This document shows positions 1 through 64,000 of a stretch of 64,000 nucleotides of DNA, in pieces (positions within the stretch are counted from its first letter, which is position 1; each line of letters starts with the position of its first letter). The position numbers and the translations under genes were made by a program. The notes beneath the pieces were generated by a model that saw only the letters and a list, made by a program, of their open reading frames with translations, did not search any database and had not been told where the DNA came from. Source of the DNA: Candidatus Pacearchaeota archaeon (GTDB lineage: Archaea; Nanobdellota; Nanobdellia; Pacearchaeales; GW2011-AR1). The stretch lies in NCBI GenBank assembly GCA_019659125.1, contig JAIFVX010000001.1, positions 340,135 through 404,134 of the forward strand, read 5' to 3'.

Positions 1-144
1 CTCACCCTGTGCGATGATAAATACGCTTCCATCATGGCGATTCTCGACATAGCCATGTATATTTTCGGCAAGAGCAAAATTCTTTACTTGTTTTCTAAAA
101 GTAACACCTTGCACCCTTCCAAAAACATGAATACTAGCGTCCAT
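1..144 (-). CDS. acyP: Acylphosphatase, 5' part (runs off window edge; not in ORF track)
   Basis: Manual translation MDASIHVFGRVQGVTFRKQVKNFALAENIHGYVENRHDGSVFIIAQGE contains the GRVQGVxFR and G(Y/W)VxNxxDGSV motifs; ATG at 144 overlaps the stop of the upstream DHH gene. Confidence 0.85.
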   Translation of the reverse strand, partial: MDASIHVFGRVQGVTFRKQVKNFALAENIHGYVENRHDGSVFIIAQGE

Positions 145-1192
145 GGATCTCCTTCTCGAGCAATTCTTTGAATTTTCCTATATCGGAACTCTTTATCTTT
201 GCTCCGACTGCATCAGGATGGCCTCCTCCAGTCCCTCCTTCAAAATGCACGATAATCTTTTCAATAATGCTCTTTACGTTCTTTCCGCGTAAAGAAATCT
301 TCGTAAGAGAGCCATCGCTATAAGCAACTACAATGTATTTAGAAGGATGTTTGTAAGAAAGTTCATTTGACAATTCCGCGCTCATGCTTGTCTCCCCACC
401 ATATTCAAAAAAGATAAGGTTTTCAGTAATATTTTCTTCGGCCCGAGTAATTAAAGAATCATATCTCTTTCGTAAGGCACTATAGTTTTCCCTGAACGAA
501 ACCGGAGCAGATTCAGAAATGACTTCATCAGGGCCCTTACATTGTATAAGAAAATTCTGCAATTCGACAGTATGACTGGTAGAGTTCTTTAATCCAAAGT
601 TCAAGGATTGTGCTATGCGTCCAATCTCAGTTTTGTAGTACACATCAAAAGGCTCCTTGATGTTCTTAGCCCAAAATTCTGGATATAACTTACCAAACTC
701 TTTAGAGAATGAAGGAAGATAATGGTCTGCAACGCATCCCATGATAGCTATCCACAAATCCTCTTTTCTCTGAGTGATCATATGACTAAGATAAGTTACA
801 GGCTCTTGGCTCTTATTTTTCCCCTTCAAGATTGCAGGATTGTAAATATTAACGTTCGGAAATTTCTCATTGATATTACCTGAAGATACGTTATGATGAT
901 CTATCCATACTAAAGGGAGATGCATTGCTTCTATCTCTTCAACAAATTCCTTTGATAGAACGGGTTTGTCTAAAATGAAAACATAATCTGCTTTTAACTC
1001 CTGAGCCTTTTTTGCATACATCGCATTTAATTCAGGATAGCTTCTAATGGCCACTCCTTTTCCCCTTCCGAGATATCGTCGTAATAAGAGATAACTGCAG
1101 AGGCCGTCAGCGTCATTGTCAAAGAAGAACAAGGGATTTTGTGCCTTTGATAAATGCTCACGTATCTCTGATAGCTGTGCTTTCGTTAACAT
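134..1192 (-). CDS. DHH/DHHA1 family phosphoesterase (RecJ/NrnA-like)
   Basis: DNDADG, WIDHH and C-terminal GGGH motifs; TATA-like TTTAAATA 22-29 nt upstream. Confidence 0.85.
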   Translation of the reverse strand: MLTKAQLSEIREHLSKAQNPLFFFDNDADGLCSYLLLRRYLGRGKGVAIRSYPELNAMYAKKAQELKADYVFILDKPVLSKEFVEEIEAMHLPLVWIDHHNVSSGNINEKFPNVNIYNPAILKGKNKSQEPVTYLSHMITQRKEDLWIAIMGCVADHYLPSFSKEFGKLYPEFWAKNIKEPFDVYYKTEIGRIAQSLNFGLKNSTSHTVELQNFLIQCKGPDEVISESAPVSFRENYSALRKRYDSLITRAEENITENLIFFEYGGETSMSAELSNELSYKHPSKYIVVAYSDGSLTKISLRGKNVKSIIEKIIVHFEGGTGGGHPDAVGAKIKSSDIGKFKELLEKEIHGR

Positions 1193-1226
1193 GCAAGAAA
1201 ATCTTGACGACCCTATTTAAACCTGC

Positions 1227-2783
1227 TTATTTCTTTAGGCACAAATACTGTCCATTCTTCCCAGGAGCTAATGTTTGTTGAAGGTCACTTGTGCAAGTGC
1301 ACTTATTCACTCCCACAAATGCGCGAGCAGTTAGAGCCTCTGTTCTTACGTTGACACTTCCAGCCTTCTCAATACATACACCATTACTGTCAACTTTGAA
1401 CCATCCCTTTAAGTTCGCTGCATTGGTTGCAGGGCCTATTGTACAATGCGCACTTGAATCCAAATCGCTAGACTCCTCCCAGTAGCATCCACACTGAATT
1501 GATTTGCCGAGCACAGTCTTACCGCATGAAAAGTCGTTCCATTGTTTTTCTAATTTTGCAGAATCAACACTTGCTCCGTTGCAACTAGACTTTGTTCGGA
1601 AGCTAGTGCATTTTGCTGCAACACCGCCTGATCTAGCATCAGCAGAAGAAGTGTTTGTCGGAGGAGTATTCGTTGGGGGAGCAGTGGTTGTTCCATTGAT
1701 ACTTCCAGAACCAACAACACAAGCTCCATTATTGCATCCATTCTGACACGTGTGAACTGTCTCAACAATATTGCTTCCCGAAGCAGATTCATTAAGGCAA
1801 GAATATTCTTTTAACTTAGTAGCAGTCGTACAGACATCTTCCATTACTTCAGGGTGATAGTTTTGTATCCCGAAGGTAACTCCCTTATTGTCATAATCTT
1901 TTCCACCATCAGTGTCATCACATGCTGTAACATCTGACGAAACAGCACGATTGTCCACCCATCGTGCGCTCTTTACGGTTTTTCCATCGATCTTGACCGT
2001 GGCAGGAACACAGCGCCCAGGACCTACTGTTTTCCCGGTGATCGAGGTAATGTATGCAACCGAACCATCTCCATGTTGGGTGGTTTGGCGCTGACATACA
2101 GCCTCTACAATCGTATCTCCATCGCATGAATCCCCATAATACTTGTAGGATTCGCCAGTCTTAGCCCACTTTACGACGCCAGCCTTATGAAAGTTAATTC
2201 CTTGATCATTATCATTGCACTCAGTCGTTTCAGTATAAGATTGGATATAATCAACAAACGGATACCTTATATCCACCTGAGGATACCCATCGAGTGATAC
2301 CCATCGTGCGCTTGTGACTGTTTTCTTAGGATCCCAAATAGTTATTTTTTGCTTTATGCAGAACCCTGAACCTAATTGCTTAGAAGAGAAAGTTTTATAG
2401 AAAATATTATCATCAAATTCCTGCCCGGGAGTCTCAATTGAGTCATAAACATCAATCGAACCTTTAGGAAGTTTTAGAGTTTCCTTTTTTCCAGTACATT
2501 CACTTAAATAATGCTTAGCAGTCTTCGCTGAGCTCCACACAGGTAAATCAGTAGGATCCCAAACATCGAAGCCGCCGCTATTGCTTTCCGGACCATCTCC
2601 GATAATGCTCTTAAGCTGCTCAGGAGTTACTCCAATATCATCAAGCTGTTGCTCAATAGGCCCTGCCTTGTGAGAAAATATTGATAATCCTGTGAGTTTA
2701 TCAAGGGGCCAGAATGCACTTACGCAAGAAACAGCAAGCAATGAGCAGACAACAAACAATGCAACAACACCTGCTCTTTTCAT
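1227..2783 (-). CDS. Secreted cysteine-rich repeat protein
   Basis: Signal peptide; two CxDxD(G/Q)GxxxxxxG modules; repeated KTV(T/K)SARWV; CxxGCxxGAC; PPTNT linker. Confidence 0.7.
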   Translation of the reverse strand: MKRAGVVALFVVCSLLAVSCVSAFWPLDKLTGLSIFSHKAGPIEQQLDDIGVTPEQLKSIIGDGPESNSGGFDVWDPTDLPVWSSAKTAKHYLSECTGKKETLKLPKGSIDVYDSIETPGQEFDDNIFYKTFSSKQLGSGFCIKQKITIWDPKKTVTSARWVSLDGYPQVDIRYPFVDYIQSYTETTECNDNDQGINFHKAGVVKWAKTGESYKYYGDSCDGDTIVEAVCQRQTTQHGDGSVAYITSITGKTVGPGRCVPATVKIDGKTVKSARWVDNRAVSSDVTACDDTDGGKDYDNKGVTFGIQNYHPEVMEDVCTTATKLKEYSCLNESASGSNIVETVHTCQNGCNNGACVVGSGSINGTTTAPPTNTPPTNTSSADARSGGVAAKCTSFRTKSSCNGASVDSAKLEKQWNDFSCGKTVLGKSIQCGCYWEESSDLDSSAHCTIGPATNAANLKGWFKVDSNGVCIEKAGSVNVRTEALTARAFVGVNKCTCTSDLQQTLAPGKNGQYLCLKK

Positions 2784-2836
2784 ATTCCTTGATAGAAATC
2801 TATTATATAAATCTTATGTCGATCTGTAGCTACTAT

Positions 2837-5044
2837 CTATCCCTCAACCTGCTTAGGTCCTGTAGTCGCAACCCCTGCAATGCCACCACCATAACCATAG
2901 TAAATTTGTTGATCATAGGGAAGTTTTACCGAGCTTATCTCACGTAAGTCATCTAAGGTATTAGCCTTAATCTCTCCTGAAGAAAGGGTGTAAAGAGTGT
3001 CGCCAATGTACAGAGATCGTTTGATGGAATATTGGTCATTATACCAATCCCATGTATTGTTTACATCCCTGAAATGGGTGATTCTTCCTCTCTCACTGAT
3101 ATCGTTCGTGTCAACATTAAGAACAATAGCCCCTTGCCAGACAGGCTGCGAGTAATCATATCCTGCAGTTGTATTCAGCTCAGCAAGAAGCACGGGAAGC
3201 ACAAGAATACCCTTTTGCTTATCAAAGAGTACTGCTTTATGATCCTGCAAGGCAATGCTTTCGCTTCCTCGCTCTCCAAGTACAATCTTTGCCTGCTCTT
3301 TTGGATGTTCAACATCAGAGACATCAAACAGAGAAACTTTAACTCCTCCTATTGCCGTGTAATAGACGGCTCCGGGACTGTGAACCTTATCCGCATCAAT
3401 ACTTTCATTGACCTCTTTTCCTATACCTATGACATGATTTTCATCATAGGGATGCAAGTAGTTCGAATAGCCTGGAATCTTCAAGTATCCTAGGACTTTT
3501 GGATTTCGTGGATCATGTGCATCAATGACAAATAACGGATCAACGCTCTTGAATGTGACTAAATATGCTCGGTCACCCAAAAATCGTGCGGAATAAATGC
3601 TCTCTCCTTTGGCAAGATTTTCAACTTTTCCAATCATAGTAAGTTTTCCATCAAGAATGTAGAAATTATTGCTACTCTTGCCTTCCCAGGTGTTTCCACT
3701 CGTGGTTGCAATTCTCAGATTACCTTTATACTCATCAAGCGAGAACTGATTTAGTACATGTCCTGGAACCTCTCCCTGCTCAGTATATTCAATGTGATTT
3801 CCATCCACATGAATCTTATGGATCACAGTCTTTTCCGTTTCCTTCTGTATATCATCGGCAAAATTCTGCTGTGCATCAAAAAGCTTTCTGTCAAATTCTT
3901 CCTTCTCAGATCCTCGCAATGAAAGGGAGTAATCCTGCACAATGCCATTTATAGTATTGAACTTCTGGTAAGCCATATCACTTGAGGCAAGCAAGTCTTT
4001 GACCTTGGCCTTCTCTTCATTCGGCAACAAGGGAATGTAAACCTCATTAACAAGTTTATTATAATAATCCTTGGTGCTTATAGCCTTCATAGCAGTCAGA
4101 TAGATATTATTTTCAGATACAAAGACTGTCCCTGTTGAGCCAGTCAGATAGACTTTACTCGCGACATCATCAGTATTAACATTGATAGCATAGAGGGAAG
4201 TGAAGACATAACTACTGTCGGAATAGTCGAAGTAATAAACATCGGATGCAGCAATCTTCTCCTCCATTCCGTTCATAGTATAAATAGGAGGCTGAGGATT
4301 GTTTATATTTGCATATTGAGAATTTATTAGGTAAACATAGTTTCCAATCATCCTAGACTCGACATAACTTCCCTCAGAAGACATGTTCAGATCCAATTCA
4401 GGGTTGCTCTTATCAGATATATCATAGACATACACTACGCTTTGAGAGGAATATCCTCCACACCCACCATAACCACACGGACGGATAAGCGCCTTTGATG
4501 ATCCTATACCTCCATCTCCTTCAACAGGCATAGGCTCAGGATATGAAATATATCCATAACTATCGCCAAACACTATCAACTTGTTTCCATTAACGAGTAT
4601 ATTTCTAATAGTATGGCTAAAAGATAAGTTGTTTACAATATGCATGTTCTCTGCAGGTTTGGCATCCACGATGATAATGTTATTTCCAGTTACCGTATAG
4701 ATATAATTCCCGTCATTCTTCACGATGTCTGCTTCATCAACACCCTCTACCTGCACATTCGTAGAGCTATGAGTAGTTGATCCTGCTGATGTAGATCCAG
4801 CCTTGTCTGAACTGGCAGCAGGAGCCACAGCTTCAAGGGTTCCCCTTCCATCATTATAATAATTTGAGGAAGGCACGGATTGTCCTGCTTTAAGGAAACT
4901 CTCTATCTCATCATAAGAATTAAAATGCTTAATACTGCTGCTTTCAGAGACAGGAGTAGGCTTCAAACTCATGAAGCCAAGTACGACAATCAGTAATGCA
5001 ACACAGACTGCAAGCAATAATCCGAGATGTGTTTTGTATTTCAT
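2837..5044 (-). CDS. Membrane-anchored beta-propeller domain protein (Beta_propel-like)
   Basis: N-terminal TM; family motifs STNVQVEGVDEADIVKNDG, NQFSLDEYKG, VDPLFVID, LKIPGYSNYLHPY. Confidence 0.8.
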   Translation of the reverse strand: MKYKTHLGLLLAVCVALLIVVLGFMSLKPTPVSESSSIKHFNSYDEIESFLKAGQSVPSSNYYNDGRGTLEAVAPAASSDKAGSTSAGSTTHSSTNVQVEGVDEADIVKNDGNYIYTVTGNNIIIVDAKPAENMHIVNNLSFSHTIRNILVNGNKLIVFGDSYGYISYPEPMPVEGDGGIGSSKALIRPCGYGGCGGYSSQSVVYVYDISDKSNPELDLNMSSEGSYVESRMIGNYVYLINSQYANINNPQPPIYTMNGMEEKIAASDVYYFDYSDSSYVFTSLYAINVNTDDVASKVYLTGSTGTVFVSENNIYLTAMKAISTKDYYNKLVNEVYIPLLPNEEKAKVKDLLASSDMAYQKFNTINGIVQDYSLSLRGSEKEEFDRKLFDAQQNFADDIQKETEKTVIHKIHVDGNHIEYTEQGEVPGHVLNQFSLDEYKGNLRIATTSGNTWEGKSSNNFYILDGKLTMIGKVENLAKGESIYSARFLGDRAYLVTFKSVDPLFVIDAHDPRNPKVLGYLKIPGYSNYLHPYDENHVIGIGKEVNESIDADKVHSPGAVYYTAIGGVKVSLFDVSDVEHPKEQAKIVLGERGSESIALQDHKAVLFDKQKGILVLPVLLAELNTTAGYDYSQPVWQGAIVLNVDTNDISERGRITHFRDVNNTWDWYNDQYSIKRSLYIGDTLYTLSSGEIKANTLDDLREISSVKLPYDQQIYYGYGGGIAGVATTGPKQVEG

Positions 5045-5613
5045 CGTTCCCTCACATAATTCCAGAGCAAATAAATACTAAGTGCTGCCAAAGCTCCCAC
5101 AAAGAACCAAGCCCATGCGTTAGAGGCGTGTGCGACAACATCATATGCCTGTTGTGCAGCGCCTGTTTTCAAAGACTCAGAGGCAGCATTAATTGTCGGA
5201 GCAGCGTATGCATTCGTCCTTTCCAAAACGACTTGTTGCCCTTGATACAACTTAATGCCCAAAGCAATGGCGGCTGTAACGAAGAGAGCAGGAAGGATTC
5301 CTTTCATCATCTTTCTAGGGGAAATAAGGATCTTCTTTTCAGATAATGTATACTTATGGATCCTCTTTCCCTTGGTGCTCCATAAGAATCCGGACACTCT
5401 CTCAATAAGGCCAGACTCAACGAGTTTTTTTATATTATATCCTATCGTGTTCATAGGCAGCTTCAAGGCGTCTGCGATCTCGCTTTCACTCATTTCTTTT
5501 TCAGCCAGTAGCAAGAGAATCTTCTTGGATGTCTTGTTTGAGATGACATCGGCGATAGTCGCAGCTCGAGGGTCATCCATGTCTACCATGATATATTTGT
5601 CACTCATATCCAA
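5041..5613 (-). CDS. ArsR-like winged-HTH regulator with two C-terminal TM helices
   Basis: SxSEIAxxLxxPxNTIxYNIKKLVESGLI wHTH, then two hydrophobic segments; ATGA overlap with the beta-propeller gene. Confidence 0.75.
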   Translation of the reverse strand: MDMSDKYIMVDMDDPRAATIADVISNKTSKKILLLLAEKEMSESEIADALKLPMNTIGYNIKKLVESGLIERVSGFLWSTKGKRIHKYTLSEKKILISPRKMMKGILPALFVTAAIALGIKLYQGQQVVLERTNAYAAPTINAASESLKTGAAQQAYDVVAHASNAWAWFFVGALAALSIYLLWNYVRER

Positions 5614-5676
5614 CTAACAAAAAGCACATATATAAACAAATCGAACACTTCAAACTTCATTGAACACAACCTTTAA

Positions 5677-6429
5677 ATGAGCCTTATCCCTCAAGAACTC
5701 ATGAAGCACAAGTACCTCTTGTCTCTCCTTGCGATTTTTATTATTATCTGGATATGGGCTGCAATCAACCCTCTCCTCCATTCTGACTGGCTTCTTGAAA
5801 ACTACCTTGTGTTCATTGCAGTTCCTCTTATTCTTCTTTCCTACAGATATATGAGGCTGTCAAACGTTTCCTACACGCTCATCACTATTTTTATGAGCCT
5901 TCATGTTATTGGTTCTCATTATACTTATGAGCTCGTTCCATTCGGATATACACTTCAAGCATGGTTTGGAGCAAGCAGGAACATGTATGATCGTCTTGTT
6001 CATTTCTCCTTTGGATTTCTCCTTGCATATCCTATCAGGGAATTATTTCTTAGAGTTGCAAAAGTAAAGGGGATATGGGGATACTATCTTCCTGTTGATC
6101 TGACACTCTCATTCTCAGCTATCTATGAAATGATAGAATGGTTTGTTGCAACGATTGTTGATCCTACCGCAGGCATTGCCTTTCTGGGATCGCAGGGAGA
6201 TATTTGGGATGCGCAAAAAGATATGCTCTCCGCAGGCGTTGGAGCATTCATTGCCATGACTATCATCCTCATTATCAACTGGAAGTACAATCCTGAATTT
6301 GGAAAAGAGCTAAAGGAGAGCTTCAAGATAGGAAAGAACGATGCTCCCTTGGGTGAAGTAAAACTAAGGCAACTAGTAAAATCATCCAGAAATAAAGTAG
6401 TAAAAAAATCGGGAGAAATATTTAAATAG
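5677..6429 (+). CDS. DUF2238/YjdF-like inner membrane protein
   Basis: DWLLEN, GSHYTY, RNMYDRLVHFSFG and GSQGDIWDAQKDM motifs. Confidence 0.8.
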   Translation: MSLIPQELMKHKYLLSLLAIFIIIWIWAAINPLLHSDWLLENYLVFIAVPLILLSYRYMRLSNVSYTLITIFMSLHVIGSHYTYELVPFGYTLQAWFGASRNMYDRLVHFSFGFLLAYPIRELFLRVAKVKGIWGYYLPVDLTLSFSAIYEMIEWFVATIVDPTAGIAFLGSQGDIWDAQKDMLSAGVGAFIAMTIILIINWKYNPEFGKELKESFKIGKNDAPLGEVKLRQLVKSSRNKVVKKSGEIFK

Positions 6430-6449
6430 AGAAATATGATACATCAATC

Positions 6450-6647
6450 ATGAACAAGTGGACTGAATTGATTGTTGGTTTGATTCTGGTCATCGTTGCA
6501 GTGGTCATTGCATTCTATTCTCAGAACTGGGGCGCATGGAACTTCTGGAGCGCTGCAGGAACATTCTTCAAGGGAGGCCTCTTCTGGCTTGTTGTCATGA
6601 TTGGTGTCCTCTTCATCCTCCTTGGAATCTCAGACCTTAAAGGTTAA
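6450..6647 (+). CDS. Small two-TM membrane protein
   Basis: 65 aa, two hydrophobic helices, in line with neighbouring genes. Confidence 0.7.
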   Translation: MNKWTELIVGLILVIVAVVIAFYSQNWGAWNFWSAAGTFFKGGLFWLVVMIGVLFILLGISDLKG

Positions 6648-6650
6648 GCC

Positions 6651-7115
6651 ATGGAAGGATTTATCCTGATAAAACCAGATTATGTTCAACATACAACATA
6701 TCTGCGAAGTTTAGCAAGTGACCTTATACGAGACCAAAAACTTGACCTCATTATTAAAAATGTTGAGCACGTAGAAAGCATTCCTCGACAATTTATGGAA
6801 GAATTTTATTCACCCCATAGGGATGCCCCTCATTTTCCAAAAGTAATTAATTACTGGAGCGATCAGTCTTCGGCAGTACTATGGCTGGAGGGGCAAAATG
6901 TATTTAGCGATACATTCAAGCTGGCTGGTACGAAAACCGATCCTATGGAATGTGATATCAACGAAATAAGATGGGTTGCTAAACACCTTATCCCTCACCA
7001 GTACATTATTGACTCAAACGAAAGAAAGCTAAGAAATATCGTGCATCGATCTGATTCAGATCTAAATAGAGAAAGGGAAATGTCATTATTGAAGAAATTA
7101 CTGAAAAATGAATAA
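6651..7115 (+). CDS. ndk: Divergent nucleoside diphosphate kinase
   Basis: IKPD, FYxxHxxxPxF, GTxTxP...IR and NIVHRSDS (phospho-His motif NxxHxSD). Confidence 0.7.
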   Translation: MEGFILIKPDYVQHTTYLRSLASDLIRDQKLDLIIKNVEHVESIPRQFMEEFYSPHRDAPHFPKVINYWSDQSSAVLWLEGQNVFSDTFKLAGTKTDPMECDINEIRWVAKHLIPHQYIIDSNERKLRNIVHRSDSDLNREREMSLLKKLLKNE

Positions 7116-7647
7116 AAACATAGAGGTTGAGATACGAAGTCTCATTTCTCAAGACAAATACGACGAATTAATAAGCTTCTTTAAACAAAACTCAGAATTC
7201 TTAGGAGAAGATTACCAGGAAACACATTATTTCGATTCCGATCAAGATCTACGCATACAGAAAAACAATACATTCTCCAAAGTCTGGCTCAAGAAAGGAA
7301 AAATTCACGATGACCATCGAGAAGAGATAGAGATAAAATGCAAAAAAGAAGATTTTGAGAAATTAGAATCCCTGTATCATGCACTCGGATACAAGGTGTC
7401 GATAAAATGGTTCAGGAATCGCCATTCGTTCGATTGGAATGGAATTGTAGTTGCTTTAGACCATACAAAAGGATACGGCCACATCATAGAGCTTGAAATC
7501 CTCTCAGATGAGGAAAACAAAGAGAAAAATCTGAAGCTCCTGAAAGAAAAGCTTGCCTCTCTGAATATTCCCTTAACACCTAAAGAGCAATTTGATGTCC
7601 ATTTCAAGAATTATAAAGAAAACTGGCAAGAACTCACTCAAGGATAA
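7108..7647 (+). CDS. CYTH-domain triphosphate tunnel metalloenzyme (CyaB-like)
   Basis: N-terminal ExExR (EVEIR), DxxLRI, REEIE, DxxxGYGxxIELEI. Confidence 0.8.
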   Translation: MNKNIEVEIRSLISQDKYDELISFFKQNSEFLGEDYQETHYFDSDQDLRIQKNNTFSKVWLKKGKIHDDHREEIEIKCKKEDFEKLESLYHALGYKVSIKWFRNRHSFDWNGIVVALDHTKGYGHIIELEILSDEENKEKNLKLLKEKLASLNIPLTPKEQFDVHFKNYKENWQELTQG

Positions 7648-7895
7648 TAAGAACTCTGTCCTGTGATTCTGCGATGATGATCAGCAAAAATTTGTAACCT
7701 CAGTGCAGGACCATGTTCGTCAAGAATCTTTCTCCCGAGTGCAGTAAGGCCTTCGATATCAACAGGCTCATCGTACTGTACAACATGCTCGTTAGACTGA
7801 GCAATATCGCCTGCTTGCTCATTATAGAAACCTGAGCGATTCTCATTAAGAATAGCTTTTATTTCCTTTATTGCATTCACATCCTCTAAACCCAT
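7638..7895 (-). CDS. Hypothetical protein
   Basis: 85-aa ORF filling the gap; TATA-like TTTAAG about 25 nt upstream. Confidence 0.45.
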   Translation of the reverse strand: MGLEDVNAIKEIKAILNENRSGFYNEQAGDIAQSNEHVVQYDEPVDIEGLTALGRKILDEHGPALRLQIFADHHRRITGQSSYYP

Positions 7896-7972
7896 ACGTA
7901 TAGATCATCAGCCGGCTTAAATAGTTACCGAAAACCACAAAAGCTAATATACCACATCATATCTTCATTTCT

Positions 7973-9130
7973 ATGGCATACTGTAAAGTCTGTGGAGAGG
8001 AAGACTGCAAGAGGCATGGCTTTCTTATTGGAAAGACCGTTAAAATAAAGGAGTTCTCAGGATCTTCACCACCTGAAATCTTTGTTGGGAGATGGAACTA
8101 TCCTAATGTGTATGCGGGAATTCTCAGCCCGCAAGAGCATGGCAACACACAGATCATGTCATCCGTAGAAGAATGGCATGAAAAAAAACTTCCTATCCCA
8201 GATATCCTTGCATTAAGAAATCAACTTATTTATGGAAGATCTCAAACTAACATTAAAGCACTCGGGAAACTAACGCCTGTCATGCAAGAGGTCGCCATGA
8301 CTCATAAGTCAATCTCGACTGAATTCAAACTCAAGAAGCCTATAACAAAACACGATGAAAATGATCGGAAAGTCCCCCTTATCTCACATGCAGCCCACGT
8401 AGAGAAAGTACGGCTTCAAGAGAATCCCGAAGTAAAGCCTAAAGTTGATTATTTGGTAAACGATGTTGATGTTAAATCAAAGCAGGCACTTATCGAGCTA
8501 GAAAAATCAAACATTTCTTCAACCACGATGATGAAACTACTTTCAGCTGGACTGCTGGGTCTAAAGAAAAATAGGAAACTAGTTCCCACACGATGGTCTA
8601 TTACGGCTGTTGATGATACGTTGGGAAAAGAAAAACTAAAGAGAATAAGAACATTCCAAGAGTTATCTGAAATACAACTATTCCATGCAGAATACATTGG
8701 TAACCATTACGAATTCCTTCTCCTCCCAGAGAAATTCTCATTTGAGGTTATTGAGATATCGATGAATAACTTCCAGGTATGGCATGATTATGAGACTTTC
8801 TTTCCCAGAAAACAGTATGCAGAAGAAGTTGTTGGCGCATATTATGCAAACAGGCTTGCTCTCGCAGAACACCTAGAAAAAATTAAGAGACAGTGTACAT
8901 GCATTGTGTTCAGGGAAATACGTCCGGAGTATTATGCTCCGCTGGGAGTAGGAATCTTACGACAGGTATCGCGAGAGGCATTCACAAAGAAACCAGAAAC
9001 ATTTACAACACAGGAAGAAGCGTTCAAAGTCATCCAATCGAGATTGAGGATTCCCATAAACTATTTCAAGGAAAAGTCAATATTGCTAAAGAATTATGGC
9101 AAGCAGAAGAAGATAACGCAGTTTCTTTAG
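7973..9130 (+). CDS. nreA: Nre family DNA repair protein (PCNA-interacting)
   Basis: GSSPPEIFVGRWNYPNV, LVPTRWSITAVD, GAYYA motifs; C-terminal PIP box QKKITQFL. Confidence 0.85.
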   Translation: MAYCKVCGEEDCKRHGFLIGKTVKIKEFSGSSPPEIFVGRWNYPNVYAGILSPQEHGNTQIMSSVEEWHEKKLPIPDILALRNQLIYGRSQTNIKALGKLTPVMQEVAMTHKSISTEFKLKKPITKHDENDRKVPLISHAAHVEKVRLQENPEVKPKVDYLVNDVDVKSKQALIELEKSNISSTTMMKLLSAGLLGLKKNRKLVPTRWSITAVDDTLGKEKLKRIRTFQELSEIQLFHAEYIGNHYEFLLLPEKFSFEVIEISMNNFQVWHDYETFFPRKQYAEEVVGAYYANRLALAEHLEKIKRQCTCIVFREIRPEYYAPLGVGILRQVSREAFTKKPETFTTQEEAFKVIQSRLRIPINYFKEKSILLKNYGKQKKITQFL

Positions 9131-9819
9131 GATTTTTGTGCAGAGCCTTTGATCTCCTGAACTCCAAAAGCACGACCATAGGGGCTGATATCGCCAAGTC
9201 CACCAAGCAAGAATGAAGTGCCTCCAAAGTCCCACCCAAGAGATGCGACGCGAAGTGTGGGTTCATCGACGGACTCTAAAGAATAGAGTCGTGGAGTATG
9301 TCCTCTCTTAATAATGAATTTTTCAGCCACCCTCGCAACAATTTCTGCATTCTCTTCTCCATTTGCTAATGCTAGAACAAGGGGATGTTTTGCTAAATCT
9401 GAAGGAAACAGTTCACCAGTTTTAAATCCAAAAGGAACAAATCTAATACCTGAGTCTTTTGATTCTAGTTTCTTTACTAAATCATTTTTGTTCATAGATA
9501 CCCTATTCTTTTCTATAGATGGTCTATCTTGAATATAAACTCCCACCTTAGGAACATAGAGCAATCCATTTGAAGCCCAGTAAATAGTATTTTTCGTAAG
9601 ATCAAGAAAATCTGCAGGATATTTTTCTTCAGGATTTTGCTGTGCTGCATAAACGAGATGCATTTTCTGTGCAAATGTTGGCTGCATAAGACCTGCTTTG
9701 CTAATGGAAGTCATGACATTTCCATACGTATTAGGTCCGTGCGCTGGGTGAATGAAAGAAATACCTGGCAAGCTATGGGGACACAGATACATTCCAACTA
9801 TTTTTAGTGCATCCATCAT
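9127..9819 (-). CDS. Hypothetical protein with C-terminal RVASL...GxAFGV motif (possible C-type-lectin-fold, DGR-target-like)
   Basis: 230-aa ORF with TATA-like AT box upstream; C-terminus recalled as resembling DPANN variable-protein families. Confidence 0.6.
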   Translation of the reverse strand: MMDALKIVGMYLCPHSLPGISFIHPAHGPNTYGNVMTSISKAGLMQPTFAQKMHLVYAAQQNPEEKYPADFLDLTKNTIYWASNGLLYVPKVGVYIQDRPSIEKNRVSMNKNDLVKKLESKDSGIRFVPFGFKTGELFPSDLAKHPLVLALANGEENAEIVARVAEKFIIKRGHTPRLYSLESVDEPTLRVASLGWDFGGTSFLLGGLGDISPYGRAFGVQEIKGSAQKS

Positions 9820-9841
9820 AATTAATTTATATCGAAGAATA

Positions 9842-10399
9842 TTAACCGTCTTTCTTTGTAGCTTCCTTAATGTTCCTGTTTAACTGCACCATAGCATCCT
9901 CGAGCTGCTGCTTGTTCTTAGTGCCCGTACAGACAAGCTTTCCATTAGAGAAAAGAAGAAATGTTGCAGTAGGTTCCACTAGCTTGTAGACTAAACCTGG
10001 AAATTGCTCAGGTTCATATTCAGTATTTTCAAGCTGAAGGGCAAGCATATTAAGGTTAAGATTATAATCAATACTTCCTGATGCCACAATGTTCTGGACG
10101 GTTATCTTTGGCTTATCAGTTATCTTGACGCCAATCTTGGCAATCTGTTTTATCACCGCATCAATCACTTCCTTGACCTGAGCGACACTTTTTGTCCCAG
10201 TGCAGACAAGGTTTCCAGAAGAAAATACGAGCACTGCAGATTTAGGCTTCTTGATTCGCAATACCAGGCCGGGAAATTGCTCAGGATTATACTCTGTATT
10301 GCTCTGCGTTCGTGCAAGCTTGGTCAAAGAAATCGGCTTGCCCAGGGAAGTGGTAGCAACGATATTTTGCACCTTCAGGTTAGATTTGGAATCGGTCAT
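9842..10399 (-). CDS. tbp: TATA-box binding protein
   Basis: Two repeats of NIVA(T/S)...EY(N/E)PEQFPGL...L(V/L)FS(S/N)G(N/K)LVCTG. Confidence 0.97.
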   Translation of the reverse strand: MTDSKSNLKVQNIVATTSLGKPISLTKLARTQSNTEYNPEQFPGLVLRIKKPKSAVLVFSSGNLVCTGTKSVAQVKEVIDAVIKQIAKIGVKITDKPKITVQNIVASGSIDYNLNLNMLALQLENTEYEPEQFPGLVYKLVEPTATFLLFSNGKLVCTGTKNKQQLEDAMVQLNRNIKEATKKDG

Positions 10400-10468
10400 T
10401 GAGGCTATAAAACAACTTTATCTATTTATAAAGGCGATTTCATTTATAAAGCTTTCCCCAAGCATTTC

Positions 10469-10678
10469 TTACCGCTTTTTATCTCTGACGTGGGAGTAAA
10501 ATACCGAGATAGCGATCACCCCCATGATGATGAATAAGAATATGAGTGATGCCCAAATAAGCGTTAGAATGTTATTGCCAGAAGAGTGCTGCGCCACCCA
10601 CTGATAGCTAAATGCCAGCAGTATAATGATAAGGAAGGAAACTAAGAAAAAACCTAGGGCAAAATATTTCCGTTGCAT
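10469..10678 (-). CDS. Small two-TM membrane protein
   Basis: 69 aa hydrophobic ORF, translationally coupled to the ligase stop. Confidence 0.55.
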   Translation of the reverse strand: MQRKYFALGFFLVSFLIIILLAFSYQWVAQHSSGNNILTLIWASLIFLFIIMGVIAISVFYSHVRDKKR

Positions 10679-12369
10679 TAGAGTCTACCACTTCGTGATT
10701 CTTTCTCTATATCATGAATAGTAGCAATGTCATGTGGTTTCCTATCTGGCCGATAGTGGCTAATACGAGGGAATCTCATTGCATATCCCGAACTATAACT
10801 CGGACTCCTCTGGATATTCTGATACGTCACGGAAACAACAATCTTGGGAGAGACCTTGACATAATTTCCTTTTGTCTCAGTAATCAATGGTTTCAAGAGT
10901 TTTGTCATCGCATCATAGCTTGTTCCTTCCTCTTCTTTCTCTTTCAATCCAGAAGACACCTTTCCCACCTCGACAAACTCACCATTCTTCCTGCATGCAA
11001 CGATATAGCTTGTCAGCCATCCACCTCGCTTTCCAGAGCCATATTCAGCCCCCACAATAACGAGATCAAGATCAGCAACTAATGGCTTGAGCTTGACAAT
11101 ATAGCCGACTCTTCTCCCTTGTCTATAGGGAGCGTCAAGTTTTTTCACCATGATGCCTTCTTCCCCAATCTCCAGCGCATGCTCATAGAATTCCTTCGCT
11201 TTCGCCTCGCTATCCGTGATAATCTGGAATGAAGGTCGTATCACTAATTTTTCATGAGAAATGATTTTCTCAAGTAATTTTCTTCTCTCTATAAAATGCA
11301 TATCGATCAGGCTCTTCCCATTGTAATAAAGAACATCAAATATATTCAATTCCACCGGCAGCTTCTTGATAAGTGCATCAATGTCATATTTTCTCTTGAT
11401 TCTCTGGCTTATTGCCTCGAAGGGCTTGTATTTTTTCGTCACCGCATCATAACCAACTGCCTCGCAATCGAGAATAAAGCTCTCGCCTTTCACGTGCGAC
11501 TGGACTGCCTTGACTGCATCGGGAAATTGCTTGGTGACATTCTCCAGTTTACGTGTAAAAAGACTTATCTCCTTTCCATTCTTATTTATCATCATCCGAA
11601 AGCCATCATACTTATGCTCAAGTGCGGCAGGCTTTCCACATATCTCAAAGGCCTCCCCTATAGCATTTACTTTAACGGGAAGCATAACCTTGACTGGCCT
11701 TCCTGGAACAATCTCAACTTTCTCCAATGCTTTTTTTCCTTTAGAAGCCGCCTCGAACAAGATTGCCAAATCATTGACTAGATCGTACACTGCCTCAATG
11801 ATATCCGCCATCTCTTTCTTCTCTTGAGGGAAGAATGCCTCAGCCAAGGAATCCCTCAAAATTCCTTCAGCCACACCTACTCTCAAATCACTCAATAGTG
11901 TCCTAACAATGTACTTTGCTTCCAATCCAGATGCTTGTCCAAGAAGCTCGGAAACATACGCCAGCTTCCTTTCAACCGTTCCTTTTCCTTCAATAGTCAT
12001 AAGCTTAGATAAATTATCGAAGACTTTAGAAACCTGAAGCTTGGAGGAAAATAATGAGGACTGCTTCTTCTTGGAGACGAACATCTCCGCAATCTCCCCA
12101 ATATCGCCTATCTTATTGAACTGCTTATGAATCTCAGATTCAGAGACACCGAGGCCTGCATGGATTGCCTTCATTGCTAGCTGTCGTGAAATTCCAAATT
12201 CCCTGGAATCGTACTCAGGTACTACTCTCCCTTGCAGGAGATAAATCCATTGTGGATCATCTTTATCCTTTAATTTGCGTAAAAAATTCGCCAGGATCTT
12301 CTCTTTTTCTAACCTCTTAGAGGTCTTAGATAAAGCCTCGTAAATATCAACAAATTCCGCATACAACAT
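10678..12369 (-). CDS. lig: ATP-dependent DNA ligase
   Basis: EHKYDGFR (motif I), ILDCE, EGIMVK, VKLK, DLVIVG, RFPR motifs. Confidence 0.95.
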   Translation of the reverse strand: MLYAEFVDIYEALSKTSKRLEKEKILANFLRKLKDKDDPQWIYLLQGRVVPEYDSREFGISRQLAMKAIHAGLGVSESEIHKQFNKIGDIGEIAEMFVSKKKQSSLFSSKLQVSKVFDNLSKLMTIEGKGTVERKLAYVSELLGQASGLEAKYIVRTLLSDLRVGVAEGILRDSLAEAFFPQEKKEMADIIEAVYDLVNDLAILFEAASKGKKALEKVEIVPGRPVKVMLPVKVNAIGEAFEICGKPAALEHKYDGFRMMINKNGKEISLFTRKLENVTKQFPDAVKAVQSHVKGESFILDCEAVGYDAVTKKYKPFEAISQRIKRKYDIDALIKKLPVELNIFDVLYYNGKSLIDMHFIERRKLLEKIISHEKLVIRPSFQIITDSEAKAKEFYEHALEIGEEGIMVKKLDAPYRQGRRVGYIVKLKPLVADLDLVIVGAEYGSGKRGGWLTSYIVACRKNGEFVEVGKVSSGLKEKEEEGTSYDAMTKLLKPLITETKGNYVKVSPKIVVSVTYQNIQRSPSYSSGYAMRFPRISHYRPDRKPHDIATIHDIEKESRSGRL

Positions 12370-12447
12370 GCTCTCTAACAGAAAACAACATATTTAATTC
12401 TTGTTAAACACACATAAATATAAATAGAGTTAAAAAATGATTTTTCT

Positions 12448-12798
12448 ATGGCTAAAAAAATACCTTCTAATACCATACGAAGAATCCAAAGAATTACTCG
12501 AATTGATCTTGACACGCTTGTAAAAGAGGCTGTGCAATACCTTCCAGAGCAAGGAGAGATGAGCGATTATGGAAATGTTGACTTCTACGAAAAAGACCTT
12601 CCCCATTCATTGAGAAAGGTTGATTATAAAGATGTATTTTACATCGACGAGCCCGTTAAAGCATTAACAACTCGTGCCTATCTGATGAGTAAAATAGACA
12701 ATCAATTAAGCATGGGAGACCTATTCACAGAGGAAGGCGGAGACTTTTACCCCGTTAATGCTGAATACCTTAAATCGCTTTCAACACGTCGCCCTTAA
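12448..12798 (+). CDS. Hypothetical protein
   Basis: 116-aa ORF with TATAAATA about 25 nt upstream. Confidence 0.55.
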   Translation: MAKKIPSNTIRRIQRITRIDLDTLVKEAVQYLPEQGEMSDYGNVDFYEKDLPHSLRKVDYKDVFYIDEPVKALTTRAYLMSKIDNQLSMGDLFTEEGGDFYPVNAEYLKSLSTRRP

Positions 12799-13126
12799 AG
12801 CGACCACTTAGAATCTCAAGGGTATAATCTTTAGAATTGAACTCTCCGGGCATGTGCGATGTACTAAAAGAGTACTTAACAGTTTGATTAAGAATCTCTC
12901 GTCTATCAGATAGAGCTAAGCTACGAGGAAATTCAACTTTATCAGTTCCACGAGAAGTTTCTAATTCTAGATACGCACCCACAATATTATAAGATTTTCC
13001 CTGTGAATGTAGCGTAGCTTCTTCGATACTCTTTACAGTCCCTTCAGCAACCCGCTCAGTAATATATATGCCTTGACCATTATTTCTCCTGTTGACGTCA
13101 AATATTCCTTCTTGCTTAGATTCCAT
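12770..13126 (-). CDS. Hypothetical protein
   Basis: 118-aa ORF with TTTATAAA upstream; convergent overlap with the previous gene. Confidence 0.55.
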   Translation of the reverse strand: MESKQEGIFDVNRRNNGQGIYITERVAEGTVKSIEEATLHSQGKSYNIVGAYLELETSRGTDKVEFPRSLALSDRREILNQTVKYSFSTSHMPGEFNSKDYTLEILSGRFKGDVLKAI

Positions 13127-13170
13127 ATTTTTTCAATAAAAATAATCTCTTTATAAATATATAGGTGATG

Positions 13171-13857
13171 TTAAATCCAGCCGCGCTTCTTTACACCCTC
13201 GTTCACGATCTGAAACTGGAATTCCTTTTCAGGCAAGCTCCGGTGCTTGCGAAGATGTGCAGTCCTCTTGCCCTTGTCATTCACCAATTCAATTAAAGCC
13301 TTACCCCAGTAACGTAAGATGTCTCCACCAACAATTTTATCCATGTCATCCCATCGATAAACCTGGCTAGTAATGATAACTGGGATGCTTCTCTTTCTCG
13401 CAATCTCGGCCAAGGTCCTTATCTGTCTTACAAGCTCGGCATTGATCTTCTGGATCTCCTCAACATCCTTTTCTCGTGCCGCTGCAAAATCCAGCCTATA
13501 GAGGATAGTCATCCCATCCACAATAATGAGACTTGTTTCATCTTTTACATGTTCCAACAATGTCTCAAACGCTTTCTTCTGTTCCTGGAAGTTTGTTGGT
13601 TTCAGAAGAAGTATATTTTTTAACACCTCGGAAGAGTTCTCAGGGGCCAGCTGTTTAACTCGCTCAACACTGAATCCTCCTTCAGTATCAATATAAATGA
13701 CCTTGTTGCCTTTCTTTGCCTGCGACACCGCAGCGAGGAGACAGAAGGTGGTTTTCCCTGTTCCAGACCCCCCATAAATCACGGTAACAACTTCCTCTTC
13801 ATAACCTCCAAAGAGCCACTTGTTAAGATCATAGCTTCCAGCGGATATCTTCGCCAT
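13171..13857 (-). CDS. radB: DNA repair protein RadB
   Basis: Walker A GSGTGKT, YIDTEGGFS, Walker B IIVD, C-terminal KHR basic patch. Confidence 0.9.
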   Translation of the reverse strand: MAKISAGSYDLNKWLFGGYEEEVVTVIYGGSGTGKTTFCLLAAVSQAKKGNKVIYIDTEGGFSVERVKQLAPENSSEVLKNILLLKPTNFQEQKKAFETLLEHVKDETSLIIVDGMTILYRLDFAAAREKDVEEIQKINAELVRQIRTLAEIARKRSIPVIITSQVYRWDDMDKIVGGDILRYWGKALIELVNDKGKRTAHLRKHRSLPEKEFQFQIVNEGVKKRGWI

Positions 13858-13916
13858 GGAAGAATAAATACAGAAACCTATATAAGATTATAGGAAAAAA
13901 TAAAAAATTGGAGTTC

Positions 13917-14150
13917 TTATCTCCTCTTTCGAGCAGGAGCAGGCATCTTCATATCCATATTCTCTTTCATACCCATGCCCCAGCAGTGACCGCATATGCA
14001 GTTCTTCCACATGAATGAGTGAAGGATAAGAATAACTGATGCAATAGCAATAACCCATTGAGAGCCAGACCATGGCATTCCCTGCGTTATAAGAGCTATC
14101 AAGATGATTGCGCCAATTACAGCCTCACAAATAATACATTTACACATCAT
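13917..14150 (-). CDS. Small Cys/His/Met-rich membrane protein
   Basis: Two TM segments, CKC..C and CICGHC; GGAGGTG Shine-Dalgarno before ATG. Confidence 0.65.
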   Translation of the reverse strand: MMCKCIICEAVIGAIILIALITQGMPWSGSQWVIAIASVILILHSFMWKNCICGHCWGMGMKENMDMKMPAPARKRR

Positions 14151-14210
14151 ACACCTCCATTCCAGGTGAAAGTAAAAACTGGTTAATAAAGGTGTCGATT
14201 TATAAAGAAA

Positions 14211-14465
14211 TTACTTCTTCAAGGCAGCTGAGACTTTGGCCAAATCCTTCTGGAGTGCACCAATAGCATCACTGACTGCCTTTTTGACAGTGCCCTGAGA
14301 GCTTTCAACTCGTAAAATGACTGGCTTGGTAGGGTGCTCTCGTCTCCATGCAGCAAACTCAATACCTTGCTGATTTAGATAAACACGTAAAACCTCAGCT
14401 AGAGTAAGATTGGATAGCTTGACTTCAAGCTCATTTTTCTCAGATTTAACTACATCAATATTCAT
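14211..14465 (-). CDS. rpoL: DNA-directed RNA polymerase subunit L (Rpo11)
   Basis: 84 aa; TLxxxLRxxL...FAAWxxEHP pattern. Confidence 0.85.
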   Translation of the reverse strand: MNIDVVKSEKNELEVKLSNLTLAEVLRVYLNQQGIEFAAWRREHPTKPVILRVESSQGTVKKAVSDAIGALQKDLAKVSAALKK

Positions 14466-14499
14466 AAAAAGGGTTATTAAAAGGCATTTATAAATCTAA

Positions 14500-15057
14500 C
14501 TAATCAAGGAGTTGGATATCTCCACCAGGAAGCTCCTCGGATTCCTTAGGTTCAACAACGGCCTCAATCTTTTCTTCCTGCTTGACAAGGCTTCGCGGAG
14601 ATTGCGTAAAGTTTCTGCCGTCTTTCCTCAAATTGATCTTGAAGTAATCCTGGATCTTGTTGACAAGGATAAAATCGTTAGAAGGGATAAGACCATTCTC
14701 AACCATCTTGATGGAGTTCTCATGTTCATGGAGTGCATCTGCAAGCTGCTTTCGAGTCATGTTCCTCTGCTTTCGTGCGGAAACAACCTGCCAGTGAAAA
14801 TTATCAACCAGTTCCCCAACAACCTGGTTCTTGGTCCAGCCAAGAGGCTTTCGGAAATTGTCAATGCCAAATTTTACCTCCTTGTTCTCTAGGGGACGCT
14901 GTCGGGCTCGGTCAGCGAGGTCCTGCGCAGTATATCCTAGCTTTGGCTTTCGTAAGATCATCAGCCCTTCGCGTCTCGCGTAGGCTTCAGGCACACTCAC
15001 AATTTTCCCCTCTTCTATAGCATCGACAACTTTTTCTCCCGGATGGAAATCTATCAT
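14500..15057 (-). CDS. MBF1-like Cro/C1 HTH protein lacking the usual N-terminal Zn ribbon
   Basis: LVDNF...ARKQRNMTRKQLADALHEHENSIKMVENG HTH. Confidence 0.65.
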   Translation of the reverse strand: MIDFHPGEKVVDAIEEGKIVSVPEAYARREGLMILRKPKLGYTAQDLADRARQRPLENKEVKFGIDNFRKPLGWTKNQVVGELVDNFHWQVVSARKQRNMTRKQLADALHEHENSIKMVENGLIPSNDFILVNKIQDYFKINLRKDGRNFTQSPRSLVKQEEKIEAVVEPKESEELPGGDIQLLD

Positions 15058-15088
15058 AAAAATACTATAGAATGAAGCTTTTTATTGT

Positions 15089-15751
15089 TTATGGTAGTGG
15101 AGTTAAATACTTTTCAAGCTCGCTAGACGAGCTGATCTGCGAAACCACCTGCTTTTCATCAATGATTATGACCGGAAGTTCATGGATAGTGTACGATTGT
15201 AAGACCAAGTCTACAGAATTCAGCTGAAGATCTCCTGCAATGGGTATGAGAAGGACATCGGGGTGTTGCTGCTTGAGGTCCTGAAGCACATGGGAGAGGC
15301 TCATTTGCTCTGCCTTGACGTTTAGATCATTGGTCTTGTACGCATACATATACACGACTGTATGGAACTGAGGGCACTGTTTCTTCAACTCAACGCTTTC
15401 TGTCCACAGCATCATCCTCAGAAGATCATACCGCTTGTGGATCAGATAGAGCACATCGCTAAATTTACTGGCAGTGTCATATTCCTCCAATTGTGCTGCC
15501 TCTCCGTAAACCCTGTCGGCAAATTGGAATGTGGCATGAACCGAGACAGCGCATGAAACGTTAAAATCCTGTCGGGCGATGCTTCTGAGCTGCTCATCAA
15601 GCAAGTCAACCTCTGAATGAAGAAGATTCATCTGCACATTGTCCGCCCTCGAACTCTCCAGGAAATAACCAAGCACTATTCCAAGGCCAAAGACAATGAG
15701 CGTAAAGACAAGGGCCTGCCAGAATGCATGTTTGCTACTAAATCTTACCAT
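15089..15751 (-). CDS. Membrane-anchored hypothetical protein, possible thioredoxin-like C-terminal fold
   Basis: N-terminal TM; C-terminal VVYMY...LPVIIIDEK; coupled to the GT2 gene. Confidence 0.65.
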   Translation of the reverse strand: MVRFSSKHAFWQALVFTLIVFGLGIVLGYFLESSRADNVQMNLLHSEVDLLDEQLRSIARQDFNVSCAVSVHATFQFADRVYGEAAQLEEYDTASKFSDVLYLIHKRYDLLRMMLWTESVELKKQCPQFHTVVYMYAYKTNDLNVKAEQMSLSHVLQDLKQQHPDVLLIPIAGDLQLNSVDLVLQSYTIHELPVIIIDEKQVVSQISSSSELEKYLTPLP

Positions 15752-16980
15752 GAGTATCTTCCCCAGGCGAGCTTGTATAATGCTGTAATCATGATAAATG
15801 GCTGAATCGTCAGATAGAATATAAGATAGAAGAGGACATTAAAAACATTCGCATGGCGCAGCTTAGTCTGTTGCATGCTTATTAGCGAGAAGAACGTCAG
15901 CCATATGCCAAGCAAGAATAAGAGTGCACCGAAGAAATTCAAGATGGATGGAGCAAAGCTTAAATCACTCATGCGGACGACTGCCGTGCTCGCATACAAC
16001 GAATACTTGGTTGAAAGGTATGAGACAATAAACCTCCGCGACCATAAATAGGTGAAAATAGCGATCCCCATCACTCCCAGGAAGAGTGAAAAGCTGAAGA
16101 AAGGGATAACGAACAATCCAAGCATTCCTTTTCTGAACATCATGTTCTTGTAGCGTATCAATGTCTGCGTCCCTCCGATATTCCAACGGATTCTTTGCTT
16201 GAACCATGCTGTAAATTTCCGGGGAGTTTCAGAATAGACTCGTGCGGCGAGGCACATCCGTGCCTTATATCCATGTGAAAGCAGTCTCCAGACGATCTCT
16301 ATATCCTGCGTCATGTTCTTTGTGTCAAACAGCCCCACTTCAACGAGTGCAGACTTCCTATAGAGTGCAAACGGCCCGGGAGTTACATAGACAGAGTCAA
16401 CAGCGTCAAGCAGTTTCCTATTGAATGCAATGACAGCATATTCTATTGCCTGGAGTTTTTGGATAAAGGTGTGAGGATTTTTAGCAAGTACCGAGCAGGT
16501 GACTGCCCCGACGCTTGCATCTTGCTGCAGGAAACCAATCATTTTTATCAAAGCATCGGAGTCTGGAGTAGAGTCCGCATCAGTGACTGCAATATATGCA
16601 TGCTGTGCCGCCTTGATTCCTATGTTTGTAGGCTCGGCAGCTCCCCCTGAATTTTTTTGGTTGACGATAAGTTTCACGTTAGGGTATTTCTTTACATACT
16701 CTCGCACAACATCAGCAGAGTTGTCCTTTGATTTGTCATCAACGACAATGATCTCAATCATATGCTTGGGATAGTCAAGCCTGAGCAAAGATTCAATGGT
16801 TGCCCCAATATGCGCTCCTTCATTGTAGCATGGCACGATAATACTTACCGGCTCCGGCTTTCCCTTCGGGTATGAGAAGACAGCTTTGCCAACAGAAAGA
16901 TAGATGAAAATGAAGAGGCTGATCATATACAAGCCGACAAACGTATAGAAGAAAAAGGCAAAGTCTATGAAATTCATCAC
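15745..16980 (-). CDS. Family 2 processive glycosyltransferase (PgaC/cellulose-synthase-like)
   Basis: PCYNE, DDxSxD, DAD, TQD and QRIRW (QxxRW) motifs; N- and C-terminal TMs. Confidence 0.9.
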   Translation of the reverse strand: MMNFIDFAFFFYTFVGLYMISLFIFIYLSVGKAVFSYPKGKPEPVSIIVPCYNEGAHIGATIESLLRLDYPKHMIEIIVVDDKSKDNSADVVREYVKKYPNVKLIVNQKNSGGAAEPTNIGIKAAQHAYIAVTDADSTPDSDALIKMIGFLQQDASVGAVTCSVLAKNPHTFIQKLQAIEYAVIAFNRKLLDAVDSVYVTPGPFALYRKSALVEVGLFDTKNMTQDIEIVWRLLSHGYKARMCLAARVYSETPRKFTAWFKQRIRWNIGGTQTLIRYKNMMFRKGMLGLFVIPFFSFSLFLGVMGIAIFTYLWSRRFIVSYLSTKYSLYASTAVVRMSDLSFAPSILNFFGALLFLLGIWLTFFSLISMQQTKLRHANVFNVLFYLIFYLTIQPFIMITALYKLAWGRYSW

Positions 16981-17513
16981 CCACGCTCCTCAATTCCCTC
17001 GATGCTGTCTCCCCTGTTCAGATGAAAGTAATCGTAGAAGCTTTCAGATAAGTTGAGTTCGGCAGTATGCCCAATCCGCTTTTTAGTTATCAATCCCATG
17101 TCTACAAACCTCTTGATATGATCATAGGCCTTGTTTCCTCGTATCTTGACAAGTACTGACTGCTTCATAGGCTGCTTATAAGCAATAATTGCCAGGGTCT
17201 CCTGCTCAGCCTTGCTGAATTCAGAGCTTCCTGTAGCGAGTTTGCTGACAATTCCGACATAATCCTGTGCGACATCCATTTTCCAGAGATTATTTTTCTG
17301 AACAATCTCAATCCCAGAATCTTTGTAATCATCCTTCAAATCCTCAAGAATTTTTTTTAATAGGATTGGATTTACATCAGTCAATGTTATAAGTTCCTGT
17401 AAGCTAAGGAATTTACCAGCTATGAACAATGCAGCCTCAACTTTCCGAGTGCTCTCTGCTTCAAGAGCATCATCAAGTTCCTCAGCACTTTCCTTACTTA
17501 TCTCCATGTCCAT
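16977..17513 (-). CDS. scpB: SMC-Scp complex subunit ScpB
   Basis: VEAALF, ETLAIIAYKQP, IRG, FYDYF motifs. Confidence 0.9.
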   Translation of the reverse strand: MDMEISKESAEELDDALEAESTRKVEAALFIAGKFLSLQELITLTDVNPILLKKILEDLKDDYKDSGIEIVQKNNLWKMDVAQDYVGIVSKLATGSSEFSKAEQETLAIIAYKQPMKQSVLVKIRGNKAYDHIKRFVDMGLITKKRIGHTAELNLSESFYDYFHLNRGDSIEGIEERG

Positions 17514-17583
17514 TTCTAGCCTTAAGACTTTTAAAACCTATCCAGTCCAATAAGCTTAAATACACTTTCTAGAGTGATTTTAT

Positions 17584-18000
17584 ATGAGCCTCGAAGAAGA
17601 AGGACTTATGTATCGACCGGAAAAGCAGCAAGAGCCAGAGCAAAGCAAACTCGAAATAATTACTAAGATTGGCTCCATGGCCTATAAAATCCTAAAGTTC
17701 ATACCAAAACTGAATTATATTCCAAAGGTAATGGCAGAAAAAGGATGTAATAGAGAAGATTTAGCTATGGGAGTTATTATTGGTACTTTTGCTAATGCTG
17801 GGATATATGGGGGAATAATGCTAGCAAACTCCTATCATAAATTTTTAAACTCCTATGTTGAAAAAGCCATACCATGGGTAATGGTTTCAGCCATAACTGC
17901 AAATGTGATATCGGGACTCTACGAAAGTGGAAAAATGATTCGCCCGATATATAAATATCCATCCCACCTAAGATTAAAGCATAAGACTAAAAAAGAGTGA
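17584..18000 (+). CDS. Hypothetical membrane protein
   Basis: 138 aa, two hydrophobic segments, TATA-like CTTAAATA upstream. Confidence 0.5.
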   Translation: MSLEEEGLMYRPEKQQEPEQSKLEIITKIGSMAYKILKFIPKLNYIPKVMAEKGCNREDLAMGVIIGTFANAGIYGGIMLANSYHKFLNSYVEKAIPWVMVSAITANVISGLYESGKMIRPIYKYPSHLRLKHKTKKE

Positions 18001-18559
18001 TCAAAGTACCTTCAATAATTGCAGCTATAATCAGCAGAGGCAGAACTACAACAAGGAATACATTCATAGACTCGTAGAATCTTCTCTTTAGCTCTTTCCC
18101 TTTGTGCTTAGCGAACACAAACATTCCTAACTTCAATCCAAGGGCAAGAGAAATAAAAATAGCAGGTAGCTCGAATATACCGTGAGGCAAAAGCCTCCAG
18201 AATTGACTAGGCCCTGCAATTTCATATACTTTCCCCATGACATAACCTATGACTACTCCATTTACCATGGTGCTCATGATGGAGAATATTCCCAAACCTA
18301 TTCCAAAAATCAATCCCATGAATGCAGTCAGAGCATTATTCTGAAGGATGTAAAAAATAAGTTCCAGGCCCTTAAGATTCTCTGTGCGAAGGACCAAATC
18401 CCTAATCATCTCATTAATTCTTTCAGAAAAAAGATCGGGATATAAGAATCCAATAGATACGCTGAAAGCAAAAAGCACGACAGTAGTGATAAGGTAAGGG
18501 CTGCTTTCTTTCAAATATCTCATAGCCTCATTCCATTGTGGTCGTAATTTAAGTTTCAT
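17987..18559 (-). CDS. SpoIIM (DUF95) family membrane protein
   Basis: ILxNN, NGxVIG, LLPHGIFELPA, AAIIEG motifs. Confidence 0.85.
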   Translation of the reverse strand: MKLKLRPQWNEAMRYLKESSPYLITTVVLFAFSVSIGFLYPDLFSERINEMIRDLVLRTENLKGLELIFYILQNNALTAFMGLIFGIGLGIFSIMSTMVNGVVIGYVMGKVYEIAGPSQFWRLLPHGIFELPAIFISLALGLKLGMFVFAKHKGKELKRRFYESMNVFLVVVLPLLIIAAIIEGTLITLF

Positions 18560-19281
18560 CGGAACATCTGCTGGAGCAGTTTAACCTTCTTCTTATATTT
18601 AGTCTTTAAATAGAGTCCATACACAATACCTGCTAGGAATCCTCCGAGATGGGCAGCATTTCCTATAGGAAGGTTGGATGCGATTGTTGCAATCCACGTG
18701 AGCACTAAGACGAGAGGAACCATAATGTATGCAGGCAATGAAAAGAAAGGGAGGAAGATGATTGAAAATCTCAACCGAGGAAGGAGCATGACAAACAATC
18801 CCGCTATCGCGAAGATAGCCCCTGAAGCTCCAAGCATGTAGGTATCGGGAGTCCCAAAGAGTCGCATCCCCCATGCACCATTCCCATAAAGGCCTGAAAG
18901 AAAAACTGAAAGCAATCCAGCAAAGATACCTGAAATGATATAGAACCACAAGAACCTTCTTCGGCCAATAATCCTTTCACATAACCCTCCTAATGAAAAT
19001 AAGACGAACATATTGATGAAAAGGTGCACGAAATTTCCATGGGCGAATATATGGAGCACCAATGTCCACAAATACTTTCCAGCAAGGATACTGCTTGGCT
19101 TCAACGCAAAATAGTCAAGAACCCAGCAGGTCGTAGCATCTGGGCTGCATGAGAAGGCCAAAAGAGTGAGCTCCACCATCGAGAGGATAACGGTGATAAT
19201 GATAAGCCATCCTACAGTTGAGAGAAATGATAATCTCTCCCATAAACTTCTCCGCCTTAAAACTGGACTTCTCTGTATCAT
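18556..19281 (-). CDS. Rhomboid intramembrane serine protease
   Basis: HGNFVHLFINM, catalytic GASG and AHLGG motifs. Confidence 0.9.
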   Translation of the reverse strand: MIQRSPVLRRRSLWERLSFLSTVGWLIIITVILSMVELTLLAFSCSPDATTCWVLDYFALKPSSILAGKYLWTLVLHIFAHGNFVHLFINMFVLFSLGGLCERIIGRRRFLWFYIISGIFAGLLSVFLSGLYGNGAWGMRLFGTPDTYMLGASGAIFAIAGLFVMLLPRLRFSIIFLPFFSLPAYIMVPLVLVLTWIATIASNLPIGNAAHLGGFLAGIVYGLYLKTKYKKKVKLLQQMFR

Positions 19282-19967
19282 TAAGAACTTTTCTTTTTCT
19301 TGGTAGGCTTCTTAGCTTTCTTATTGGTATTCTCTTCTTTTTTCTTCAGCCGTGCCCTTTCCTTCTTTCGTGCAAGCCTTTCCTGCTCCTTCTTCTTGGC
19401 TTCGGCCTTAAATCTCCTTCCTCGGGCCTGATCTTCCTTCTTATTAATAGTGCCTATCTCTTCATTAATGTTTGCAAGGATGCTTTCCAGTCGTGTGACT
19501 TCTTTTTCGATACCACTGATTTCTGCCGTGCTCTCCTTCACCTGTAAGATCTCACCACATTCAGGACAAGTATAGTCATGAAGAAGCGCATTCTCCTCTG
19601 TGTACTCAATAGTGCAGTTGGGACAGTAAAAGAACTGCTTGGTTTTTCTCGTTGATGCTTGGGTCTTCAGATCCTCTATATTCTTGAGCAGCTTCTCTCT
19701 AAATTTCAAGAGGCTTTTTCCAGAATTGAGTGTCCAGAAATACGTATACCATCCTCCCTTCTTGCTATCCTTCTTCCTGATGAAACTGACCAGTCCTTCA
19801 TCAGACAATTTATAGAGGATATTTCTCGTCTGATTAATAGTAAGATTAAGTTTCTTCGCAATGAGAAACTCATTTACGTTTTTCTTGCCATGGAGAAGGT
19901 CTACGATACCCACGGCATTCTTTCCCGCTACAGACGCGACAATATCCTTGAGAAGATCAATTTGCAT
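19281..19967 (-). CDS. tfe: Transcription factor E (TFIIE-alpha)
   Basis: wHTH (NQTRNILYKL...GWYTYFW), Zn ribbon CPNC...CPECG, Lys-rich tail. Confidence 0.9.
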   Translation of the reverse strand: MQIDLLKDIVASVAGKNAVGIVDLLHGKKNVNEFLIAKKLNLTINQTRNILYKLSDEGLVSFIRKKDSKKGGWYTYFWTLNSGKSLLKFREKLLKNIEDLKTQASTRKTKQFFYCPNCTIEYTEENALLHDYTCPECGEILQVKESTAEISGIEKEVTRLESILANINEEIGTINKKEDQARGRRFKAEAKKKEQERLARKKERARLKKKEENTNKKAKKPTKKKKSS

Positions 19968-20067
19968 ACACTCTCTTAAAGAAGTGGCATTAAAAAGATT
20001 TCGAGCATTTTGTTACCATTGTATAATTAATATAAATCTATATAAACAAAATTCAAAACTGACTTAT

Positions 20068-20667
20068 ATGTTTTGGGATAAAAAGGATGAAAGAAAGAGT
20101 TTGCCTGATCTTCCCCCGTTAAAGATTATGCAGCAGTCGGGAGTTGAGATCCGTCCTATTCCTAGCGAGGATGACGAGCCTGTAGAGAAGCATAACCTTC
20201 CATCATTTCCAGATTCTCCGATGCGCCAAGGGTTCTCCCAGGCTGCAATAAAAGACGCTGTTGATGCCGAGGCTGAGGAAGATTCATCTGATCAACGACA
20301 GTTCAAGACGGTAGAGATGGAAGAATGGAGTGCAAACCCTCCATCAACGTTCGAGCCTAAGCAAGAAGCGAGGGAAGAAAGGGAAGAGAGAGAAGAGCAG
20401 ATGGAGGAACCAGAACCGCTTCCAACATTCCAAAAGCCTACGCAAAGAAACCAGGATGTGTTCATTAAAATCGAGAAATTCCATTCTGCAAGAAGATCTT
20501 TAGAAGACACAAAAGAAAAGCTTAAGGCCATCGACGATCTTCTTAAGAAAATAAGGGAAATAAAGATGAGAGAGGAGCAGGAATTGGCTGGCTGGGAAAA
20601 GGAGCTATTGGGGATAAAGTCGAGAGTCCAGGATGTCAATCAAAATATCTTTGAGAAGTTAGAATGA
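20068..20667 (+). CDS. Hypothetical protein, acidic/Pro-rich N-half and coiled-coil C-terminus (start revised from 19861)
   Basis: ATG at 20068 lies about 25 nt after TATATAAA; the longer ORF overlaps tfe antisense. Confidence 0.7.
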   Translation: MFWDKKDERKSLPDLPPLKIMQQSGVEIRPIPSEDDEPVEKHNLPSFPDSPMRQGFSQAAIKDAVDAEAEEDSSDQRQFKTVEMEEWSANPPSTFEPKQEAREEREEREEQMEEPEPLPTFQKPTQRNQDVFIKIEKFHSARRSLEDTKEKLKAIDDLLKKIREIKMREEQELAGWEKELLGIKSRVQDVNQNIFEKLE

Positions 20668-20996
20668 GTTCTGAATATGTCCGCATTACCGTTGCTGAGA
20701 AGTTATATGGTCAGAAGCACCTTCTTCATTCACAGCTGAGTCTTCTTAATTCTGTAAAGCGAATGAGAGGTTATGAGAAGCTGAGAAAGGAAGAAAATCT
20801 CCTCAAGATAGAATTGAAGAAAACAGTCCTGGATGCATTGAACTCCCTTGAGATACTTGAGAAGATGCTTCCCAAAGGAAACTTCATTACTCATAAGCCT
20901 GCTATTCGATATGATATGATGCAAGACAAGGAAGTCATCACCATCGAAGAGGAATTGAACGCAATCAAGAAAAAGCTCACCTACCTTCAGGGATGA
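20664..20996 (+). CDS. Hypothetical coiled-coil protein
   Basis: ATGA overlap with the previous gene. Confidence 0.65.
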   Translation: MSSEYVRITVAEKLYGQKHLLHSQLSLLNSVKRMRGYEKLRKEENLLKIELKKTVLDALNSLEILEKMLPKGNFITHKPAIRYDMMQDKEVITIEEELNAIKKKLTYLQG

Positions 20997-21030
20997 TTAA
21001 TTTTAAATAGCGCTTTCCTCCTTTGTCTAT

Positions 21031-22797
21031 ATGAAATTCGAGAAACGGCAGGATCTCATACGGGCATATATCGACTTCTTCAAATCGAAAGGGCATAAGG
21101 AGATTCCATCCTCTTCATTGATACCTGAGCATGACCCCACAGTCCTCTTCACGACAGCAGGCATGCATCCTCTTGTTCCTTTCCTCCTTGGGCAGAAGCA
21201 TTCTCTTGGCAAACGATTAGTTGACGTGCAAAAATGCATAAGGACTCAGGATATAGAGGAAGTGGGAGATCCCGTTCATCACACCTTCTTCGAGATGCTT
21301 GGCAACTGGAGTCTTGGAGACTACTTCAAGAAAGAAGCTATAGAGTATAGCTTTGAATTCCTTACAAAAACATTGAAGCTTCCCTTAGATCGACTGGCTG
21401 TGAGCGTTTTCGCAGGAGATAAAGATGCTCCAAAAGATCAAGATTCAGCACAGACCTGGAAGAGATTAGGGATTCCAGAATCTCGCATTGCCTATCTTCC
21501 TAAGAAAAATAACTGGTGGGGACCTGCAGGAGAGACTGGTCCGTGTGGTCCAGATACTGAAATGTTTTACTGGTCGCCCAATAGTAAGAAGGCCCCTAAG
21601 AAGTTTGATCCTGACGACGACAATTGGGTAGAGATATGGAATGACGTCCTCATGCAGTATGAAAAGACGAGGGAGGAAAAGTACATTCCTCTCAAACAGC
21701 AGAATGTAGATACAGGCATGGGTGTTGAAAGGACTCTAGCAGTCCTCAATGGGCTTGAAGATAACTATCAAACATCCATCTTTTCTCCAGTCATCAAAGA
21801 AATAGAGAAAATCTCAAAAAATAAATATGAAGGCAACGAAAAAGCTATGCGAATCATCGCAGACCATGTGAGAGCTGCAACGTTCATTCTGGGAGATCAG
21901 CGGGGAATAAAGCCATCAAATGTTGGTCAAGGATATGTCTTACGAAGATTAATACGGCGAGCGATTAGGTATGGAAGAATATTAGGAATAGGAAACAATT
22001 TTACAAGTATCGTTGCAAAATCAATTCTTCCTATCTATCCAGACTATCAGGAACTGCATAGAAATCATTCCTTTATCAGCGAACAATTGGATGAGGAAGA
22101 AAATAAATTCAAAGAAACCCTTGAAAAAGGTCTTAAAAAGTTCAATGAGCTTGCAAAGGACAAGATTATTACGGGAAAAGAGGCTTTCCTTCTGTTCCAG
22201 AGCTTTGGATTCCCTATTGAGATGACACAAGAATTAGCTGACGAAAAGGAAATAAAAATTGATCTTGAGGAATACAATGAGGAATTCAAGAAACACCAAG
22301 ATTTAAGCCGGGAGACGTCAGCAGGGGTCTTCAAGTCCGGACTTGCAGATAATTCTGAAGCTACGAAAAAATTACATACCGCGACGCATCTTCTTAATGA
22401 AGCTTTGCGGAAAGTGCTTGATAAGAATATCCATCAGAAAGGCTCGAATATAACTCCAGAAAGACTTCGTTTTGACTTTAATTTCCCTAGGAAACTGACT
22501 GAAGAGGAGATAAAGAAAGTAGAAGACTGGGTCAATAAAAGAATCCAGGAAGCACTTCCCATATATAGGGAGGAAATTCCTCTTCAAGATGCTTTAAAAT
22601 CAGGAGCACAGGCAGAGTTCGGTGCAAAATATCCTGAATTAGTCTCGATCTATACGATTGGTGATAAGAACTGGGCAAGCAAGGAAATCTGCACAGGTCC
22701 ACATGTCTCAAACACACGAGAGCTCAAGCATTTCAAGATCATCAAGGAAGAATCAGTGGCTGCTGGGATTCGAAGAATAAAAGCTACTGTCGGTTAG
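21031..22797 (+). CDS. alaS: Alanyl-tRNA synthetase, short form without C-Ala domain
   Basis: DPTVLFTTAGM, HHTFFEMLGNWS, EIWNxV, DTGMGVER; editing motifs HTATH and CTGPH; ends at GIRRIKA. Confidence 0.95.
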   Translation: MKFEKRQDLIRAYIDFFKSKGHKEIPSSSLIPEHDPTVLFTTAGMHPLVPFLLGQKHSLGKRLVDVQKCIRTQDIEEVGDPVHHTFFEMLGNWSLGDYFKKEAIEYSFEFLTKTLKLPLDRLAVSVFAGDKDAPKDQDSAQTWKRLGIPESRIAYLPKKNNWWGPAGETGPCGPDTEMFYWSPNSKKAPKKFDPDDDNWVEIWNDVLMQYEKTREEKYIPLKQQNVDTGMGVERTLAVLNGLEDNYQTSIFSPVIKEIEKISKNKYEGNEKAMRIIADHVRAATFILGDQRGIKPSNVGQGYVLRRLIRRAIRYGRILGIGNNFTSIVAKSILPIYPDYQELHRNHSFISEQLDEEENKFKETLEKGLKKFNELAKDKIITGKEAFLLFQSFGFPIEMTQELADEKEIKIDLEEYNEEFKKHQDLSRETSAGVFKSGLADNSEATKKLHTATHLLNEALRKVLDKNIHQKGSNITPERLRFDFNFPRKLTEEEIKKVEDWVNKRIQEALPIYREEIPLQDALKSGAQAEFGAKYPELVSIYTIGDKNWASKEICTGPHVSNTRELKHFKIIKEESVAAGIRRIKATVG

Positions 22798-23111
22798 CCA
22801 ACCATTCTCATAATAGGAGAGACTTCTGATTCCGGTTCAGGCGATGATCCCGAAAGATCTTCAAGAAGTTTTTTCTCAGGTCGCATGTACCTTTCAATCT
22901 TTTCGGTATAATTGGAAAAGCGAACGTTTTGTCCATCATCTTGATGCACTATGTAATGATCAGTATGTTTGGAAGAAAGGATACCTTCAACGACACCTTT
23001 ATCAGAAGTGACTCGTACACGACGCCCATTATAGGTTTGGATAAGAGATGCTATCCGTTCAATACCTCTTCCTTCAAACTCAATGACCTCATAACCATCG
23101 CCCATAGACAA
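22794..23111 (-). CDS. Hypothetical protein (possible Sm/SH3-like barrel)
   Basis: RVRVxxxxGxVEGIL...YIV pattern; TTTAAAA about 27 nt upstream. Confidence 0.5.
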   Translation of the reverse strand: MSMGDGYEVIEFEGRGIERIASLIQTYNGRRVRVTSDKGVVEGILSSKHTDHYIVHQDDGQNVRFSNYTEKIERYMRPEKKLLEDLSGSSPEPESEVSPIMRMVG

Positions 23112-23182
23112 AAAAGTTAAACGCTCCTTTTAAAGATGTGTTACCACTAGATAGAACCCGAGCGCAAGGCCTTGCACAAAAA

Positions 23183-24193
23183 CTAGTTCTCTTTATGTGC
23201 AACGTAATTTTTGTCACAAAAATCAAAATCAATTTTAATGCCTGATTCGAAGATTTCCTGAACCAGACAACAGATATTATGCACGAGGCACTTCAAAAGA
23301 ACCTCATTCTTCTGTCCTTGAATGTTTCTGCAACGCAAGAACTCACCAAGACGTGTCTTAATCATCGCAAAGGTGCTTTCCACATTGCTTCTCCTATGGT
23401 AGAACCTATCGAACTCTGCCCGATTCTCATTGAAGTACTTATACATGTGATTCCAGAGAGGAGCATTCTTATTGCTATGTGCTGAATTGATCTTAAAGGG
23501 AATGAACGGTAGAAAATCCAAGGCTTGAGCAATCTGCAAGTTCTTTGTACTGAGATATGCCTTATCTGCCGAATAGCGTTTAACATTAAAGTTAGCTACG
23601 GTCTGTTGGACAAGTCTAGGGAATTCAGGAGAGTCACCTGAAAAGCCTTCAGTTACTTCAACAGATGTAATGACGTTCGTCTTTGTACCGATAGAGACAT
23701 GAGCCTTAACATAGTTCCTCCAGAGCTTCTCAGGATTCTCATGCTGACCGAATCGTATCTTCATCCAGCGTTCATACTGATAACAACCAAAACCACTACT
23801 ATCAACAGCGAAGTCTGTTTCTAGCTCCTTGAGAGGCATAGCTGAGATGGTAATGAACTTCTTGAGCAACTGTTCTACCACGTGGTCATTCATGAACACA
23901 AGGAGTGAATTGAAATGCGGAACCTTCTGAATGTAGCCTGCTTCCTGTGCATGTTTCATGTCAGAGCTGATCTTACGGGCAGAGAAGTTAGAATAGACCT
24001 TCAAACAGGCACAGAACAGCAAATCCTTCAATGGAATAGGCGGACGTCCAGTTATGTGGGGCTGAGGCTTGATAAGAGAGCACAGCTCATCTAACAGCAC
24101 ATAGAACATACGTTTCTCGCTACACTTGGCACGATTATATTTTGCCCAGGTGAACTCGCTAGCAAATTGATTGATATTTGTCTGATCATCCAT
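23183..24193 (-). CDS. DDE transposase (IS4/IS5 superfamily, DDE_Tnp_1-like)
   Basis: GRP near N-terminus; FAVDSSGF (D), ADKAY (D), YHRRSNVESTFAMIK (Y-R-E-K signature). Confidence 0.9.
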   Translation of the reverse strand: MDDQTNINQFASEFTWAKYNRAKCSEKRMFYVLLDELCSLIKPQPHITGRPPIPLKDLLFCACLKVYSNFSARKISSDMKHAQEAGYIQKVPHFNSLLVFMNDHVVEQLLKKFITISAMPLKELETDFAVDSSGFGCYQYERWMKIRFGQHENPEKLWRNYVKAHVSIGTKTNVITSVEVTEGFSGDSPEFPRLVQQTVANFNVKRYSADKAYLSTKNLQIAQALDFLPFIPFKINSAHSNKNAPLWNHMYKYFNENRAEFDRFYHRRSNVESTFAMIKTRLGEFLRCRNIQGQKNEVLLKCLVHNICCLVQEIFESGIKIDFDFCDKNYVAHKEN

Positions 24194-24195
24194 TA

Positions 24196-24212
24196 TATAC
24201 CAAATAGGTATA
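24196..24212. promoter_or_regulatory. Palindromic operator TATACC-N5-GGTATA, copy 1 (between TATA box and transposase ATG)
   Basis: TATACCaaataGGTATA, perfect 6-bp arms. Confidence 0.6.
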
Positions 24213-24242
24213 CAATAGTATTTAAGTATTATTGTGAAATGA

Positions 24243-24259
24243 TATACCTAATCGATATA
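24243..24259. promoter_or_regulatory. Palindromic operator, copy 2
   Basis: TATACCtaatcGaTATA, one mismatch. Confidence 0.5.
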
Positions 24260-24334
24260 CTATCTTTAAACATATCCTTTAATTATATATAATACTAGAT
24301 ATATATTTAAATAGTATGGAAATCTTTAATAAGA

Positions 24335-24523
24335 ATGGGTCAGAATAATAGCCCTGTGAAAAAAGAGGGGTTTGGTGAAAAAGCGTGGATCATAGGAAAC
24401 CGTTGTTATCGTTGTGAACATAAATGGGTTCCCAGAGATTTTAACGAACCACCAGAGATTTGCCCTTCATGTAAATCCCCCTATTGGAAAACGCCAAGAG
24501 TGCGAGGAGTTAAGAAAAAATGA
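24335..24523 (+). CDS. Small Zn-finger protein (CxxCxHxWxPR...CPxCKSPYW)
   Basis: Two CxxC pairs, basic tail; divergent from the transposase. Confidence 0.75.
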   Translation: MGQNNSPVKKEGFGEKAWIIGNRCYRCEHKWVPRDFNEPPEICPSCKSPYWKTPRVRGVKKK

Positions 24524-25152
24524 GTACTGAGATATGGTTAGAAGTTGGACAATGGACTGTTCCTCCAATATTATCAGCTATCATCGAATATAAGTTCGGT
24601 ATAATTGGGAAGATCAAAAAAGCATGGTATTGGGTGCTGAATAAGAATGCAGGATTTGAGATTGGGCTTAGTTTGAGTAAAACCAATGAATTCGAAAAGA
24701 TAAAAACGAAACTAATTGAGGAGGCACGACGAAGGTTTGGTTCTGCTCCACAAAAGAAAAATAACGCTACGAAATTAGAGTTGCAAACCGACACTTACCT
24801 GACCACGCTTAACTATCTTCAAAATAAGGAGATATATATTTCAACAACAAAAGTAGAGGCAGGAATTAGAGACTTAAAGTCTAAAGCAAGCACATTTTTA
24901 GGAATGGTGAACAAGCTTAAGAAAGATACAGGACTCCATTCTACAGAAGCCTCTCTAAAAATATTCATGCCTTTCAAATGGACATACGTCAATATAAGAA
25001 CTCCTAGGAATTTGAAGCTCACTGATTATGACATCAAATTTAATGACTCACAATTTAACTCAGTCATTAACCTAAAGATGAACAACCTCTCTATCAATGG
25101 TGAAGAGAATTCCTTGAACTATGTTCTAGACTCATTTACGGGTATGTTCTAA
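24520..25152 (+). CDS. Uncharacterised island protein A (hydrophobic N-terminus)
   Basis: 210-aa ORF, ATGA-coupled to the Zn-finger gene. Confidence 0.7.
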   Translation: MSTEIWLEVGQWTVPPILSAIIEYKFGIIGKIKKAWYWVLNKNAGFEIGLSLSKTNEFEKIKTKLIEEARRRFGSAPQKKNNATKLELQTDTYLTTLNYLQNKEIYISTTKVEAGIRDLKSKASTFLGMVNKLKKDTGLHSTEASLKIFMPFKWTYVNIRTPRNLKLTDYDIKFNDSQFNSVINLKMNNLSINGEENSLNYVLDSFTGMF

Positions 25153-25170
25153 AATACATATCTTTTAATA

Positions 25171-25187
25171 TATGCCCTATTGGTATA
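25171..25187. promoter_or_regulatory. Palindromic operator, copy 3 (between TTTTAATA box and ATG at 25191)
   Basis: TATgCCctattGGTATA, one mismatch. Confidence 0.55.
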
Positions 25188-25190
25188 GGA

Positions 25191-25958
25191 ATGGGCGTAT
25201 CTTTGAATGTATTCAAGATCAAGTCATTTGATAAGGGAAAGGTAACGAGTAGAACAATCACAATACCTCAGCAACAGACGTGGGGAGATACCGGCTACTA
25301 TGATGAGATAGGTAGCCCAAAGTCTACCCTTACTAAAATTGAAGATACAAAAGATGTAGTTTCTTTTAAGGTAAAGCACCACTCAGAAACTATAAAACGT
25401 CCTGTCAGAGTATTTTGGGGAGATTTAGAAGATAACTCCACTGAAGCATCAAATGTAAAGAAGGTCTCAAGGGAAATCCCTGGAGGGTATCAAGAGATAT
25501 TCGACTTCGTAACTGCTCTGAATCTCAAAGATCAAGAAGCATACATATTTACTAAAAACCAAGTTGCTACAAGCCTACAGAAGAGACTGAGAAAATCAGG
25601 CATTGCCACACTCGAATCTATCAAAATTGATTTATCAAAGCTCGACGACTGCCAAGAAGTCAATAACATCTGGGGAATATGGGAAGATGGAGTTGGCAAA
25701 TGCAAGAAAAAAGCGTTGTTCGGAGCGGAAATTAGCAAAGACAACCAGCATAACAAGGAAAAAGCCACCAGTTACAACCTAGAATATGAGCTTGGAAAGG
25801 AAATCATTGACCTCACAATCTCTTCTTCAGGAGGGATAAGCAGCAAATCAAAAGAGATGACTAAAGATGACTTACTAACTATCTACCGAAAACTAAAGGA
25901 GATGGGAGCCGTGACGGAAGGATCCATAGTAGCAACTCCTGTAGTTGCTGAAGAGTAA
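25191..25958 (+). CDS. Uncharacterised island protein B
   Basis: 255-aa ORF with its own TATA box and operator. Confidence 0.7.
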   Translation: MGVSLNVFKIKSFDKGKVTSRTITIPQQQTWGDTGYYDEIGSPKSTLTKIEDTKDVVSFKVKHHSETIKRPVRVFWGDLEDNSTEASNVKKVSREIPGGYQEIFDFVTALNLKDQEAYIFTKNQVATSLQKRLRKSGIATLESIKIDLSKLDDCQEVNNIWGIWEDGVGKCKKKALFGAEISKDNQHNKEKATSYNLEYELGKEIIDLTISSSGGISSKSKEMTKDDLLTIYRKLKEMGAVTEGSIVATPVVAEE

Positions 25959-26034
25959 AATGAAAAACCGAATTGGTTATAGTCTTGTCAATCCTGAAAA
26001 AACAGTTTTAGAACTAGAACTTAAAGAGTAAAGA

Positions 26035-27300
26035 TTATTGTTTCAGTAAAAATTGTGTGCTAATCTGTTCAGTAGGAATATCTTTTTCAGTTGGTAAGTA
26101 TATCTGAACAGGTATTTTTAATCCTTTTAGATGTTTAACCATCATAGGACCTATTTGAGCCCATGATAAATTACCTAAACCGCAACCTAATGCAGGAAGA
26201 GCTATAGACTTAATTCCTAGTGACTCATAATTATCTTTAAACCATAGCAAACCTTTTTCAATTCCCACAGGATCAGAATCAAATCTCCAATGATTTTTTG
26301 TAGGAAAAAGCAAAAACCATGTTGGCTCTTTATTATCGATATAATCGACACTTAAGATATCATTTATCGATGATTCTCTTTTGTATAGTACTGGAACCCC
26401 CATCTTAAGCTCTCCTCTTTTACATATGTCTTGATAGTATACAAATACATCTGGAAACTGATATTTTGCTCTAGAAGCAAGCCCTTTACCCATTATTCCC
26501 ACCGTATTTACACTAATAGTCAGAGTTTGCATTTTAGAAAAGAACATATCTCCTTCAATGATTGAAATGTTTCCAATAATATTCTTAATTTCTCCTTGGA
26601 AAAACAAACTAGGCTCTTTAATGATACTCTCTTTGTTTACTTCATCCCCTAAAAGCGACTCTACTTTCTTTTTCACTTTGTCATTTGCTACATAAATAGA
26701 GGTAATGTATTCTGGAGGAATTTTCTGAGGGACTAAGGTTTCAGCCATTATTTTTCTCTTAGAATCACCGACAGCTGTCCACCAATCAGAGTCTATCTCT
26801 TCTTTTATAGATTCTAAAACTTCTTTCAGCTGAGATTTGGGGAAAATATCCGTACTGAAACTTGCTGCATTTCCATTAGTTATTTTAACTCCAGGTAAAC
26901 CAGTTACATTAGGCTTTAAACCCAACACCACTACATTTTCTACACCATAATTGGTGATTATATTCCATAACATTGGATTTCTAGCTTTAAAGTATAGATT
27001 TGCATAATCCCAAAGAGTCTTTTCTCCTTCGACCTTTTTTTGCCTCCTTAATTCCATTACGTCTGGATTTGAAATCATTTCTGGCTTTAATTTCAATCTT
27101 TCAACTTCATTATGAGAATATATCCCTCGAGTCAAGACTTCTTTCAAGTTTTTTACATGTACAATGTACTGAAGTTCTCTTAATCTCATGCCGGTTGTAG
27201 CATTTATAATTATATAAGGATATTGATTCCAATTAGCAATTCTTTGGGATGCTTTAATCATATCCTCATAATCTCCGTTTTCAATTAGTTTTTGTGACAT
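26035..27300 (-). CDS. darTG: DarT (DUF4433, DNA ADP-ribosyltransferase) - DarG macrodomain fusion
   Basis: DarT motifs YIVHVKNL, YANLYFKARNPML, TNGNAAS, KIMAETLVP (catalytic E); macro motifs EGDMF, VNTVGIMGKGLA, FPTKNHWR, SIALPALGCGLG. Confidence 0.88.
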   Translation of the reverse strand: MSQKLIENGDYEDMIKASQRIANWNQYPYIIINATTGMRLRELQYIVHVKNLKEVLTRGIYSHNEVERLKLKPEMISNPDVMELRRQKKVEGEKTLWDYANLYFKARNPMLWNIITNYGVENVVVLGLKPNVTGLPGVKITNGNAASFSTDIFPKSQLKEVLESIKEEIDSDWWTAVGDSKRKIMAETLVPQKIPPEYITSIYVANDKVKKKVESLLGDEVNKESIIKEPSLFFQGEIKNIIGNISIIEGDMFFSKMQTLTISVNTVGIMGKGLASRAKYQFPDVFVYYQDICKRGELKMGVPVLYKRESSINDILSVDYIDNKEPTWFLLFPTKNHWRFDSDPVGIEKGLLWFKDNYESLGIKSIALPALGCGLGNLSWAQIGPMMVKHLKGLKIPVQIYLPTEKDIPTEQISTQFLLKQ

Positions 27301-27374
27301 TCTCGTTCCCCTTATCTATACTCCACCACATACATCGCCCATTTTCCACCCTTTCTGTGCACGAACCTGGCGTT

Positions 27375-28157
27375 TTACCCTGCTATGCCAGTTATGATGC
27401 AAAGCCCGAGCGCAAGAGCCACTAATAATGCATAAAGTCCGAACCATCGCAAGTTCTTCCTTGAACTGCCGACTATTTTGAGCAAGATATGTATTGTTGC
27501 AAGGCCTACTATAAAAGAGACAAGTGTTGCCCACAAAAGATGGGGCGGCAACGTATTATTGCCAATCTCTAGAATGCCTGCTCCAAAAATGATGGGGATC
27601 GCCATAAGAAAGGAGAACCTAACGGCCTGCTTCTCATCCAATCCGAGCAACAACCCTGAAGCAATAGTCGTCCCACTCCTTGAGATGCCTGGAAGCAGCG
27701 CCAGTGTTTGTGAACATCCTATCAAGAAAGCTTGCTTAAATCCAGTCTGTTTCGTGCTCTTAAAATCAAGACTTGCAATGAAAAGCACGAGAGCTGTAAT
27801 AGCAAACCCCATGGCTGCAATAGCAAGATTATTGATGATGGATTCCACAAAATGCCTGAAGATATATCCTACAACGGCTGCGGGAATGGTTGCGACAATA
27901 AGAAGAAATCCCATTCTTGCCTTGCTGCTTTTCCACTTTCCCTTCAAGATATCCTCAATGATGTCTACAATGTCCTTTCCGAAATAGACGAACACTGCCA
28001 TCAGAGTTCCAAAATGAAGGGCAACATCAAACTGGAGCGTGTTGGGATAGTCAAGAAGATAAGAAACAAGTACCAAATGCCCCTTGCTTGAGATAGGAAA
28101 CCACTCAGCAATGCCCTGGACAATTGCCAGGATAAACTCGGCAATAACGCTGTTCAT
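27375..28157 (-). CDS. uppP: Undecaprenyl-diphosphate phosphatase (BacA/UppP)
   Basis: QGIAEWFPISSxGH, LHFGT, PGISRSG motifs. Confidence 0.92.
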   Translation of the reverse strand: MNSVIAEFILAIVQGIAEWFPISSKGHLVLVSYLLDYPNTLQFDVALHFGTLMAVFVYFGKDIVDIIEDILKGKWKSSKARMGFLLIVATIPAAVVGYIFRHFVESIINNLAIAAMGFAITALVLFIASLDFKSTKQTGFKQAFLIGCSQTLALLPGISRSGTTIASGLLLGLDEKQAVRFSFLMAIPIIFGAGILEIGNNTLPPHLLWATLVSFIVGLATIHILLKIVGSSRKNLRWFGLYALLVALALGLCIITGIAG

Positions 28158-28188
28158 CTAATTCAGGAAAAAACCGTATTAATAAAGA

Positions 28189-28383
28189 TTAGTATGGTGC
28201 AAGAGTTAGAGTGCTTCCATCTTCATGGCCTTTCCCCTCAACAGGCTTCATCTGAAGGGTATCCTCAAAATATCGTGCAATGATAAAAATAGTCTCGAGG
28301 GTCTGCTGCACCTCTTCTTCCCTCGAGTCACCTCCCTTCCCCGTTGTCACCGTGATGATGATGTTCATCGACACACCCAGCAT
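28189..28383 (-). CDS. Possible small hypothetical protein
   Basis: 64-aa ORF filling the gap; no motif. Confidence 0.3.
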   Translation of the reverse strand: MLGVSMNIIITVTTGKGGDSREEEVQQTLETIFIIARYFEDTLQMKPVEGKGHEDGSTLTLAPY

Positions 28384-28470
28384 AACGCAAAGAACTGCTC
28401 TCCGTTTTCAGAAAAAATGCAGTCCATATCATAAATTAAATCAAAAATCGCTCCGCAATCCTGGCATTTA

Positions 28471-28710
28471 TCAGCCAGGAGACAGTGATGCATCATCACC
28501 TCCGATAAAATCCTCAACTAATTCATATTCCTGTTCATCATCAAACTCAAGAACATCATTAACCAAAGAAACATGCTGCTGACACTCTCCGCAGAGAAAT
28601 TCCTTAAAGCTTGGAATTTTTTCTGCCCTATTAAGGTGATATGACCACACATCAAATACGCTCCCGCATCCGATGCAGTGTTCTGGAATGACGCATTCAC
28701 TCTGTTTCAT
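28471..28710 (-). CDS. Small Zn-ribbon protein with acidic tail
   Basis: CIGCG...LCGEC; TTTAAATG about 25 nt upstream. Confidence 0.6.
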   Translation of the reverse strand: MKQSECVIPEHCIGCGSVFDVWSYHLNRAEKIPSFKEFLCGECQQHVSLVNDVLEFDDEQEYELVEDFIGGDDASLSPG

Positions 28711-28879
28711 GCCGAATAAAAGGATATTTCATTTAAATACTCATATCGCTAGAAGAAATATATATCTGTTTATAATCAAGCTTTTATACGAAACAACTAC
28801 GCAATGACAAAGAGCATTTTTCAGCCCGGAACAACTTGAAAGAGACAAATGAAGGGATTTTTCTTATTCATTCAAAAAA

Positions 28880-31339
28880 TTAATCGACATAGATGCCTGG
28901 TTTTCCAGGCTTTGCCTTACTCGACTTGCCTTCTGGATCGTGCTTCTTTTTGTCACTGACCGAAAACACCATAACGGGCTTTCCAACCCTTTTAGAAAGC
29001 TCCTCAGCATTATAGTTTTCAAGCTCAAACGGCATAACATAGACATAGATTTTGTTTGACTTTCCTTTTTTCTCGTCGACAATCCTAAGGATGTTAAGAA
29101 TGTCGGAAATAGTCTTTTCTACAGCCTTCTCGGCCTGTTCAAATTTTTCATCGATCTTTTTTTCATCTACTGCAGGCCATGCAGAAAGTGAAGCGAATCC
29201 TTTATTCCCGCTCATCTGCCAAAGCTCCTCGGAGAGATGTGGAATAAATGGTGATAAGATCCTGATAAACGCATTAAAATCGCTTTTTGCAATGGATTCA
29301 TGCTCAAAACTCTCGAAAAGTGACCGTAATCTTATTACGGCAAGATTATACCTAAAACTTTCAATTTCATCAGTTACCTTTTTTATAGTAGTGTGAAGCT
29401 TGCTTTCAATCTTTTTGCTTGACTTTCCTTCCTTGAGAGTGGAAGCATACGTGAACACCCGTTTCAAGAACCTAAAGCTTCCGTCAATCCCTTCATCACT
29501 CCATAATATGTCTTTGTCAGGAGATGCTATTGAAACTAAGAAGAGTCGAGCGACATCTATCCCATATTTTTTTGAAATGACTTCAGGAAGTACTACATTT
29601 CCCCGCGATTTACTCATCCGTTCGCCATCAGGTCCAAGCAAGAATCCTTGATTGAACAACCGTTTTGCAGGCTCCCCAAACGTAATAAGCCCAAGATCCC
29701 TGAAGAACTTAGTGTAAAACCTGAAATAGATTAAGTGGAGACATGCATGTTCTTTTCCTCCAACATACATATCAATAGGGCACCAATAGGCTGCCTTGTC
29801 CTTATCAAATATCTTCTTTTCATTATGGGGATCACAATATCTAAGAAAATACCATGAAGAATTGACAAACGTATCCATGGTATCCGTCTCTCTTCGTGCT
29901 TTTCCCTTGCATCGAGGACATGTCGTCTCAAGAAATGGTTTGTAAGTAAGTAATGGATTGCTTACCCCGCTGAACTGAATCTTATCAGGAAGTATTACCG
30001 GAAGATCCTTTTCAGGCACAGGAACCGCTCCACACTTCTCGCAATAGATAATGGGAATCGGAGTTCCCCAAAATCTTTGCCGAGAGATAAGCCAATCTCT
30101 CAATCTGAAATTGATCACTTTTCTTCCCAATTTTTTGATCTCAAGAGCCTTAATGATATGCTCTTTCGCTTCTGCTGTTTGTAGCCCATCGAATCCCTCG
30201 GAATGTATCAGCACTCCTGGCCCCGTATAGGGCGCATTAATTTTCTCATTATTTTCAGGTTTCACAACAGAGGTAATAGAAATCTGGTACTTCTTTGCAA
30301 AGGCATAGTCACGTTCATCATGGGCTGGAACTCCCATGACCATCCCGCTTCCGTAATCAGCAAGCACAAAATTTCCAGCATAGAGAGGTATCTTCTCTCC
30401 AGTTAACGGATGCTGTGCATAATTTCCTGTGAAAACTCCCTCTTTCTCCATTCTATCAAGATCCTCTTCCTTGACTGAATGAAGTTTTTTCACAAATTCC
30501 TGGACTTTAACTTTCTGCTTAGAATCCACAAGCTCCATTAATCGAGGATGCTGTGCAGATATAACTAAGAAAGTAACTCCAAATAGGGTATCGGGCCGTG
30601 TGGTGAATACCTTCCATTTCTCCTTGTTTATAATAAAGTCGATCTCAGCCCCTTCGCTCTTGCCAATCCAATTCCTTTGTAACCTCTTTATCAGTTCAGG
30701 CCAGTCATCAAGCTTATTCAGGTCCTCATAAAGCTCATCAGCATAATCTGTAATCTTTAAGAACCACTGTTCAAGATGCTTGATTTCAACGCTGGTATCC
30801 TCATGTCTCCAGCATTTTCCGCTTATGACTTGCTCATTCGCAAGAACTGTATTGCACTCAGGACACCAATTCACCGGTGATTTCTTCCTGTAAACCAATC
30901 CTTTCTCATACATCTTAAGGAACACCCACTGATCCCACCGATAGTAATCAGGCTTATGGGTTTCAACTTTTCTACTCCAATCATAGCTTAATCCAAGCTC
31001 TTTCATTTGCTCTATGAAGTTTGCAATTGCCTCTTCGGTAAACTTCTTAGGATGCGACTTTGCCTTGATTGCCGCATTCTCTGCAGGTAATCCAAAAGAA
31101 TCAAACCCCATAGGATGAATGACATTGAACCCCTGCATCCTCTTGAATCTCGCATAAATATCGCCGATATTATAATTATGGGCATGTCCCATATGGAGTC
31201 CACTTCCGGAGGGGTATGGAAACATCTCTAGAACATACTGCTTAGGCTTCTTCTTATCTTCTTTGACCTCGAAAACCTTCTTATCATGCCAAGCCTTCTG
31301 CCACTTCTTCTCAATCTTAGAAAAGTCAATGTCACTCAT
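28880..31339 (-). CDS. leuS: Leucyl-tRNA synthetase, bacterial-type
   Basis: VLEMFPYPSGSGLHMGH, DSFGLPAENAAI, TTRPDTLFG, GVPAHDERD, WLISRQRFWG, RMSKS. Confidence 0.95.
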   Translation of the reverse strand: MSDIDFSKIEKKWQKAWHDKKVFEVKEDKKKPKQYVLEMFPYPSGSGLHMGHAHNYNIGDIYARFKRMQGFNVIHPMGFDSFGLPAENAAIKAKSHPKKFTEEAIANFIEQMKELGLSYDWSRKVETHKPDYYRWDQWVFLKMYEKGLVYRKKSPVNWCPECNTVLANEQVISGKCWRHEDTSVEIKHLEQWFLKITDYADELYEDLNKLDDWPELIKRLQRNWIGKSEGAEIDFIINKEKWKVFTTRPDTLFGVTFLVISAQHPRLMELVDSKQKVKVQEFVKKLHSVKEEDLDRMEKEGVFTGNYAQHPLTGEKIPLYAGNFVLADYGSGMVMGVPAHDERDYAFAKKYQISITSVVKPENNEKINAPYTGPGVLIHSEGFDGLQTAEAKEHIIKALEIKKLGRKVINFRLRDWLISRQRFWGTPIPIIYCEKCGAVPVPEKDLPVILPDKIQFSGVSNPLLTYKPFLETTCPRCKGKARRETDTMDTFVNSSWYFLRYCDPHNEKKIFDKDKAAYWCPIDMYVGGKEHACLHLIYFRFYTKFFRDLGLITFGEPAKRLFNQGFLLGPDGERMSKSRGNVVLPEVISKKYGIDVARLFLVSIASPDKDILWSDEGIDGSFRFLKRVFTYASTLKEGKSSKKIESKLHTTIKKVTDEIESFRYNLAVIRLRSLFESFEHESIAKSDFNAFIRILSPFIPHLSEELWQMSGNKGFASLSAWPAVDEKKIDEKFEQAEKAVEKTISDILNILRIVDEKKGKSNKIYVYVMPFELENYNAEELSKRVGKPVMVFSVSDKKKHDPEGKSSKAKPGKPGIYVD

Positions 31340-31377
31340 GTAACGCAGAGCAAAAACGCTAATTTAAAGGTTTTCCT

Positions 31378-31965
31378 TTATTTCTTGGTAAAGGTGCAAG
31401 GAATCTGTTCGGTCTTTCCCGTTGCAGGATTGGTGAAAGTCATATTGAGGGATTGCATAGCTGGTGCTTCCTGCTGTTGGAATGCCTGAGCAAACTGGGC
31501 AATCCTCACTTGAAGACTCATGCCGATAGCAATACTCAATCCATAGACATACGTTGCATTCTGCGCCCCGATCTTCTGGGCAGTTGCATCATACGCTGCT
31601 TTCAATTGTGCCTTGGTGTAATCACAGGCTATATCACCATCGCTCAGCTCATAGGTCAGCCTGCATTTTGCTCCAGAGTCCGCGACTGAAAATATTCCCT
31701 CAAGCGTCTCTGTGCTCTTATTGCCTATAATTGTTGAACGAGAGACGGTACAGTCTTTTACAGAATTGGAGAGGCAAATGATGCTCTTTGATTTCCCCTT
31801 GTCGGTAATGAGCTCGCTTCCAAAGGAAATGTTGACAGTCCCACACTTAGGTTCAGAGCCTGTTCCAATATTGCTGCTCGAACCACCCTTCCGAGATACC
31901 GCATACACGATACAAACAATAACTACAACACCAATGATAAGTCCATAGAGCACGCGCTTCTTCAT
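31378..31965 (-). CDS. Membrane-anchored secreted hypothetical protein (Cys pairs)
   Basis: N-terminal TM, six Cys. Confidence 0.6.
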   Translation of the reverse strand: MKKRVLYGLIIGVVVIVCIVYAVSRKGGSSSNIGTGSEPKCGTVNISFGSELITDKGKSKSIICLSNSVKDCTVSRSTIIGNKSTETLEGIFSVADSGAKCRLTYELSDGDIACDYTKAQLKAAYDATAQKIGAQNATYVYGLSIAIGMSLQVRIAQFAQAFQQQEAPAMQSLNMTFTNPATGKTEQIPCTFTKK

Positions 31966-32025
31966 ATCTATAAGAGAAAAATATACTTTATAAACACTTT
32001 TATACTTATCATTCCAAGAAAGCCT

Positions 32026-32547
32026 ATGAAAAAAAGAGATATCATAATAATTCTAATCGCTCTAGGCCTAGTCATTGCAGCTGCAGCCTTCTTTTCATAT
32101 CAATTCTACCTTAAAGAAAGGGACATTCATCCGCAAGGCACAGGAGTTTCTGCTCCTGCGAAAGTATGTGACTTCACTGGTGATCCTTTCTCACCTCCAG
32201 ACTTTAAGAGAGTAAGACAGATGATGTTAAAGCAGCCGCTGCTTGAGAAAATCCCCGCCAACGGCAACATACGTGTCCAGTTCTACCATTATTATAACGA
32301 CTGTCGCAAGATTGACAACTCATTTAGGCTGGAGCGGGGGAATGTTGATGAGAATGGTGCTGAGGCTGATATAGAGGTCCTCATTGCCACAGCGTATGCC
32401 AGCAGGTTTACGGAATCAAATATGTGCGATCTTATCAAGGAAGCTCAAAACAAAGGGGAGATGTCTACCTTATTTACAGTGGGAAAGACAACGTTGCTTT
32501 TGAAATATTCAAGTCTGCTTGACTATAAGGAATGCTTCGGTCTCTGA
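32026..32547 (+). CDS. Membrane-anchored hypothetical protein, SCP2-like C-terminal pattern
   Basis: N-terminal TM; ...ADIEVLI... and terminal LLKY pattern. Confidence 0.55.
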   Translation: MKKRDIIIILIALGLVIAAAAFFSYQFYLKERDIHPQGTGVSAPAKVCDFTGDPFSPPDFKRVRQMMLKQPLLEKIPANGNIRVQFYHYYNDCRKIDNSFRLERGNVDENGAEADIEVLIATAYASRFTESNMCDLIKEAQNKGEMSTLFTVGKTTLLLKYSSLLDYKECFGL

Positions 32548-32969
32548 AGTACTGTTTCAATAATCTTAGTATGGTGCTCAAGCCTCTTATTCCTCCAACG
32601 CCTATGATATATCGCGACAATCACTACGACTGTGATGAAAGCGATTCCAATGCTCACCATCGAAGCTGAAAAAGGAGACGTGTTGAGAGGCGCAACCGCC
32701 TTTCCTGTAAACGTAAGATTGAACAGCGAAAGCAAGAACAAGGCAAAAACCATCCCTATAGGAAAAAGGAAGGTCTTTTTTTTCTTAGTCTTCAAATAGC
32801 TTTCAAATTCCTTTTTTTCCTGGAGCGTGAGGCTTTTGAAATACTCAGTATCTCTGTAAGTAAGATACGTGTGGAAGGTGGCAGCAACTTTCTGTTCCAC
32901 CCGAATAAGTCTATCGATAAGATCCATAGAAAGAAATCTTCCCTTTTTATCCTTTATTGTTGTTTCCAT
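32523..32969 (-). CDS. Hypothetical two-TM protein
   Basis: Two TMs; last gene of the KaiC-surface protein run. Confidence 0.6.
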   Translation of the reverse strand: METTIKDKKGRFLSMDLIDRLIRVEQKVAATFHTYLTYRDTEYFKSLTLQEKKEFESYLKTKKKKTFLFPIGMVFALFLLSLFNLTFTGKAVAPLNTSPFSASMVSIGIAFITVVVIVAIYHRRWRNKRLEHHTKIIETVLQRPKHSL

Positions 32970-33802
32970 GTTATTCCTCGTTCAAGCTTTGCAATATCCT
33001 CATAAAGTAGAGGAACCTGTCGCTCAATATCTCTCATGAGTTCCGCAAACTTGTTGGTTCGTATGTGATAGATAGCCTCTGAGATCCTTCCATAAGTGAA
33101 ATACTCTTTTTGTGTTGCTATGATAAGGTCCTTTAATATCTTTTTCCTTAATTCAAGCCTGCGTAGCTTCCTCATGATAAGAAACTTAAGAATTTTCACC
33201 CTATAAATGATAAAGGAAAAGATAATAACTGCACAAAAAGATGAAATCCCTTTCCAGTGTCTTAACACAAGGCTCTTGATGCCCCTACTAGTGGATTGAT
33301 AAAATACATTCAGAGTAGTATGTGAGGCCTGAAGGCGTATAATCTCTTCGTATGCACTGTCAACTAAAGGCTGAACTTTTTCATATCGCTCGCTTCTCAT
33401 TTCATCATCAATTTCTCGTATGATGATGTCAGCCGAGGTAGCATTTATATCCGGTGTGACTGATTCCTGGTAAAACTTCTTTAAAGCTGTTACTTGATCT
33501 TTGGCATCTATGGCAGTCCGATAAATGGAATCTATATCATTGCAGTAAGGCAGAACCCCAGAAAAATCAGCGCTCTTATTGCCTTGCTTAAGAGCTGCCT
33601 GTACAGCATACGCACTTTGCGCATCTCGAAACAAATCATTGGTTCGTTGTGTGGGCAGCCCAGCATCTGTCATAAATAATAAAACCTGTTCCGACCCGTG
33701 AAGGCACTCGGTTGCCTTTTCCTCAATTGTCGCATTGGTTTCGGCAGATGCCAGAGATAAAAGAACCACGAGAGCAACTAAAGAGAAGACTATAAATTTC
33801 AT
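32954..33802 (-). CDS. Secreted helical protein with C-terminal TM and cytoplasmic QxxY..GxI...Y motif
   Basis: Signal peptide, helical body, TM, motif shared with the 1738-aa neighbour. Confidence 0.7.
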   Translation of the reverse strand: MKFIVFSLVALVVLLSLASAETNATIEEKATECLHGSEQVLLFMTDAGLPTQRTNDLFRDAQSAYAVQAALKQGNKSADFSGVLPYCNDIDSIYRTAIDAKDQVTALKKFYQESVTPDINATSADIIIREIDDEMRSERYEKVQPLVDSAYEEIIRLQASHTTLNVFYQSTSRGIKSLVLRHWKGISSFCAVIIFSFIIYRVKILKFLIMRKLRRLELRKKILKDLIIATQKEYFTYGRISEAIYHIRTNKFAELMRDIERQVPLLYEDIAKLERGITWKQQ

Positions 33803-36800
33803 GACTTTCTCCCGAAGGCCTTTCCAAACCCTTGGCTCTTCAATGCATCAGAAGCATCCAAGAAAACAAGTTGCTCCTCAACTTCAGTAAGCCTTGTTGC
33901 ATATGTCTTCAACATGTTCTCATAAATTCGTGTCTCGAATTTTCCTTGGTTAAGATAATCGTCTTGTGTCTTTTTGATAAGCTCAACTAACCTTCGTCTT
34001 TCCTCACTTAAAGCCCTTCTCTTGCCTCGTATCTTCATAATGCTAGCAATCTGAGTCTCAACTCGTATCTTCTCTTCGATGACTTCTCCAAGTTTTAGTT
34101 CATATTGACGCATTGCTTCGTCATATTCTTCCATAGACATGGTCTTTCTTTCAAAGCACTCTCGCTGTACGACTTTCATGAGCCCTATTAGAAGCTTTTC
34201 CTCTTCCTCAAGAACAATAAGCTTCCTCTTGTACAATCGCAAACGGATTAAAATAGTTGAGCCGAGAGAAAGAAGTGCTACACTCAAGAGAACTCCAACA
34301 GTTCTGAAGGGATGATTTTTTACTGTAAAAATAAGATTAAATTCACCTTTCACTTCAAGTGCATATGTAAGTTTTGCTTCGTTGATCCTTTCAAGTGCCA
34401 ATGTGTAATCTCCTCGGCCGAATGCGACCTCAGCAAGATAGAGTACCTTCTTAGTTTCAAGAACTCCAAGTCCTTCATGCTCTGCCTGTGCAACACCCTC
34501 TTTTAATTGAGCGATGGTTGCCTGAGATTCAAGGGCATCATCATATAATTTCTTTACATCATCGTATATCTTTCTTAGCTCCACGAACTTAAAGTCTCGA
34601 CGTAATGACTCTGCCTGGTGCAGCAGGGAAGAAACATGCTGGACATTCATATGAGAGCTATTCATAAGGGAAATGTAAGATTGCATATTTGATACAAGCT
34701 TATCGGCATCTCCCGTGCTGACTTCAAGAACCTTAAGTGTTATAACTCTCTGTTCAGTGATAGAGATTGTTGAGGCATTTGAGATAATATCTCCCGTAAT
34801 AGCAAAGAAGAGTATATGTTCGCCTTGGGAAAAGTATGCTGGAGCCGAAATCTTTACAGTAATGTTAGTGCTGCTAAAGGGTGCTATTCGTTGGATTTCT
34901 GCAGGAATTAACTCAACATATTTAGAATTAAGACCTGTGACTGAGATTCTTACATGCTCAAAAGGCTGACTATATTTATTCTTCACTTCAAAGGAGAATG
35001 ATTGGTCACGGCCACGAACAAGCTCGAATGTTGCCTCCGACTTGATGACTGCTGCAGCTCCGCCGCCTCCACCTCCGCCGCCTCCGTTACTTCCTCCTGT
35101 CACGGTAATGGTTGTTGATGGAGCTACAAAGTCTCCATCAAGGCTCCCACAATCACTGACAAGAATCCCATCAGAAATATTATAGCACAAGAAGTTGATG
35201 CTTGCCGTCTCACTTAAAAGGCTGCTGCCCGAGGCGGATTGAATAGAATTTCCTGAGCCATTGTAGCCATAGGCATACAGTGTAACTGTCTTGATTCCGG
35301 GGGTGAACGATGCAAGGTTTGAGAGTGAAACATTGATCTGATTCGTTCGGGGAAGATTATCACTAAGATTAGTGAAATTAAGCTGAAGAATTCCTGAGAT
35401 ATTCGTGAGACCGCTCGGAAGACTCCAGTTAAAGCTTACATTAACGGCTGTAAGACTAGCATTGGGCAGTGCTGCACCCATTAAATTTCTCACATAACCA
35501 ACGAGACTGAAATTGCTAGGGGTAAGATAGACTACCGTAGGAGAGCTCGTGATTGCTTGGAAGAGATAAGGAGAATTCTGGTTACTTACAACCGTCGCCG
35601 TCACATTTTTTTGTGAAGTGGTAGATCTTCCGCCTAGTTCAGTAATGTTAACGACTACTGCCTCTTGACGAACCTCGTTAACAAAGCTCGCATTCACAAG
35701 AATAGTCTTGTTGGTTCGGGCAGTAATTGTTTTAGTGTTTGAAGGTCTGAATGATTCCTGATCAAAATAAATCCTTCCTTCAGTCAAGTCATAGGTCAAC
35801 CTAAAATCCAAGGTGCAGTTATTGTTACTGTATGCTGCATCTCCCGTATTGTTAATATCAATCATTCCAATCAATTTGTTTTGCGACCATCCGACTGAAG
35901 GCCCAAGATCAGAAGGTGTAGCGTTCCACGTGCAATCCCATTCAGAAGCAAACGTGAAGTTGCTAGTCACATTCGTATTTCCCAGGCTGTCATTTGCCAA
36001 TAGATTGAATGTATAATTCGCGGCCTCGGGAATGAGAGTTACATTTCCCTGATAAAGACTTCCTGAATAAACACTCATACTTCTATTGAGCCATCCAGTT
36101 CCATTATGAATTTGAAGTATGACTGCACTAACCGACACCCTATTGTCAGTGATAGTTGCATTAAAAGTAATGTTTTCGCCAGGGTCAACATCATTCGTCG
36201 AATTGGGATAATAGACAATGCCGCTGACTGCAGGAGGAGTGAGATCAATGTATAAAGTTCGTGTAGGCGTTGCATTGTAATTTCCTGCTTTGTCTATAAT
36301 CGTGACATTATATGTGTACAAGGCCTCGGGAAGTCCCGTCAAGTTAATCTCAAGAGTAGAAACAGTATAATTTGACATATTCACAACCTCAGTTGCATTA
36401 GACAATGTAAAAGTGATATTTGCAATATTTGATTCTGTCAGGGAAAGATTTACATAAATCCAGGCATGGCTAACGTTCTCACCATTATTTTCCACTCCAG
36501 TACCATATGAAATAAGAGGTACTGTAACATCAACAGTTACAGTATTATTTCTGGTAGAGAATGGATTCCCCGACCAATCAACAATCCTATAGAACCATTT
36601 ATAGACACCCTCAACAACTGTCACCACGACTCCTACCACTTGTTGGAGAACCCCTCCCGAGGTGAAAAATATATCAGTCTGGTTGATTAAAGAATTGCTC
36701 GAATTGAACAAATACAATGTCGCATTTTTCAGTCCTGCAAGGTTATCAGTTAGGTTGGCCGTGAAGTTAATCGTTAGATTCGCGACATAGCTGTTATTAG

Positions 36801-39015
36801 TAGGAGAAAGCAAGGATGAGTTAGGAAGCCCATTATCAAGCGTGACCCTCCTCGTCACAGAAACATTCCTGTTCCCGTTGCTGTCGGTACACGTAATATT
36901 CCATTGATACGTGGCATTTCGCAACACAGTGCTTACATTCAGGTTTGTAAAGGTGTTGTTTCTCACAGTAAGATTAACAGCACGTGTCGTCGAGTTGACA
37001 ATCAATGTGCAATTGATTCCTAAATCATAATTGTCAAGAACCGTAAAGTTGAAGGTGACATTTGTATAACTGAGATTCTCCCCATCACCGGGAGCATTAA
37101 GGATAATAGAATAAGGAGAGATACTATCATTATTAGAAATATTCATATTTAAAATTGCATTCCTGAGAATGGGGGTGTAAAAGCCAGCACCAGGACTAAG
37201 GCCTAACGATGCACGGATGTTCGTCGTTGCTAACGGTATTCCAAAAATGGCTGATGAATAGCTATCATTTCCGGTTATGTTGGAAAAATTCTGTTCTACA
37301 TACGTCCAGTTTGACCTTCCCTTGATGTAAAGGTCTTTTATTTCACTTGTATTCAGACTTCGATTGAAAATCATGAGCTCATCCATATCTCCCGTTAGTG
37401 AAACGGTAACGTTGCCGGTCGAGGTATCAACGGCATTCGCTACATATTGAATATTATAGGATGAATTATACTCAATCCTATTAGTGTTCTGTGTGGAATC
37501 AAGCACCCCATTGATATACATAAGAAGCCTAGGAGTGCTCTCGTTGAGATAAGTAACAACAACATGGTACCACTGGTCGTCATTAAGAATTGCTGTGCTG
37601 TTGAAACTATCTCCTCTATGTGTGGTAAAATGTAGCTTTTTGTCTGCATTTCCAGTTTGGCCAATGGTTATAGAGTATCCCTTTCCATGGGCCGGCTGTA
37701 CCAAACCAGGCCATCCTCCAGCCATCAGAACGCCATGAACACTAGCGCTTGAGTGGCGTATCCAGAAGGCCCAGGTATAATTAGAAGGATTGGATGAAAA
37801 ATTAACGACATTGAAAGTAGCTCCTGAAGTGACAAGCCCTATGGATGCAATACCTCCGCCGTAATAACTGTTGTTCGTAAAGTCCACATACACTGAGCTA
37901 GTTAACAAACCATGATTACCGTTGCCGGAAAAATCACTGCCGTTTTGATCTAAATGATAATAAGCGACAAGTCCATCCATCCCCGTATCATTATATCCAA
38001 GTGTCTGGTTCCAATATCCAAGCTGCACACTTATGTTTGTCCCGAAACTCCGCACAAAAGGGCTGAGAGTAACATTTACTTTGTCCATCTGCTTGGTTAT
38101 CAATAAATTTGAATTTGAAGCAATAAGATTCTGAGCTTTAAAATCTATGATTCCTCTACTCTTGAATCTCACCGACTGATTATTGAAGATATCTTGTACC
38201 TGTGCTGCAGTCAACGACGTATTGAAAATCATGACTTCATCAATCATGCCAGAAAAAGGATATGCCCCTGAAAGGCTGCCAAGAATGATTCTGTCTCCCT
38301 GACCGCTCAAAGAATCGACAACAGTTCCATCGGCAGCAGACCCCCCTAAGGGAGCCTGCACGACATTGTCTACATAAATTGTTCTGTTGCTTGTTCCATT
38401 ATACGTGGCGACGATATGATGCCATATCCCTGCGCTTGGCTGAGAGACGATCACATTCGATATAGAGTTACTTTTATTGATGAGTCTGAAAAAAAGACTC
38501 GAACCTTCATAAAACAAACTATATTGAATATTTGTGCTACCGCTGGTCGCTCGATCAATAAACCCTCCGTTCTGTCCGGTCGAGTTTGCATATACCCATA
38601 AAGAGATAGTCAAGGCACTGGTAATATTAAGGTTGGAAGCGTTTATAGCGCTAAGTGGAATTCCAAATCCGTTATTGCCTAAGCATTGTGCAATAAAACA
38701 AGTTGTCTTGTTTAGCGTTGCATTTGCCTGATACGTGAGGTTGTACGAGTTGAGAGAAAAGTCAAACGCACTTGCATTTGTAGTTTCAGCATCAAAACTC
38801 CAATATGCTTGAAGAGAGTCATAGGGAGGAGATGTGGAGATACTAATGAATTGATTATTTGATATGTTTGAAACATTCGTTGGAAGTGAATCGTTTGCCT
38901 GGAGAGTTGTAGTTGTAATGATAAATGAAGTTATAAGGCTCATCACATAAGGAAAAAGAAAAATAGCAAAAACTAGCATAATCACAGCTAGCAAAAAAGT
39001 CAACCTCTTTCTCAT
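33799..39015 (-). CDS. Large LamG/Ig-like surface glycoprotein (1738 aa)
   Basis: Signal anchor; two LamG-like domains (WHHIVATY..IDEVMIFN; WYHVVVTY..MDELMIFN); Ig repeats; poly-Gly linker; helical bundle; TM; two cytoplasmic repeat motifs; many NxS/T sequons. Confidence 0.85.
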   Translation of the reverse strand: MRKRLTFLLAVIMLVFAIFLFPYVMSLITSFIITTTTLQANDSLPTNVSNISNNQFISISTSPPYDSLQAYWSFDAETTNASAFDFSLNSYNLTYQANATLNKTTCFIAQCLGNNGFGIPLSAINASNLNITSALTISLWVYANSTGQNGGFIDRATSGSTNIQYSLFYEGSSLFFRLINKSNSISNVIVSQPSAGIWHHIVATYNGTSNRTIYVDNVVQAPLGGSAADGTVVDSLSGQGDRIILGSLSGAYPFSGMIDEVMIFNTSLTAAQVQDIFNNQSVRFKSRGIIDFKAQNLIASNSNLLITKQMDKVNVTLSPFVRSFGTNISVQLGYWNQTLGYNDTGMDGLVAYYHLDQNGSDFSGNGNHGLLTSSVYVDFTNNSYYGGGIASIGLVTSGATFNVVNFSSNPSNYTWAFWIRHSSASVHGVLMAGGWPGLVQPAHGKGYSITIGQTGNADKKLHFTTHRGDSFNSTAILNDDQWYHVVVTYLNESTPRLLMYINGVLDSTQNTNRIEYNSSYNIQYVANAVDTSTGNVTVSLTGDMDELMIFNRSLNTSEIKDLYIKGRSNWTYVEQNFSNITGNDSYSSAIFGIPLATTNIRASLGLSPGAGFYTPILRNAILNMNISNNDSISPYSIILNAPGDGENLSYTNVTFNFTVLDNYDLGINCTLIVNSTTRAVNLTVRNNTFTNLNVSTVLRNATYQWNITCTDSNGNRNVSVTRRVTLDNGLPNSSLLSPTNNSYVANLTINFTANLTDNLAGLKNATLYLFNSSNSLINQTDIFFTSGGVLQQVVGVVVTVVEGVYKWFYRIVDWSGNPFSTRNNTVTVDVTVPLISYGTGVENNGENVSHAWIYVNLSLTESNIANITFTLSNATEVVNMSNYTVSTLEINLTGLPEALYTYNVTIIDKAGNYNATPTRTLYIDLTPPAVSGIVYYPNSTNDVDPGENITFNATITDNRVSVSAVILQIHNGTGWLNRSMSVYSGSLYQGNVTLIPEAANYTFNLLANDSLGNTNVTSNFTFASEWDCTWNATPSDLGPSVGWSQNKLIGMIDINNTGDAAYSNNNCTLDFRLTYDLTEGRIYFDQESFRPSNTKTITARTNKTILVNASFVNEVRQEAVVVNITELGGRSTTSQKNVTATVVSNQNSPYLFQAITSSPTVVYLTPSNFSLVGYVRNLMGAALPNASLTAVNVSFNWSLPSGLTNISGILQLNFTNLSDNLPRTNQINVSLSNLASFTPGIKTVTLYAYGYNGSGNSIQSASGSSLLSETASINFLCYNISDGILVSDCGSLDGDFVAPSTTITVTGGSNGGGGGGGGGAAAVIKSEATFELVRGRDQSFSFEVKNKYSQPFEHVRISVTGLNSKYVELIPAEIQRIAPFSSTNITVKISAPAYFSQGEHILFFAITGDIISNASTISITEQRVITLKVLEVSTGDADKLVSNMQSYISLMNSSHMNVQHVSSLLHQAESLRRDFKFVELRKIYDDVKKLYDDALESQATIAQLKEGVAQAEHEGLGVLETKKVLYLAEVAFGRGDYTLALERINEAKLTYALEVKGEFNLIFTVKNHPFRTVGVLLSVALLSLGSTILIRLRLYKRKLIVLEEEEKLLIGLMKVVQRECFERKTMSMEEYDEAMRQYELKLGEVIEEKIRVETQIASIMKIRGKRRALSEERRRLVELIKKTQDDYLNQGKFETRIYENMLKTYATRLTEVEEQLVFLDASDALKSQGFGKAFGRKS

Positions 39016-39072
39016 TACTCCTCGTTGGGGATATGCAAAAATTCTTTATAAAACTTGTTGTAGAGACGACGA

Positions 39073-39843
39073 CTATGTAAGAGTATATGGACCTTTGAGT
39101 ATCTTGTTAGGATATGCGACAATTCCTATACCTTTTCTAATTTCGCACTCGACAATCTTTCGATCTATCTGAGAGCCCCTCATTTTAAGCACTTCAATTG
39201 CCCTTTTTCGAGGGTTATCCTGGAAGAAGACATTGTACAGAACAATAATCCCATCCGACAAGAATGAGACGGCCTCTCCAGGTTCAACAAACATATTTCC
39301 AACATGCGTTGGGTTGGCAACCTCTCTGATCAGGAATGAAGTCATTTTGTGACTTTCCAAATACCTAAACAGCTGCTCCATATACACCCTGAACCTGCTC
39401 TCCTCTCCAGAAAATGCAGATGAGATGCTCGACAAAGAATCGATTAGTACGATTTCAGGATCAAAGTCTGGTGGGATAAGAACGGGCTGGACATCAACCA
39501 ACAATTCTCTCTTAGCCTCTGAAAGCAATGCCTCGACGCTTCGGGCAATGTCAAGAGCATTGAATCGCTTGACATAAAATAAACCGTTTCTCTCATACTC
39601 TTCAATCCGCGCTCCAAAACTTCTGAAGTGGCTTCTCAGTCGCACTTCAGGTTCCTCAAAGCTCATGTACAATACTTTCTTACCGCGCTCACATAAAGTC
39701 TTGGCAAGACTGATGCAGAAAATAGTCTTCCCGCTTCCCGGACCTCCCTCAATAAGCACGGAACTGCCTAGAGGAATACCATCGCCTAACAATTCATCGA
39801 CGCCAGGCAGGTATGTGCTAAGAAAGCCAGGATTATCACCCAT
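39073..39843 (-). CDS. KaiC-like RecA-superfamily ATPase (single domain)
   Basis: GGPGSGKT, YMSFEE, VLIDSLS, LSDGII, EVLKMRG. Confidence 0.88.
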   Translation of the reverse strand: MGDNPGFLSTYLPGVDELLGDGIPLGSSVLIEGGPGSGKTIFCISLAKTLCERGKKVLYMSFEEPEVRLRSHFRSFGARIEEYERNGLFYVKRFNALDIARSVEALLSEAKRELLVDVQPVLIPPDFDPEIVLIDSLSSISSAFSGEESRFRVYMEQLFRYLESHKMTSFLIREVANPTHVGNMFVEPGEAVSFLSDGIIVLYNVFFQDNPRKRAIEVLKMRGSQIDRKIVECEIRKGIGIVAYPNKILKGPYTLT

Positions 39844-39879
39844 GGGTGGGAAAGTAAAGAAGAGTTTAAAAACGTTATG

Positions 39880-40236
39880 TTAAAATTCATCCTTGAGAGA
39901 GTCAAGCAACCCTCTTTTCCTAAGCTGATGCGCTGCTCCCGGATTATAGTGGAAAACAACATCTGCTTTTGAATCATCATACGTCCATGATTTGACAAGG
40001 ACAACATCCTTGGGTCTTAACCACATGCTTCTCTTGAATCTTCCAGGCACCCTGCAATTCCTGACTTTGCCATCAACACAACGTACTTCCATGCGGTTTC
40101 CTCCAAGCCTTTGCACGATCACTCCTAAAATTTCTCCATCGCGTGGCTTTCGTATTCGGATAGGCGCCTCTCCTTCCTGCGCTGGCTGCTGCTCTCCCTC
40201 GACAACTTCCTCAAAATCACCATATTCTTCTTCCAT
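39880..40236 (-). CDS. eif1a: Translation initiation factor aIF-1A (start revised from 40377)
   Basis: LGGNRMEVRCVDG..RNCRVPGR..R.MW; ATG at 40236 follows a TATA-like box. Confidence 0.92.
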   Translation of the reverse strand: MEEEYGDFEEVVEGEQQPAQEGEAPIRIRKPRDGEILGVIVQRLGGNRMEVRCVDGKVRNCRVPGRFKRSMWLRPKDVVLVKSWTYDDSKADVVFHYNPGAAHQLRKRGLLDSLKDEF

Positions 40237-40270
40237 AAATGAGACTAAAAAAGAGAGTTTATTAACCTTG

Positions 40271-40612
40271 TTACTGCCAGCCGCCAAGAGCCCTATAACA
40301 GATGTCCATTCGTCCAGCGACTTCGTCAAATCGGGGCTTGCCAACGACGATGCATGAAGAAAAAATAGAGCCTGCACTGGTCGTAGAACCAGTCACAAGA
40401 TTTGTTTCAGGGTTATAGGTAAAGCTTTCACGCCCATTTCCGAGACATATATGCGTAGAATCAAAAACTCGTGTGCATGCATGGTTAGAAAGAGAAGAAG
40501 AATGCTCATGAGGAAATATGATTGCTGCAGCTCCATCATACCCTTTTTTCATAAGGATAGAGGTAAGAGCGATTATAAAAATATTGCGATAAGTCTTAAA
40601 AAGACCCTTCAC
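40271..40612 (-). CDS. Hypothetical protein with N-terminal hydrophobic segment
   Basis: 113-aa ORF filling the gap. Confidence 0.4.
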   Translation of the reverse strand: MKGLFKTYRNIFIIALTSILMKKGYDGAAAIIFPHEHSSSLSNHACTRVFDSTHICLGNGRESFTYNPETNLVTGSTTSAGSIFSSCIVVGKPRFDEVAGRMDICYRALGGWQ

Positions 40613-40623
40613 CTCTAAAACCC

Positions 40624-41136
40624 ATGATTACAGCACATTTTTCGGGAGAAAAAATAAGCTCTCCATCGTCAGAAGCATTCTCGCTCTATGAAAAATCACG
40701 GTTTGGAGAGAAGAAAGATGGAAAAATAGAGTACTCATTAGCGGAAGCGCTTTTCCTTGTTGCAGAAAAGAAGATGAAGGTCATTGCAAACACCAAAGAG
40801 GTTGATTCTCATACATTAATGAAAAAAGCCAAAAAACACGATAAGAGGATAGAAACAAAGCTTGCCTCATTCTCAGATCTGAGAAAGAAAGGATACATAG
40901 TGAAATCAGCCCTTAAGTTCGGGGCAGATTTTCGTGTCTATGATCGGGGGATAAAACCATCTGAAGATCATGCAAAATGGATACTCTATGCAGTCAGGGA
41001 GCATGATTCTCTCTCATGGGGCGAGTTCGCCGCCAAGAATAGGATTGCTCATTCAACCAGGAAGAATCTTCTTCTAGCTATTGTGGATGAAGAGGGAGAT
41101 GTCTCATACTATGAGGTCTCCTGGACAAAGCCTTAA
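40624..41136 (+). CDS. endA: tRNA splicing endonuclease (alpha4-type size)
   Basis: LRKKGYIVKSALKFGADFRVY, H in EDHAK, HSTRK. Confidence 0.92.
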   Translation: MITAHFSGEKISSPSSEAFSLYEKSRFGEKKDGKIEYSLAEALFLVAEKKMKVIANTKEVDSHTLMKKAKKHDKRIETKLASFSDLRKKGYIVKSALKFGADFRVYDRGIKPSEDHAKWILYAVREHDSLSWGEFAAKNRIAHSTRKNLLLAIVDEEGDVSYYEVSWTKP

Positions 41137-41432
41137 GCAGGACATTCTCCTTGGGTCCAATAGGCTACTCGAGTATCGAGGCATGAAAAGCATTGGTTGC
41201 TAAAGGTTTGAGCACAGGGATATTTGATACACTGAATCTGCTGGGGGTCATACCACCCACACACGGGAGCATAATCCTGGGTGCAAAAATCATTTTCTCT
41301 GCTCTCAAGAGAGCAATAGTGCTTAGAAGTATCCCCTGGTTGCTCCTTTCCAATTCCTTTAAAGACGAAAACAAGGGTGATGGCCGCAACCAGTACCAGC
41401 ACTAAAATAACCAGAGAAACCTTTCTATCCAT
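41133..41432 (-). CDS. Membrane-anchored Kazal-like cysteine-rich protein
   Basis: TM, then CTQDYAPVCG...TFSNQC..C. Confidence 0.65.
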   Translation of the reverse strand: MDRKVSLVILVLVLVAAITLVFVFKGIGKEQPGDTSKHYCSLESRENDFCTQDYAPVCGWYDPQQIQCIKYPCAQTFSNQCFSCLDTRVAYWTQGECPA

Positions 41433-41506
41433 GAAATCAAAAAGCAGGTAAAATATATAAGTTTATCGTCAATCATAATAAGGTTTATAACATCCATACT
41501 CTGTTC

Positions 41507-42412
41507 ATGGGAATGCAGGAAAATGCCTCACAAATAAAAGAGAAGATCCTATCCATGATTCATCTTAAAGGGCCAAGCCTTCCCACACACCTGTCTAGAG
41601 GGGTAAATATGAGTCCCCTTTTTGTTTCTGCGTTCCTTTCGGAGCTCTATTCGGAAGGAAAAATAAGGATAAGTGAAATGAAGGTAGGCAGTTCACCCCT
41701 CTATATCCTTCCAGGGCAGGAAGAGCAATTAGAGAACTTTATTGAGCATCTCAATCAAAAAGAGAAAGAAGCCTTCCAGCTTCTTAAAAGAAATAAGCTG
41801 CTCGAAGACGACCGGCAGACTCCAGTCATCCGAGTTGCCCTACGAGCGCTAAAAGACTTTGCAATTCCCTTGAAAGTCAAGTCTAACAGCGAGCTTAAGC
41901 TCTTTTGGAAATATCATCTTGTGCCTGATGCAGACATCCCGCGACTTCTTCAACCTCAGGTTCCTCAAATGACTCCCCCTACATTAGTGCCAGAACAACC
42001 ACTAAAACAGGAAAAGGAAGAGATAAAACAAGAGGTAGGAGAAAAGGAGATAAAGAAGGAAGAAACACCAAGGAAAATAGCAAAGAAAAAGAAAGAGGAA
42101 TTTGAATTCCCTGAAAAAGTGAAAGGATATCTCTCTTCAAAAGAAATTGAGATTCTCGAGATTGTTCTTGAGAAGAAAAAAGAGTTCATGGCGAAAGTCA
42201 GGACGGACACCATCTTCGGAAAGCAGGAATACTTTCTTACCGCCAAGGACAAGAAAAAGCTTAACGAGACTGATTTGACTCTGGCATATCAAAAAGCCCA
42301 TGGAGAGAAGATGCCTGCCCTTATCCTCGCCCCAGGTGAAATCGACAAGAAAGCCCTTGAGCACGCAAAGACCTGGAGAAATCTTATTAAGTTCGAGAAG
42401 GCTAAGCTTTAA
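41507..42412 (+). CDS. Conserved hypothetical protein (N-terminal wHTH-like)
   Basis: GPSLP...VSAFLSEL...KVGSSPLY; co-oriented with rps17e. Confidence 0.7.
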   Translation: MGMQENASQIKEKILSMIHLKGPSLPTHLSRGVNMSPLFVSAFLSELYSEGKIRISEMKVGSSPLYILPGQEEQLENFIEHLNQKEKEAFQLLKRNKLLEDDRQTPVIRVALRALKDFAIPLKVKSNSELKLFWKYHLVPDADIPRLLQPQVPQMTPPTLVPEQPLKQEKEEIKQEVGEKEIKKEETPRKIAKKKKEEFEFPEKVKGYLSSKEIEILEIVLEKKKEFMAKVRTDTIFGKQEYFLTAKDKKKLNETDLTLAYQKAHGEKMPALILAPGEIDKKALEHAKTWRNLIKFEKAKL

Positions 42413-42437
42413 ATAACCTCCAAACTGGAATGAAAGT

Positions 42438-42662
42438 ATGGGAAGAATAAAACTACTGATGGTAAAGAAAGCAGCAAGGCAGCTCTTGCAAGGTGAGCAC
42501 ACATTCAACACTGAGTTCAACCATAACAAGAAACTGTTGAGAAACACTATGCCTAGCAAGCCTATTCAGAACAAAGTAGCAGGATATATTTCCCGATTAA
42601 TGAGAGCAAAGACAAAAGTCCCAAAACCTAAGAAAGTCATTGAGTCTACACTTTCTTCATAA
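42438..42662 (+). CDS. rps17e: 30S ribosomal protein S17e
   Basis: MGRIK...F..NK....SK.IQNKVAGYI. Confidence 0.92.
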   Translation: MGRIKLLMVKKAARQLLQGEHTFNTEFNHNKKLLRNTMPSKPIQNKVAGYISRLMRAKTKVPKPKKVIESTLSS

Positions 42663-42855
42663 TTTTATCAATCTTTGATTCAATCCTCTTCATGTCTTCC
42701 TTAATTCTATAGACCTCTTGCATCCTTTTTCGGTTATAAAAGAACGCAATGACATCAAATATGAATGCAGCGACAATGGCGATCCCCAGCGCCTGCAGCC
42801 ACAATCCCACCCGACCGACATCGCTAATAAGTGTTGTAAGAATGTCTTCAGCCAT
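42646..42855 (-). CDS. Small single-TM protein with coiled-coil tail
   Basis: TM followed by IKEDMKRIESKIDKI. Confidence 0.6.
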   Translation of the reverse strand: MAEDILTTLISDVGRVGLWLQALGIAIVAAFIFDVIAFFYNRKRMQEVYRIKEDMKRIESKIDKIMKKV

Positions 42856-42923
42856 GATTCATAAAAGAAATCAAAGATTATAAAGATTGTTAAAACAACA
42901 GCCTTAAAAACCATGCAAAATTC

Positions 42924-43673
42924 CTAGCTTTGGCTTAGTAGCTCAGTGGTAGTAGCGCCGCTCTCATAAGGCGGAGGTCGCGAGTTCGATTCTCGTCTAA
43001 GCCATCCTTTTTGAAATCTATCAAAACGCATTTGGTGTTTTGGGTTAGCAAATCCAATAATAGTGGAGAATAAAGCAAGATTTAACTTTCCATTCGAACT
43101 AATAACATATTGCTGCTTTTTCCTCTGAAAAGCAAGAGGATGTTCCTTAATACGTTTTGCCATATAAAAAGAACTTTTGACGCCTTGGCTATTAAGATAT
43201 GAAGAAATATTGCTCAAAGCAGAAGGAAGCGAGGCAGTGAAAAAAAGGCGAGGATAAAAGGTACCGTTATTATTAACAATGGTTAAACTTCCATCAGTAG
43301 CAAAAAGACCTGCAATAACGAACCGTAAAAGATTTTCTTTGAAAATTAAAGGAATGATTATATCTTGCTTCTTACCGACTGTAAATCCTAAAGACGCAAA
43401 TTCATCAAATAAAGGTTTATGATAGAGAAAGACTTCAAGAGACCCTCTATCTTTTCTCTCCTTAATTTTTACAGATTTACCGCTTAAAAAATAAATAAGA
43501 GGAATAAGAATTTCTTCATAGAAAGGTTTGTCATCATAATAACTTCCTGTTACAACGATTGCATGATATTCCTTTCCTTCTTTAGAAAAATAATGAGACA
43601 AACAGCCGTCACCTAGAAGTATGCCAAAAAGGAGAGCTTTTCTTTCTGATTTGGATAATGAATTTATCTTCAT
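42924..43673 (-). CDS. Free-standing double-motif LAGLIDADG homing endonuclease
   Basis: LLFGILLGDGCL and FVIAGLFATDGSL motifs; AT-rich; last 27 codons are the antisense of the tRNA and its immediate flank. Confidence 0.85.
   Translation of the reverse strand: MKINSLSKSERKALLFGILLGDGCLSHYFSKEGKEYHAIVVTGSYYDDKPFYEEILIPLIYFLSGKSVKIKERKDRGSLEVFLYHKPLFDEFASLGFTVGKKQDIIIPLIFKENLLRFVIAGLFATDGSLTIVNNNGTFYPRLFFTASLPSALSNISSYLNSQGVKSSFYMAKRIKEHPLAFQRKKQQYVISSNGKLNLALFSTIIGFANPKHQMRFDRFQKGWLRRESNSRPPPYESGATTTELLSQS
42932..43004 (+). tRNA. tRNA-CAT (elongator Met or Ile2)
   Basis: GGCTTAG/CTAAGCC acceptor, CCGCT-CTCATAA-GGCGG anticodon arm, TTCGATT T-loop; no initiator GGG/CCC stem; no intron. Confidence 0.92.
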
Positions 43674-43780
43674 AAATAATATGAGTAAAAATTGTATTTA
43701 TAGGTAAGCTATCCCTTCAGAAGGTCAACACAAAAACCCCTATCCATACATTTATTAACAATCCTCAATAAAAAGGAAAA

Positions 43781-43960
43781 ATGGAAAAGAGGTATTCTGC
43801 AGTGCAGTTTATTCTTGCAGGACTTGATATCAGCCTTGCCCTGCTGATTATTCTTGGCTCTGAAAAATTGATTGCGACCGCCTTTGGAAAGGCATCTCTC
43901 ACCTTCGGTCTCGTGATGCTGGGCATTGTCACTGTTCTTCGTGTATTGCAAAGATGGTAA
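43781..43960 (+). CDS. Small two-TM membrane protein (59 aa; not in ORF track)
   Basis: MEKRYSAVQFILAGLDISLALLIILGSEKLIATAFGKASLTFGLVMLGIVTVLRVLQRW. Confidence 0.65.
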   Translation: MEKRYSAVQFILAGLDISLALLIILGSEKLIATAFGKASLTFGLVMLGIVTVLRVLQRW

Positions 43961-44446
43961 TTAGCGATTTCGCCACACCATGTGCTGCCCAGTTTTCAAA
44001 AAAGTGTCTAGCATGACGAGTTCATCATACATTCCCTCCATAAAATCATAGTTCTTTGCTTCCTCAAGAGTAACCCATTTATATTCGGTAAGATCCTTGC
44101 ACAAAGTTACATGGGTAGAAAGAGGATAGGCATACAGGCTAACAATCAAGCAAGGAAGTCCATCAGGCCGTATGTATACCATGCTGCAAACATATCCTAT
44201 CTTGTCAATAGAGATACCAACTTCCTCCTTCACCTCTCTATGGAGGACCTTTTCAAGAACATTATACCAATGATCTGATGTATCTTTAGGTAATGAAGAG
44301 TAATCTTTCGTTTCAAGCTTGCCTCCAGGCACAGTCCATTTTCCTGGAAATGCCTTTTCCCAAGGGGCTCGCTTCACGATAAGATATTTCCCCTCATGAA
44401 CTAAAATGCCTGTAACTACAATGTAATGTGCCTTAGCAACATCCAT
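43961..44446 (-). CDS. NUDIX hydrolase (start revised to ATG at 44446)
   Basis: PGKWTVPGG...REVKEEVGI Nudix box with an insertion. Confidence 0.85.
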   Translation of the reverse strand: MDVAKAHYIVVTGILVHEGKYLIVKRAPWEKAFPGKWTVPGGKLETKDYSSLPKDTSDHWYNVLEKVLHREVKEEVGISIDKIGYVCSMVYIRPDGLPCLIVSLYAYPLSTHVTLCKDLTEYKWVTLEEAKNYDFMEGMYDELVMLDTFLKTGQHMVWRNR

Positions 44447-44491
44447 GTTCTTCAACACTAATATTTATATTTAAACTATTGCTCAAAAAAA

Positions 44492-45094
44492 TTGACTATG
44501 AAGGACAAAATACTTGAGCTTTTTACACGTCATGAAACGTTGAAATTCAATCAGCTTGGGAAGGCTCTCAATAGTCGTTCGAATAAGATTGCATACCACC
44601 TTAAGCATCTTGTAAAACAAGGGGTTCTTGATAAGAAAGATGATAACTATATGCTTGCAGAGCCTGCCGAGCAGCTCATTCCTTACATCTCTGAAAAGAA
44701 GCCAGTCATTCCAGTTGTTTTACTTCATATCAAGAAGGATAACAAGGTCTTTCTTTACAAGAGGAAAAAGAGGCCTTTCCTTGGTCTCTTCAGTCTTCCT
44801 GGGGGAAGACTTGTCCTTGGGGAATCAATCGAAGAAGCTGCAAAGAGAATCATGAAAACAAAGCATAATACTAACATCATTCCGCAGGAAATACTTTCAG
44901 TTTCCCTTGAGCATGTAATGAAAAATGGAAAGATAATGCATTCATTCCTGCTTATCCTTATATCTGCAAAGGCACTTTCCCCTCTCGAATTCATTGACAT
45001 CAAGGATAAGAAGAGTATCATCCCGAGCGATTATCTGCTCATGAACAAAGTCCATGAAAAAACCTCTATCCATACATTAACATCCTACATCTAG
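44492..45094 (+). CDS. wHTH - degenerate NUDIX fusion (candidate nucleotide-sensing regulator)
   Basis: SNKIAYHLKHLVKQG wHTH; LPGGRLVLGESIEEAAKRIMKTK lacks the REuxEE glutamates. Confidence 0.75.
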   Translation: MTMKDKILELFTRHETLKFNQLGKALNSRSNKIAYHLKHLVKQGVLDKKDDNYMLAEPAEQLIPYISEKKPVIPVVLLHIKKDNKVFLYKRKKRPFLGLFSLPGGRLVLGESIEEAAKRIMKTKHNTNIIPQEILSVSLEHVMKNGKIMHSFLLILISAKALSPLEFIDIKDKKSIIPSDYLLMNKVHEKTSIHTLTSYI

Positions 45095-45438
45095 CTAATC
45101 ATCTTCAAACCATCACCCTCTTTTCTAGGGATGACATGAATATGAGCATGCTTAACAACCTGTCCTGCAGGCTCAAGATTGTTCATGATAATATTAAAGC
45201 CATCGCCGAGTTTTGCATCCAAAAGAGATGAAACAACTTCTTTAGTAAACGATAAAAGCTCCTCTCCAAGCTTGTGAGGCATGTCAAGCAGAGTTACAAA
45301 ATGTTTTTTAGGGATAATGAGTGTATGTCCTTCAGCTTTCGGGTGTGCGTCACGGATGGCAATGAATTGATTGCTTTCGTTCACGAACTCGGCCTTGATC
45401 TTTCTCTGGGCAATAGTGCAGAATATGCAGTCCTTCAT
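45091..45438 (-). CDS. HIT family nucleotide hydrolase
   Basis: DCIFC, GHTLIIPKKH, HAHIHVIPR. Confidence 0.92.
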   Translation of the reverse strand: MKDCIFCTIAQRKIKAEFVNESNQFIAIRDAHPKAEGHTLIIPKKHFVTLLDMPHKLGEELLSFTKEVVSSLLDAKLGDGFNIIMNNLEPAGQVVKHAHIHVIPRKEGDGLKMIS

Positions 45439-45439
45439 C

Positions 45440-46246
45440 CTAGGAAGAAAACACGCTTCTATAAAAGCCTTGCTTCAACACTTGTCTGTTGACTTCCTCT
45501 CGATTCATACCAGAAAATAGCTGTCTCCACCATGATCTCGGCTCTTCACTATTTGTAAGAGCTGCGCTTAACTTGTTTATCTCCTTTCCAAAAGTAGATT
45601 TTTTATTATAGATCGAGGCAGGCATTCTCATGAACAACGCTTTCAATACTGATGGATCATCGGGAATCCGTGCGACAACAGGAAGTTCCAAGACGTCTTC
45701 AATTTCGTTGATCGTGATTTCATAGTCAGGATTTCTAATTTTATTGATGATGATGCCGTCAATTGACTTTCCTCGTTGGGAAGCGAGCCTTGCAGCCCGA
45801 AGCGAGCAACTAAGAGTAGGGTAATCAGGAGTGGTGACAACAAAGAGATGATCTGATGCGAGCATAGCGGACAGTGTCTCATCGTTCAATGCAGGGGATG
45901 AATCAATGACGATAAAGTCATAGTTTTTCTTGATAGAATCGATCCTATCTTTTAATTTCAAAGGCTGTATGCTCTTGGAAAACAAATAGCTTCCAGGTAC
46001 AACATCTACGCCATATCGAGTGTGTATAGCGCTGAGAAGCCGTGCCTTCCCCGAGAGGACATCGTGAATAGTTTTCACGGGAGTAACAATATCCATATGC
46101 AATCCTACGTTAGGAGCAGAATAATTTGCATCTACCAAAAGAACTTTCTTACCATAATGGTTCACTAGATCAGAAGCAAGTGAAGAGGAAATCGTCGTCT
46201 TCCCCACCCCTCCTTTTATCGCTACGATGCCTATCGTCTTCGTCAT
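45440..46246 (-). CDS. minD: MinD/ParA family ATPase
   Basis: KGGVGKTT deviant Walker A, VDAN, IDSSP, VTTPD. Confidence 0.85.
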   Translation of the reverse strand: MTKTIGIVAIKGGVGKTTISSSLASDLVNHYGKKVLLVDANYSAPNVGLHMDIVTPVKTIHDVLSGKARLLSAIHTRYGVDVVPGSYLFSKSIQPLKLKDRIDSIKKNYDFIVIDSSPALNDETLSAMLASDHLFVVTTPDYPTLSCSLRAARLASQRGKSIDGIIINKIRNPDYEITINEIEDVLELPVVARIPDDPSVLKALFMRMPASIYNKKSTFGKEINKLSAALTNSEEPRSWWRQLFSGMNREEVNRQVLKQGFYRSVFSS

Positions 46247-46298
46247 ACAAAAAGAAAGGAATGCTGCTTTAAAAGAGTTTCTAGCCCAACAATATAAG

Positions 46299-46571
46299 CT
46301 ATGGGAAAAAGCGTAGAGTTTTAATGAGTATGAAAGCTATAGCAAGCACACAGATAATGAGTGAAATAATTGGCTTCCACTTTTTATCTGATCCTATAAC
46401 AAGAGCGCTTATACTAAGTACAAATGCAACAAGAGAAACTATAAGAGCAAAATAAAAAATCCACTCAAAGTTTGTAGATGCAAATAATAACTTATATAGT
46501 GGAATTAAGATATATAAAAGAAAACTAACAATGCTCAATATTAAAGCCCAGTTCTCCAGCTTTCTTCCCAT
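46299..46571 (-). CDS. Small AT-rich three-TM protein downstream of tRNA-Ala
   Basis: 90 aa hydrophobic; TTTATAAG upstream. Confidence 0.55.
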   Translation of the reverse strand: MGRKLENWALILSIVSFLLYILIPLYKLLFASTNFEWIFYFALIVSLVAFVLSISALVIGSDKKWKPIISLIICVLAIAFILIKTLRFFP

Positions 46572-46609
46572 ATTATATTATTAACAATACGACTTATAAA
46601 TGTTTAGAA

Positions 46610-46680
46610 TGGACCCACCGAGAATTGAACTCGGACTTCATCCATGCCATGGATGCATCATGCCGTTAGAACATGGGCCC
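46610..46680 (-). tRNA. tRNA-Ala(GGC)
   Basis: GGGCCCA/TGGGTCC acceptor with G3:U70 and A73; CATCC-ATGGCAT-GGATG arm with the A32-U38 pair known from Ala(GGC) tRNAs. Confidence 0.92.
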
Positions 46681-46726
46681 TGCAAGAAATGACAAAGGCA
46701 CTTTTATAAATCTATTCAAGAAAGAA

Positions 46727-47005
46727 TTATCGTCTTCGTTGTCTTAGAGTCTCTGCTGGTGCTTCAGCAAGTCCGTGAGGATTATACATCCTAATGACAA
46801 GGAAATAAACAAGTGAGCCAACCCACCATCCGAGGACGATTACAATAAGCCATATAATTTTCTCAGGAGTGTTTCTGAATCGCCTCTGGGCACAGTCTAC
46901 AATCATCCATATCCAAAATACAATAATGAGGGCCCATATAAGGAATGCTATAATGCCAAGCCCTGCAAGAAAAGGCAGCGCCCACAAGTCTCGTAACATC
47001 ATCAT
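46727..47005 (-). CDS. PLDc_N-like small membrane protein
   Basis: FWIWMIVDC...KIIWLIVIVL...GSLVYF. Confidence 0.75.
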   Translation of the reverse strand: MMMLRDLWALPFLAGLGIIAFLIWALIIVFWIWMIVDCAQRRFRNTPEKIIWLIVIVLGWWVGSLVYFLVIRMYNPHGLAEAPAETLRQRRR

Positions 47006-47034
47006 ATCTTCATAAAAACGATTGACTATTTAAA

Positions 47035-47538
47035 TCATGCTCTGTGAGCACTACCTGAGTATCTGCCTTTACATGTATCATAGTCAAGCAAGTTCTCCTT
47101 GGAAGGGAACTGCACAAGCTTGAAACTTTTAGAGCAGTAAGCACCGGTGCTCGTATCCCTATAGGAGATGAAAAGTTCCTCCGAGTTAAGGTGTCCAACC
47201 TCTTCTCCATTTCTCCACAATACTCCCTCGCTATCAAGTGTCAAGGCATCATCAGTCAACGTCTCGGTTTTTCCATTACAAGTATACACTCTATCAGATA
47301 CAGACAGTGTATCTCCAGCGATTTTCACGGAAAACGATGAAGTGCATCCACTTCCATCCAGCGCTGTTGTTGTTGCCTCAAATAATCCGACGAAGGGCCC
47401 GGACATCGTGGGACTGCCCATGGATATACCATCTTCCTCGATAGTAAGGTGAGTAATCATTTGACGAGGTCTAAAATATTCACCAAAAGCCACTGCAAGA
47501 ACAATGAGTACTACAAGGATCACTGTCCCTTTATTCAT
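47035..47538 (-). CDS. Membrane-anchored secreted hypothetical protein
   Basis: N-terminal TM, beta-rich body, four Cys; coupled to glyS. Confidence 0.55.
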   Translation of the reverse strand: MNKGTVILVVLIVLAVAFGEYFRPRQMITHLTIEEDGISMGSPTMSGPFVGLFEATTTALDGSGCTSSFSVKIAGDTLSVSDRVYTCNGKTETLTDDALTLDSEGVLWRNGEEVGHLNSEELFISYRDTSTGAYCSKSFKLVQFPSKENLLDYDTCKGRYSGSAHRA

Positions 47539-48995
47539 ACAGGTTTTCCTGCTTCCTCAAACTCAAGCTCGTCACGAATAAGTTTTCTTAGGATTTCTTT
47601 GACGGTAGTTGCTTTGACTCTGATCTGCTTGGTAGTATCCCTTTCACGAATCGTGACGCTTTTATCTTTCAAGCTCTCCTCATCAATAGTGATGCAATAA
47701 GGAGTTCCCATTTCATCATTGCGAGCATATCGTCTTCCAATGCTTCCCGACTTGTCGAACAGAACAGGAAAAGAATCAAGCAAATCCCTATACACTTCAC
47801 GAGACATTTCCAGCACGGCTCCCTTGGAAATGAGAGGGAACACACCTGCCTTGTAAGGAGCGATTCTCGGACTTAGATGGAGAACAACATTCTCCCTCTT
47901 TTTATCATATTCGTATGCTTCAAACATAAAAACAAGAAATGCCCGTTCAACTCCAAGAGAAGGCTCACATACCACATGCGGTAAAACTTTTCCTACTTCA
48001 AGATCATTAATTTCCATGCTTTTCTTGGAATGAGTTTCATGCTGTTTCAGGTCGAAATCGCCTCGGTCAGCGAACCCTTGTAGTTCCCTCCATCCCATTG
48101 GAAACTCATATTCCAAATCCCATGTATCGGATGCATAATGGCTTTTCTCTTCTTTGGAATGTTGCCGCGCTCTGAATTTCTCAGGTCGTGCTCCAAGAAG
48201 TACAAACCAGCTTAATTCTAAGGCTAACCAATAAGCATGCCAGTCAGTCTTGATGATTCCTTGTTTCAAGGCATCTTTAATTTTCATTTCTTTTGGTTTC
48301 TTTCCAGTCTTTTGCATTTCCTCGCTGAAGACAGAGATAGTGTTGTCTCCAAGTTCATCGATATAGGGACATTTCATTCCTTTTTTGATGAAATACTCAA
48401 TCTCCATCTGTTCAAACTCTCTGCATCGAAAGATAAATTCACGAGGAGATATCTCATTTCGAAATGCCTTTCCCATCTGGGCTATTCCAAAAGGTAGTTT
48501 CAACCGTGAGACTTCCTGGACAGCCTTAAAATTGGTAAAGATAAGTTGTGCTGTTTCAGGTCGAAGATAAGCTTTTACCGCATCATCTTGAATAGGCCCT
48601 ACATTCGTTGTGAACATCGGATTGAATTCTCCCCTGCTTTCAAGTTCTCCCCCACATTTCTCGCATCGTGCTTTCCCAAGTTCATGCTTGTCAATCTTCA
48701 TCTTATGCTTACATTTCTTGCACACAACGGCAATATCAACAAAATTAGCAACATGCCCTGAAGCTTCCCACACTTTGGGATTAGTAATGATGGCACCATC
48801 AATACCCACCATATCCTCGCGCTGATGGACATGGAATTTCCACCAAGCTTTCTTGATGTTGTTCTTCATTTCAGCGCCGAGAGGTCCAAAGTCCCAAAAT
48901 CCTGCAAGGCTTCCATAGATCTCTCCTGAGGGATACACAAATCCTTTACGTTTGCAGAATGCAGCAAGTTCATCAATCGTCAGTTTCTCGCTCAT
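47535..48995 (-). CDS. glyS: Glycyl-tRNA synthetase, homodimeric short type
   Basis: EIYGSLAGFWDFGPLG, YLRPETAQ, FRNEISPR, EFEQMEIE, EPSLGVER, anticodon domain SIGRRYARNDEMGTPY. Confidence 0.95.
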   Translation of the reverse strand: MSEKLTIDELAAFCKRKGFVYPSGEIYGSLAGFWDFGPLGAEMKNNIKKAWWKFHVHQREDMVGIDGAIITNPKVWEASGHVANFVDIAVVCKKCKHKMKIDKHELGKARCEKCGGELESRGEFNPMFTTNVGPIQDDAVKAYLRPETAQLIFTNFKAVQEVSRLKLPFGIAQMGKAFRNEISPREFIFRCREFEQMEIEYFIKKGMKCPYIDELGDNTISVFSEEMQKTGKKPKEMKIKDALKQGIIKTDWHAYWLALELSWFVLLGARPEKFRARQHSKEEKSHYASDTWDLEYEFPMGWRELQGFADRGDFDLKQHETHSKKSMEINDLEVGKVLPHVVCEPSLGVERAFLVFMFEAYEYDKKRENVVLHLSPRIAPYKAGVFPLISKGAVLEMSREVYRDLLDSFPVLFDKSGSIGRRYARNDEMGTPYCITIDEESLKDKSVTIRERDTTKQIRVKATTVKEILRKLIRDELEFEEAGKPV

Positions 48996-49056
48996 GCATC
49001 TACATCAGAAATCCTATATTTAAATGTTAATGAAAAAAGAAAAAAAGATGGAGTTT

Positions 49057-49206
49057 TTAATCCTCGTTTTCGAGTTCCTTGATTCTCTCGCTGACTCCTT
49101 TAGTCTCGTTGTCAAGAGCTTCCTTGTACTCCCTCAACATTTCAAGTTTCTCATCCTTGGTAAGAAACTGTCGTACTCCTGAGCACTGCATTGAATAGCA
49201 ATTCAT
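49057..49206 (-). CDS. 49-aa coiled-coil protein (DUF5320-like; not in ORF track)
   Basis: MNCYSMQCSGVRQFLTKDEKLEMLREYKEALDNETKGVSERIKELENED; AAAGGAGGT SD upstream. Confidence 0.75.
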   Translation of the reverse strand: MNCYSMQCSGVRQFLTKDEKLEMLREYKEALDNETKGVSERIKELENED

Positions 49207-49229
49207 GGGCATTACCTCCTTTCATGTTT

Positions 49230-49288
49230 GTATCGGACATACGATATTTAATAAGCAGTTATATTTAAATATATCGGTCACCCAATAT
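49230..49288. promoter_or_regulatory. Two ATATCG-N6-CGATAT palindromes (49230-49247, 49271-49288), candidate PadR operators
   Basis: gTATCGgacataCGATAT and ATATCGgtcaccCaATAT, each immediately downstream of one of the two divergent TATA boxes. Confidence 0.6.
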
Positions 49289-49583
49289 GTTGATGAAAAG
49301 AAACTGTTGCGATATGCGAGGAATGCTTTCCTTTCTTATTCTTTTCCTCGTCTCGAAAAAACCAATGCACGGACAGGAGATTGCCGACGAGCTTGAGAAG
49401 AGAAAAGGTGAAAGGCCTAGTCCGGGCACTATTTACCCTGCATTAAAAAGTCTAAAAGAAATGGGATTTATACAAGAGAAGAAAGACGGAAAGACAATCA
49501 ATTATACGATCACCAAGACGGGAGAGCACTCTCTCAAAATATCAAAACAGCAGTTCTGCAGAACATTTATGGATGTCTTCTAG
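49287..49583 (+). CDS. PadR family transcriptional regulator
   Basis: ILxLL...PMHGQEI...PSPGTIYPALKSL..GFI...YTITKTG. Confidence 0.9.
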   Translation: MLMKRNCCDMRGMLSFLILFLVSKKPMHGQEIADELEKRKGERPSPGTIYPALKSLKEMGFIQEKKDGKTINYTITKTGEHSLKISKQQFCRTFMDVF

Positions 49584-49953
49584 ATCGTACGACGAATCCA
49601 GGACACTCTTCAAACAGAACTTCAATCGGTTGTGCCTTTTCACCAGGAGAGCTAGGAGTCCATGTGGCGAGCATTGTAAGATCCTTGTAATAAGGATAGC
49701 ATGGTTCAGCTCTGCTGCCTGCCAGAGTATAAAGAACATACTGATGATCTGCATTCTTTGAGCCAGCATCCAAAATATCGACGACACCGACTTTAAATTG
49801 AGAGTGCGCATCGTGAAGCGTTACCATACTTCCTGCATATTTTAAGATAGCATCTTGTCTTTCCTCAAGAGTTTTAGGGTTTTCTAAAACATGTTTGATA
49901 TTAGAATAAAGAGATAGAGAAACCTTCACAGGTATAGGTTTTTTATCATTCAT
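49567..49953 (-). CDS. Hypothetical protein (start revised from 50208)
   Basis: ATG at 49953 follows a TATA-like box; the longer ORF is the antisense of the CC1-like gene. Confidence 0.5.
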   Translation of the reverse strand: MNDKKPIPVKVSLSLYSNIKHVLENPKTLEERQDAILKYAGSMVTLHDAHSQFKVGVVDILDAGSKNADHQYVLYTLAGSRAEPCYPYYKDLTMLATWTPSSPGEKAQPIEVLFEECPGFVVRSRRHP

Positions 49954-50046
49954 TTTATTACGCACTTCATACACTATAAAAAGATTGTTATGATAAGAAT
50001 CAAAGAAAACATTTATATAGGCTACCGGCTGTATAGCTGTATCAAA

Positions 50047-50220
50047 ATGGAAAAGCCAAAAATCAGCTTCTACGATGTCAAGACAAAAAAGAAGTTCGAG
50101 ACAAACACGTACAGAATCGTAGAAAAGAAAGGCCGATTCTTCGCAGTCACTAAATCTCCAGCAGGATCTCATGAATGCTGGCGAGTTGTTTCTAAGGACG
50201 AAGCTCAAAAGCTTAAGTAA
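50047..50220 (+). CDS. CC1-like small basic chromatin/DNA-binding protein (start revised from 49990)
   Basis: KISFYDVKTKKKFETNTYRIVEKKGRFFAVTKSP...WRVV resembles recalled crenarchaeal CC1 (KLKFYDIKAKQAFETDQYEVIEK..MFAVAKSPYTG.KVYRLL). Confidence 0.75.
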   Translation: MEKPKISFYDVKTKKKFETNTYRIVEKKGRFFAVTKSPAGSHECWRVVSKDEAQKLK

Positions 50221-50285
50221 AATTTCAAGTAAGAAATTTCGATTATTCTAACACTTAAACACGTTTTTTATCTCTGGTCCCTTTA

Positions 50286-50381
50286 TACATACATAGTAAG
50301 TATTAATGTACATACATAATAAGTAATAATTTATCTAAAAAAACATACATAATAAGTAAGATGATACATACATAATAAGGT
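50286..50381 (+). repeat. Four 17-bp direct repeats, consensus TACATACATAATAAGTA, abutting the TATA box of the giant gene
   Basis: Copies start at 50286, 50309, 50342 and 50365 (spacings 23/33/23), each with at most 2 differences; TTTATAAG at 50381-50388. Confidence 0.85.
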
Positions 50382-50411
50382 TTATAAGATGCATTTTCCA
50401 CCTATACGGGA

Positions 50412-53400
50412 ATGAAAAGGGGTGGCATAGGGAATAGTAGGATACATGAGTGTGAGGAACGTATAAAAATTCTTCAGCACCAACGAAAAAAATTCGTTGG
50501 AATTCTTCAAACACTAACACAGCAATATCTCAATCGTGAAATTTCAAGGGCTGAGTACGATCAGAAAACCAGCGAAAGACATGAAGGGAAAACATGTGCT
50601 GAATGGATTCATTACTATGACACTGCCATTCATGACTGCCATGAAACGATAGCAAAAGCGCGTGATGTAAGCAGAAGGAATAAGATCATTGCGTTCACGC
50701 TGCTAGGATTCATTATGGCCGTAACATTTTTCTATGCTTTTCATGGGCCTACTCTGACAGGATTCGCCGTGAATGAGGAGTCTGCCTATATCGATATCAT
50801 CAACCAATCACTCTCTTCTTCAACAACTTATTTCTGGCATCCAGAGCATCAGGGAACTCTGAGTTCATTAAGGATTTCAGGATCGGTCAAGGGAGAGGGC
50901 ACAGTAAAAATCTATCTCAATGACAAGCTTGTTTACGCCTCAGAGAAAAAAAGATCACTCATTACAGGCTCAGCTATTGAATCTCCTGAAGATATTCCAA
51001 ACGAGGCGGAGGCTCCTCAACAAACCACCCCTTTGAACGAAGAGCCTCCCCTCGAGGGAAACCAAACTGAGGAATCACTGAACGAAACGGCTGAAAACGT
51101 CTCGGTCAATGAAACCACTACAACACATGATGAGAATGTAACGGATGAATTCTCATACACTTTTACAAACGAATGCCAAGAGACCTGCAACCTCAAGGAT
51201 GAAAACTTGACCGACAACACCTATAATCTTAAAATCGAGCTTGAAGGTGCCGTGCTAACGCTAGACTCTATTTCTTATACGCTTATTTCCCCAAAAGTAA
51301 AGACGGGGGAAAACGCATCTTTTGATGAATTCACCCAAGGCCCTGCAGAGGTTGGAAAGCCAGTCACATGGACTAAGGATGTTCACGGAAAGAAGAACGT
51401 TACACTTCCAAAAGAAGCAAGAAACATTAAAGTAAGCAAGAATAATCAAGATATTATATGCGAGGAGAGTGAAAGCGAAGAAAGCAAAGATATAGCTTGT
51501 GGAGAAGAAGACTATGAGATAAGTTACGACACTCCTGCCCCTACACTGACAGAAGAATCCATGTCATCAACCCATAAGCGAATCACGATTCAAGGTCCTG
51601 ACTCAGTCCATTACAAAGATGTAACTGCTTCAGCAAAGATTGAGGAAACAGTAGATGCAAGCTCAATACAACTTCTCTGGAATGTTAATGATGTTCAGCA
51701 AGCTCATCCATTCACGGCCCTTGATACAAACAATGACTCCTTGTTTGACACCATCCAATGGACAGTTCCCCACTTGAGCACGCAAATATTTGATATCATT
51801 ATAGTCACGCATGCAGTGCACCTTGACAAAAACAGAAAATTCATCTCAGACATATACGATCAGATAAAGGCAGCCGATGGAATATGGAGTGATCCTATAG
51901 GGAATGAAGAGTATGTACGAATAACCTTTGCCAGGAGCCTCGATGCTACAAACGATATCAGCATCTATCCACGGATTGTCTCGGGAGATCCAATCATTGA
52001 AGTCAGTGAACGGGACGAAAATACAGTCATTGCTACATTCGCAAACATTCAGAACAATACCTATAACAAGGTTCTTCTGGAAACCCTGCAAGGGACTCAA
52101 GATACTTTTGACCTCAAGATCATAAATGGAACGGTCCAATTCGACCATATTATCGATCCACCTACAGGAATTGTAACTCTCTTCTTTAACAATACAATGA
52201 CCTCGGGTTCCTTTCCTGCGCGAGCCAAGAAACTGGGAACAGGGTCTCCCAATGCAGTCAACATAAGCTGGCCTGGAGAGTTCGATGCCAACCAAGTTCC
52301 GGTCGATGCTTCTGGTATAGGTCAATGGTTCCCAATTATAGGAACGATAGGAAATACAACTTCCACCAACGCAGTAAATAATGCAAGCCTTTCAAGCAGG
52401 TTGAATTACAGCGTTGGCCCTGGATGGTTGTGGGATGATAATCTTACAGGCTATCAAATTTCTCAAGGTGGCTTCCAGTTCAATGTTTCACTGATGGGAG
52501 GACAAGCTGCTGCAATCGCCGCAGGTGAGAGAATCTTTGTGCGAATCAGTATCGTCAATGTCACCAGCAATGCATTCCATGTTGTCCGAGACTTGCTTGC
52601 CACCAACTGCACAGGAGGAACATGCTCAGGCGGACAGAATGGATGGGCTCCCAATGAGGGCCCAAGAATAAACCATCCTGCATTAAATCAAATCTATACA
52701 AACATTACTTTTAATGTAACTTCAAATCAAAGCTATACATTCCATGAAGGTCAATGGCTCTATATCGAGCTAGGGTTTGGAGATGCAACAAGTACCACTG
52801 ACAGAACTATCGGATTACGATATAACATCGCAAACACCTTCGTAAAGACCCCTCGAATCTATGAAGCTACCGCTCCCATAGTAACCCTTCAGACACCAGC
52901 GGATGCTGCAACAGTGGATGCTGCAACCGTCGGGTTTAACGCCACATTCACTGATAATTCAAGGCTTGCAAATGTAACCTTATTTATCTGGAACTCAACC
53001 TCCCTGGTTAACCAAACAACGCGTTCGCTAGCAGGAACCACAAACAATACGAATATCTCAGTTACGCTTCCTCGAGTCGATACCTATTTCTGGAACTACC
53101 TTGCAAGCGACAATGAAAGCAACTCCGCATTTGCAAGCAACTTCACACTGGTGTATCAAGCTGCCGGAGATACGACTCCTCCTTTAGTGACCATAGGCTC
53201 TCCAGATAACAGGACATACATTAGACTGCAAGGCATCCCATTTGACTATAACGTCTCTCTTAATGAAAACGGTTCGGTCTCCTACAGCCTTGATGGAGGA
53301 ATCCATAATGTCTCAATGCTTGGTAATGAAGGAATATTTGGGACAACATTCAACGACACCAATGAATCGCTTGCAGAAGGTACTTATATATTCACAGTCT

Positions 53401-56400
53401 ATGCAAATGATACGGCTGGAAACCAGAATCACACGACACAAGTCTTTTTCAGTCGTGCCGATGTGAATATACTTTTGAATAGCACTGTTACTGACGCTGA
53501 TGGAGAACTTATCAATACGACGGTGCAAATCATCAAAAGCGATGGAACTACCATTTACAACCAAACCAACATTACGCATGATGATATCATTCCTGTGAAT
53601 GATACCTATGACATCATCATACAGCCTCATGGCATCGATGCGATTGAGCAAGTAGTGTTCGCAGATCTCAATTTGTCAGACTATGCCGGAACACAGGTGA
53701 ATGTCATCTCTATTGATGAAAGCAACGACAGCAGTGAAACTGCAGGTTTCGATTCCATCTTCGCCCTTGATCCTCAAATAGAGAACTTCACCGAGGCCAC
53801 AGTTACTATCAATGCTACGGCAAACACTATTTACAAGTGCGTCGACTGGGACTATGAGAACAGGACATGTCTGGGGGCCTGGGATCTGTTCCTTTCTGAT
53901 CTTGTGCCAGGAGAATTATATAACTTCACGCTGACACCTGGAGACCCTGGTTACGGAGTCATCAACATCATTAATGCCCAGCACCTGAACGCGAGCAGAG
54001 ACTTTATCTCAGACATCTACACCGAAGTGAAAGATCTCGATGATGTCTGGAGCGAAGACATCCAAGACACTCATTATGTCAGAATCACCTTTGAAAGAAA
54101 TCTAAGTAGCAGGAATGATATCAGCATCTATCCCAGAGTCATTTCAGGGACCCCTCGAATTGAAGTGTATGAATTCAATAGCACGCAAGTGCTGGGAGAA
54201 TTCACGACGCTTGATGAAAACACCTACAATAAGTTTATCTTATCATCATTGCCTGGGACTCAAGATACTTTTGACCTCAAGATCATCAATGGAACGGTCC
54301 AATTCGACCATATCACTGACCCTTCAACAACCTTCCTGGTCCCCAATACAGGAACGGCGCCTGGAACCAACGGGACCCTGTCAGAAACAACATTCACAAT
54401 CTCGCAGCAATCACTAACAACGGATAATTCTACAACAAAACTTAATAGGTCGGATAACTACTGTCTGCTTGGTGGAGTAGGAACCGCGACTCTTGACTCT
54501 TTCGTCTTAGTAAACTTTACCCTCCCCTCTAACATGGCTTCTGTAGGTCAGGTCTTTATCACAACGGAAAGTAACACATCAGCAGCAAACGACGTCAAGG
54601 ATCTTGGCCTGTTCAACTGGACATCGTCGGCATGGGTGGTAGTTAACTCATCCAAGGGAGCAGCCAACATAGAGAATGTCACTACCTTCAACATCACGAA
54701 AACATTGGCATTGAACTTCGTCTCTTCAACAGGCATGGTGCGAGTCATGGTAAAGGGCAATGGAGGATCAGCTGATAGTGTTTGTGTAGATTTTATCAGT
54801 GCCAATGTCACCTATGAGGCATTTCCCGTTGCCAACCTATACACTCCCGCAAACGGCACCACAACAGGAGTAGCAGACATGGGATTCAATGCAACATTCA
54901 CTGATGACACTGGTGTTAACAATGCGACGTTGTGGATTTGGAATACCACTTCATTGGTCAACACGACAATGAGGGTCCTTAGAGGAACTACCAATAACAC
55001 TAACATTTCAGTCACACTTCCTCGAGGAGGAACCTACTTCTGGAACTATCAGGTAAATGACACGGTAGGCAACTCAAGCTTTAACAGGACAAACTTCACG
55101 CTTACGTATGATAATTTCCCGCCTATTGTCACCATGGACAAGCCTGCAAACATAACGTTCAATTCATTCCCAATCCTTTTCAATATTACTACAGATGAGA
55201 ATGCAACGTGCAACTACACGCTCGATAATGGGGCGAACAACAAGACATTGTTCAACCAGACACAAAGAGCATTCAATGCGACAAACGCAAGCATGGCGGA
55301 TGGTAACTATATAGTCACCTACTATTGCTGGGACATTTTCAATAACTTTAATGGCACGGCCTCAAGAGGATTTGGTGTCGATACCGTAAATCCTGGTCTT
55401 GTGATTAATTCCCCCGCCAACAATAGCAATCTCACAACGTCATACTGGGCAATCTTGAACTGGTCGGTGCAGGACAAGAGCAACAGCACTGAAGTCTGGG
55501 TCTATGGTACAAATGACTCAAACGCATCATATATCTATGACTATCTTATCTACCATACAAAAAATAATGGGAATGGAAGCATCATGTTCAACTGGAGTGC
55601 CCCTGCAATACGAGCAACAGATAACACGACTGTTCTTCTATTGCATTTTGATAACCTTTCAGAGCAGGGAGAGAACGCTTCGGTAGTAAATGACTTCTCA
55701 CCGATACAAAACAATGCGACAGTGCAGAATATGCTTTTCAATGAAACGGGAAGGATTGCAGGAGCGCTGACATTCAATGGGGTCGCTTCAGCAGTCAATG
55801 TGAGCGTCAACAACTCCGTTGACTTCATCATGCCCTCCTATACAATCATGGCTTGGATTTACATAATAGGCAACGGAACCAACGCAAGCACGGGAGGTGG
55901 AGGAGCCACGATATATCCTATCATTTCAAAGGGAATTAATGAAAGTTCAGAGAGCACGACGACTGATATCCAATTCTATCTAGGAATAAATTCCTCTTCG
56001 GGGACGCTTCAAGGCGGATTCGAAAACCACACAAATGCGGGAGCTGGGGGAGGCCAAAACTCTCCTATCGTTGGTGTAACCGTATTGGAAACATATACCT
56101 GGTATCAGGTTGCGCTCGTGGTTGAAGAAAAGAAATATGAATCCCTGTATATAAATGGAATTCTTGAGGCAAACACAAGCATTCTAGGCCTGACGCCAAA
56201 CGGGACAAGAAACACAGCAAAGATAGGGATTGGTCAGGCATATAATACATCGGGAGCAGTCGTTGGCGCCTTCAACGGGACGATTGATGAGCTAGTTATT
56301 TTCAACAAATCATTGCAGGGAATTGATATCGCAAATCTCTATAATCTCTCAAATGGATTGAAATACTGGGCAGTAAATACTTCAGACAGTGCAACCAATA

Positions 56401-58901
56401 AAAACGCCTCTGCACGATACATCTTTAATCTAGCAACTCTCGATACGACCGCCCCACAAGTCACCATTATCGAACCGACGAGTAAAATATATGGTAGTAA
56501 CTCCCTGCAGTTCAATGTCTCGCTGACCGAGCCAGGTACTGTTCTCTATAGCCTCGATGGAGGAGCTAAAAACTATTCCATGACAGGCAATAATTCAAAT
56601 ACAGGATTTAATGCAACGAACGCAAGTATAGCCGACGGCATCTACACATTTAGTGCATATGCAAACGACACGGCTGGTAATAATAACTACACGGTTAGCG
56701 TGACGTTCCAGGTTGATGCAAAGAAACCTGATGTTAATTTCACTAACCCAACACCAAACAATGCAAGTTCTCAATCAGGTAATTCCATATTTGTGAATGT
56801 TTCCTCAAGCGACTCAACTCTCCATTACACCTTGCTGGACTTTGATCATTCCTTGAAGCTCTGGCTCAGGATGGACGACATCAACAGCACGAATGGAGTT
56901 ATTGACTCATCAAGCTACAGCACCAACGCAAGCAATTCGAGCAGGGCATTCCAGAATGCATCAGGAAAGTTCAACGCATCCTTCACCTTTGACGGCAATA
57001 GCAGCATCATTTCCCTTCCTTCCTATCCCTTGCTTCGTAATGAGGGCGAAGGCTTTACTGCATCCTTGTGGCTGAACAGGCAGCCTTCTGCCTCTGGAAC
57101 GGTGTATGTCTATGAAATGGGAGCATTGGCGTTTGCAATGACCTATGAAGGAAGCAGCATCGTATGTAATCTACGTAATAGTACGGGAAATGTTTATCAA
57201 ACGAATGCAGCCTTTACTCCTGCAGTCAGCACATGGTATAACGTTATCTGTTCATATAGTAGGAATGATAACGTGCTAAGACTATATGTAAATGGAGTAG
57301 TAAATACTACACTACCTATTGCCGCCTTTGACCAGTTCAACGGCCCTCCAAGCGATGGCATGGGCATTGGCTGCAGGTCTCTTTCCTTTTGTTCTGCGGG
57401 CAACGCATGGAACGGATCCCTTGATGAAGTTATTGTCTTCAATAGAAGCTTGAACAATACAGAAATTGGAGCATTATACGATGCAACGGCTACTCAATAT
57501 ACTAATAACTTCACATCACTATCGGCAGGCGACCATACATTTACAGCATATGCTGTCGACATGCTGGGGAATAAGAATCAGACAGAACAAACGACTGTAA
57601 CGATTACAAATCCGACAAATACTGCCCCTTCGATCACCTCTGTCCAAGCCCTAGCAGCACAAGACCCTACGGAAGATTCCATAACAAATGTAATCTTTAA
57701 CTTCACAGCCTATGATCCCGATGGATTTGGAGATCTTAAAGACGCCAGCGCTCGTGTCAATGTCACAATAATAGGCCAGTCAAACCTAAGGCAAAACCTT
57801 TCATGTGCTGAATTGAATAATTTCGCAACGAATTATGCAAATTACACCTGTAGTGTGCAGATGCAATATTTTGATTCAAGCGGCTCATGGAATCTTTCGG
57901 TTTCCATCAACGATACTGCTGACGCAGTTGCTATCAATGAGTCAACGTATTTCACCTATAATCAATTGTCTGCATTTACAGTAGGACCTTCTAACTTAAC
58001 GTTCGCATCTCTAACTCCTGGATCAACCAATCAGACATCAAACAATGATCCTCTAGTATTGAACAATACGGGAAACAAGAACGTTACGCTTGGTAATATT
58101 CAGGTAAATGCAACAAACTTAAAGGGAGAGACTGATAATACGAAGGCTTTGTATGCAAACAACTTCACACTTTCAATAGTCACAGGCTCATCCTTTGAGT
58201 GCGGCATCAGCGGCAATCAGAGCGTTGCGATGAGCCACTGGGCGTTCATCAATGTCACGAACTCTTCTCTGACAAACGGTAATCACTCGCTTGCTGATGG
58301 TTCAACCGGACAAGAGCAGATCTACATGTGTCTTACAGTGGTAGGAAATGAGCTTTCTGGTCAGGCCTACTCGACTGCAGGTGAAGGGGCATGGACACTC
58401 AAGATCCTAATTGTGGCATTGGGCATAAGAAGAAGGAAGAAGGAAATAGAAGCCATTGAAGAGTTGAAGAGGAAGTATTCCTTGACTGACGAAGACCTCC
58501 GAGAGATACTTGAGAACAGATCGTCAGATAAAGTGCCGGTAACTCTCTTCATAACTGAGCTTGGAGGCCTTGAATCGCTCTGCAAGTACTTGAAGGAAAA
58601 CAGAAATATGAGCTATCATGAGATCGCCATGCAGCTTGAAAGAAACGATAGGACTATATGGACCTCCTATAAGAAAGCATCAAGCAAGTATACTGAATCG
58701 ATAAGGGAAGATAAGGAAGCACTGCAGATCCCACTGTCAGTATTTAAGAACAAAGAGCTTACGGTATTTGAATCGATTATCATCTACCTTAAGAAGCAGG
58801 AGCTTACCTTCAGCGAGATTGCCCAGCTGTTGCAAAGAGACCAAAGAAATGTCTGGACAATTCATTCGAGGGCAGTAAGGAAAATAAAAAGAAACGTTTA
58901 A
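50412..58901 (+). CDS. Giant (2829 aa) LamG/Ig-repeat surface glycoprotein with N-terminal TM and C-terminal tandem HTH domains
   Basis: TM near aa 92-110; duplicated modules; two LamG-like domains; very dense NxS/T sequons; ILIVALGI-RRRKK; then SYHEIAMQLERNDRTIWTSY and TFSEIAQLLQRDQRNVWTIH. Confidence 0.85.
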   Translation: MKRGGIGNSRIHECEERIKILQHQRKKFVGILQTLTQQYLNREISRAEYDQKTSERHEGKTCAEWIHYYDTAIHDCHETIAKARDVSRRNKIIAFTLLGFIMAVTFFYAFHGPTLTGFAVNEESAYIDIINQSLSSSTTYFWHPEHQGTLSSLRISGSVKGEGTVKIYLNDKLVYASEKKRSLITGSAIESPEDIPNEAEAPQQTTPLNEEPPLEGNQTEESLNETAENVSVNETTTTHDENVTDEFSYTFTNECQETCNLKDENLTDNTYNLKIELEGAVLTLDSISYTLISPKVKTGENASFDEFTQGPAEVGKPVTWTKDVHGKKNVTLPKEARNIKVSKNNQDIICEESESEESKDIACGEEDYEISYDTPAPTLTEESMSSTHKRITIQGPDSVHYKDVTASAKIEETVDASSIQLLWNVNDVQQAHPFTALDTNNDSLFDTIQWTVPHLSTQIFDIIIVTHAVHLDKNRKFISDIYDQIKAADGIWSDPIGNEEYVRITFARSLDATNDISIYPRIVSGDPIIEVSERDENTVIATFANIQNNTYNKVLLETLQGTQDTFDLKIINGTVQFDHIIDPPTGIVTLFFNNTMTSGSFPARAKKLGTGSPNAVNISWPGEFDANQVPVDASGIGQWFPIIGTIGNTTSTNAVNNASLSSRLNYSVGPGWLWDDNLTGYQISQGGFQFNVSLMGGQAAAIAAGERIFVRISIVNVTSNAFHVVRDLLATNCTGGTCSGGQNGWAPNEGPRINHPALNQIYTNITFNVTSNQSYTFHEGQWLYIELGFGDATSTTDRTIGLRYNIANTFVKTPRIYEATAPIVTLQTPADAATVDAATVGFNATFTDNSRLANVTLFIWNSTSLVNQTTRSLAGTTNNTNISVTLPRVDTYFWNYLASDNESNSAFASNFTLVYQAAGDTTPPLVTIGSPDNRTYIRLQGIPFDYNVSLNENGSVSYSLDGGIHNVSMLGNEGIFGTTFNDTNESLAEGTYIFTVYANDTAGNQNHTTQVFFSRADVNILLNSTVTDADGELINTTVQIIKSDGTTIYNQTNITHDDIIPVNDTYDIIIQPHGIDAIEQVVFADLNLSDYAGTQVNVISIDESNDSSETAGFDSIFALDPQIENFTEATVTINATANTIYKCVDWDYENRTCLGAWDLFLSDLVPGELYNFTLTPGDPGYGVINIINAQHLNASRDFISDIYTEVKDLDDVWSEDIQDTHYVRITFERNLSSRNDISIYPRVISGTPRIEVYEFNSTQVLGEFTTLDENTYNKFILSSLPGTQDTFDLKIINGTVQFDHITDPSTTFLVPNTGTAPGTNGTLSETTFTISQQSLTTDNSTTKLNRSDNYCLLGGVGTATLDSFVLVNFTLPSNMASVGQVFITTESNTSAANDVKDLGLFNWTSSAWVVVNSSKGAANIENVTTFNITKTLALNFVSSTGMVRVMVKGNGGSADSVCVDFISANVTYEAFPVANLYTPANGTTTGVADMGFNATFTDDTGVNNATLWIWNTTSLVNTTMRVLRGTTNNTNISVTLPRGGTYFWNYQVNDTVGNSSFNRTNFTLTYDNFPPIVTMDKPANITFNSFPILFNITTDENATCNYTLDNGANNKTLFNQTQRAFNATNASMADGNYIVTYYCWDIFNNFNGTASRGFGVDTVNPGLVINSPANNSNLTTSYWAILNWSVQDKSNSTEVWVYGTNDSNASYIYDYLIYHTKNNGNGSIMFNWSAPAIRATDNTTVLLLHFDNLSEQGENASVVNDFSPIQNNATVQNMLFNETGRIAGALTFNGVASAVNVSVNNSVDFIMPSYTIMAWIYIIGNGTNASTGGGGATIYPIISKGINESSESTTTDIQFYLGINSSSGTLQGGFENHTNAGAGGGQNSPIVGVTVLETYTWYQVALVVEEKKYESLYINGILEANTSILGLTPNGTRNTAKIGIGQAYNTSGAVVGAFNGTIDELVIFNKSLQGIDIANLYNLSNGLKYWAVNTSDSATNKNASARYIFNLATLDTTAPQVTIIEPTSKIYGSNSLQFNVSLTEPGTVLYSLDGGAKNYSMTGNNSNTGFNATNASIADGIYTFSAYANDTAGNNNYTVSVTFQVDAKKPDVNFTNPTPNNASSQSGNSIFVNVSSSDSTLHYTLLDFDHSLKLWLRMDDINSTNGVIDSSSYSTNASNSSRAFQNASGKFNASFTFDGNSSIISLPSYPLLRNEGEGFTASLWLNRQPSASGTVYVYEMGALAFAMTYEGSSIVCNLRNSTGNVYQTNAAFTPAVSTWYNVICSYSRNDNVLRLYVNGVVNTTLPIAAFDQFNGPPSDGMGIGCRSLSFCSAGNAWNGSLDEVIVFNRSLNNTEIGALYDATATQYTNNFTSLSAGDHTFTAYAVDMLGNKNQTEQTTVTITNPTNTAPSITSVQALAAQDPTEDSITNVIFNFTAYDPDGFGDLKDASARVNVTIIGQSNLRQNLSCAELNNFATNYANYTCSVQMQYFDSSGSWNLSVSINDTADAVAINESTYFTYNQLSAFTVGPSNLTFASLTPGSTNQTSNNDPLVLNNTGNKNVTLGNIQVNATNLKGETDNTKALYANNFTLSIVTGSSFECGISGNQSVAMSHWAFINVTNSSLTNGNHSLADGSTGQEQIYMCLTVVGNELSGQAYSTAGEGAWTLKILIVALGIRRRKKEIEAIEELKRKYSLTDEDLREILENRSSDKVPVTLFITELGGLESLCKYLKENRNMSYHEIAMQLERNDRTIWTSYKKASSKYTESIREDKEALQIPLSVFKNKELTVFESIIIYLKKQELTFSEIAQLLQRDQRNVWTIHSRAVRKIKRNV
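52092..54313 (+). repeat. 59-bp near-identical direct repeat (52092-52150 and 54255-54313) inside the giant gene
   Basis: 58/59 identical; encodes GTQDTFDLKIINGTVQFDHI at the end of a duplicated ~120-aa domain. Confidence 0.85.
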
Positions 58902-59782
58902 AAAGAAAAGAAAGTAAGTATACGAAACATAATGATACATAAAAAGAGGGTGCTGCTGTGGCTATTGCCAATAGGAATATTGTTTCTTGTTTCCCTTATT
59001 TCGCCCAGTTCAGCAAAGTTTTCAGATTGGTATACCTCTATAACAGGCAGGGCGACATCTCAAGGAGTGGCTGTTAATATCACGGTAGGAAACACTGCCC
59101 CTAGAGTTACTTTTGTAAGCGCTGTTGCCTCACTTACCCCTGTAGAAGACTCTGTTGCATTTGTCCTATTCAACTTCACAGCAAATGATACGGATGGATT
59201 CGGAAACCTTAAAGATACCAGCGCACGAGTTAATATTTCGTTGACTGGAGTGCCAACGGTGCGGAGCAATTTCTCATGTACAAAATTGAATACTTTTGCC
59301 CTCACGAATGCTAACTATACCTGTAGTGTGCAGATGCAATATTTCGATAATAGCGGAGTATACAATATTTCAGTCGCAATCAATGACACAAGTGATGCCA
59401 TGGGAATAAATCAATCCACATTCTTTACATTTAATCAATTGTCTGCATTTATCGCAGGACCTTCTAACTTAACGTTTGCCTCACTATCTCCAGGTGACGT
59501 AAATAAGACATCAAACAATGACCCTCTCATATTGAACAATACGGGAAACAAGAACGTTACGCTTGGTAATATCCATGTTAACGCCACCGATCTAAAGGGA
59601 GAGACTGATAATACCAAGGCACTATATTCAGGTAACTTTACTGTCTCAATTGTTACCGGATCAAGTTTGGAGTGCGGCATCAGCGGCAATCAGAGCGTTG
59701 CGATGAGCCACTGGGCGTTCATCAATGTCACGAACTCTTCTCTGACAAACGGTAATCACTCGCTTGCTGATGGTTCAACCGG
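58197..59782 (+). repeat. 113-bp perfect direct repeat (58197-58309 and 59670-59782) plus a 43-bp perfect patch (58057-58099 and 59530-59572)
   Basis: Read directly; shared between the last extracellular domain of the giant gene and the next gene. Confidence 0.88.
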
Positions 59783-59885
59783 GCAAGAGCAATTATATCT
59801 CTGTCTCGGTTATGTAGGAACTGAGATTTCATCACAAGCATATTCAACCGCAAATGAGGGAACATGGACAACACGAATCGTATAA
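58932..59885 (+). CDS. Secreted stand-alone paralogue of the giant protein's last extracellular domain
   Basis: Signal peptide, then NTAP...YST..EG.WT..I, collinear with about 57618-58403. Confidence 0.85.
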   Translation: MIHKKRVLLWLLPIGILFLVSLISPSSAKFSDWYTSITGRATSQGVAVNITVGNTAPRVTFVSAVASLTPVEDSVAFVLFNFTANDTDGFGNLKDTSARVNISLTGVPTVRSNFSCTKLNTFALTNANYTCSVQMQYFDNSGVYNISVAINDTSDAMGINQSTFFTFNQLSAFIAGPSNLTFASLSPGDVNKTSNNDPLILNNTGNKNVTLGNIHVNATDLKGETDNTKALYSGNFTVSIVTGSSLECGISGNQSVAMSHWAFINVTNSSLTNGNHSLADGSTGQEQLYLCLGYVGTEISSQAYSTANEGTWTTRIV

Positions 59886-60442
59886 AAATAGCATTCCAAG
59901 TAACGATGGGCATAGCACTGACTCTAGCAATAGCTTCAGCAGCAGGGGTGTCAACAGAATATTGGAACGGGCCCCAAGAGCATCCTCTTGAACTTTCTGC
60001 AGGCGAGACAAAAGATATTGTATTTACACTTCAAAATATGGTGGGGGCTGACGATGTCTCCTTCCAGGCAGCAATCATTGCTGGAAACTCATTTGCACAA
60101 ATAACTGACAAAGATCTTATCTATGCAGTTCCGATTGGAACAAAAGATAAGGAGGTGCATGTCCGGATCAGCCTTCCCGCCAATGCCACCTTGGGAGAGA
60201 CTCATGATATAGGTGCCGCATTCACCACGATTACTCCACAGCAAAGTGGGTTCAAGCTAGGAAGCGCCTTTGAAGAGCACTTTAATCTCGTTACAGTCGA
60301 GAAAAAGCAGCTTCCAGCAAACACATCACAAACTACACAACAGGGTCTGTCAAGCAATACACTCTACTTCGTTATAGGAGCTCTTGTTCTTGCAGTGGTT
60401 GTGATAGCAATAATAGCGAGAAAAAGGGCAAACAAAGTTTAA
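59864..60442 (+). CDS. Secreted Ig-like protein with C-terminal TM anchor
   Basis: Signal peptide, beta-sandwich pattern, TM plus basic tail. Confidence 0.7.
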   Translation: MDNTNRIKIAFQVTMGIALTLAIASAAGVSTEYWNGPQEHPLELSAGETKDIVFTLQNMVGADDVSFQAAIIAGNSFAQITDKDLIYAVPIGTKDKEVHVRISLPANATLGETHDIGAAFTTITPQQSGFKLGSAFEEHFNLVTVEKKQLPANTSQTTQQGLSSNTLYFVIGALVLAVVVIAIIARKRANKV

Positions 60443-60467
60443 ATAGTTTCAACCACTGCATTGAAAA

Positions 60468-62132
60468 ATGAAGGGGACATATATTCTTGCAGGATTTTTT
60501 GCACTGATCCTATGTATTCCTGCAGCGTTCTCTGATGCTCCAATCACGGGAGATGCAACAAGCCAACAGACAGGAATCTCAATACTGGTGATTGCGACCG
60601 TGCCTTCGCTGACAATCATAAGCCCTAGAAATGAGACTTATCTTACCAATACATCTATCCTTCTCAACTTCTCGGTCAGCGGCCAGCTATTGCTCTGGTA
60701 CAATCTTGACAATGGTAATAACATAACTATAACCCAGCCTTTGTATTTCAATACGTCTCAAGGCTCGCATATCCTTTATCTATTCGCCAACAACTCAGAA
60801 GGCTTAACGAGGAAAAATATCACCTTCTCCGTAAATATAACGAGATTCCGCGTGATTTATGAGGAGTATAGAGGATCATTTAAGGGGAACTCGACTAACT
60901 TTAATCTTTCGACCTATGAGCAGCTGCAAAACCTGACCAACATCGTCCTTGAAGAGACACGGTATGGAAGGATATCATTCTTCCAGAATATTAACGTGAC
61001 CAATAGCCAGAATCCTGCATCCTTGACGACAGACTTGGATACCAACACAAATATATCTACAAATAGGATAGAGATAAATGGCACCGCTCTTCCTAATTTT
61101 AACACCTCGATGACACTTTCTCTCTATAACATCTCCTTCACCACTCCAAGAATCCTGAAAAATGGCGACGTGTGCTCATCATCGGTATGTATCCAGCAAG
61201 GTTATGCATCGGGGACGTTTGTATTTAACGTGACAGAAGCAGCACTTTATTCAGCGGAAGAGACGCCTGCTCAGCAGGGATCAACGCCGAACACGGGGAG
61301 CTCAACGAGCGGAGGGTCAAGTTCGACTACGGGAGGAATCACTAAAAACCTTGAGATAGATCCAGAACAGCTTAGTATTTCCTTGAAGCAAGGCGAAATA
61401 AAAACCCGGAGTATGAAGATCACCAACACGGGAAACACTCCATCCCATATCATTGTAAAGGCGCAAAAGCTTGGAAATCTTGTCAGGATTGACGAAGAAA
61501 GCCTTGATCTTCAGCCGGGGCAGGCGCGTACAGTTTCAATAGACTTTATAGCAAAGGAAGATCAGCTTCCAGGCCCCTATCTAGGAAAGATAGTTGTATT
61601 TGATGGGGCTGCCGACCACGAAGTACTTATCATTATCGACGTACAGTCAAAGAACCCCCTCTTTGATATTAAGACTGAAATCCTCAAGAGTTCGCTCTAT
61701 GTGCAGCCCGGAGATGATGTTGTCGGACAGATTACGCTCTACAGTCTAGGAAGCCAGGGTACTGTAGACGTGCTTGTTGATTATACTATCCTCGATAACA
61801 ACGGGAATGAGATCTTGGTCGATCATGAGACACTTGCAGTACAAACCCAAACAAGCTTCGTTAAGAAATTTACGCTTCCTGCAGGAATATCTAAAGGCAC
61901 GTATATCCTCAATGTGAAGGCAACCTACTCAGGAGAGACTGCAAGCTCAAGTGCGTGGTTCTTTGTGGGAATAAAGCCTTGGACTCTGCAAGATACGCTA
62001 CTGTATGCAATCCTCCTACTTTTACTACTGGGTACGATCATTATCATATACGATCGTAGAAACCGAACAAATAAAACCAAAAAGTTCGGAGAAATTGAAT
62101 TAGTACAAGCAGGAATGGTTAGAGATCATTAA
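60468..62132 (+). CDS. Surface protein with Ig-like domains, Gly/Ser linker and C-terminal TM
   Basis: Signal peptide; sequon-rich N-half; GSSTSGGSSSTTGG linker; NTGN Ig module; TM. Confidence 0.75.
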   Translation: MKGTYILAGFFALILCIPAAFSDAPITGDATSQQTGISILVIATVPSLTIISPRNETYLTNTSILLNFSVSGQLLLWYNLDNGNNITITQPLYFNTSQGSHILYLFANNSEGLTRKNITFSVNITRFRVIYEEYRGSFKGNSTNFNLSTYEQLQNLTNIVLEETRYGRISFFQNINVTNSQNPASLTTDLDTNTNISTNRIEINGTALPNFNTSMTLSLYNISFTTPRILKNGDVCSSSVCIQQGYASGTFVFNVTEAALYSAEETPAQQGSTPNTGSSTSGGSSSTTGGITKNLEIDPEQLSISLKQGEIKTRSMKITNTGNTPSHIIVKAQKLGNLVRIDEESLDLQPGQARTVSIDFIAKEDQLPGPYLGKIVVFDGAADHEVLIIIDVQSKNPLFDIKTEILKSSLYVQPGDDVVGQITLYSLGSQGTVDVLVDYTILDNNGNEILVDHETLAVQTQTSFVKKFTLPAGISKGTYILNVKATYSGETASSSAWFFVGIKPWTLQDTLLYAILLLLLLGTIIIIYDRRNRTNKTKKFGEIELVQAGMVRDH

Positions 62133-62170
62133 ATAAGATTTAAAAACACGAAATCCGTAGAAAATAAAAG

Positions 62171-62527
62171 ATGGAAATAACAATAGACGTAAATACACCT
62201 CTTCGAATTCTAACCTATATTATCGGACTTATCGCGCTTGTTTACGGTTTTTTAGTCTTTGGGAGATATAAGGGAAAAATGAAGGGACTTCTCATAGCAC
62301 TGATTCTAACAGTTATCGCTCTCGTAGCGAAGAAAATCGCCATCATCTACATTTCTTCAGACGCAATTACATTAACGGTCAATGCATGGGGGGATCTTCT
62401 TATTGCTATTCTTCTTCTGATTGCACTCTATCTTATGAGAAAGATCGAGATGAGCATCAGCAACCTAGTTCCTGTGCATCATATAAGACATCATCAAAGG
62501 AAAAAACACAGAAAACAGAGAAGATAA
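62171..62527 (+). CDS. Small multi-TM membrane protein with His/Lys-rich tail
   Basis: Three hydrophobic helices. Confidence 0.6.
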   Translation: MEITIDVNTPLRILTYIIGLIALVYGFLVFGRYKGKMKGLLIALILTVIALVAKKIAIIYISSDAITLTVNAWGDLLIAILLLIALYLMRKIEMSISNLVPVHHIRHHQRKKHRKQRR

Positions 62528-62540
62528 AAAATAAAAAATG

Positions 62541-62690
62541 TTATTTAAGTCCGCCCATTCTGCAGACTGTTGTACTGCACTGAGGGCACGTTCCTTTGGC
62601 AATCTTTGTCCCTTTGGACGTTAAAGATTCCTTGGCATTCTTGATGTCTCTCATGCATTTGCACTTGACGCAGTATCCTTGTATTCCCAT
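62541..62690 (-). CDS. 49-aa DUF5679-like Zn-ribbon protein (not in ORF track)
   Basis: MGIQGYCVKCKCMRDIKNAKESLTSKGTKIAKGTCPQCSTTVCRMGGLK; AAGGAGGT SD. Confidence 0.8.
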   Translation of the reverse strand: MGIQGYCVKCKCMRDIKNAKESLTSKGTKIAKGTCPQCSTTVCRMGGLK

Positions 62691-62745
62691 GCTACCTCCT
62701 TATGTTCCCCAAGGAGAAATGTACTCCTTTTAAATATTAGTATGA

Positions 62746-62818
62746 AGCGCGGGCCCGGATTCGAACCGGGGAAAAGTCGGGCTGCAACCGACCGCAGTAA
62801 CCACTGTGCCACCCGCGC
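62746..62818 (-). tRNA. tRNA-Cys(GCA)
   Basis: GCGCGGG/CCCGCGC acceptor, U73, GTCGG-TTGCAGC-CCGAC arm, TTCGAAT loop. Confidence 0.92.
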
Positions 62819-63068
62819 ATATGTCTGTCAGAAAAAGGGAGTTTTTAAAGGTAGTTAAATATGATTTTTAGCTTTAGCCTCCTTGCCTGATTTTAACACT
62901 GAAGAAAACATTCTAACTAATAATGCCATCTGATATAAAAATATATGTGTGGGGAAAAGGGATTTTAAAAAATAGAATTAGAGTATGATCTTTTTATTTA
63001 ATATAAATTACCTTCTCTATCCTTTAATTCATCAATGACAAATCCATGGTTATCATTTCTATACTGAA

Positions 63069-63143
63069 CGCTCCCGACACGATTTGAACGTGCGACCCTC
63101 GGATTAGAAGTCCGATGCTCTATCCAGGCTGAGCTACGGGAGC
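63069..63143 (-). tRNA. tRNA-Arg(TCT)
   Basis: GCTCCCG/CGGGAGC acceptor, TCGGA-CTTCTAA-TCCGA arm, TTCAAAT loop. Confidence 0.94.
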
Positions 63144-63179
63144 ATACCAAAAAATCAAAAAGATATTATTTAAATGCTC

Positions 63180-64000
63180 TCATTTGACCTGGATCTTTAT
63201 GTATCCCCGTGTCGGATGAGTATGCTGTATCCTCTTGTGATGCGAATAGATGAATCGTGCGACAATAAGTGCAAATAACAAAGAGATAAGGGTAACTCCG
63301 ACAATCCCTAATGTTTTTCGATTGCCTTCAGACAGTGCAAATCCGGTAATCCTTGCCGAAGGAAGGAATATAGGCTGGCGGATGGTGCTTCCACTCTCTC
63401 CATCGCTTAAAGAAATGACGAGGGTAAATTCACCAAACACTTCCTTAGGAAGTTCAAGAAGGAAATTCCTATTATCTGACTGTCCTGAAGAAAGAGATAT
63501 ATCTTCCTGTGCATTTACAACAACAAGACCATCACTATCAAGGACTGTGTAATTAGCGGTAACAGCGTGGTTTCTATGACTAAATTCATTCAAAAGATAA
63601 TTAAGAGATAACGCTGTGCCCTGTCTCTCATAGGCAATATCTGAAGCTTCAAAGCTGTTCCTAAAAACATGAAGGGTCCATGGAATCGTTTGCACAAATT
63701 CATCACAGGTAATGCTTACCTGCATAGTATAGTCGCCAGGTTGCGCCGTCTCCGAAGGCTGAAGAGAAAGTACAAAGTCAAACTTCTCGCCCGTAGTAAG
63801 ACCCTTTTGCTGACCACTAGTAATCGAAGAGTTCAACTCACCGCTGACGGAGGGAGTGCAACGATTCAGGAATCGTGTTCCAGTATTGACTGCATGCAAT
63901 AAGATGCTCTTACTTGTTCCTGGCTGAACATACCCTTCTTCGATACCTAATGAAAGCTGTCTGATAGTGCTAACGGCGACACTTCCCGCACTTCCTCCGC
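63180..64000 (-). CDS. 3' part of a surface protein (Gly/Ser linker, Ig-like domains, C-terminal TM); 5' end beyond the window
   Basis: Frame of the 239-aa ORF stays open to the window edge (GGSAGSVAVSTIRQLSLG...). Confidence 0.75.
   Translation of the reverse strand, partial: GGSAGSVAVSTIRQLSLGIEEGYVQPGTSKSILLHAVNTGTRFLNRCTPSVSGELNSSITSGQQKGLTTGEKFDFVLSLQPSETAQPGDYTMQVSITCDEFVQTIPWTLHVFRNSFEASDIAYERQGTALSLNYLLNEFSHRNHAVTANYTVLDSDGLVVVNAQEDISLSSGQSDNRNFLLELPKEVFGEFTLVISLSDGESGSTIRQPIFLPSARITGFALSEGNRKTLGIVGVTLISLLFALIVARFIYSHHKRIQHTHPTRGYIKIQVK

Follow-up and report, generated by a model that had tools for sequence, protein, structure and literature searches.

The window, the whole 64,000-nt stretch of DNA analysed, comes from a Pacearchaeota (DPANN) archaeon and carries a 4.6-kb inserted island between the genes for AlaRS and BacA. 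The island holds a candidate insertion sequence (IS), three co-oriented ORFs and a gene for a single-chain DarTG (Table 1). The initial annotation had placed the DNA in a DPANN-like archaeon and had described the gene as an in-frame fusion of DarT to a macrodomain. Both descriptions agree with the present results, in which one ORF encodes a full-length DarT domain (Pfam PF14487) followed by a DarG/TARG1-type macrodomain.

Table 1. Features of the island and of the single-chain DarTG gene (window positions; residues in 384-aa numbering unless stated)
Feature	Position	Strand	Remarks
Inserted island, 4.6 kb	22798..27374		Between AlaRS stop (22797) and BacA stop (27375); holds IS, three ORFs and DarTG gene
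Candidate insertion sequence	23117..24282	-	DDE transposase gene 23183..24193 between imperfect 21-nt inverted repeats
Three co-oriented ORFs (62-aa zinc ribbon, 210 aa, 255 aa)	24335..25958	+	Convergent with DarTG gene
Single ORF, 421 aa	26035..27300	-	Frame exactly as in the initial annotation; no internal stops
Single-chain DarTG, likely true CDS, 384 aa	26035..27189	-	Start is M38 of the 421-aa ORF; stop codon 26035-26037
5' extension of the open frame, 37 codons	27190..27300	-	Probably untranslated promoter/leader; contains TATA-like box
TATA-like box	27209..27218	-	CTTATATAAT; 20-29 nt upstream of the M38 ATG
DarT-type ADP-ribosyltransferase domain, residues 8-197	26599..27168	-	Pfam PF14487
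DarT-half key codons	Y8 27166-27168, H11 27157-27159, R48 27046-27048, Y66 26992-26994	-	Alignment to DarT structures
DarT-half key codons, continued	M73 26971-26973, N107 26869-26871, E150 26740-26742	-	Alignment to DarT structures
Linker between DarT and macrodomain	26569..26598	-	Short, conserved; includes family-invariant Phe-Phe
DarG/TARG1-type macrodomain, residues 208-371	26077..26568	-	PADLOC and NCBIfam DarG models; alignment to 5M31/5M3I
Macrodomain key codons	N228 26506-26508, catalytic K298 26296-26298, Gly loop G335-G339 26173-26187	-	Alignment to 5M31/5M3I

The island and its reading frames

In a genome of the same genus (G001), the AlaRS and BacA genes lie tail to tail, 63 bp apart, and this is the empty site of the island. 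The genome has 41.3% GC, the fusion gene 33.2% and the island 37.3%, the last a value in the lowest 0.7% of genome windows. The gene is a recent arrival on this chromosome, brought in by horizontal transfer as part of the low-GC, IS-bearing island. It is present in a single copy, and among 60 relatives one has any DarT plus macrodomain locus, which is a two-gene DarTG. The closest DarTG homologues have 31-33% GC and are encoded on contigs of 30-32% GC; the gene probably came from an archaeon of lower GC within this broad group, or from one of its mobile elements.

The transposase belongs to Pfam DDE_Tnp_1 (E=5e-16) and matches a PHROG transposase. The borders of the IS are tentative, since its inverted-repeat pair (I3) is only 76% complementary. 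A 12-nt direct repeat, CCCGAGCGCAAG (23157 and 27405), was considered as a target-site duplication but dismissed: chance alone would give about 0.7 such matches in 4.9 kb, and the C-terminus of BacA is intact relative to G001. The three plus-strand ORFs have no family in Pfam, PADLOC, NCBIfam or PHROG, and no counterparts in the loci around the closest DarTG homologues. The 255-aa protein has 15 relatives only, and none of them adjoins a DarT. These three ORFs are independent cargo of the island.

The 421-codon frame is probably translated from M38 (ATG at 27189), with the first 37 codons left untranslated. Close homologues are all 383-397 aa long and begin at the equivalent of M38, no homologue carries the 37-codon extension, and the genome's own gene call is 384 aa; together with the placement of the TATA-like CTTATATAAT, the homologue starts and the gene call mark the shorter frame as the likely CDS. 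The same decamer lies at equal distance upstream of the gene of a 70%-identical homologue (locus L094). It is a putative promoter element, and its spacing suggests a leaderless or short-leader mRNA.

The genome is a metagenome-assembled one, 85.6% complete in five contigs, and the gene might in principle reflect a wrongly joined assembly, bacterial contamination of the contigs or a pseudogene. Such an artefact is exceedingly improbable here. It lies inside a 575-kb contig, where the flanking Pacearchaeota AlaRS and BacA/LeuRS are 75-86% identical to those of the same-genus genome, and its frame is uninterrupted. The mis-assembled in-frame joint that the initial annotation had named as a danger is excluded, because the single chain recurs in hundreds of genomes obtained independently and has been seen in a crystal structure.

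A single-chain DarTG and its family

The N-terminal half matches the whole of the Pfam DarT model (residues 45-234 in 421-aa numbering, model positions 2-201 of 201, E=1.1e-38), which answers the profile search proposed in the initial annotation. Residue equivalences were drawn from Thermus DarT2 (7OMV), DarT1 (8BAQ) and Mycobacterium tuberculosis DarT (7YK3). The catalytic Glu and the Arg motif noted initially are borne out: Thermus DarT E160 (Ala in crystallised mutants) is the counterpart of the Glu of 'MAETLV', and Thermus R51 that of the first Arg of 'ELRRQKK'. The Tyr of 'QYIVH' stands in place of Thermus H13 and DarT1 H17, so that the triad here is Tyr-Tyr-Glu ("Y-Y-E") rather than H-Y-E with its NAD+-ribose-binding His. 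The Asn of 'GNAAS' aligns to DarT1 N104 and Thermus DarT2 H119. It was rejected as a sign of guanine specificity, since M. tuberculosis DarT (7YK3, 'SDGNAAAS'), which is specific for thymidine, has an aligned Asn as well.

The C-terminal half matches Pfam Macro PF01661 (residues 264-382 in 421-aa numbering, E=4e-6), the PADLOC DarG model at positions 2-150 of 329 only (residues 245-408 in the same numbering, E=4e-44) and the NCBIfam DarG model at positions 1-154 of 338 only. The macrodomain of DarG is thus present and its C-terminal DarT-binding domain absent, as first reported, with no match past model position 150-154 in PADLOC or NCBIfam. The chain ends 13 residues after the macrodomain, and nothing further follows. 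The Lys of 'FPTK', also picked out at first, aligns to T. aquaticus DarG K80. An acidic insertion specific to the fusions occupies macrodomain residues 272-290. Judged by alignment, the catalytic residues of writer and eraser are all present in the 384-aa protein: the DarT half would have its Tyr-Tyr-Glu triad, a proton-abstracting Arg and an oxocarbenium-stabilising Met, and the macrodomain half a catalytic Lys.

Alignment to PDB 7OMU runs end to end (residues 38-419 in 421-aa numbering, E=8e-113, 48% identity; profile search E=1.7e-178), with the DarT half 37% and the macrodomain half 62% identical. This entry is the Thermosipho africanus DarTG 'in complex with ADP-ribose', released 2021-06-23; its paper is that of Schuller et al. 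2021 (Nature). The crystallised protein bears an engineered Glu-to-Ala change, and the window protein has the Glu. The AF2 model of the window protein has a pLDDT of 89.7 and a pTM of 0.86, with the linker at 91-95 (residues 191-210). Its top Foldseek match is 7OMU over the whole chain (TM 0.93/0.95, rmsd 1.9 Å, 382 columns). The model predicts the fold and the relative domain placement of 7OMU, and the linker, in which F196/F197 are invariant in the family, appears to hold the two domains in a fixed arrangement. The gene is almost certainly an intact member of the single-chain DarTG family, with 7OMU as the type structure.

Full-length relatives are encoded in at least 506 species genomes and are scattered over phyla in a pattern that does not match taxonomy. 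A reading of the fusion as something unusual is not supported: the DarT plus macrodomain design is known since the 2021 crystal structure and belongs to a large family, and public databases contain archaeal copies in at least three separate lineages (the DPANN-type clade, Nitrososphaerota/Nitrosopumilus and Bathyarchaeota). A literature search that left aside the 7OMU paper itself found no characterisation of an archaeal or fused DarTG. The window protein falls within a separate ten-member clade (SH-aLRT 99) found in low-GC archaeal contigs, and this small branch of fused proteins appears to travel between archaea whose genomes are small and low in GC.

The recent acquisition of the single copy, together with an IS and unrelated cargo, would fit a selfish or neutral passenger, either an addiction-type module or island cargo of no benefit to the host. 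We give this reading a small probability. The frame is intact and the catalytic residues are all in place, the clade shows purifying conservation (53-71% identity) across different archaeal contexts, and a single chain gives no post-segregational killing by differential stability unless it is cleaved.

Residue conservation was scored over 191 distinct family members. The signature residues (Tyr-Tyr-Glu, Arg, Met, 'GNAAS', the macrodomain Asn, Lys and Gly loop, and the acidic insertion) are all found in the window protein and are near-invariant in the set. The ART Glu is present in 189 members, one of the two exceptions being the engineered 7OMU mutant; the DarT-half Arg is present in 185, and the Met and the macrodomain Lys, Asn and Gly loop in all 191. 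Both activities thereby appear to be under selection. The His-to-Tyr change was correctly identified at the outset but is not peculiar to this gene, as it is invariant across the family, 7OMU included. It could mean an attenuated or altered transferase, and to that extent counts against the writer/eraser module proposed below.

An attenuated DarT half might mainly bring the macrodomain to ssDNA, so that the protein would act chiefly as an eraser and guard against ADP-ribosylating toxins of viruses, plasmids or neighbours. The family-wide Tyr would suit this, as would the far better conservation of the macrodomain (column conservation 0.75 vs 0.58 for the DarT half, identity to 7OMU 62% vs 37%) and the stand-alone DarG-like macrodomains that are common on viral contigs, where they make up about 110 of 117 matches. 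This role is nevertheless very improbable, since the macrodomain Lys is no more invariant than the Glu, Arg, Met and second Tyr of the ART half, which is hard to square with dispensable catalysis, and since a Tyr still offers a hydroxyl to bond the ribose 2'-OH.

Genomic context and proposed function

Among clustered ORFs of at least 70 aa, no conserved partner or switch gene accompanies the fusion; the most frequent non-fusion family is seen at 7 of the 77 loci. Since no neighbour is conserved across these loci, the fusion is a stand-alone module. The initial annotation had reasoned that a fused enzyme is not triggered by loss of an antitoxin and needs another switch. The first part is reasonable for a fused protein; for the second, the 77 loci yield no conserved partner gene that could supply the switch. 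The switches it put forward (proteolysis, a virus-triggered conformational change) and its alternative of a reversible mark are speculative. Neighbours in other genomes include type III restriction-modification (R-M) genes, Mrr, PLD nucleases and PD-T4-6 kinases, and the defence-island signal is modest because most flanking genes in these genomes are housekeeping genes.

A virus-borne origin was considered and set aside: the full-length fusion is found in 1 of 117 viral-contig relatives, at a contig end next to a type III R-M system, and this copy is uninformative on such an origin. Its R-M neighbour does count towards a defence role. Plasmid matches that had looked like 'split' versions with a macrodomain-only partner are ordinary two-gene DarTG, with a DarG of 340-357 aa. 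We know of no virus of this archaeon.

[quoted passage not shown] The DarT half would transfer ADP-ribose from NAD+ to bases of single-stranded DNA, and the macrodomain half would take it off again. With an eraser always at hand in cis, at 1:1, host DNA would stay essentially unmodified. Writing could exceed erasing, and DNA replication would then stall, once viral replication swamps the cell with ssDNA intermediates or a factor from the virus blocks or displaces the macrodomain. The outcome would be a one-protein defence module of the toxin-antitoxin or abortive-infection type, with a logic like that of CapRel. We rate such a one-protein defence mechanism as roughly an even chance, and slightly favour the statement as a whole, that of a recently imported single-chain DarTG serving as a writer/eraser defence module. 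The catalytic residues are compatible with activity of the DarTG2 type, in which thymidine in ssDNA is ADP-ribosylated sequence-specifically and the macrodomain undoes it; the base-contacting Asn is as in M. tuberculosis DarT and is not diagnostic.

The gene could instead maintain a physiological, reversible DNA mark that tunes growth or replication in the cell that carries it, along the lines suggested for M. tuberculosis DarTG, and have no antiviral role. In M. tuberculosis, DarG depletion is reported to set off a DNA-damage response (PMC7689832). A writer and an eraser in one chain would suit a steady-state mark, and many copies elsewhere stand among housekeeping genes. We consider a growth-tuning mark quite improbable, because the gene is accessory, being absent from the same-genus genome and from 59 of the 60 relatives, and because it is compositionally foreign, adjoins an IS and belongs to a family scattered across phyla against taxonomy.

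Each round of writing and erasing on the same ssDNA would turn one NAD+ into nicotinamide and free ADP-ribose. With abundant viral ssDNA the protein could become an NADase that starves the infected cell of NAD+; the DNA mark would then not be the effector, and no separate switch would be needed. The essentially invariant catalytic centres, the conserved and confidently modelled linker with a domain arrangement as in the crystal structure, and the lack of a conserved partner or sensor gene in the loci compared are all consistent with such a futile cycle. It is unlikely all the same: characterised DarT enzymes are described as sequence-specific modifiers and not as high-turnover enzymes, and ssDNA at the host's replication forks would set the cycle off as well.

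A bolder view, which we think doubtful, is that the single-chain DarTGs are a mechanistically distinct third class and not 'DarTG minus a domain'. Three traits may set such a class apart: its Tyr-Tyr-Glu transferase is about as far from DarT1 as from DarT2, the eraser is coupled to it rigidly, and the macrodomain carries a family-specific insertion, acidic in every case. The DarT half of the window protein is distant from both characterised subfamilies (56.6 bits to 7OMV, 46.5 bits to 8BAQ). Such a class may work in two ways that are not exclusive of each other: viral ssDNA may drive a write-erase futile cycle that burns NAD+, or the acidic insertion, a DNA mimic built into the protein, may occupy the DNA groove of DarT until a viral signal dislodges it. 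If the third-class reading is true, the DPANN-type clade would be a one-gene antiviral system circulating among ultra-small archaea.

What is new for this locus is the Pacearchaeota host, a recent insertion that is clean and whose empty site survives in a sister genome, the small archaeal clade, and the finding over 77 loci that the fusion stands alone. The locus by itself is of modest value and adds to a sparse picture of DPANN accessory and defence genes. The broader question is not specific to this gene, and asks how a writer and an eraser of the same DNA mark stay harmless together and then switch on. The family is large, compact, structurally solved and free of a partner gene, which makes it a good system for this question of control, and any member would serve.

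Comparison with known systems

The T. africanus DarTG of 7OMU shares domain order, length and fold with the window protein, as well as the Tyr-Tyr-Glu triad, the conserved linker, the acidic macrodomain insertion and the C-terminal tail. It differs in its host, which is bacterial and not archaeal.

Canonical DarTG is a toxin-antitoxin system in which the macrodomain alone is enough as antitoxin (PMC5179494). With the two-gene DarTG2 toxin-antitoxin and anti-phage systems of Thermus aquaticus, M. tuberculosis and EPEC (7OMV-7ON0, 5M31, 5M3I, 7YK3) the window protein has in common the DarT fold with its Arg, Tyr, Met and Glu, and, in the macrodomain, the catalytic Lys (K80 equivalent), the N22 equivalent and the Gly loop. 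Its domain order is the darT-darG gene order. Unlike DarTG2, it is one polypeptide and not the product of separate darT and darG genes in an operon; it is without the C-terminal DarT-binding domain of DarG and has Tyr for the NAD+-ribose-binding His. The macrodomain of the fusions also has an extra acidic insertion of 16-26 residues, and the window protein misses the NCBIfam equivalog cut-offs (DarT 89.7 vs 150 bits, DarG 140.6 vs 250).

The DarTG1 of E. coli C7 (8BAQ) has the same DarT fold, and the N104 equivalence of the 'NAAS' Asn links it to the window protein. The eraser here is, however, a macrodomain and not a NADAR, no NADAR partner being found in the protein or in the scanned neighbours, and His17 of DarT1 is missing. 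Human TARG1 (C6orf130; 4J5R, 2EEE) belongs to the same macrodomain subclass with a catalytic Lys, but it is a stand-alone eukaryotic protein of about 21% identity. TARG1 is reported to reverse the DNA ADP-ribosylation made by DarT (PMC8501950).

The anti-phage protein CapRelSJ46, itself a toxin-antitoxin fusion, is reported to sense a protein of the phage (PMC9712102). It resembles the window protein in logic only, with an N-terminal toxin and a C-terminal neutralising domain in one chain, so that neither would be activated through the loss of a separate antitoxin. The two have no homology: CapRel is a RelA/SpoT-type tRNA pyrophosphokinase, and DarT and Macro are the only families matched here, with no toxSAS or pseudo-ZFD domain of CapRel. 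The antitoxin domain of CapRel reportedly acts as a steric block and senses a capsid protein, whereas the C-terminal domain of the window protein would be an enzyme that reverses the product of its partner domain.

Insertion of the DarTG gene into a Pacearchaeota genome

The single-chain DarTG gene lies near TFIIE-alpha in an 809 kb genome (five contigs), on a 4.6 kb island that separates AlaRS from BacA. The initial annotation proposed a DPANN-like host, in agreement with the Pacearchaeota assignment and with the flanking AlaRS, whose nearest named relatives (72-86% identical) all carry the label Candidatus Pacearchaeota or Nanoarchaeota. The same-genus genome G001 keeps the order of the flanking genes (Rhomboid, TFIIE, two small ORFs, AlaRS, BacA, a 79-aa ORF and LeuRS) at 70-92% protein identity, and its AlaRS and BacA stand tail-to-tail with a 63 bp gap, an empty site. 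The island, which carries a DDE-transposase IS, three ORFs without an assigned family and the DarTG gene, is single-copy, and its GC content (37.3%) ranks among the lowest 0.7% for genome windows of equal size. The DarTG gene has 33.2% GC against 41.3% for the genome; its closest homologues have 31-33% GC, within contigs of 30-32% GC. Of 60 genomes in the host's genus, family or order, only one has any DarT plus macrodomain locus, the canonical two-gene pair L083, and none has the fusion. The fusion gene is accessory and was recently transferred.

The IS is single-copy and lies at the AlaRS-proximal end of the island; its 21-nt inverted repeats are imperfect (76% complementary) and its borders are tentative. 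The three co-oriented ORFs encode a 62-aa CxxC zinc ribbon and proteins of 210 and 255 aa, with a 4-nt overlap between the first two and a 38-nt gap before the third; they have no family in Pfam, PADLOC, NCBIfam or PHROG. The 255-aa protein has 15 relatives among 5.8 billion proteins. On the contig of one of them a 251-aa ORF lies 37 nt upstream, so the 255-aa protein may belong to a conserved two-gene module. Another adjoins a DDE transposase and a DNA methylase on an archaeal contig, and DarT is absent near the relatives in both contigs. Two exact copies of a 12-nt direct repeat, CCCGAGCGCAAG, roughly flank the island, the right one falling within the 3' end of BacA. It is not claimed as a target-site duplication, since such a repeat is at chance level for a region of this size and BacA is intact.

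Domains, start codon and catalytic residues

The open frame is uninterrupted, and HMM search bears out the proposed single-frame fusion: a DarT domain of full length (Pfam PF14487, model positions 2-201 of 201, E=1.1e-38) precedes a macrodomain (PF01661). The DarG models of PADLOC and NCBIfam match strongly over the macrodomain part alone (positions 2-150 of 329 and 1-154 of 338), and the chain ends 13 residues beyond the match, so the C-terminal DarT-binding domain of DarG is missing, as was also noted initially. Since the NCBIfam scores are under the equivalog cut-offs (89.7 vs 150 for DarT, 140.6 vs 250 for DarG), the protein is a relative of canonical DarT and DarG and not their equivalent.

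The 120 best homologues are 383-436 aa long. The CDS probably begins at Met38 of the frame, because the closest homologues start at its equivalent (MRLRE[LF]QYIVH), the gene call in the source genome is 384 aa, and the TATA-like CTTATATAAT lies 20-29 nt upstream of the Met38 ATG, as it does at L094, the locus of a 70%-identical homologue.

Features of the locus, of the fusion protein and of related loci (residue numbers are those of the 384-aa protein unless stated; +37 gives 421-aa ORF numbering)
Feature	Position	Remark
Island	22798-27374	
IS	23117-24282	
DDE transposase	23183..24193 (-)	336 aa
Direct repeat	23157-23168; 27405-27416	
Three ORFs	24335-25958 (+)	
Open frame	26035..27300 (-)	421 codons
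Probable CDS	26035..27189	384 aa
TATA-like element	27209-27218	
DarT, PF14487	45-234 of 421-aa ORF	
Macrodomain, PF01661	264-382 of 421-aa ORF	
R48	48	Thermus DarT2 R51, proton abstraction
Y66	66	Thermus DarT2 Y71, nicotinamide stacking
M73	73	Thermus DarT2 M78, oxocarbenium stabilisation
E150	150	Thermus DarT2 E160, ART glutamate
N228	228	T. aquaticus DarG N22, substrate positioning
K298	298	T. aquaticus DarG K80, catalytic Lys
G335-G339	335-339	T. aquaticus DarG G117-G121, ligand-binding loop
L083 (contig G026:C54, 2592 bp)	562-2270 (-)	two-gene DarTG
L098	1-5200	locus of P0007
L100	1-5760	viral contig

Published residues were mapped from PMC11543638 and PMC5179494; PDB chains run +1 against the published numbering, and E160, H119 and N104 were checked to fall on the expected letters. 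The DarT Glu and Arg and the macrodomain Lys picked out initially align with their published counterparts. Among 191 distinct family members, R48 is kept in 185, M73 in 191 and E150 in 189, one of the two exceptions being the engineered mutant 7OMU (Thermosipho africanus DarTG), while K298, N228 and the Gly loop are kept in all 191. This conservation indicates that the transferase and glycohydrolase centres are both intact and under strong purifying selection. With both centres so kept, it is very unlikely that the protein is an eraser-dominant protective enzyme, and distinctly unlikely that it is a neutral passenger of the island (a selfish passenger being counted with it).

In DarT1, H17 (Thermus H13) bonds the 2'-OH of the adenine-proximal ribose of NAD+ (PMC11543638). 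Y8 takes this position in the fusion, and the second His of the motif is retained as H11. The His-to-Tyr change is thus real but not peculiar to this copy: Y8 occurs in 188 of 188 aligned members, including the crystallised 7OMU protein, making it a family signature (Tyr-Tyr-Glu triad). The base-contacting position is Asn, which is common to guanine-specific DarT1 and thymidine-specific M. tuberculosis DarT, so the target base is not inferable from it and Asn was rejected as a mark of guanine specificity.

The top PDB match is 7OMU (406-residue chain; 'Thermosipho africanus DarTG in complex with ADP-ribose' according to Foldseek, released 2021-06-23), which spans ORF residues 38-419 at E=8e-113. 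Over the whole chain identity is 48%, the macro half (62%) being closer than the DarT half (37%). The AlphaFold model (pLDDT 89.7, pTM 0.86) superposes on 7OMU as a single body (TM 0.93/0.95, rmsd 1.9 A, 382 columns), so the mutual placement of the domains appears conserved, and the model shows them held in a fixed arrangement within one chain. The linker has an invariant Phe-Phe and is modelled with confidence.

Distribution, phylogeny and neighbourhoods

Full-length relatives occur in at least 506 genomes (a scan with one genome per species). Among the matches listed, bacterial carriers include Chloroflexota, Planctomycetota, Acidobacteriota, Cyanobacteriota, Ignavibacteriota, WOR-3, Aquificota and Elusimicrobiota, and archaeal ones Bathyarchaeota, Nitrososphaerota and Nitrosopumilus. 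The architecture is thus already known, solved and widespread, archaeal records included; of the initial annotation the observation stands (single-chain fusion, residues, DPANN host) and the interpretation is borne out in part. Within a protein library that was clustered at 50% identity, a few dozen representatives (73 matches at E<=1e-30) stand for the full-length architecture, and by sequence the family is compact and well conserved. Six proteins of 441-610 aa (P0296, P0299, P0300, P0305, P0306 and P0317) have a C-terminal fusion-type macrodomain, with the match split into two stretches; extra N-terminal or internal domains may stand beside their DarT and macro domains, which would make them additional architectures.

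An unrooted maximum likelihood tree built from 88 family members places the protein in a seven-member clade (SH-aLRT 100) nested in a clade of ten (SH-aLRT 99), the latter consisting of metagenomic proteins with 53-71% identity. Several members of this clade have archaeal chromosomal contexts (P0004 with SBDS, proteasome alpha and SecY, P0241 with NAC, Sec61-beta and SerRS), and one is labelled Nanoarchaeota. The Nitrososphaerota sequences form a separate clade (SH-aLRT 96) and the Bathyarchaeota sequence groups with a WOR-3 bacterium, so archaea gained the fusion on at least three occasions. As the tree is unrooted, the direction of transfer is read solely from the overwhelmingly bacterial membership.

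ORFs of at least 70 aa were called and clustered in 77 loci. Apart from the fusion, no family recurs in more than seven of these loci, which argues for a stand-alone module without a conserved sensor or partner. The 118 immediate neighbours form a mixed set with many housekeeping genes, in which restriction and helicase genes recur modestly (ResIII 7, DEAD 6, N6/N4 methylase 3, type III restriction enzyme 3) and Mrr, PLD and PD-T4-6 kinases also occur. One member of the protein's clade adjoins an Mrr-type nuclease and an MmeI-type methylase. The locus of P0007 (65% identical) is made up almost wholly of small ORFs (47-168 aa) that match no family, together with a Csa3/CARF-like HTH regulator; it may represent a virus or mobile element from a small archaeon.

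The sole full-length fusion on a viral contig, L100 (47% identity), lies at the contig end. Immediately after it come a type III restriction-modification pair (a methylase with PKD domains and a Res helicase) and a TnsA-like endonuclease, and a holin lies 2 kb beyond. The arrangement resembles a defence cluster in or next to a prophage. Of 117 viral-contig relatives (L101-L179, IMG/VR), about 110 match the macrodomain half alone (residues ~205-370, 30-43% identity); they are DarG-like macrodomains that stand alone on viruses, consistent with phage antitoxin mimics, which have been published. Five viral contigs (L128, L134, L143, L144 and L153) match both halves at 33-42% identity. The plasmids searched have canonical two-gene DarTG alone (~30% identity) and no fusion. 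The same-family genome G026 has a canonical pair at L083 (DarT 194 aa, DarG 370 aa, 36-41% identity to the fusion halves), so both architectures occur in the same archaeal group unless this contig is mis-binned.

Possible function and comparison with known systems

In characterised relatives, DarT attaches ADP-ribose to bases of ssDNA, and the macrodomain of DarG is by itself enough to undo the modification and neutralise toxicity (PMC5179494; PMC11543638). We infer, with about an even chance of being right, that the fusion is a self-contained reversible DNA ADP-ribosylation module, acting as a toxin-antitoxin or antiviral element encoded by one gene. The eraser in cis would keep the cell's DNA clean, and infection would shift the balance of writing and erasing. 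Candidate triggers are a substrate load such as viral ssDNA, a factor that inhibits or displaces the macrodomain, or an element within the chain itself, for instance the acidic insertion of the macrodomain. The same paired activities could instead run an ssDNA-driven futile cycle of NAD+, which is unlikely, or set a physiological DNA mark, which we consider improbable. To the known family the locus adds a DPANN host, a clean insertion for which a sister genome shows the empty site, and a separate archaeal clade.

Canonical DarTG consists of two polypeptides, whereas the fusion is one and lacks the DarG C-terminal domain; the darT-darG gene order of canonical plasmid systems is the domain order of the fusion. 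By alignment score its DarT half appears about equally distant from DarT2 (7OMV, 56.6 bits), DarT1 (8BAQ, 46.5 bits) and M. tuberculosis DarT (7YK3, 45.6 bits). Compared with stand-alone DarG, the macrodomain has an extra insertion of 16-26 residues, net negative in 191 of 191 members (median charge -4) and reading ESSINDILSVDYIDNKEPT in this copy. CapRelSJ46, presented as a fused toxin-antitoxin (PMC9712102), is unrelated in sequence but is the closest precedent in logic.

What the first reader, a model, noticed from the sequence alone, without database searches (positions are those of the whole stretch)
50286..58901. Giant surface protein with C-terminal tandem HTH and a phased repeat array at its own promoter: candidate self-regulating surface sensor
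Seen: a 2829-aa LamG/Ig glycoprotein ends in a short hydrophobic run (ILIVALGI, 58404-58427), a stop-transfer-like RRRKK and two tandem HTH units (about 58570-58890). Four 17-bp direct repeats sit directly upstream of its TATA box. Established: direct-repeat operators are typically bound by tandem or head-to-tail HTH proteins, and membrane-tethered regulators (ToxR/CadC logic) couple outside signals to transcription. Inference: the protein, or a released tail, binds these repeats and couples host contact or cell-envelope state to its own expression. A rhomboid protease in this window could release the tail. Caveat: the hydrophobic run has only 8 residues, so a cytoplasmic location for the HTHs is not assured.
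Basis: partly seen in the sequence, partly recalled or inferred. Interest (0 to 1): 0.75.

Follow-up and report, generated by a model that had tools for sequence, protein, structure and literature searches.

The report
Giant surface protein carrying own regulator
A 2829-residue cell-surface glycoprotein of a tiny DPANN archaeon ends in a pair of DNA-binding modules, and their conserved 17-base target sits four times in the protein's own promoter, so the protein most likely controls its own production; hundreds of related genomes share this design, and I found no description of it in the literature.

Summary
ORF 50412-58901 is uninterrupted (2829 aa). It has a cytoplasmic N-domain, a strong TM, a ~2550-aa LamG/Ig ectodomain with 153 N-glycosylation sequons, a short hydrophobic run, RRRKK, and two sigma-70-region-4/LuxR-type HTH units. 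Four copies of T-ACATACATAATAAGTA lie upstream of the TATA box and occur nowhere else in the 809-kb genome.

- **Fusion is real.** About 60 Woese-/Pace-/Nanoarchaeota loci carry the same in-frame giant+HTH gene.
- **The tail is a complete regulator.** Related genomes encode it as a stand-alone 160-200-aa protein.
- **The repeat is a conserved operator.** It sits at promoters of fused and stand-alone HTH genes. In stand-alone loci, 21 of 22 hits fall in 1.2% of the sequence. The usual positions are -68 and -16 around a TATA box 31 nt before a leaderless ATG.
- **No other binder.** The fused tail is the only family member in this genome and in 11 of 12 others checked (the twelfth adds only a 93-aa fragment).

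Autoregulation is therefore well supported, though not shown biochemically.

Not supported: a sensor role, rhomboid release, and strict helical phasing. WTLKI is the last beta-strand of the ectodomain, so only ~7 hydrophobic residues remain.

I rate it a new variant of transmembrane transcription regulators, of high interest.

The parts
50286..50302 (+). Operator copy 1 (T-ACATACATAGTAAGTA), starts 125 nt before the ATG
   Evidence: 25.2 bits on the family weight matrix
50309..50325 (+). Operator copy 2 (T-ACATACATAATAAGTA), at -102
   Evidence: 26.3 bits, the maximum score
50342..50358 (+). Operator copy 3 (A-ACATACATAATAAGTA), at -69; matches the family's distal operator position (-67/-68)
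50365..50381 (+). Operator copy 4 (T-ACATACATAATAAGGT), at -46; degenerate 3' end. It occupies the BRE position and overlaps the TATA box by 1 nt
   Evidence: 15.0 bits
50381..50388 (+). TATA box TTTATAAG, starting 31 nt before the ATG (implies a leaderless mRNA)
   Evidence: The TATA-to-ATG distance is 30-31 nt in 19 of 22 homologous promoters. The 31-nt geometry implying leaderless initiation is inferred from general archaeal promoter knowledge
50412..58901 (+). Giant surface-protein gene, 2829 aa, stop codon included
50412..50684 (+). Conserved N-terminal cytoplasmic domain (residues 1-91; 34% charged, no sequons)
   Evidence: Conserved in 30 loci; composition; no Pfam or NCBIfam family
50685..50741 (+). 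Signal-anchor TM helix IIAFTLLGFIMAVTFFYAF (residues 92-110), preceded by RRNK
   Evidence: Highest 19-residue hydropathy in the protein, 2.29
50742..57617 (+). Variable ectodomain (LamG x2, Ig-like domains), rich in N-X-S/T
   Evidence: Ectodomain length differs greatly between homologues, 1200 to more than 3500 aa
57618..58409 (+). Conserved C-terminal pair of Ig-like domains (residues 2403-2666), ending in the strand W-T-L-K-I; paralogous to the next gene
   Evidence: 74% identity over 264 aa without gaps to the 317-aa neighbour, which ends exactly here. Same in 14 other loci. AF2 gives pLDDT about 90 and a strand at 2662-2665. Ig-like fold matches
58404..58427 (+). Short hydrophobic run ILIVALGI; only about 7 residues lie beyond the folded domain
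   Evidence: pLDDT <50, no helix. In the family the distance from W to the basic cluster has median 14 aa, range 12-18 in 55 of 57
58428..58442 (+). Polybasic cluster RRRKK (family: 5-13 K/R within 15 aa)
58443..58529 (+). Helical linker (EIEAIEELKRKYSLTDEDLREIL...), homologous to the N-terminal part of the stand-alone regulators
58530..58688 (+). HTH unit 1 (VPVTLF...LESLCKYLKENRNMSYHEIAMQLERNDRTIWTSYKKA)
58725..58895 (+). HTH unit 2 (IPLSVF...FESIIIYLKKQELTFSEIAQLLQRDQRNVWTIHSRAVRKI); Sigma70_r4_2
58932..59885 (+). Operon gene 2: secreted 317-aa paralogue of the giant's last two Ig-like domains, with no anchor
   Evidence: found in 68 of 80 loci
59864..60442 (+). Operon gene 3: 192-aa surface protein with a canonical 19-20-aa C-terminal anchor plus RKRANK
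   Evidence: found in 49 loci
60468..62132 (+). Operon gene 4: 554-aa Ig-like surface protein with a canonical C-terminal anchor
   Evidence: found in 61 loci

Best explanation
The ORF is a genuine member of a large, apparently undescribed family of Nanoarchaeota (Woese-/Pacearchaeota) giant surface glycoproteins. Its last 157 residues are a complete tandem sigma-70-region-4/LuxR-type HTH transcription regulator. The 17-bp repeats are that regulator's operator. Each operator holds two AMRTA half-sites (ACATA and AAGTA) 11 bp apart, so one tail with its two HTH units probably reads one operator. The tail therefore feeds back on the promoter of its own leaderless operon (giant gene plus three further surface-protein genes), so that output of the finished protein sets further transcription. 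Shown here: the fusion, the fold, and the family-wide pairing of HTH with motif. Inferred: actual DNA binding, a cytoplasmic location for the tail, and the sign of regulation. In most relatives one operator lies between TATA and the start codon, which is a repressor position. In this genus that site is missing, and four sites lie upstream with the last at the BRE position. The sign here (repression by blocking TFB/TBP, or activation) is therefore open. Whether the tail acts while tethered or after release is also unresolved.
For: (1) The fusion is real. The same in-frame junction (GQEQ.Y.C...Q.YS[ST]..G.W.I.[IV] + short hydrophobic run + K/R cluster + two HTH) is found in about 60 loci from different MAGs. 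About half of the top 150 of 2041 representative clusters are proteins of 600-5919 aa with the HTH at or within about 300 residues of the C-terminus, at the very end in most.
(2) The tail equals a stand-alone regulator. 110 proteins of 106-270 aa, most of them 140-250, align over the linker and both HTH units. Fused tails form one clade and solo proteins another, with 96/87 support.
(3) The fold is confident: pLDDT >90. Best matches are sigma region 4, RcsB and the archaeal Tfx-like regulator 8HNO.
(4) The motif tracks the HTH. A matrix built from giant-gene promoters finds 102 hits of 14 bits or more in 1.16 Mb of loci, almost all just upstream of HTH genes on the coding strand. In the independent set of stand-alone loci, 21 of 22 hits of 16 bits or more fall in promoter windows covering 1.2% of the sequence (binomial p 8e-40; 10 of 18 genes). 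All paired motif hits in relatives' genomes sit in front of giant genes.
(5) The geometry is conserved: operators at -67/-68 and -15/-16, with TATA 30-31 nt before the ATG.
(6) The loop is closed. In this genome the four sites are the only ones and the tail is the only family member. In 11 of 12 other fused-type genomes every hit lies inside a giant ORF, and the twelfth adds only a 93-aa fragment.
(7) A cytoplasmic tail is favoured. Sequons run at 5.3 per 100 aa in ectodomains against 0.54 in tails, charged residues at 15% against 38% (n=48), and a K/R cluster is always present.
Against: There is no biochemical evidence of binding. The recognition helices are nearly invariant, which fits a conserved motif but would also fit a non-DNA partner. 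The hydrophobic segment is too short for a normal TM helix. WTLKI is a strand of the ectodomain, and AF2 gives no helix for LIVALGI. Neighbouring proteins in the same operon use anchors of 19-20 aa. Published work puts the lower limit for inserted helices at about 10-12 Leu, or 13 or more mixed Leu/Ala residues (PMC4796907). This window lacks the TATA-proximal operator that most relatives have. The genome is 85.6% complete, so a solo paralogue could be missing. The hits are clustered and so not fully independent.
Confidence: 0.7

Rival explanations
1. Release model. The tail is cut off by an intramembrane or juxtamembrane protease (rhomboid, S2P or SPP-like), or is clipped at the translocon, and acts as a soluble regulator. 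The trigger could be a signal at the ectodomain, or simply each export event.
For: The hydrophobic run is conserved, unusually short and rich in helix breakers (G or P just before the K/R cluster), which suits a transient rather than stable anchor. The genome encodes three rhomboids, one M50 S2P and one SPP-like protease. Soluble stand-alone homologues work with the same operator.
Against: No protease gene is linked to the operon here or in the 80 loci (one search shows only surface-protein neighbours). No conserved cleavage motif was identified, and there are no proteomic data. Tethered regulators such as ToxR and CadC work without release (PMC10269533).
Confidence: 0.2
2. The tail is extracellular, or lies on the same side as the ectodomain, because the hydrophobic run does not span the membrane. 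It would have another role, such as binding extracellular DNA or a host surface, and the promoter motif would be read by some other factor.
For: Only about 7 hydrophobic residues separate the folded Ig-like domain from RRRKK. AF2 predicts coil there, and real anchors in the same operon are 19-20 aa.
Against: The motif follows the HTH domain even in stand-alone genes that have no signal peptide. No other family member exists in this genome or in 11 of 12 other fused-type genomes. Tails are ten-fold depleted in sequons and have cytoplasm-like composition. A cluster of 5-13 K/R after a hydrophobic run is the classical stop-transfer arrangement.
Confidence: 0.07
3. The repeats are not an operator of this protein. 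They could be iterons of a replication origin or mobile element, duplicated core-promoter elements, or chance AT-rich repeats.
For: The motif is AT-rich and resembles TATA-like sequence: in relatives a half-copy embeds the TATA box. An earlier first-reader note called the array iteron-like.
Against: The motif is unique in the genome. It occurs at fixed positions and in fixed orientation relative to the ATG in dozens of genomes, and only in front of genes encoding this HTH. No replication or mobile-element genes are adjacent.
Confidence: 0.02
4. The fusion is an assembly or sequencing artefact, and surface protein and regulator are really separate genes.
For: The 74%-identical paralogue just downstream is the kind of repeat that confuses assemblers.
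Against: The same in-frame junction occurs in about 60 independent assemblies, including a single-cell genome (SCGC AAA011-D5, L029). There is no TATA-like element or ATG ahead of the tail. Fused tails form their own clade.
Confidence: 0.01

Closest known systems
Transmembrane transcription regulators (TTRs: ToxR, CadC, TcpP; archaeal ArnR/ArnR1), census in Demey et al. 2023 (PMC10269533)
   Same: A DNA-binding domain and membrane anchoring sit in one polypeptide. The regulator is expected to act on a promoter from the membrane. An extracytoplasmic domain is attached.
   Different: The DNA-binding module is C-terminal and follows a ~2550-aa adhesin-like ectodomain, whereas classical TTRs have an N-terminal wHTH before the TM. 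It is a tandem sigma-r4/LuxR-type HTH. The protein is anchored at both ends. The segment next to the HTH has only 7-12 hydrophobic residues. The only detectable target is its own promoter. The census text does not mention DPANN or Nanoarchaeota.
Sigma-70 region 4 / LuxR-GerE / Tfx-type HTH domains (Pfam PF08281; RcsB 5W43; archaeal regulator 8HNO)
   Same: Same helix-turn-helix fold, with weak sequence similarity.
   Different: Two units in tandem, each preceded by a conserved IPxSIF strand. There is no sigma region 2, so it is not a sigma factor. No curated family reaches its cut-off apart from a borderline PF08281 hit.
Stand-alone tandem-HTH proteins of Woesearchaeota (annotated only as 'sigma factor-like helix-turn-helix DNA-binding protein' or hypothetical)
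   Same: Homologous over the linker and both HTH units (33-56% identity), with the same operator motif at their own promoters.
   Different: They are soluble proteins of 160-200 aa, form a separate clade, and have no surface part.
Membrane-tethered transcription factors released by regulated proteolysis (Notch, SREBP, ATF6; bacterial anti-sigma/RIP cascades) - compared from general knowledge
   Same: As in Notch, a large extracellular part, one membrane passage and a C-terminal intracellular transcription module, which makes outside-in signalling by cleavage conceivable.
   Different: There is no evidence of cleavage or of a ligand. The module binds DNA directly. The organism has no nucleus, so release is not required.
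Archaeal repressors that bind between TATA and the start site (e.g. MDR1, LrpA, Phr, TrmB) - compared from general knowledge
   Same: Most family members have an operator filling the 16 nt between TATA and the leaderless ATG, plus a second one about 52 bp upstream.
   Different: This window and its same-genus relative lack the proximal operator and instead have four upstream copies.

Membership tests
Transmembrane transcription regulators (TTR) | A recognised DNA-binding domain in the polypeptide | tested here: met
   Sigma70_r4_2 at 26.2 bits against a 25.7 cut-off on the tail; two HTH units at pLDDT >90
Transmembrane transcription regulators (TTR) | At least one transmembrane region in the same polypeptide | tested here: met
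   Residues 92-110 have hydropathy 2.29 over 19 aa and are preceded by RRNK. The second, HTH-proximal segment is doubtful
Transmembrane transcription regulators (TTR) | DNA-binding domain on the cytoplasmic side | tested here: inconclusive
   For: a K/R cluster, ten-fold sequon depletion, and the tail being the only family member beside conserved operators. Against: only about 7 hydrophobic residues beyond the folded domain, and no predicted helix
Transmembrane transcription regulators (TTR) | Binds target DNA and regulates transcription while membrane-bound | not testable with these tools
   Needs EMSA, ChIP and fractionation
Sigma-70 family sigma factors | Region 2 (core binding and -10 recognition) together with region 4 | tested here: not met
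   Only region-4-type matches were found. There is no Sigma70_r2 hit, and every sigma NCBIfam model scores far below its cut-off
Nanoarchaeota giant-protein / tandem-HTH family (undescribed) | Conserved N-terminal cytoplasmic domain + TM + variable ectodomain + conserved C-terminal Ig pair + W.I.[IV] + short hydrophobic run + K/R cluster + two HTH | tested here: met
Nanoarchaeota giant-protein / tandem-HTH family (undescribed) | Operator T-ACATA-M-ATAA-TAAGTA in its own promoter, with TATA 30-31 nt before the ATG | tested here: met
   Four copies and TATA at -31. The arrangement is atypical because there is no copy at -16
RIP-released membrane-tethered transcription factors | Proteolytic release of the transcription module by a dedicated protease | not testable with these tools
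   Candidate proteases exist but are unlinked to the gene
Archaeosortase/PGF-CTERM-type sorting signals | Tripartite signal (motif, about 20-aa TM, basic residues) at the extreme C-terminus | tested here: not met
   157 residues follow the basic cluster, there is no PGF-like motif, and the hydrophobic run is 7-12 aa

The most novel reading that the evidence does not exclude
The protein is a one-polypeptide device that links the surface to the genome, a prokaryotic counterpart of Notch logic. The conserved, too-short hydrophobic run plus K/R cluster would be a deliberately unstable stop-transfer. The tandem-HTH tail would then be clipped or released, either at each completed export or when the ectodomain is engaged or pulled by a host cell. 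The amount of free regulator would report surface-protein export or host contact to the promoter of the surface operon.
Probability: 0.15. Interest if true: 0.9.

Novelty: new variant of a known kind. Interest (0 to 1): 0.7.

Why it matters
DPANN archaea live attached to host cells, and their giant surface proteins are thought to mediate that contact. How the production of these proteins is controlled is unknown, and DPANN have few known regulators.

Here a whole family ties the largest surface protein physically to a DNA-binding module with an identifiable, conserved operator. The family numbers 2041 sequence clusters at 50% identity, and about half of the best-matching ones are giants.

This gives a directly testable regulator-operator pair in organisms that cannot yet be manipulated genetically. 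It also extends membrane-tethered transcription control to a new architecture (C-terminal tandem HTH behind a giant ectodomain). Finally, it raises a membrane-biology question: how can a chain pass the membrane with 7-12 hydrophobic residues, or is the tail released?

Tried and rejected
- **Read-level check of the junction.** Conservation of the junction in about 60 assemblies stands in for it.
- **Literature.** Seven searches and three papers read gave no description of this architecture. The library is incomplete, so absence is not proof.
- **PDB by sequence.** Nothing significant. Only a weak match to the Tfx-like regulator 8HNO.
- **Whole-tail fold search.** No match below E 0.001, because the two units are flexibly linked. 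The local matches are all sigma-r4/LuxR types.
- **NCBIfam.** No family reaches its cut-off for the tail, the N-domain or the operon partners.
- **Rhomboid link.** Rejected as specific evidence. There are three rhomboids genome-wide, and the one in the window is 31 kb away.
- **Sortase-like sorting signal.** Rejected, because 157 aa follow the basic cluster.
- **Independent expression of the tail.** Rejected. There is no AT-rich promoter-like element and no ATG between residues 2637 and 2733.
- **Iteron or origin reading.** Rejected, because the motif tracks HTH genes.
- **Covariation between recognition helices and motif variants.** Looked at by eye only, with no clear signal, and not pursued.
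- **G001 (same genus).** It cannot show whether the orthologue keeps the tail, because the ORF of 3610 aa or more runs off the contig.

Full report
**Observation.** The window comes from an 808,890-bp, 5-contig genome that is 85.6% complete. Related loci place it in the Woese-/Pace-/Nanoarchaeota part of DPANN.

ORF 50412..58901 (+) is open for 2829 codons. Pfam finds two Laminin_G_3 stretches plus Big_13, Y_Y_Y and Big_3_4. The protein has 155 N-X-S/T sequons, and 153 of them lie in residues 111-2659.

The first 91 residues are highly charged and sequon-free. The only strong TM helix follows at residues 92-110. Near the C-terminus come ILIVALGI (58404-58427), RRRKK, a helical linker and two HTH units.

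Scanned alone, the tail passes the Sigma70_r4_2 gathering score (26.2 vs 25.7 bits). AlphaFold2 models both units at pLDDT >90.

Upstream, ACATACATA[A/G]TAAGTA occurs at 50287, 50310 and 50343, with a degenerate copy at 50366. TTTATAAG follows at 50381-50388, 31 nt before the ATG. No other site of 15 bits or more exists in the genome.

**The fusion is real and widespread.**
- A full-library search with the last 175 residues gave 2041 representative clusters at E<0.001. About half of the top 150 are proteins of 600-5919 aa with the match at or within about 300 residues of the C-terminus, at the very end in most.
- A scan of species-representative genomes returned 80 loci. About 60 contain a giant ORF (1200 to more than 3500 aa) ending in the same tail. 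About 18 encode a stand-alone protein of 160-220 aa.
- The junction is conserved residue by residue: GQEQ.Y.C...Q.YS[ST]..G.W.I.[IV], then a short hydrophobic run, then 5-13 K/R.
- The N-terminal cytoplasmic domain is conserved too. So are three downstream genes, of 317, 192 and 554 aa, found in 49-68 of the 80 loci.
- Stand-alone proteins align with the whole tail, linker included. In a tree, fused tails form one clade (49 plus 1 solo) and solo proteins another (16), with 96/87 support. This points to one ancient fusion.

**The repeats are a conserved operator tied to the HTH.** Upstream regions of complete giant homologues show the same motif. A weight matrix built from 29 of those sites (consensus ACATAAATAATAAGTA, usually preceded by T) gave the following.
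- It found 102 hits of 14 bits or more in 1.16 Mb of loci. Nearly all lie just upstream of HTH-encoding genes on the coding strand.
- Preferred positions are -67/-68 and -15/-16 from the ATG. TATA starts 30-31 nt before the ATG in 19 of 22 cases.
- The stand-alone loci were not used to build the matrix and so serve as an independent test. There, 21 of 22 hits of 16 bits or more fall in promoter windows that make up 1.2% of the sequence (p 8e-40; 10 of 18 genes). The hits are clustered, so the p-value overstates independence.
- In 41 relatives' genomes, every closely paired hit sits in front of a gene starting MGRTRLAKA..., the giant's N-terminus.
- The tail is the only family member in this genome, by BLAST and by a --max profile search of all six frames. 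In 11 of 12 further genomes with fused genes every hit lies inside a giant ORF, and the twelfth adds only a 93-aa fragment.

The common denominator of all motif-bearing promoters is therefore the HTH domain itself.

The motif contains ACATA and AAGTA 11 bp apart, which is a direct repeat of AMRTA one helical turn apart. That spacing suits two head-to-tail HTH units of one tail. This last step is inference.

**What differs in this window.** Most relatives have three elements:
- a distal operator at -68;
- a half-copy that embeds the TATA box;
- an operator filling the 16 nt between TATA and the leaderless ATG, which is a classical archaeal repressor position.

Here copy 3 (-69) matches the distal site. 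Copy 4 (-46) is a full site at the BRE position. Copies 1 and 2 are extra. The TATA-to-ATG interval carries no operator. The same-genus genome G001 shares this layout and the same spacer sequence, but its spacings are 23/21/44 rather than 23/33/23. Helical phasing is therefore not a conserved feature, and the sign of regulation in this genus is open.

**Topology.** The 317-aa protein encoded just downstream has a signal peptide. It is 74% identical, without gaps, to residues 2403-2666 of the giant, and it ends at ...WTTRIV, aligned with WTLKIL. Paralogues in 14 other loci end at the same place.

AlphaFold2 with a 46-row alignment puts TLKI in a confident strand of the last Ig-like domain. It leaves LIVALGIRRRKKE as low-confidence coil (Ig-like fold matches). 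Only about 7 hydrophobic residues therefore separate a folded ectodomain from the basic cluster. If the strand is counted, the figure is 12-18 across 55 of the 57 relatives measured, with a median of 14.

Neighbouring proteins of the same operon have ordinary anchors of 19-20 aa, so a thin membrane is not the explanation. Published insertion studies put the lower limit near 10-12 Leu, or 13 or more mixed residues (PMC4796907).

Four things argue against an extracellular tail:
- the ten-fold sequon depletion and cytoplasm-like composition of tails;
- the invariable K/R cluster;
- the soluble stand-alone homologues;
- the closed HTH-operator loop.

I conclude the tail is cytoplasmic (about 0.85). 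How the chain crosses, and whether it stays attached, is unexplained.

**Mechanism.** The best-supported model is product feedback. The tail of the finished protein binds the operators of its own promoter and tunes transcription of the four-gene surface operon.

Access from the membrane is plausible. The cell is tiny, and co-translational insertion of the N-terminal anchor should hold the transcribed gene at the membrane. Both points are inference.

Release by proteolysis is possible. The genome has three rhomboids, one S2P and one SPP-like enzyme. None is linked to the operon. Nothing in the data speaks for or against ligand sensing.

**Comparison and novelty.** Functionally this is a transmembrane transcription regulator. 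Its architecture is unlike ToxR, CadC, TcpP or ArnR. The module is C-terminal, it is a tandem sigma-r4-type HTH, it follows a giant ectodomain, and its anchor is marginal.

The 2023 TTR census does not mention DPANN. No curated family covers the tail, the N-domain or the partners. My literature searches found no description.

After I had reached these conclusions, the scan's own notes showed that four earlier agents reported the same family in other genomes with the same reading. These notes agree with mine but are not independent evidence.

Noticed in passing
window 50047-50220 (+): A 57-aa basic protein (MEKPKISFYDVKTKKKFETNTYRIVEKKGRFFAVTKSPAGSHECWRVVSKDEAQKLK) has its own TATA about 27 nt before the ATG. 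It has no Pfam or NCBIfam hit and is conserved in the same-genus genome (L090). It looks like a small chromatin or DNA-binding protein.
   Followed up: partly
L012, L013, L014, L018, L022, L040 etc., 90-130 nt upstream of the giant ATG: A second conserved motif, TAGGCACTAC(A/T), usually appears as two copies flanking TTTAAAT. It lies between the giant promoter and a divergent class-II aminoacyl-tRNA-synthetase-like gene that starts M(A)FIVKKK. It is absent from the window.
   Followed up: no
L074:6650-6846; L056 upstream of 6800: Operator arrays can expand by tandem duplication. A 64-bp repeat gives six operator copies before a stand-alone HTH gene (L074), and a 29-bp repeat occurs three times in L056.
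   Followed up: partly
window 58932-62132 (+) and 63180-63899 (-): A surface-protein gene set is conserved across Nanoarchaeota. It comprises the giant, a secreted 317-aa paralogue of its last two Ig-like domains, an anchored 192-aa protein, an anchored 554-aa Ig-like protein, and a convergent 239-aa anchored protein. None matches a curated family.
   Followed up: partly
L018, L023, L031, L070: Contigs carrying this archaeal gene family are filed under Bacillota or Patescibacteria/Paceibacterota MAGs in public records. They are probably mis-binned Nanoarchaeota contigs.
   Followed up: no
P0112 (5919 aa), L010, L034, L040: Some family members carry more than two HTH stretches, or 150-200 extra residues after the tail.
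   Followed up: no
window 18556-19281 (-): A rhomboid protease gene (Pfam PF01694, 102.9 bits) lies here, one of three in the genome. An S2P (contig 4) and an SPP/presenilin-like gene (contig 1, with one in-frame TAA) are also present.
   Followed up: partly
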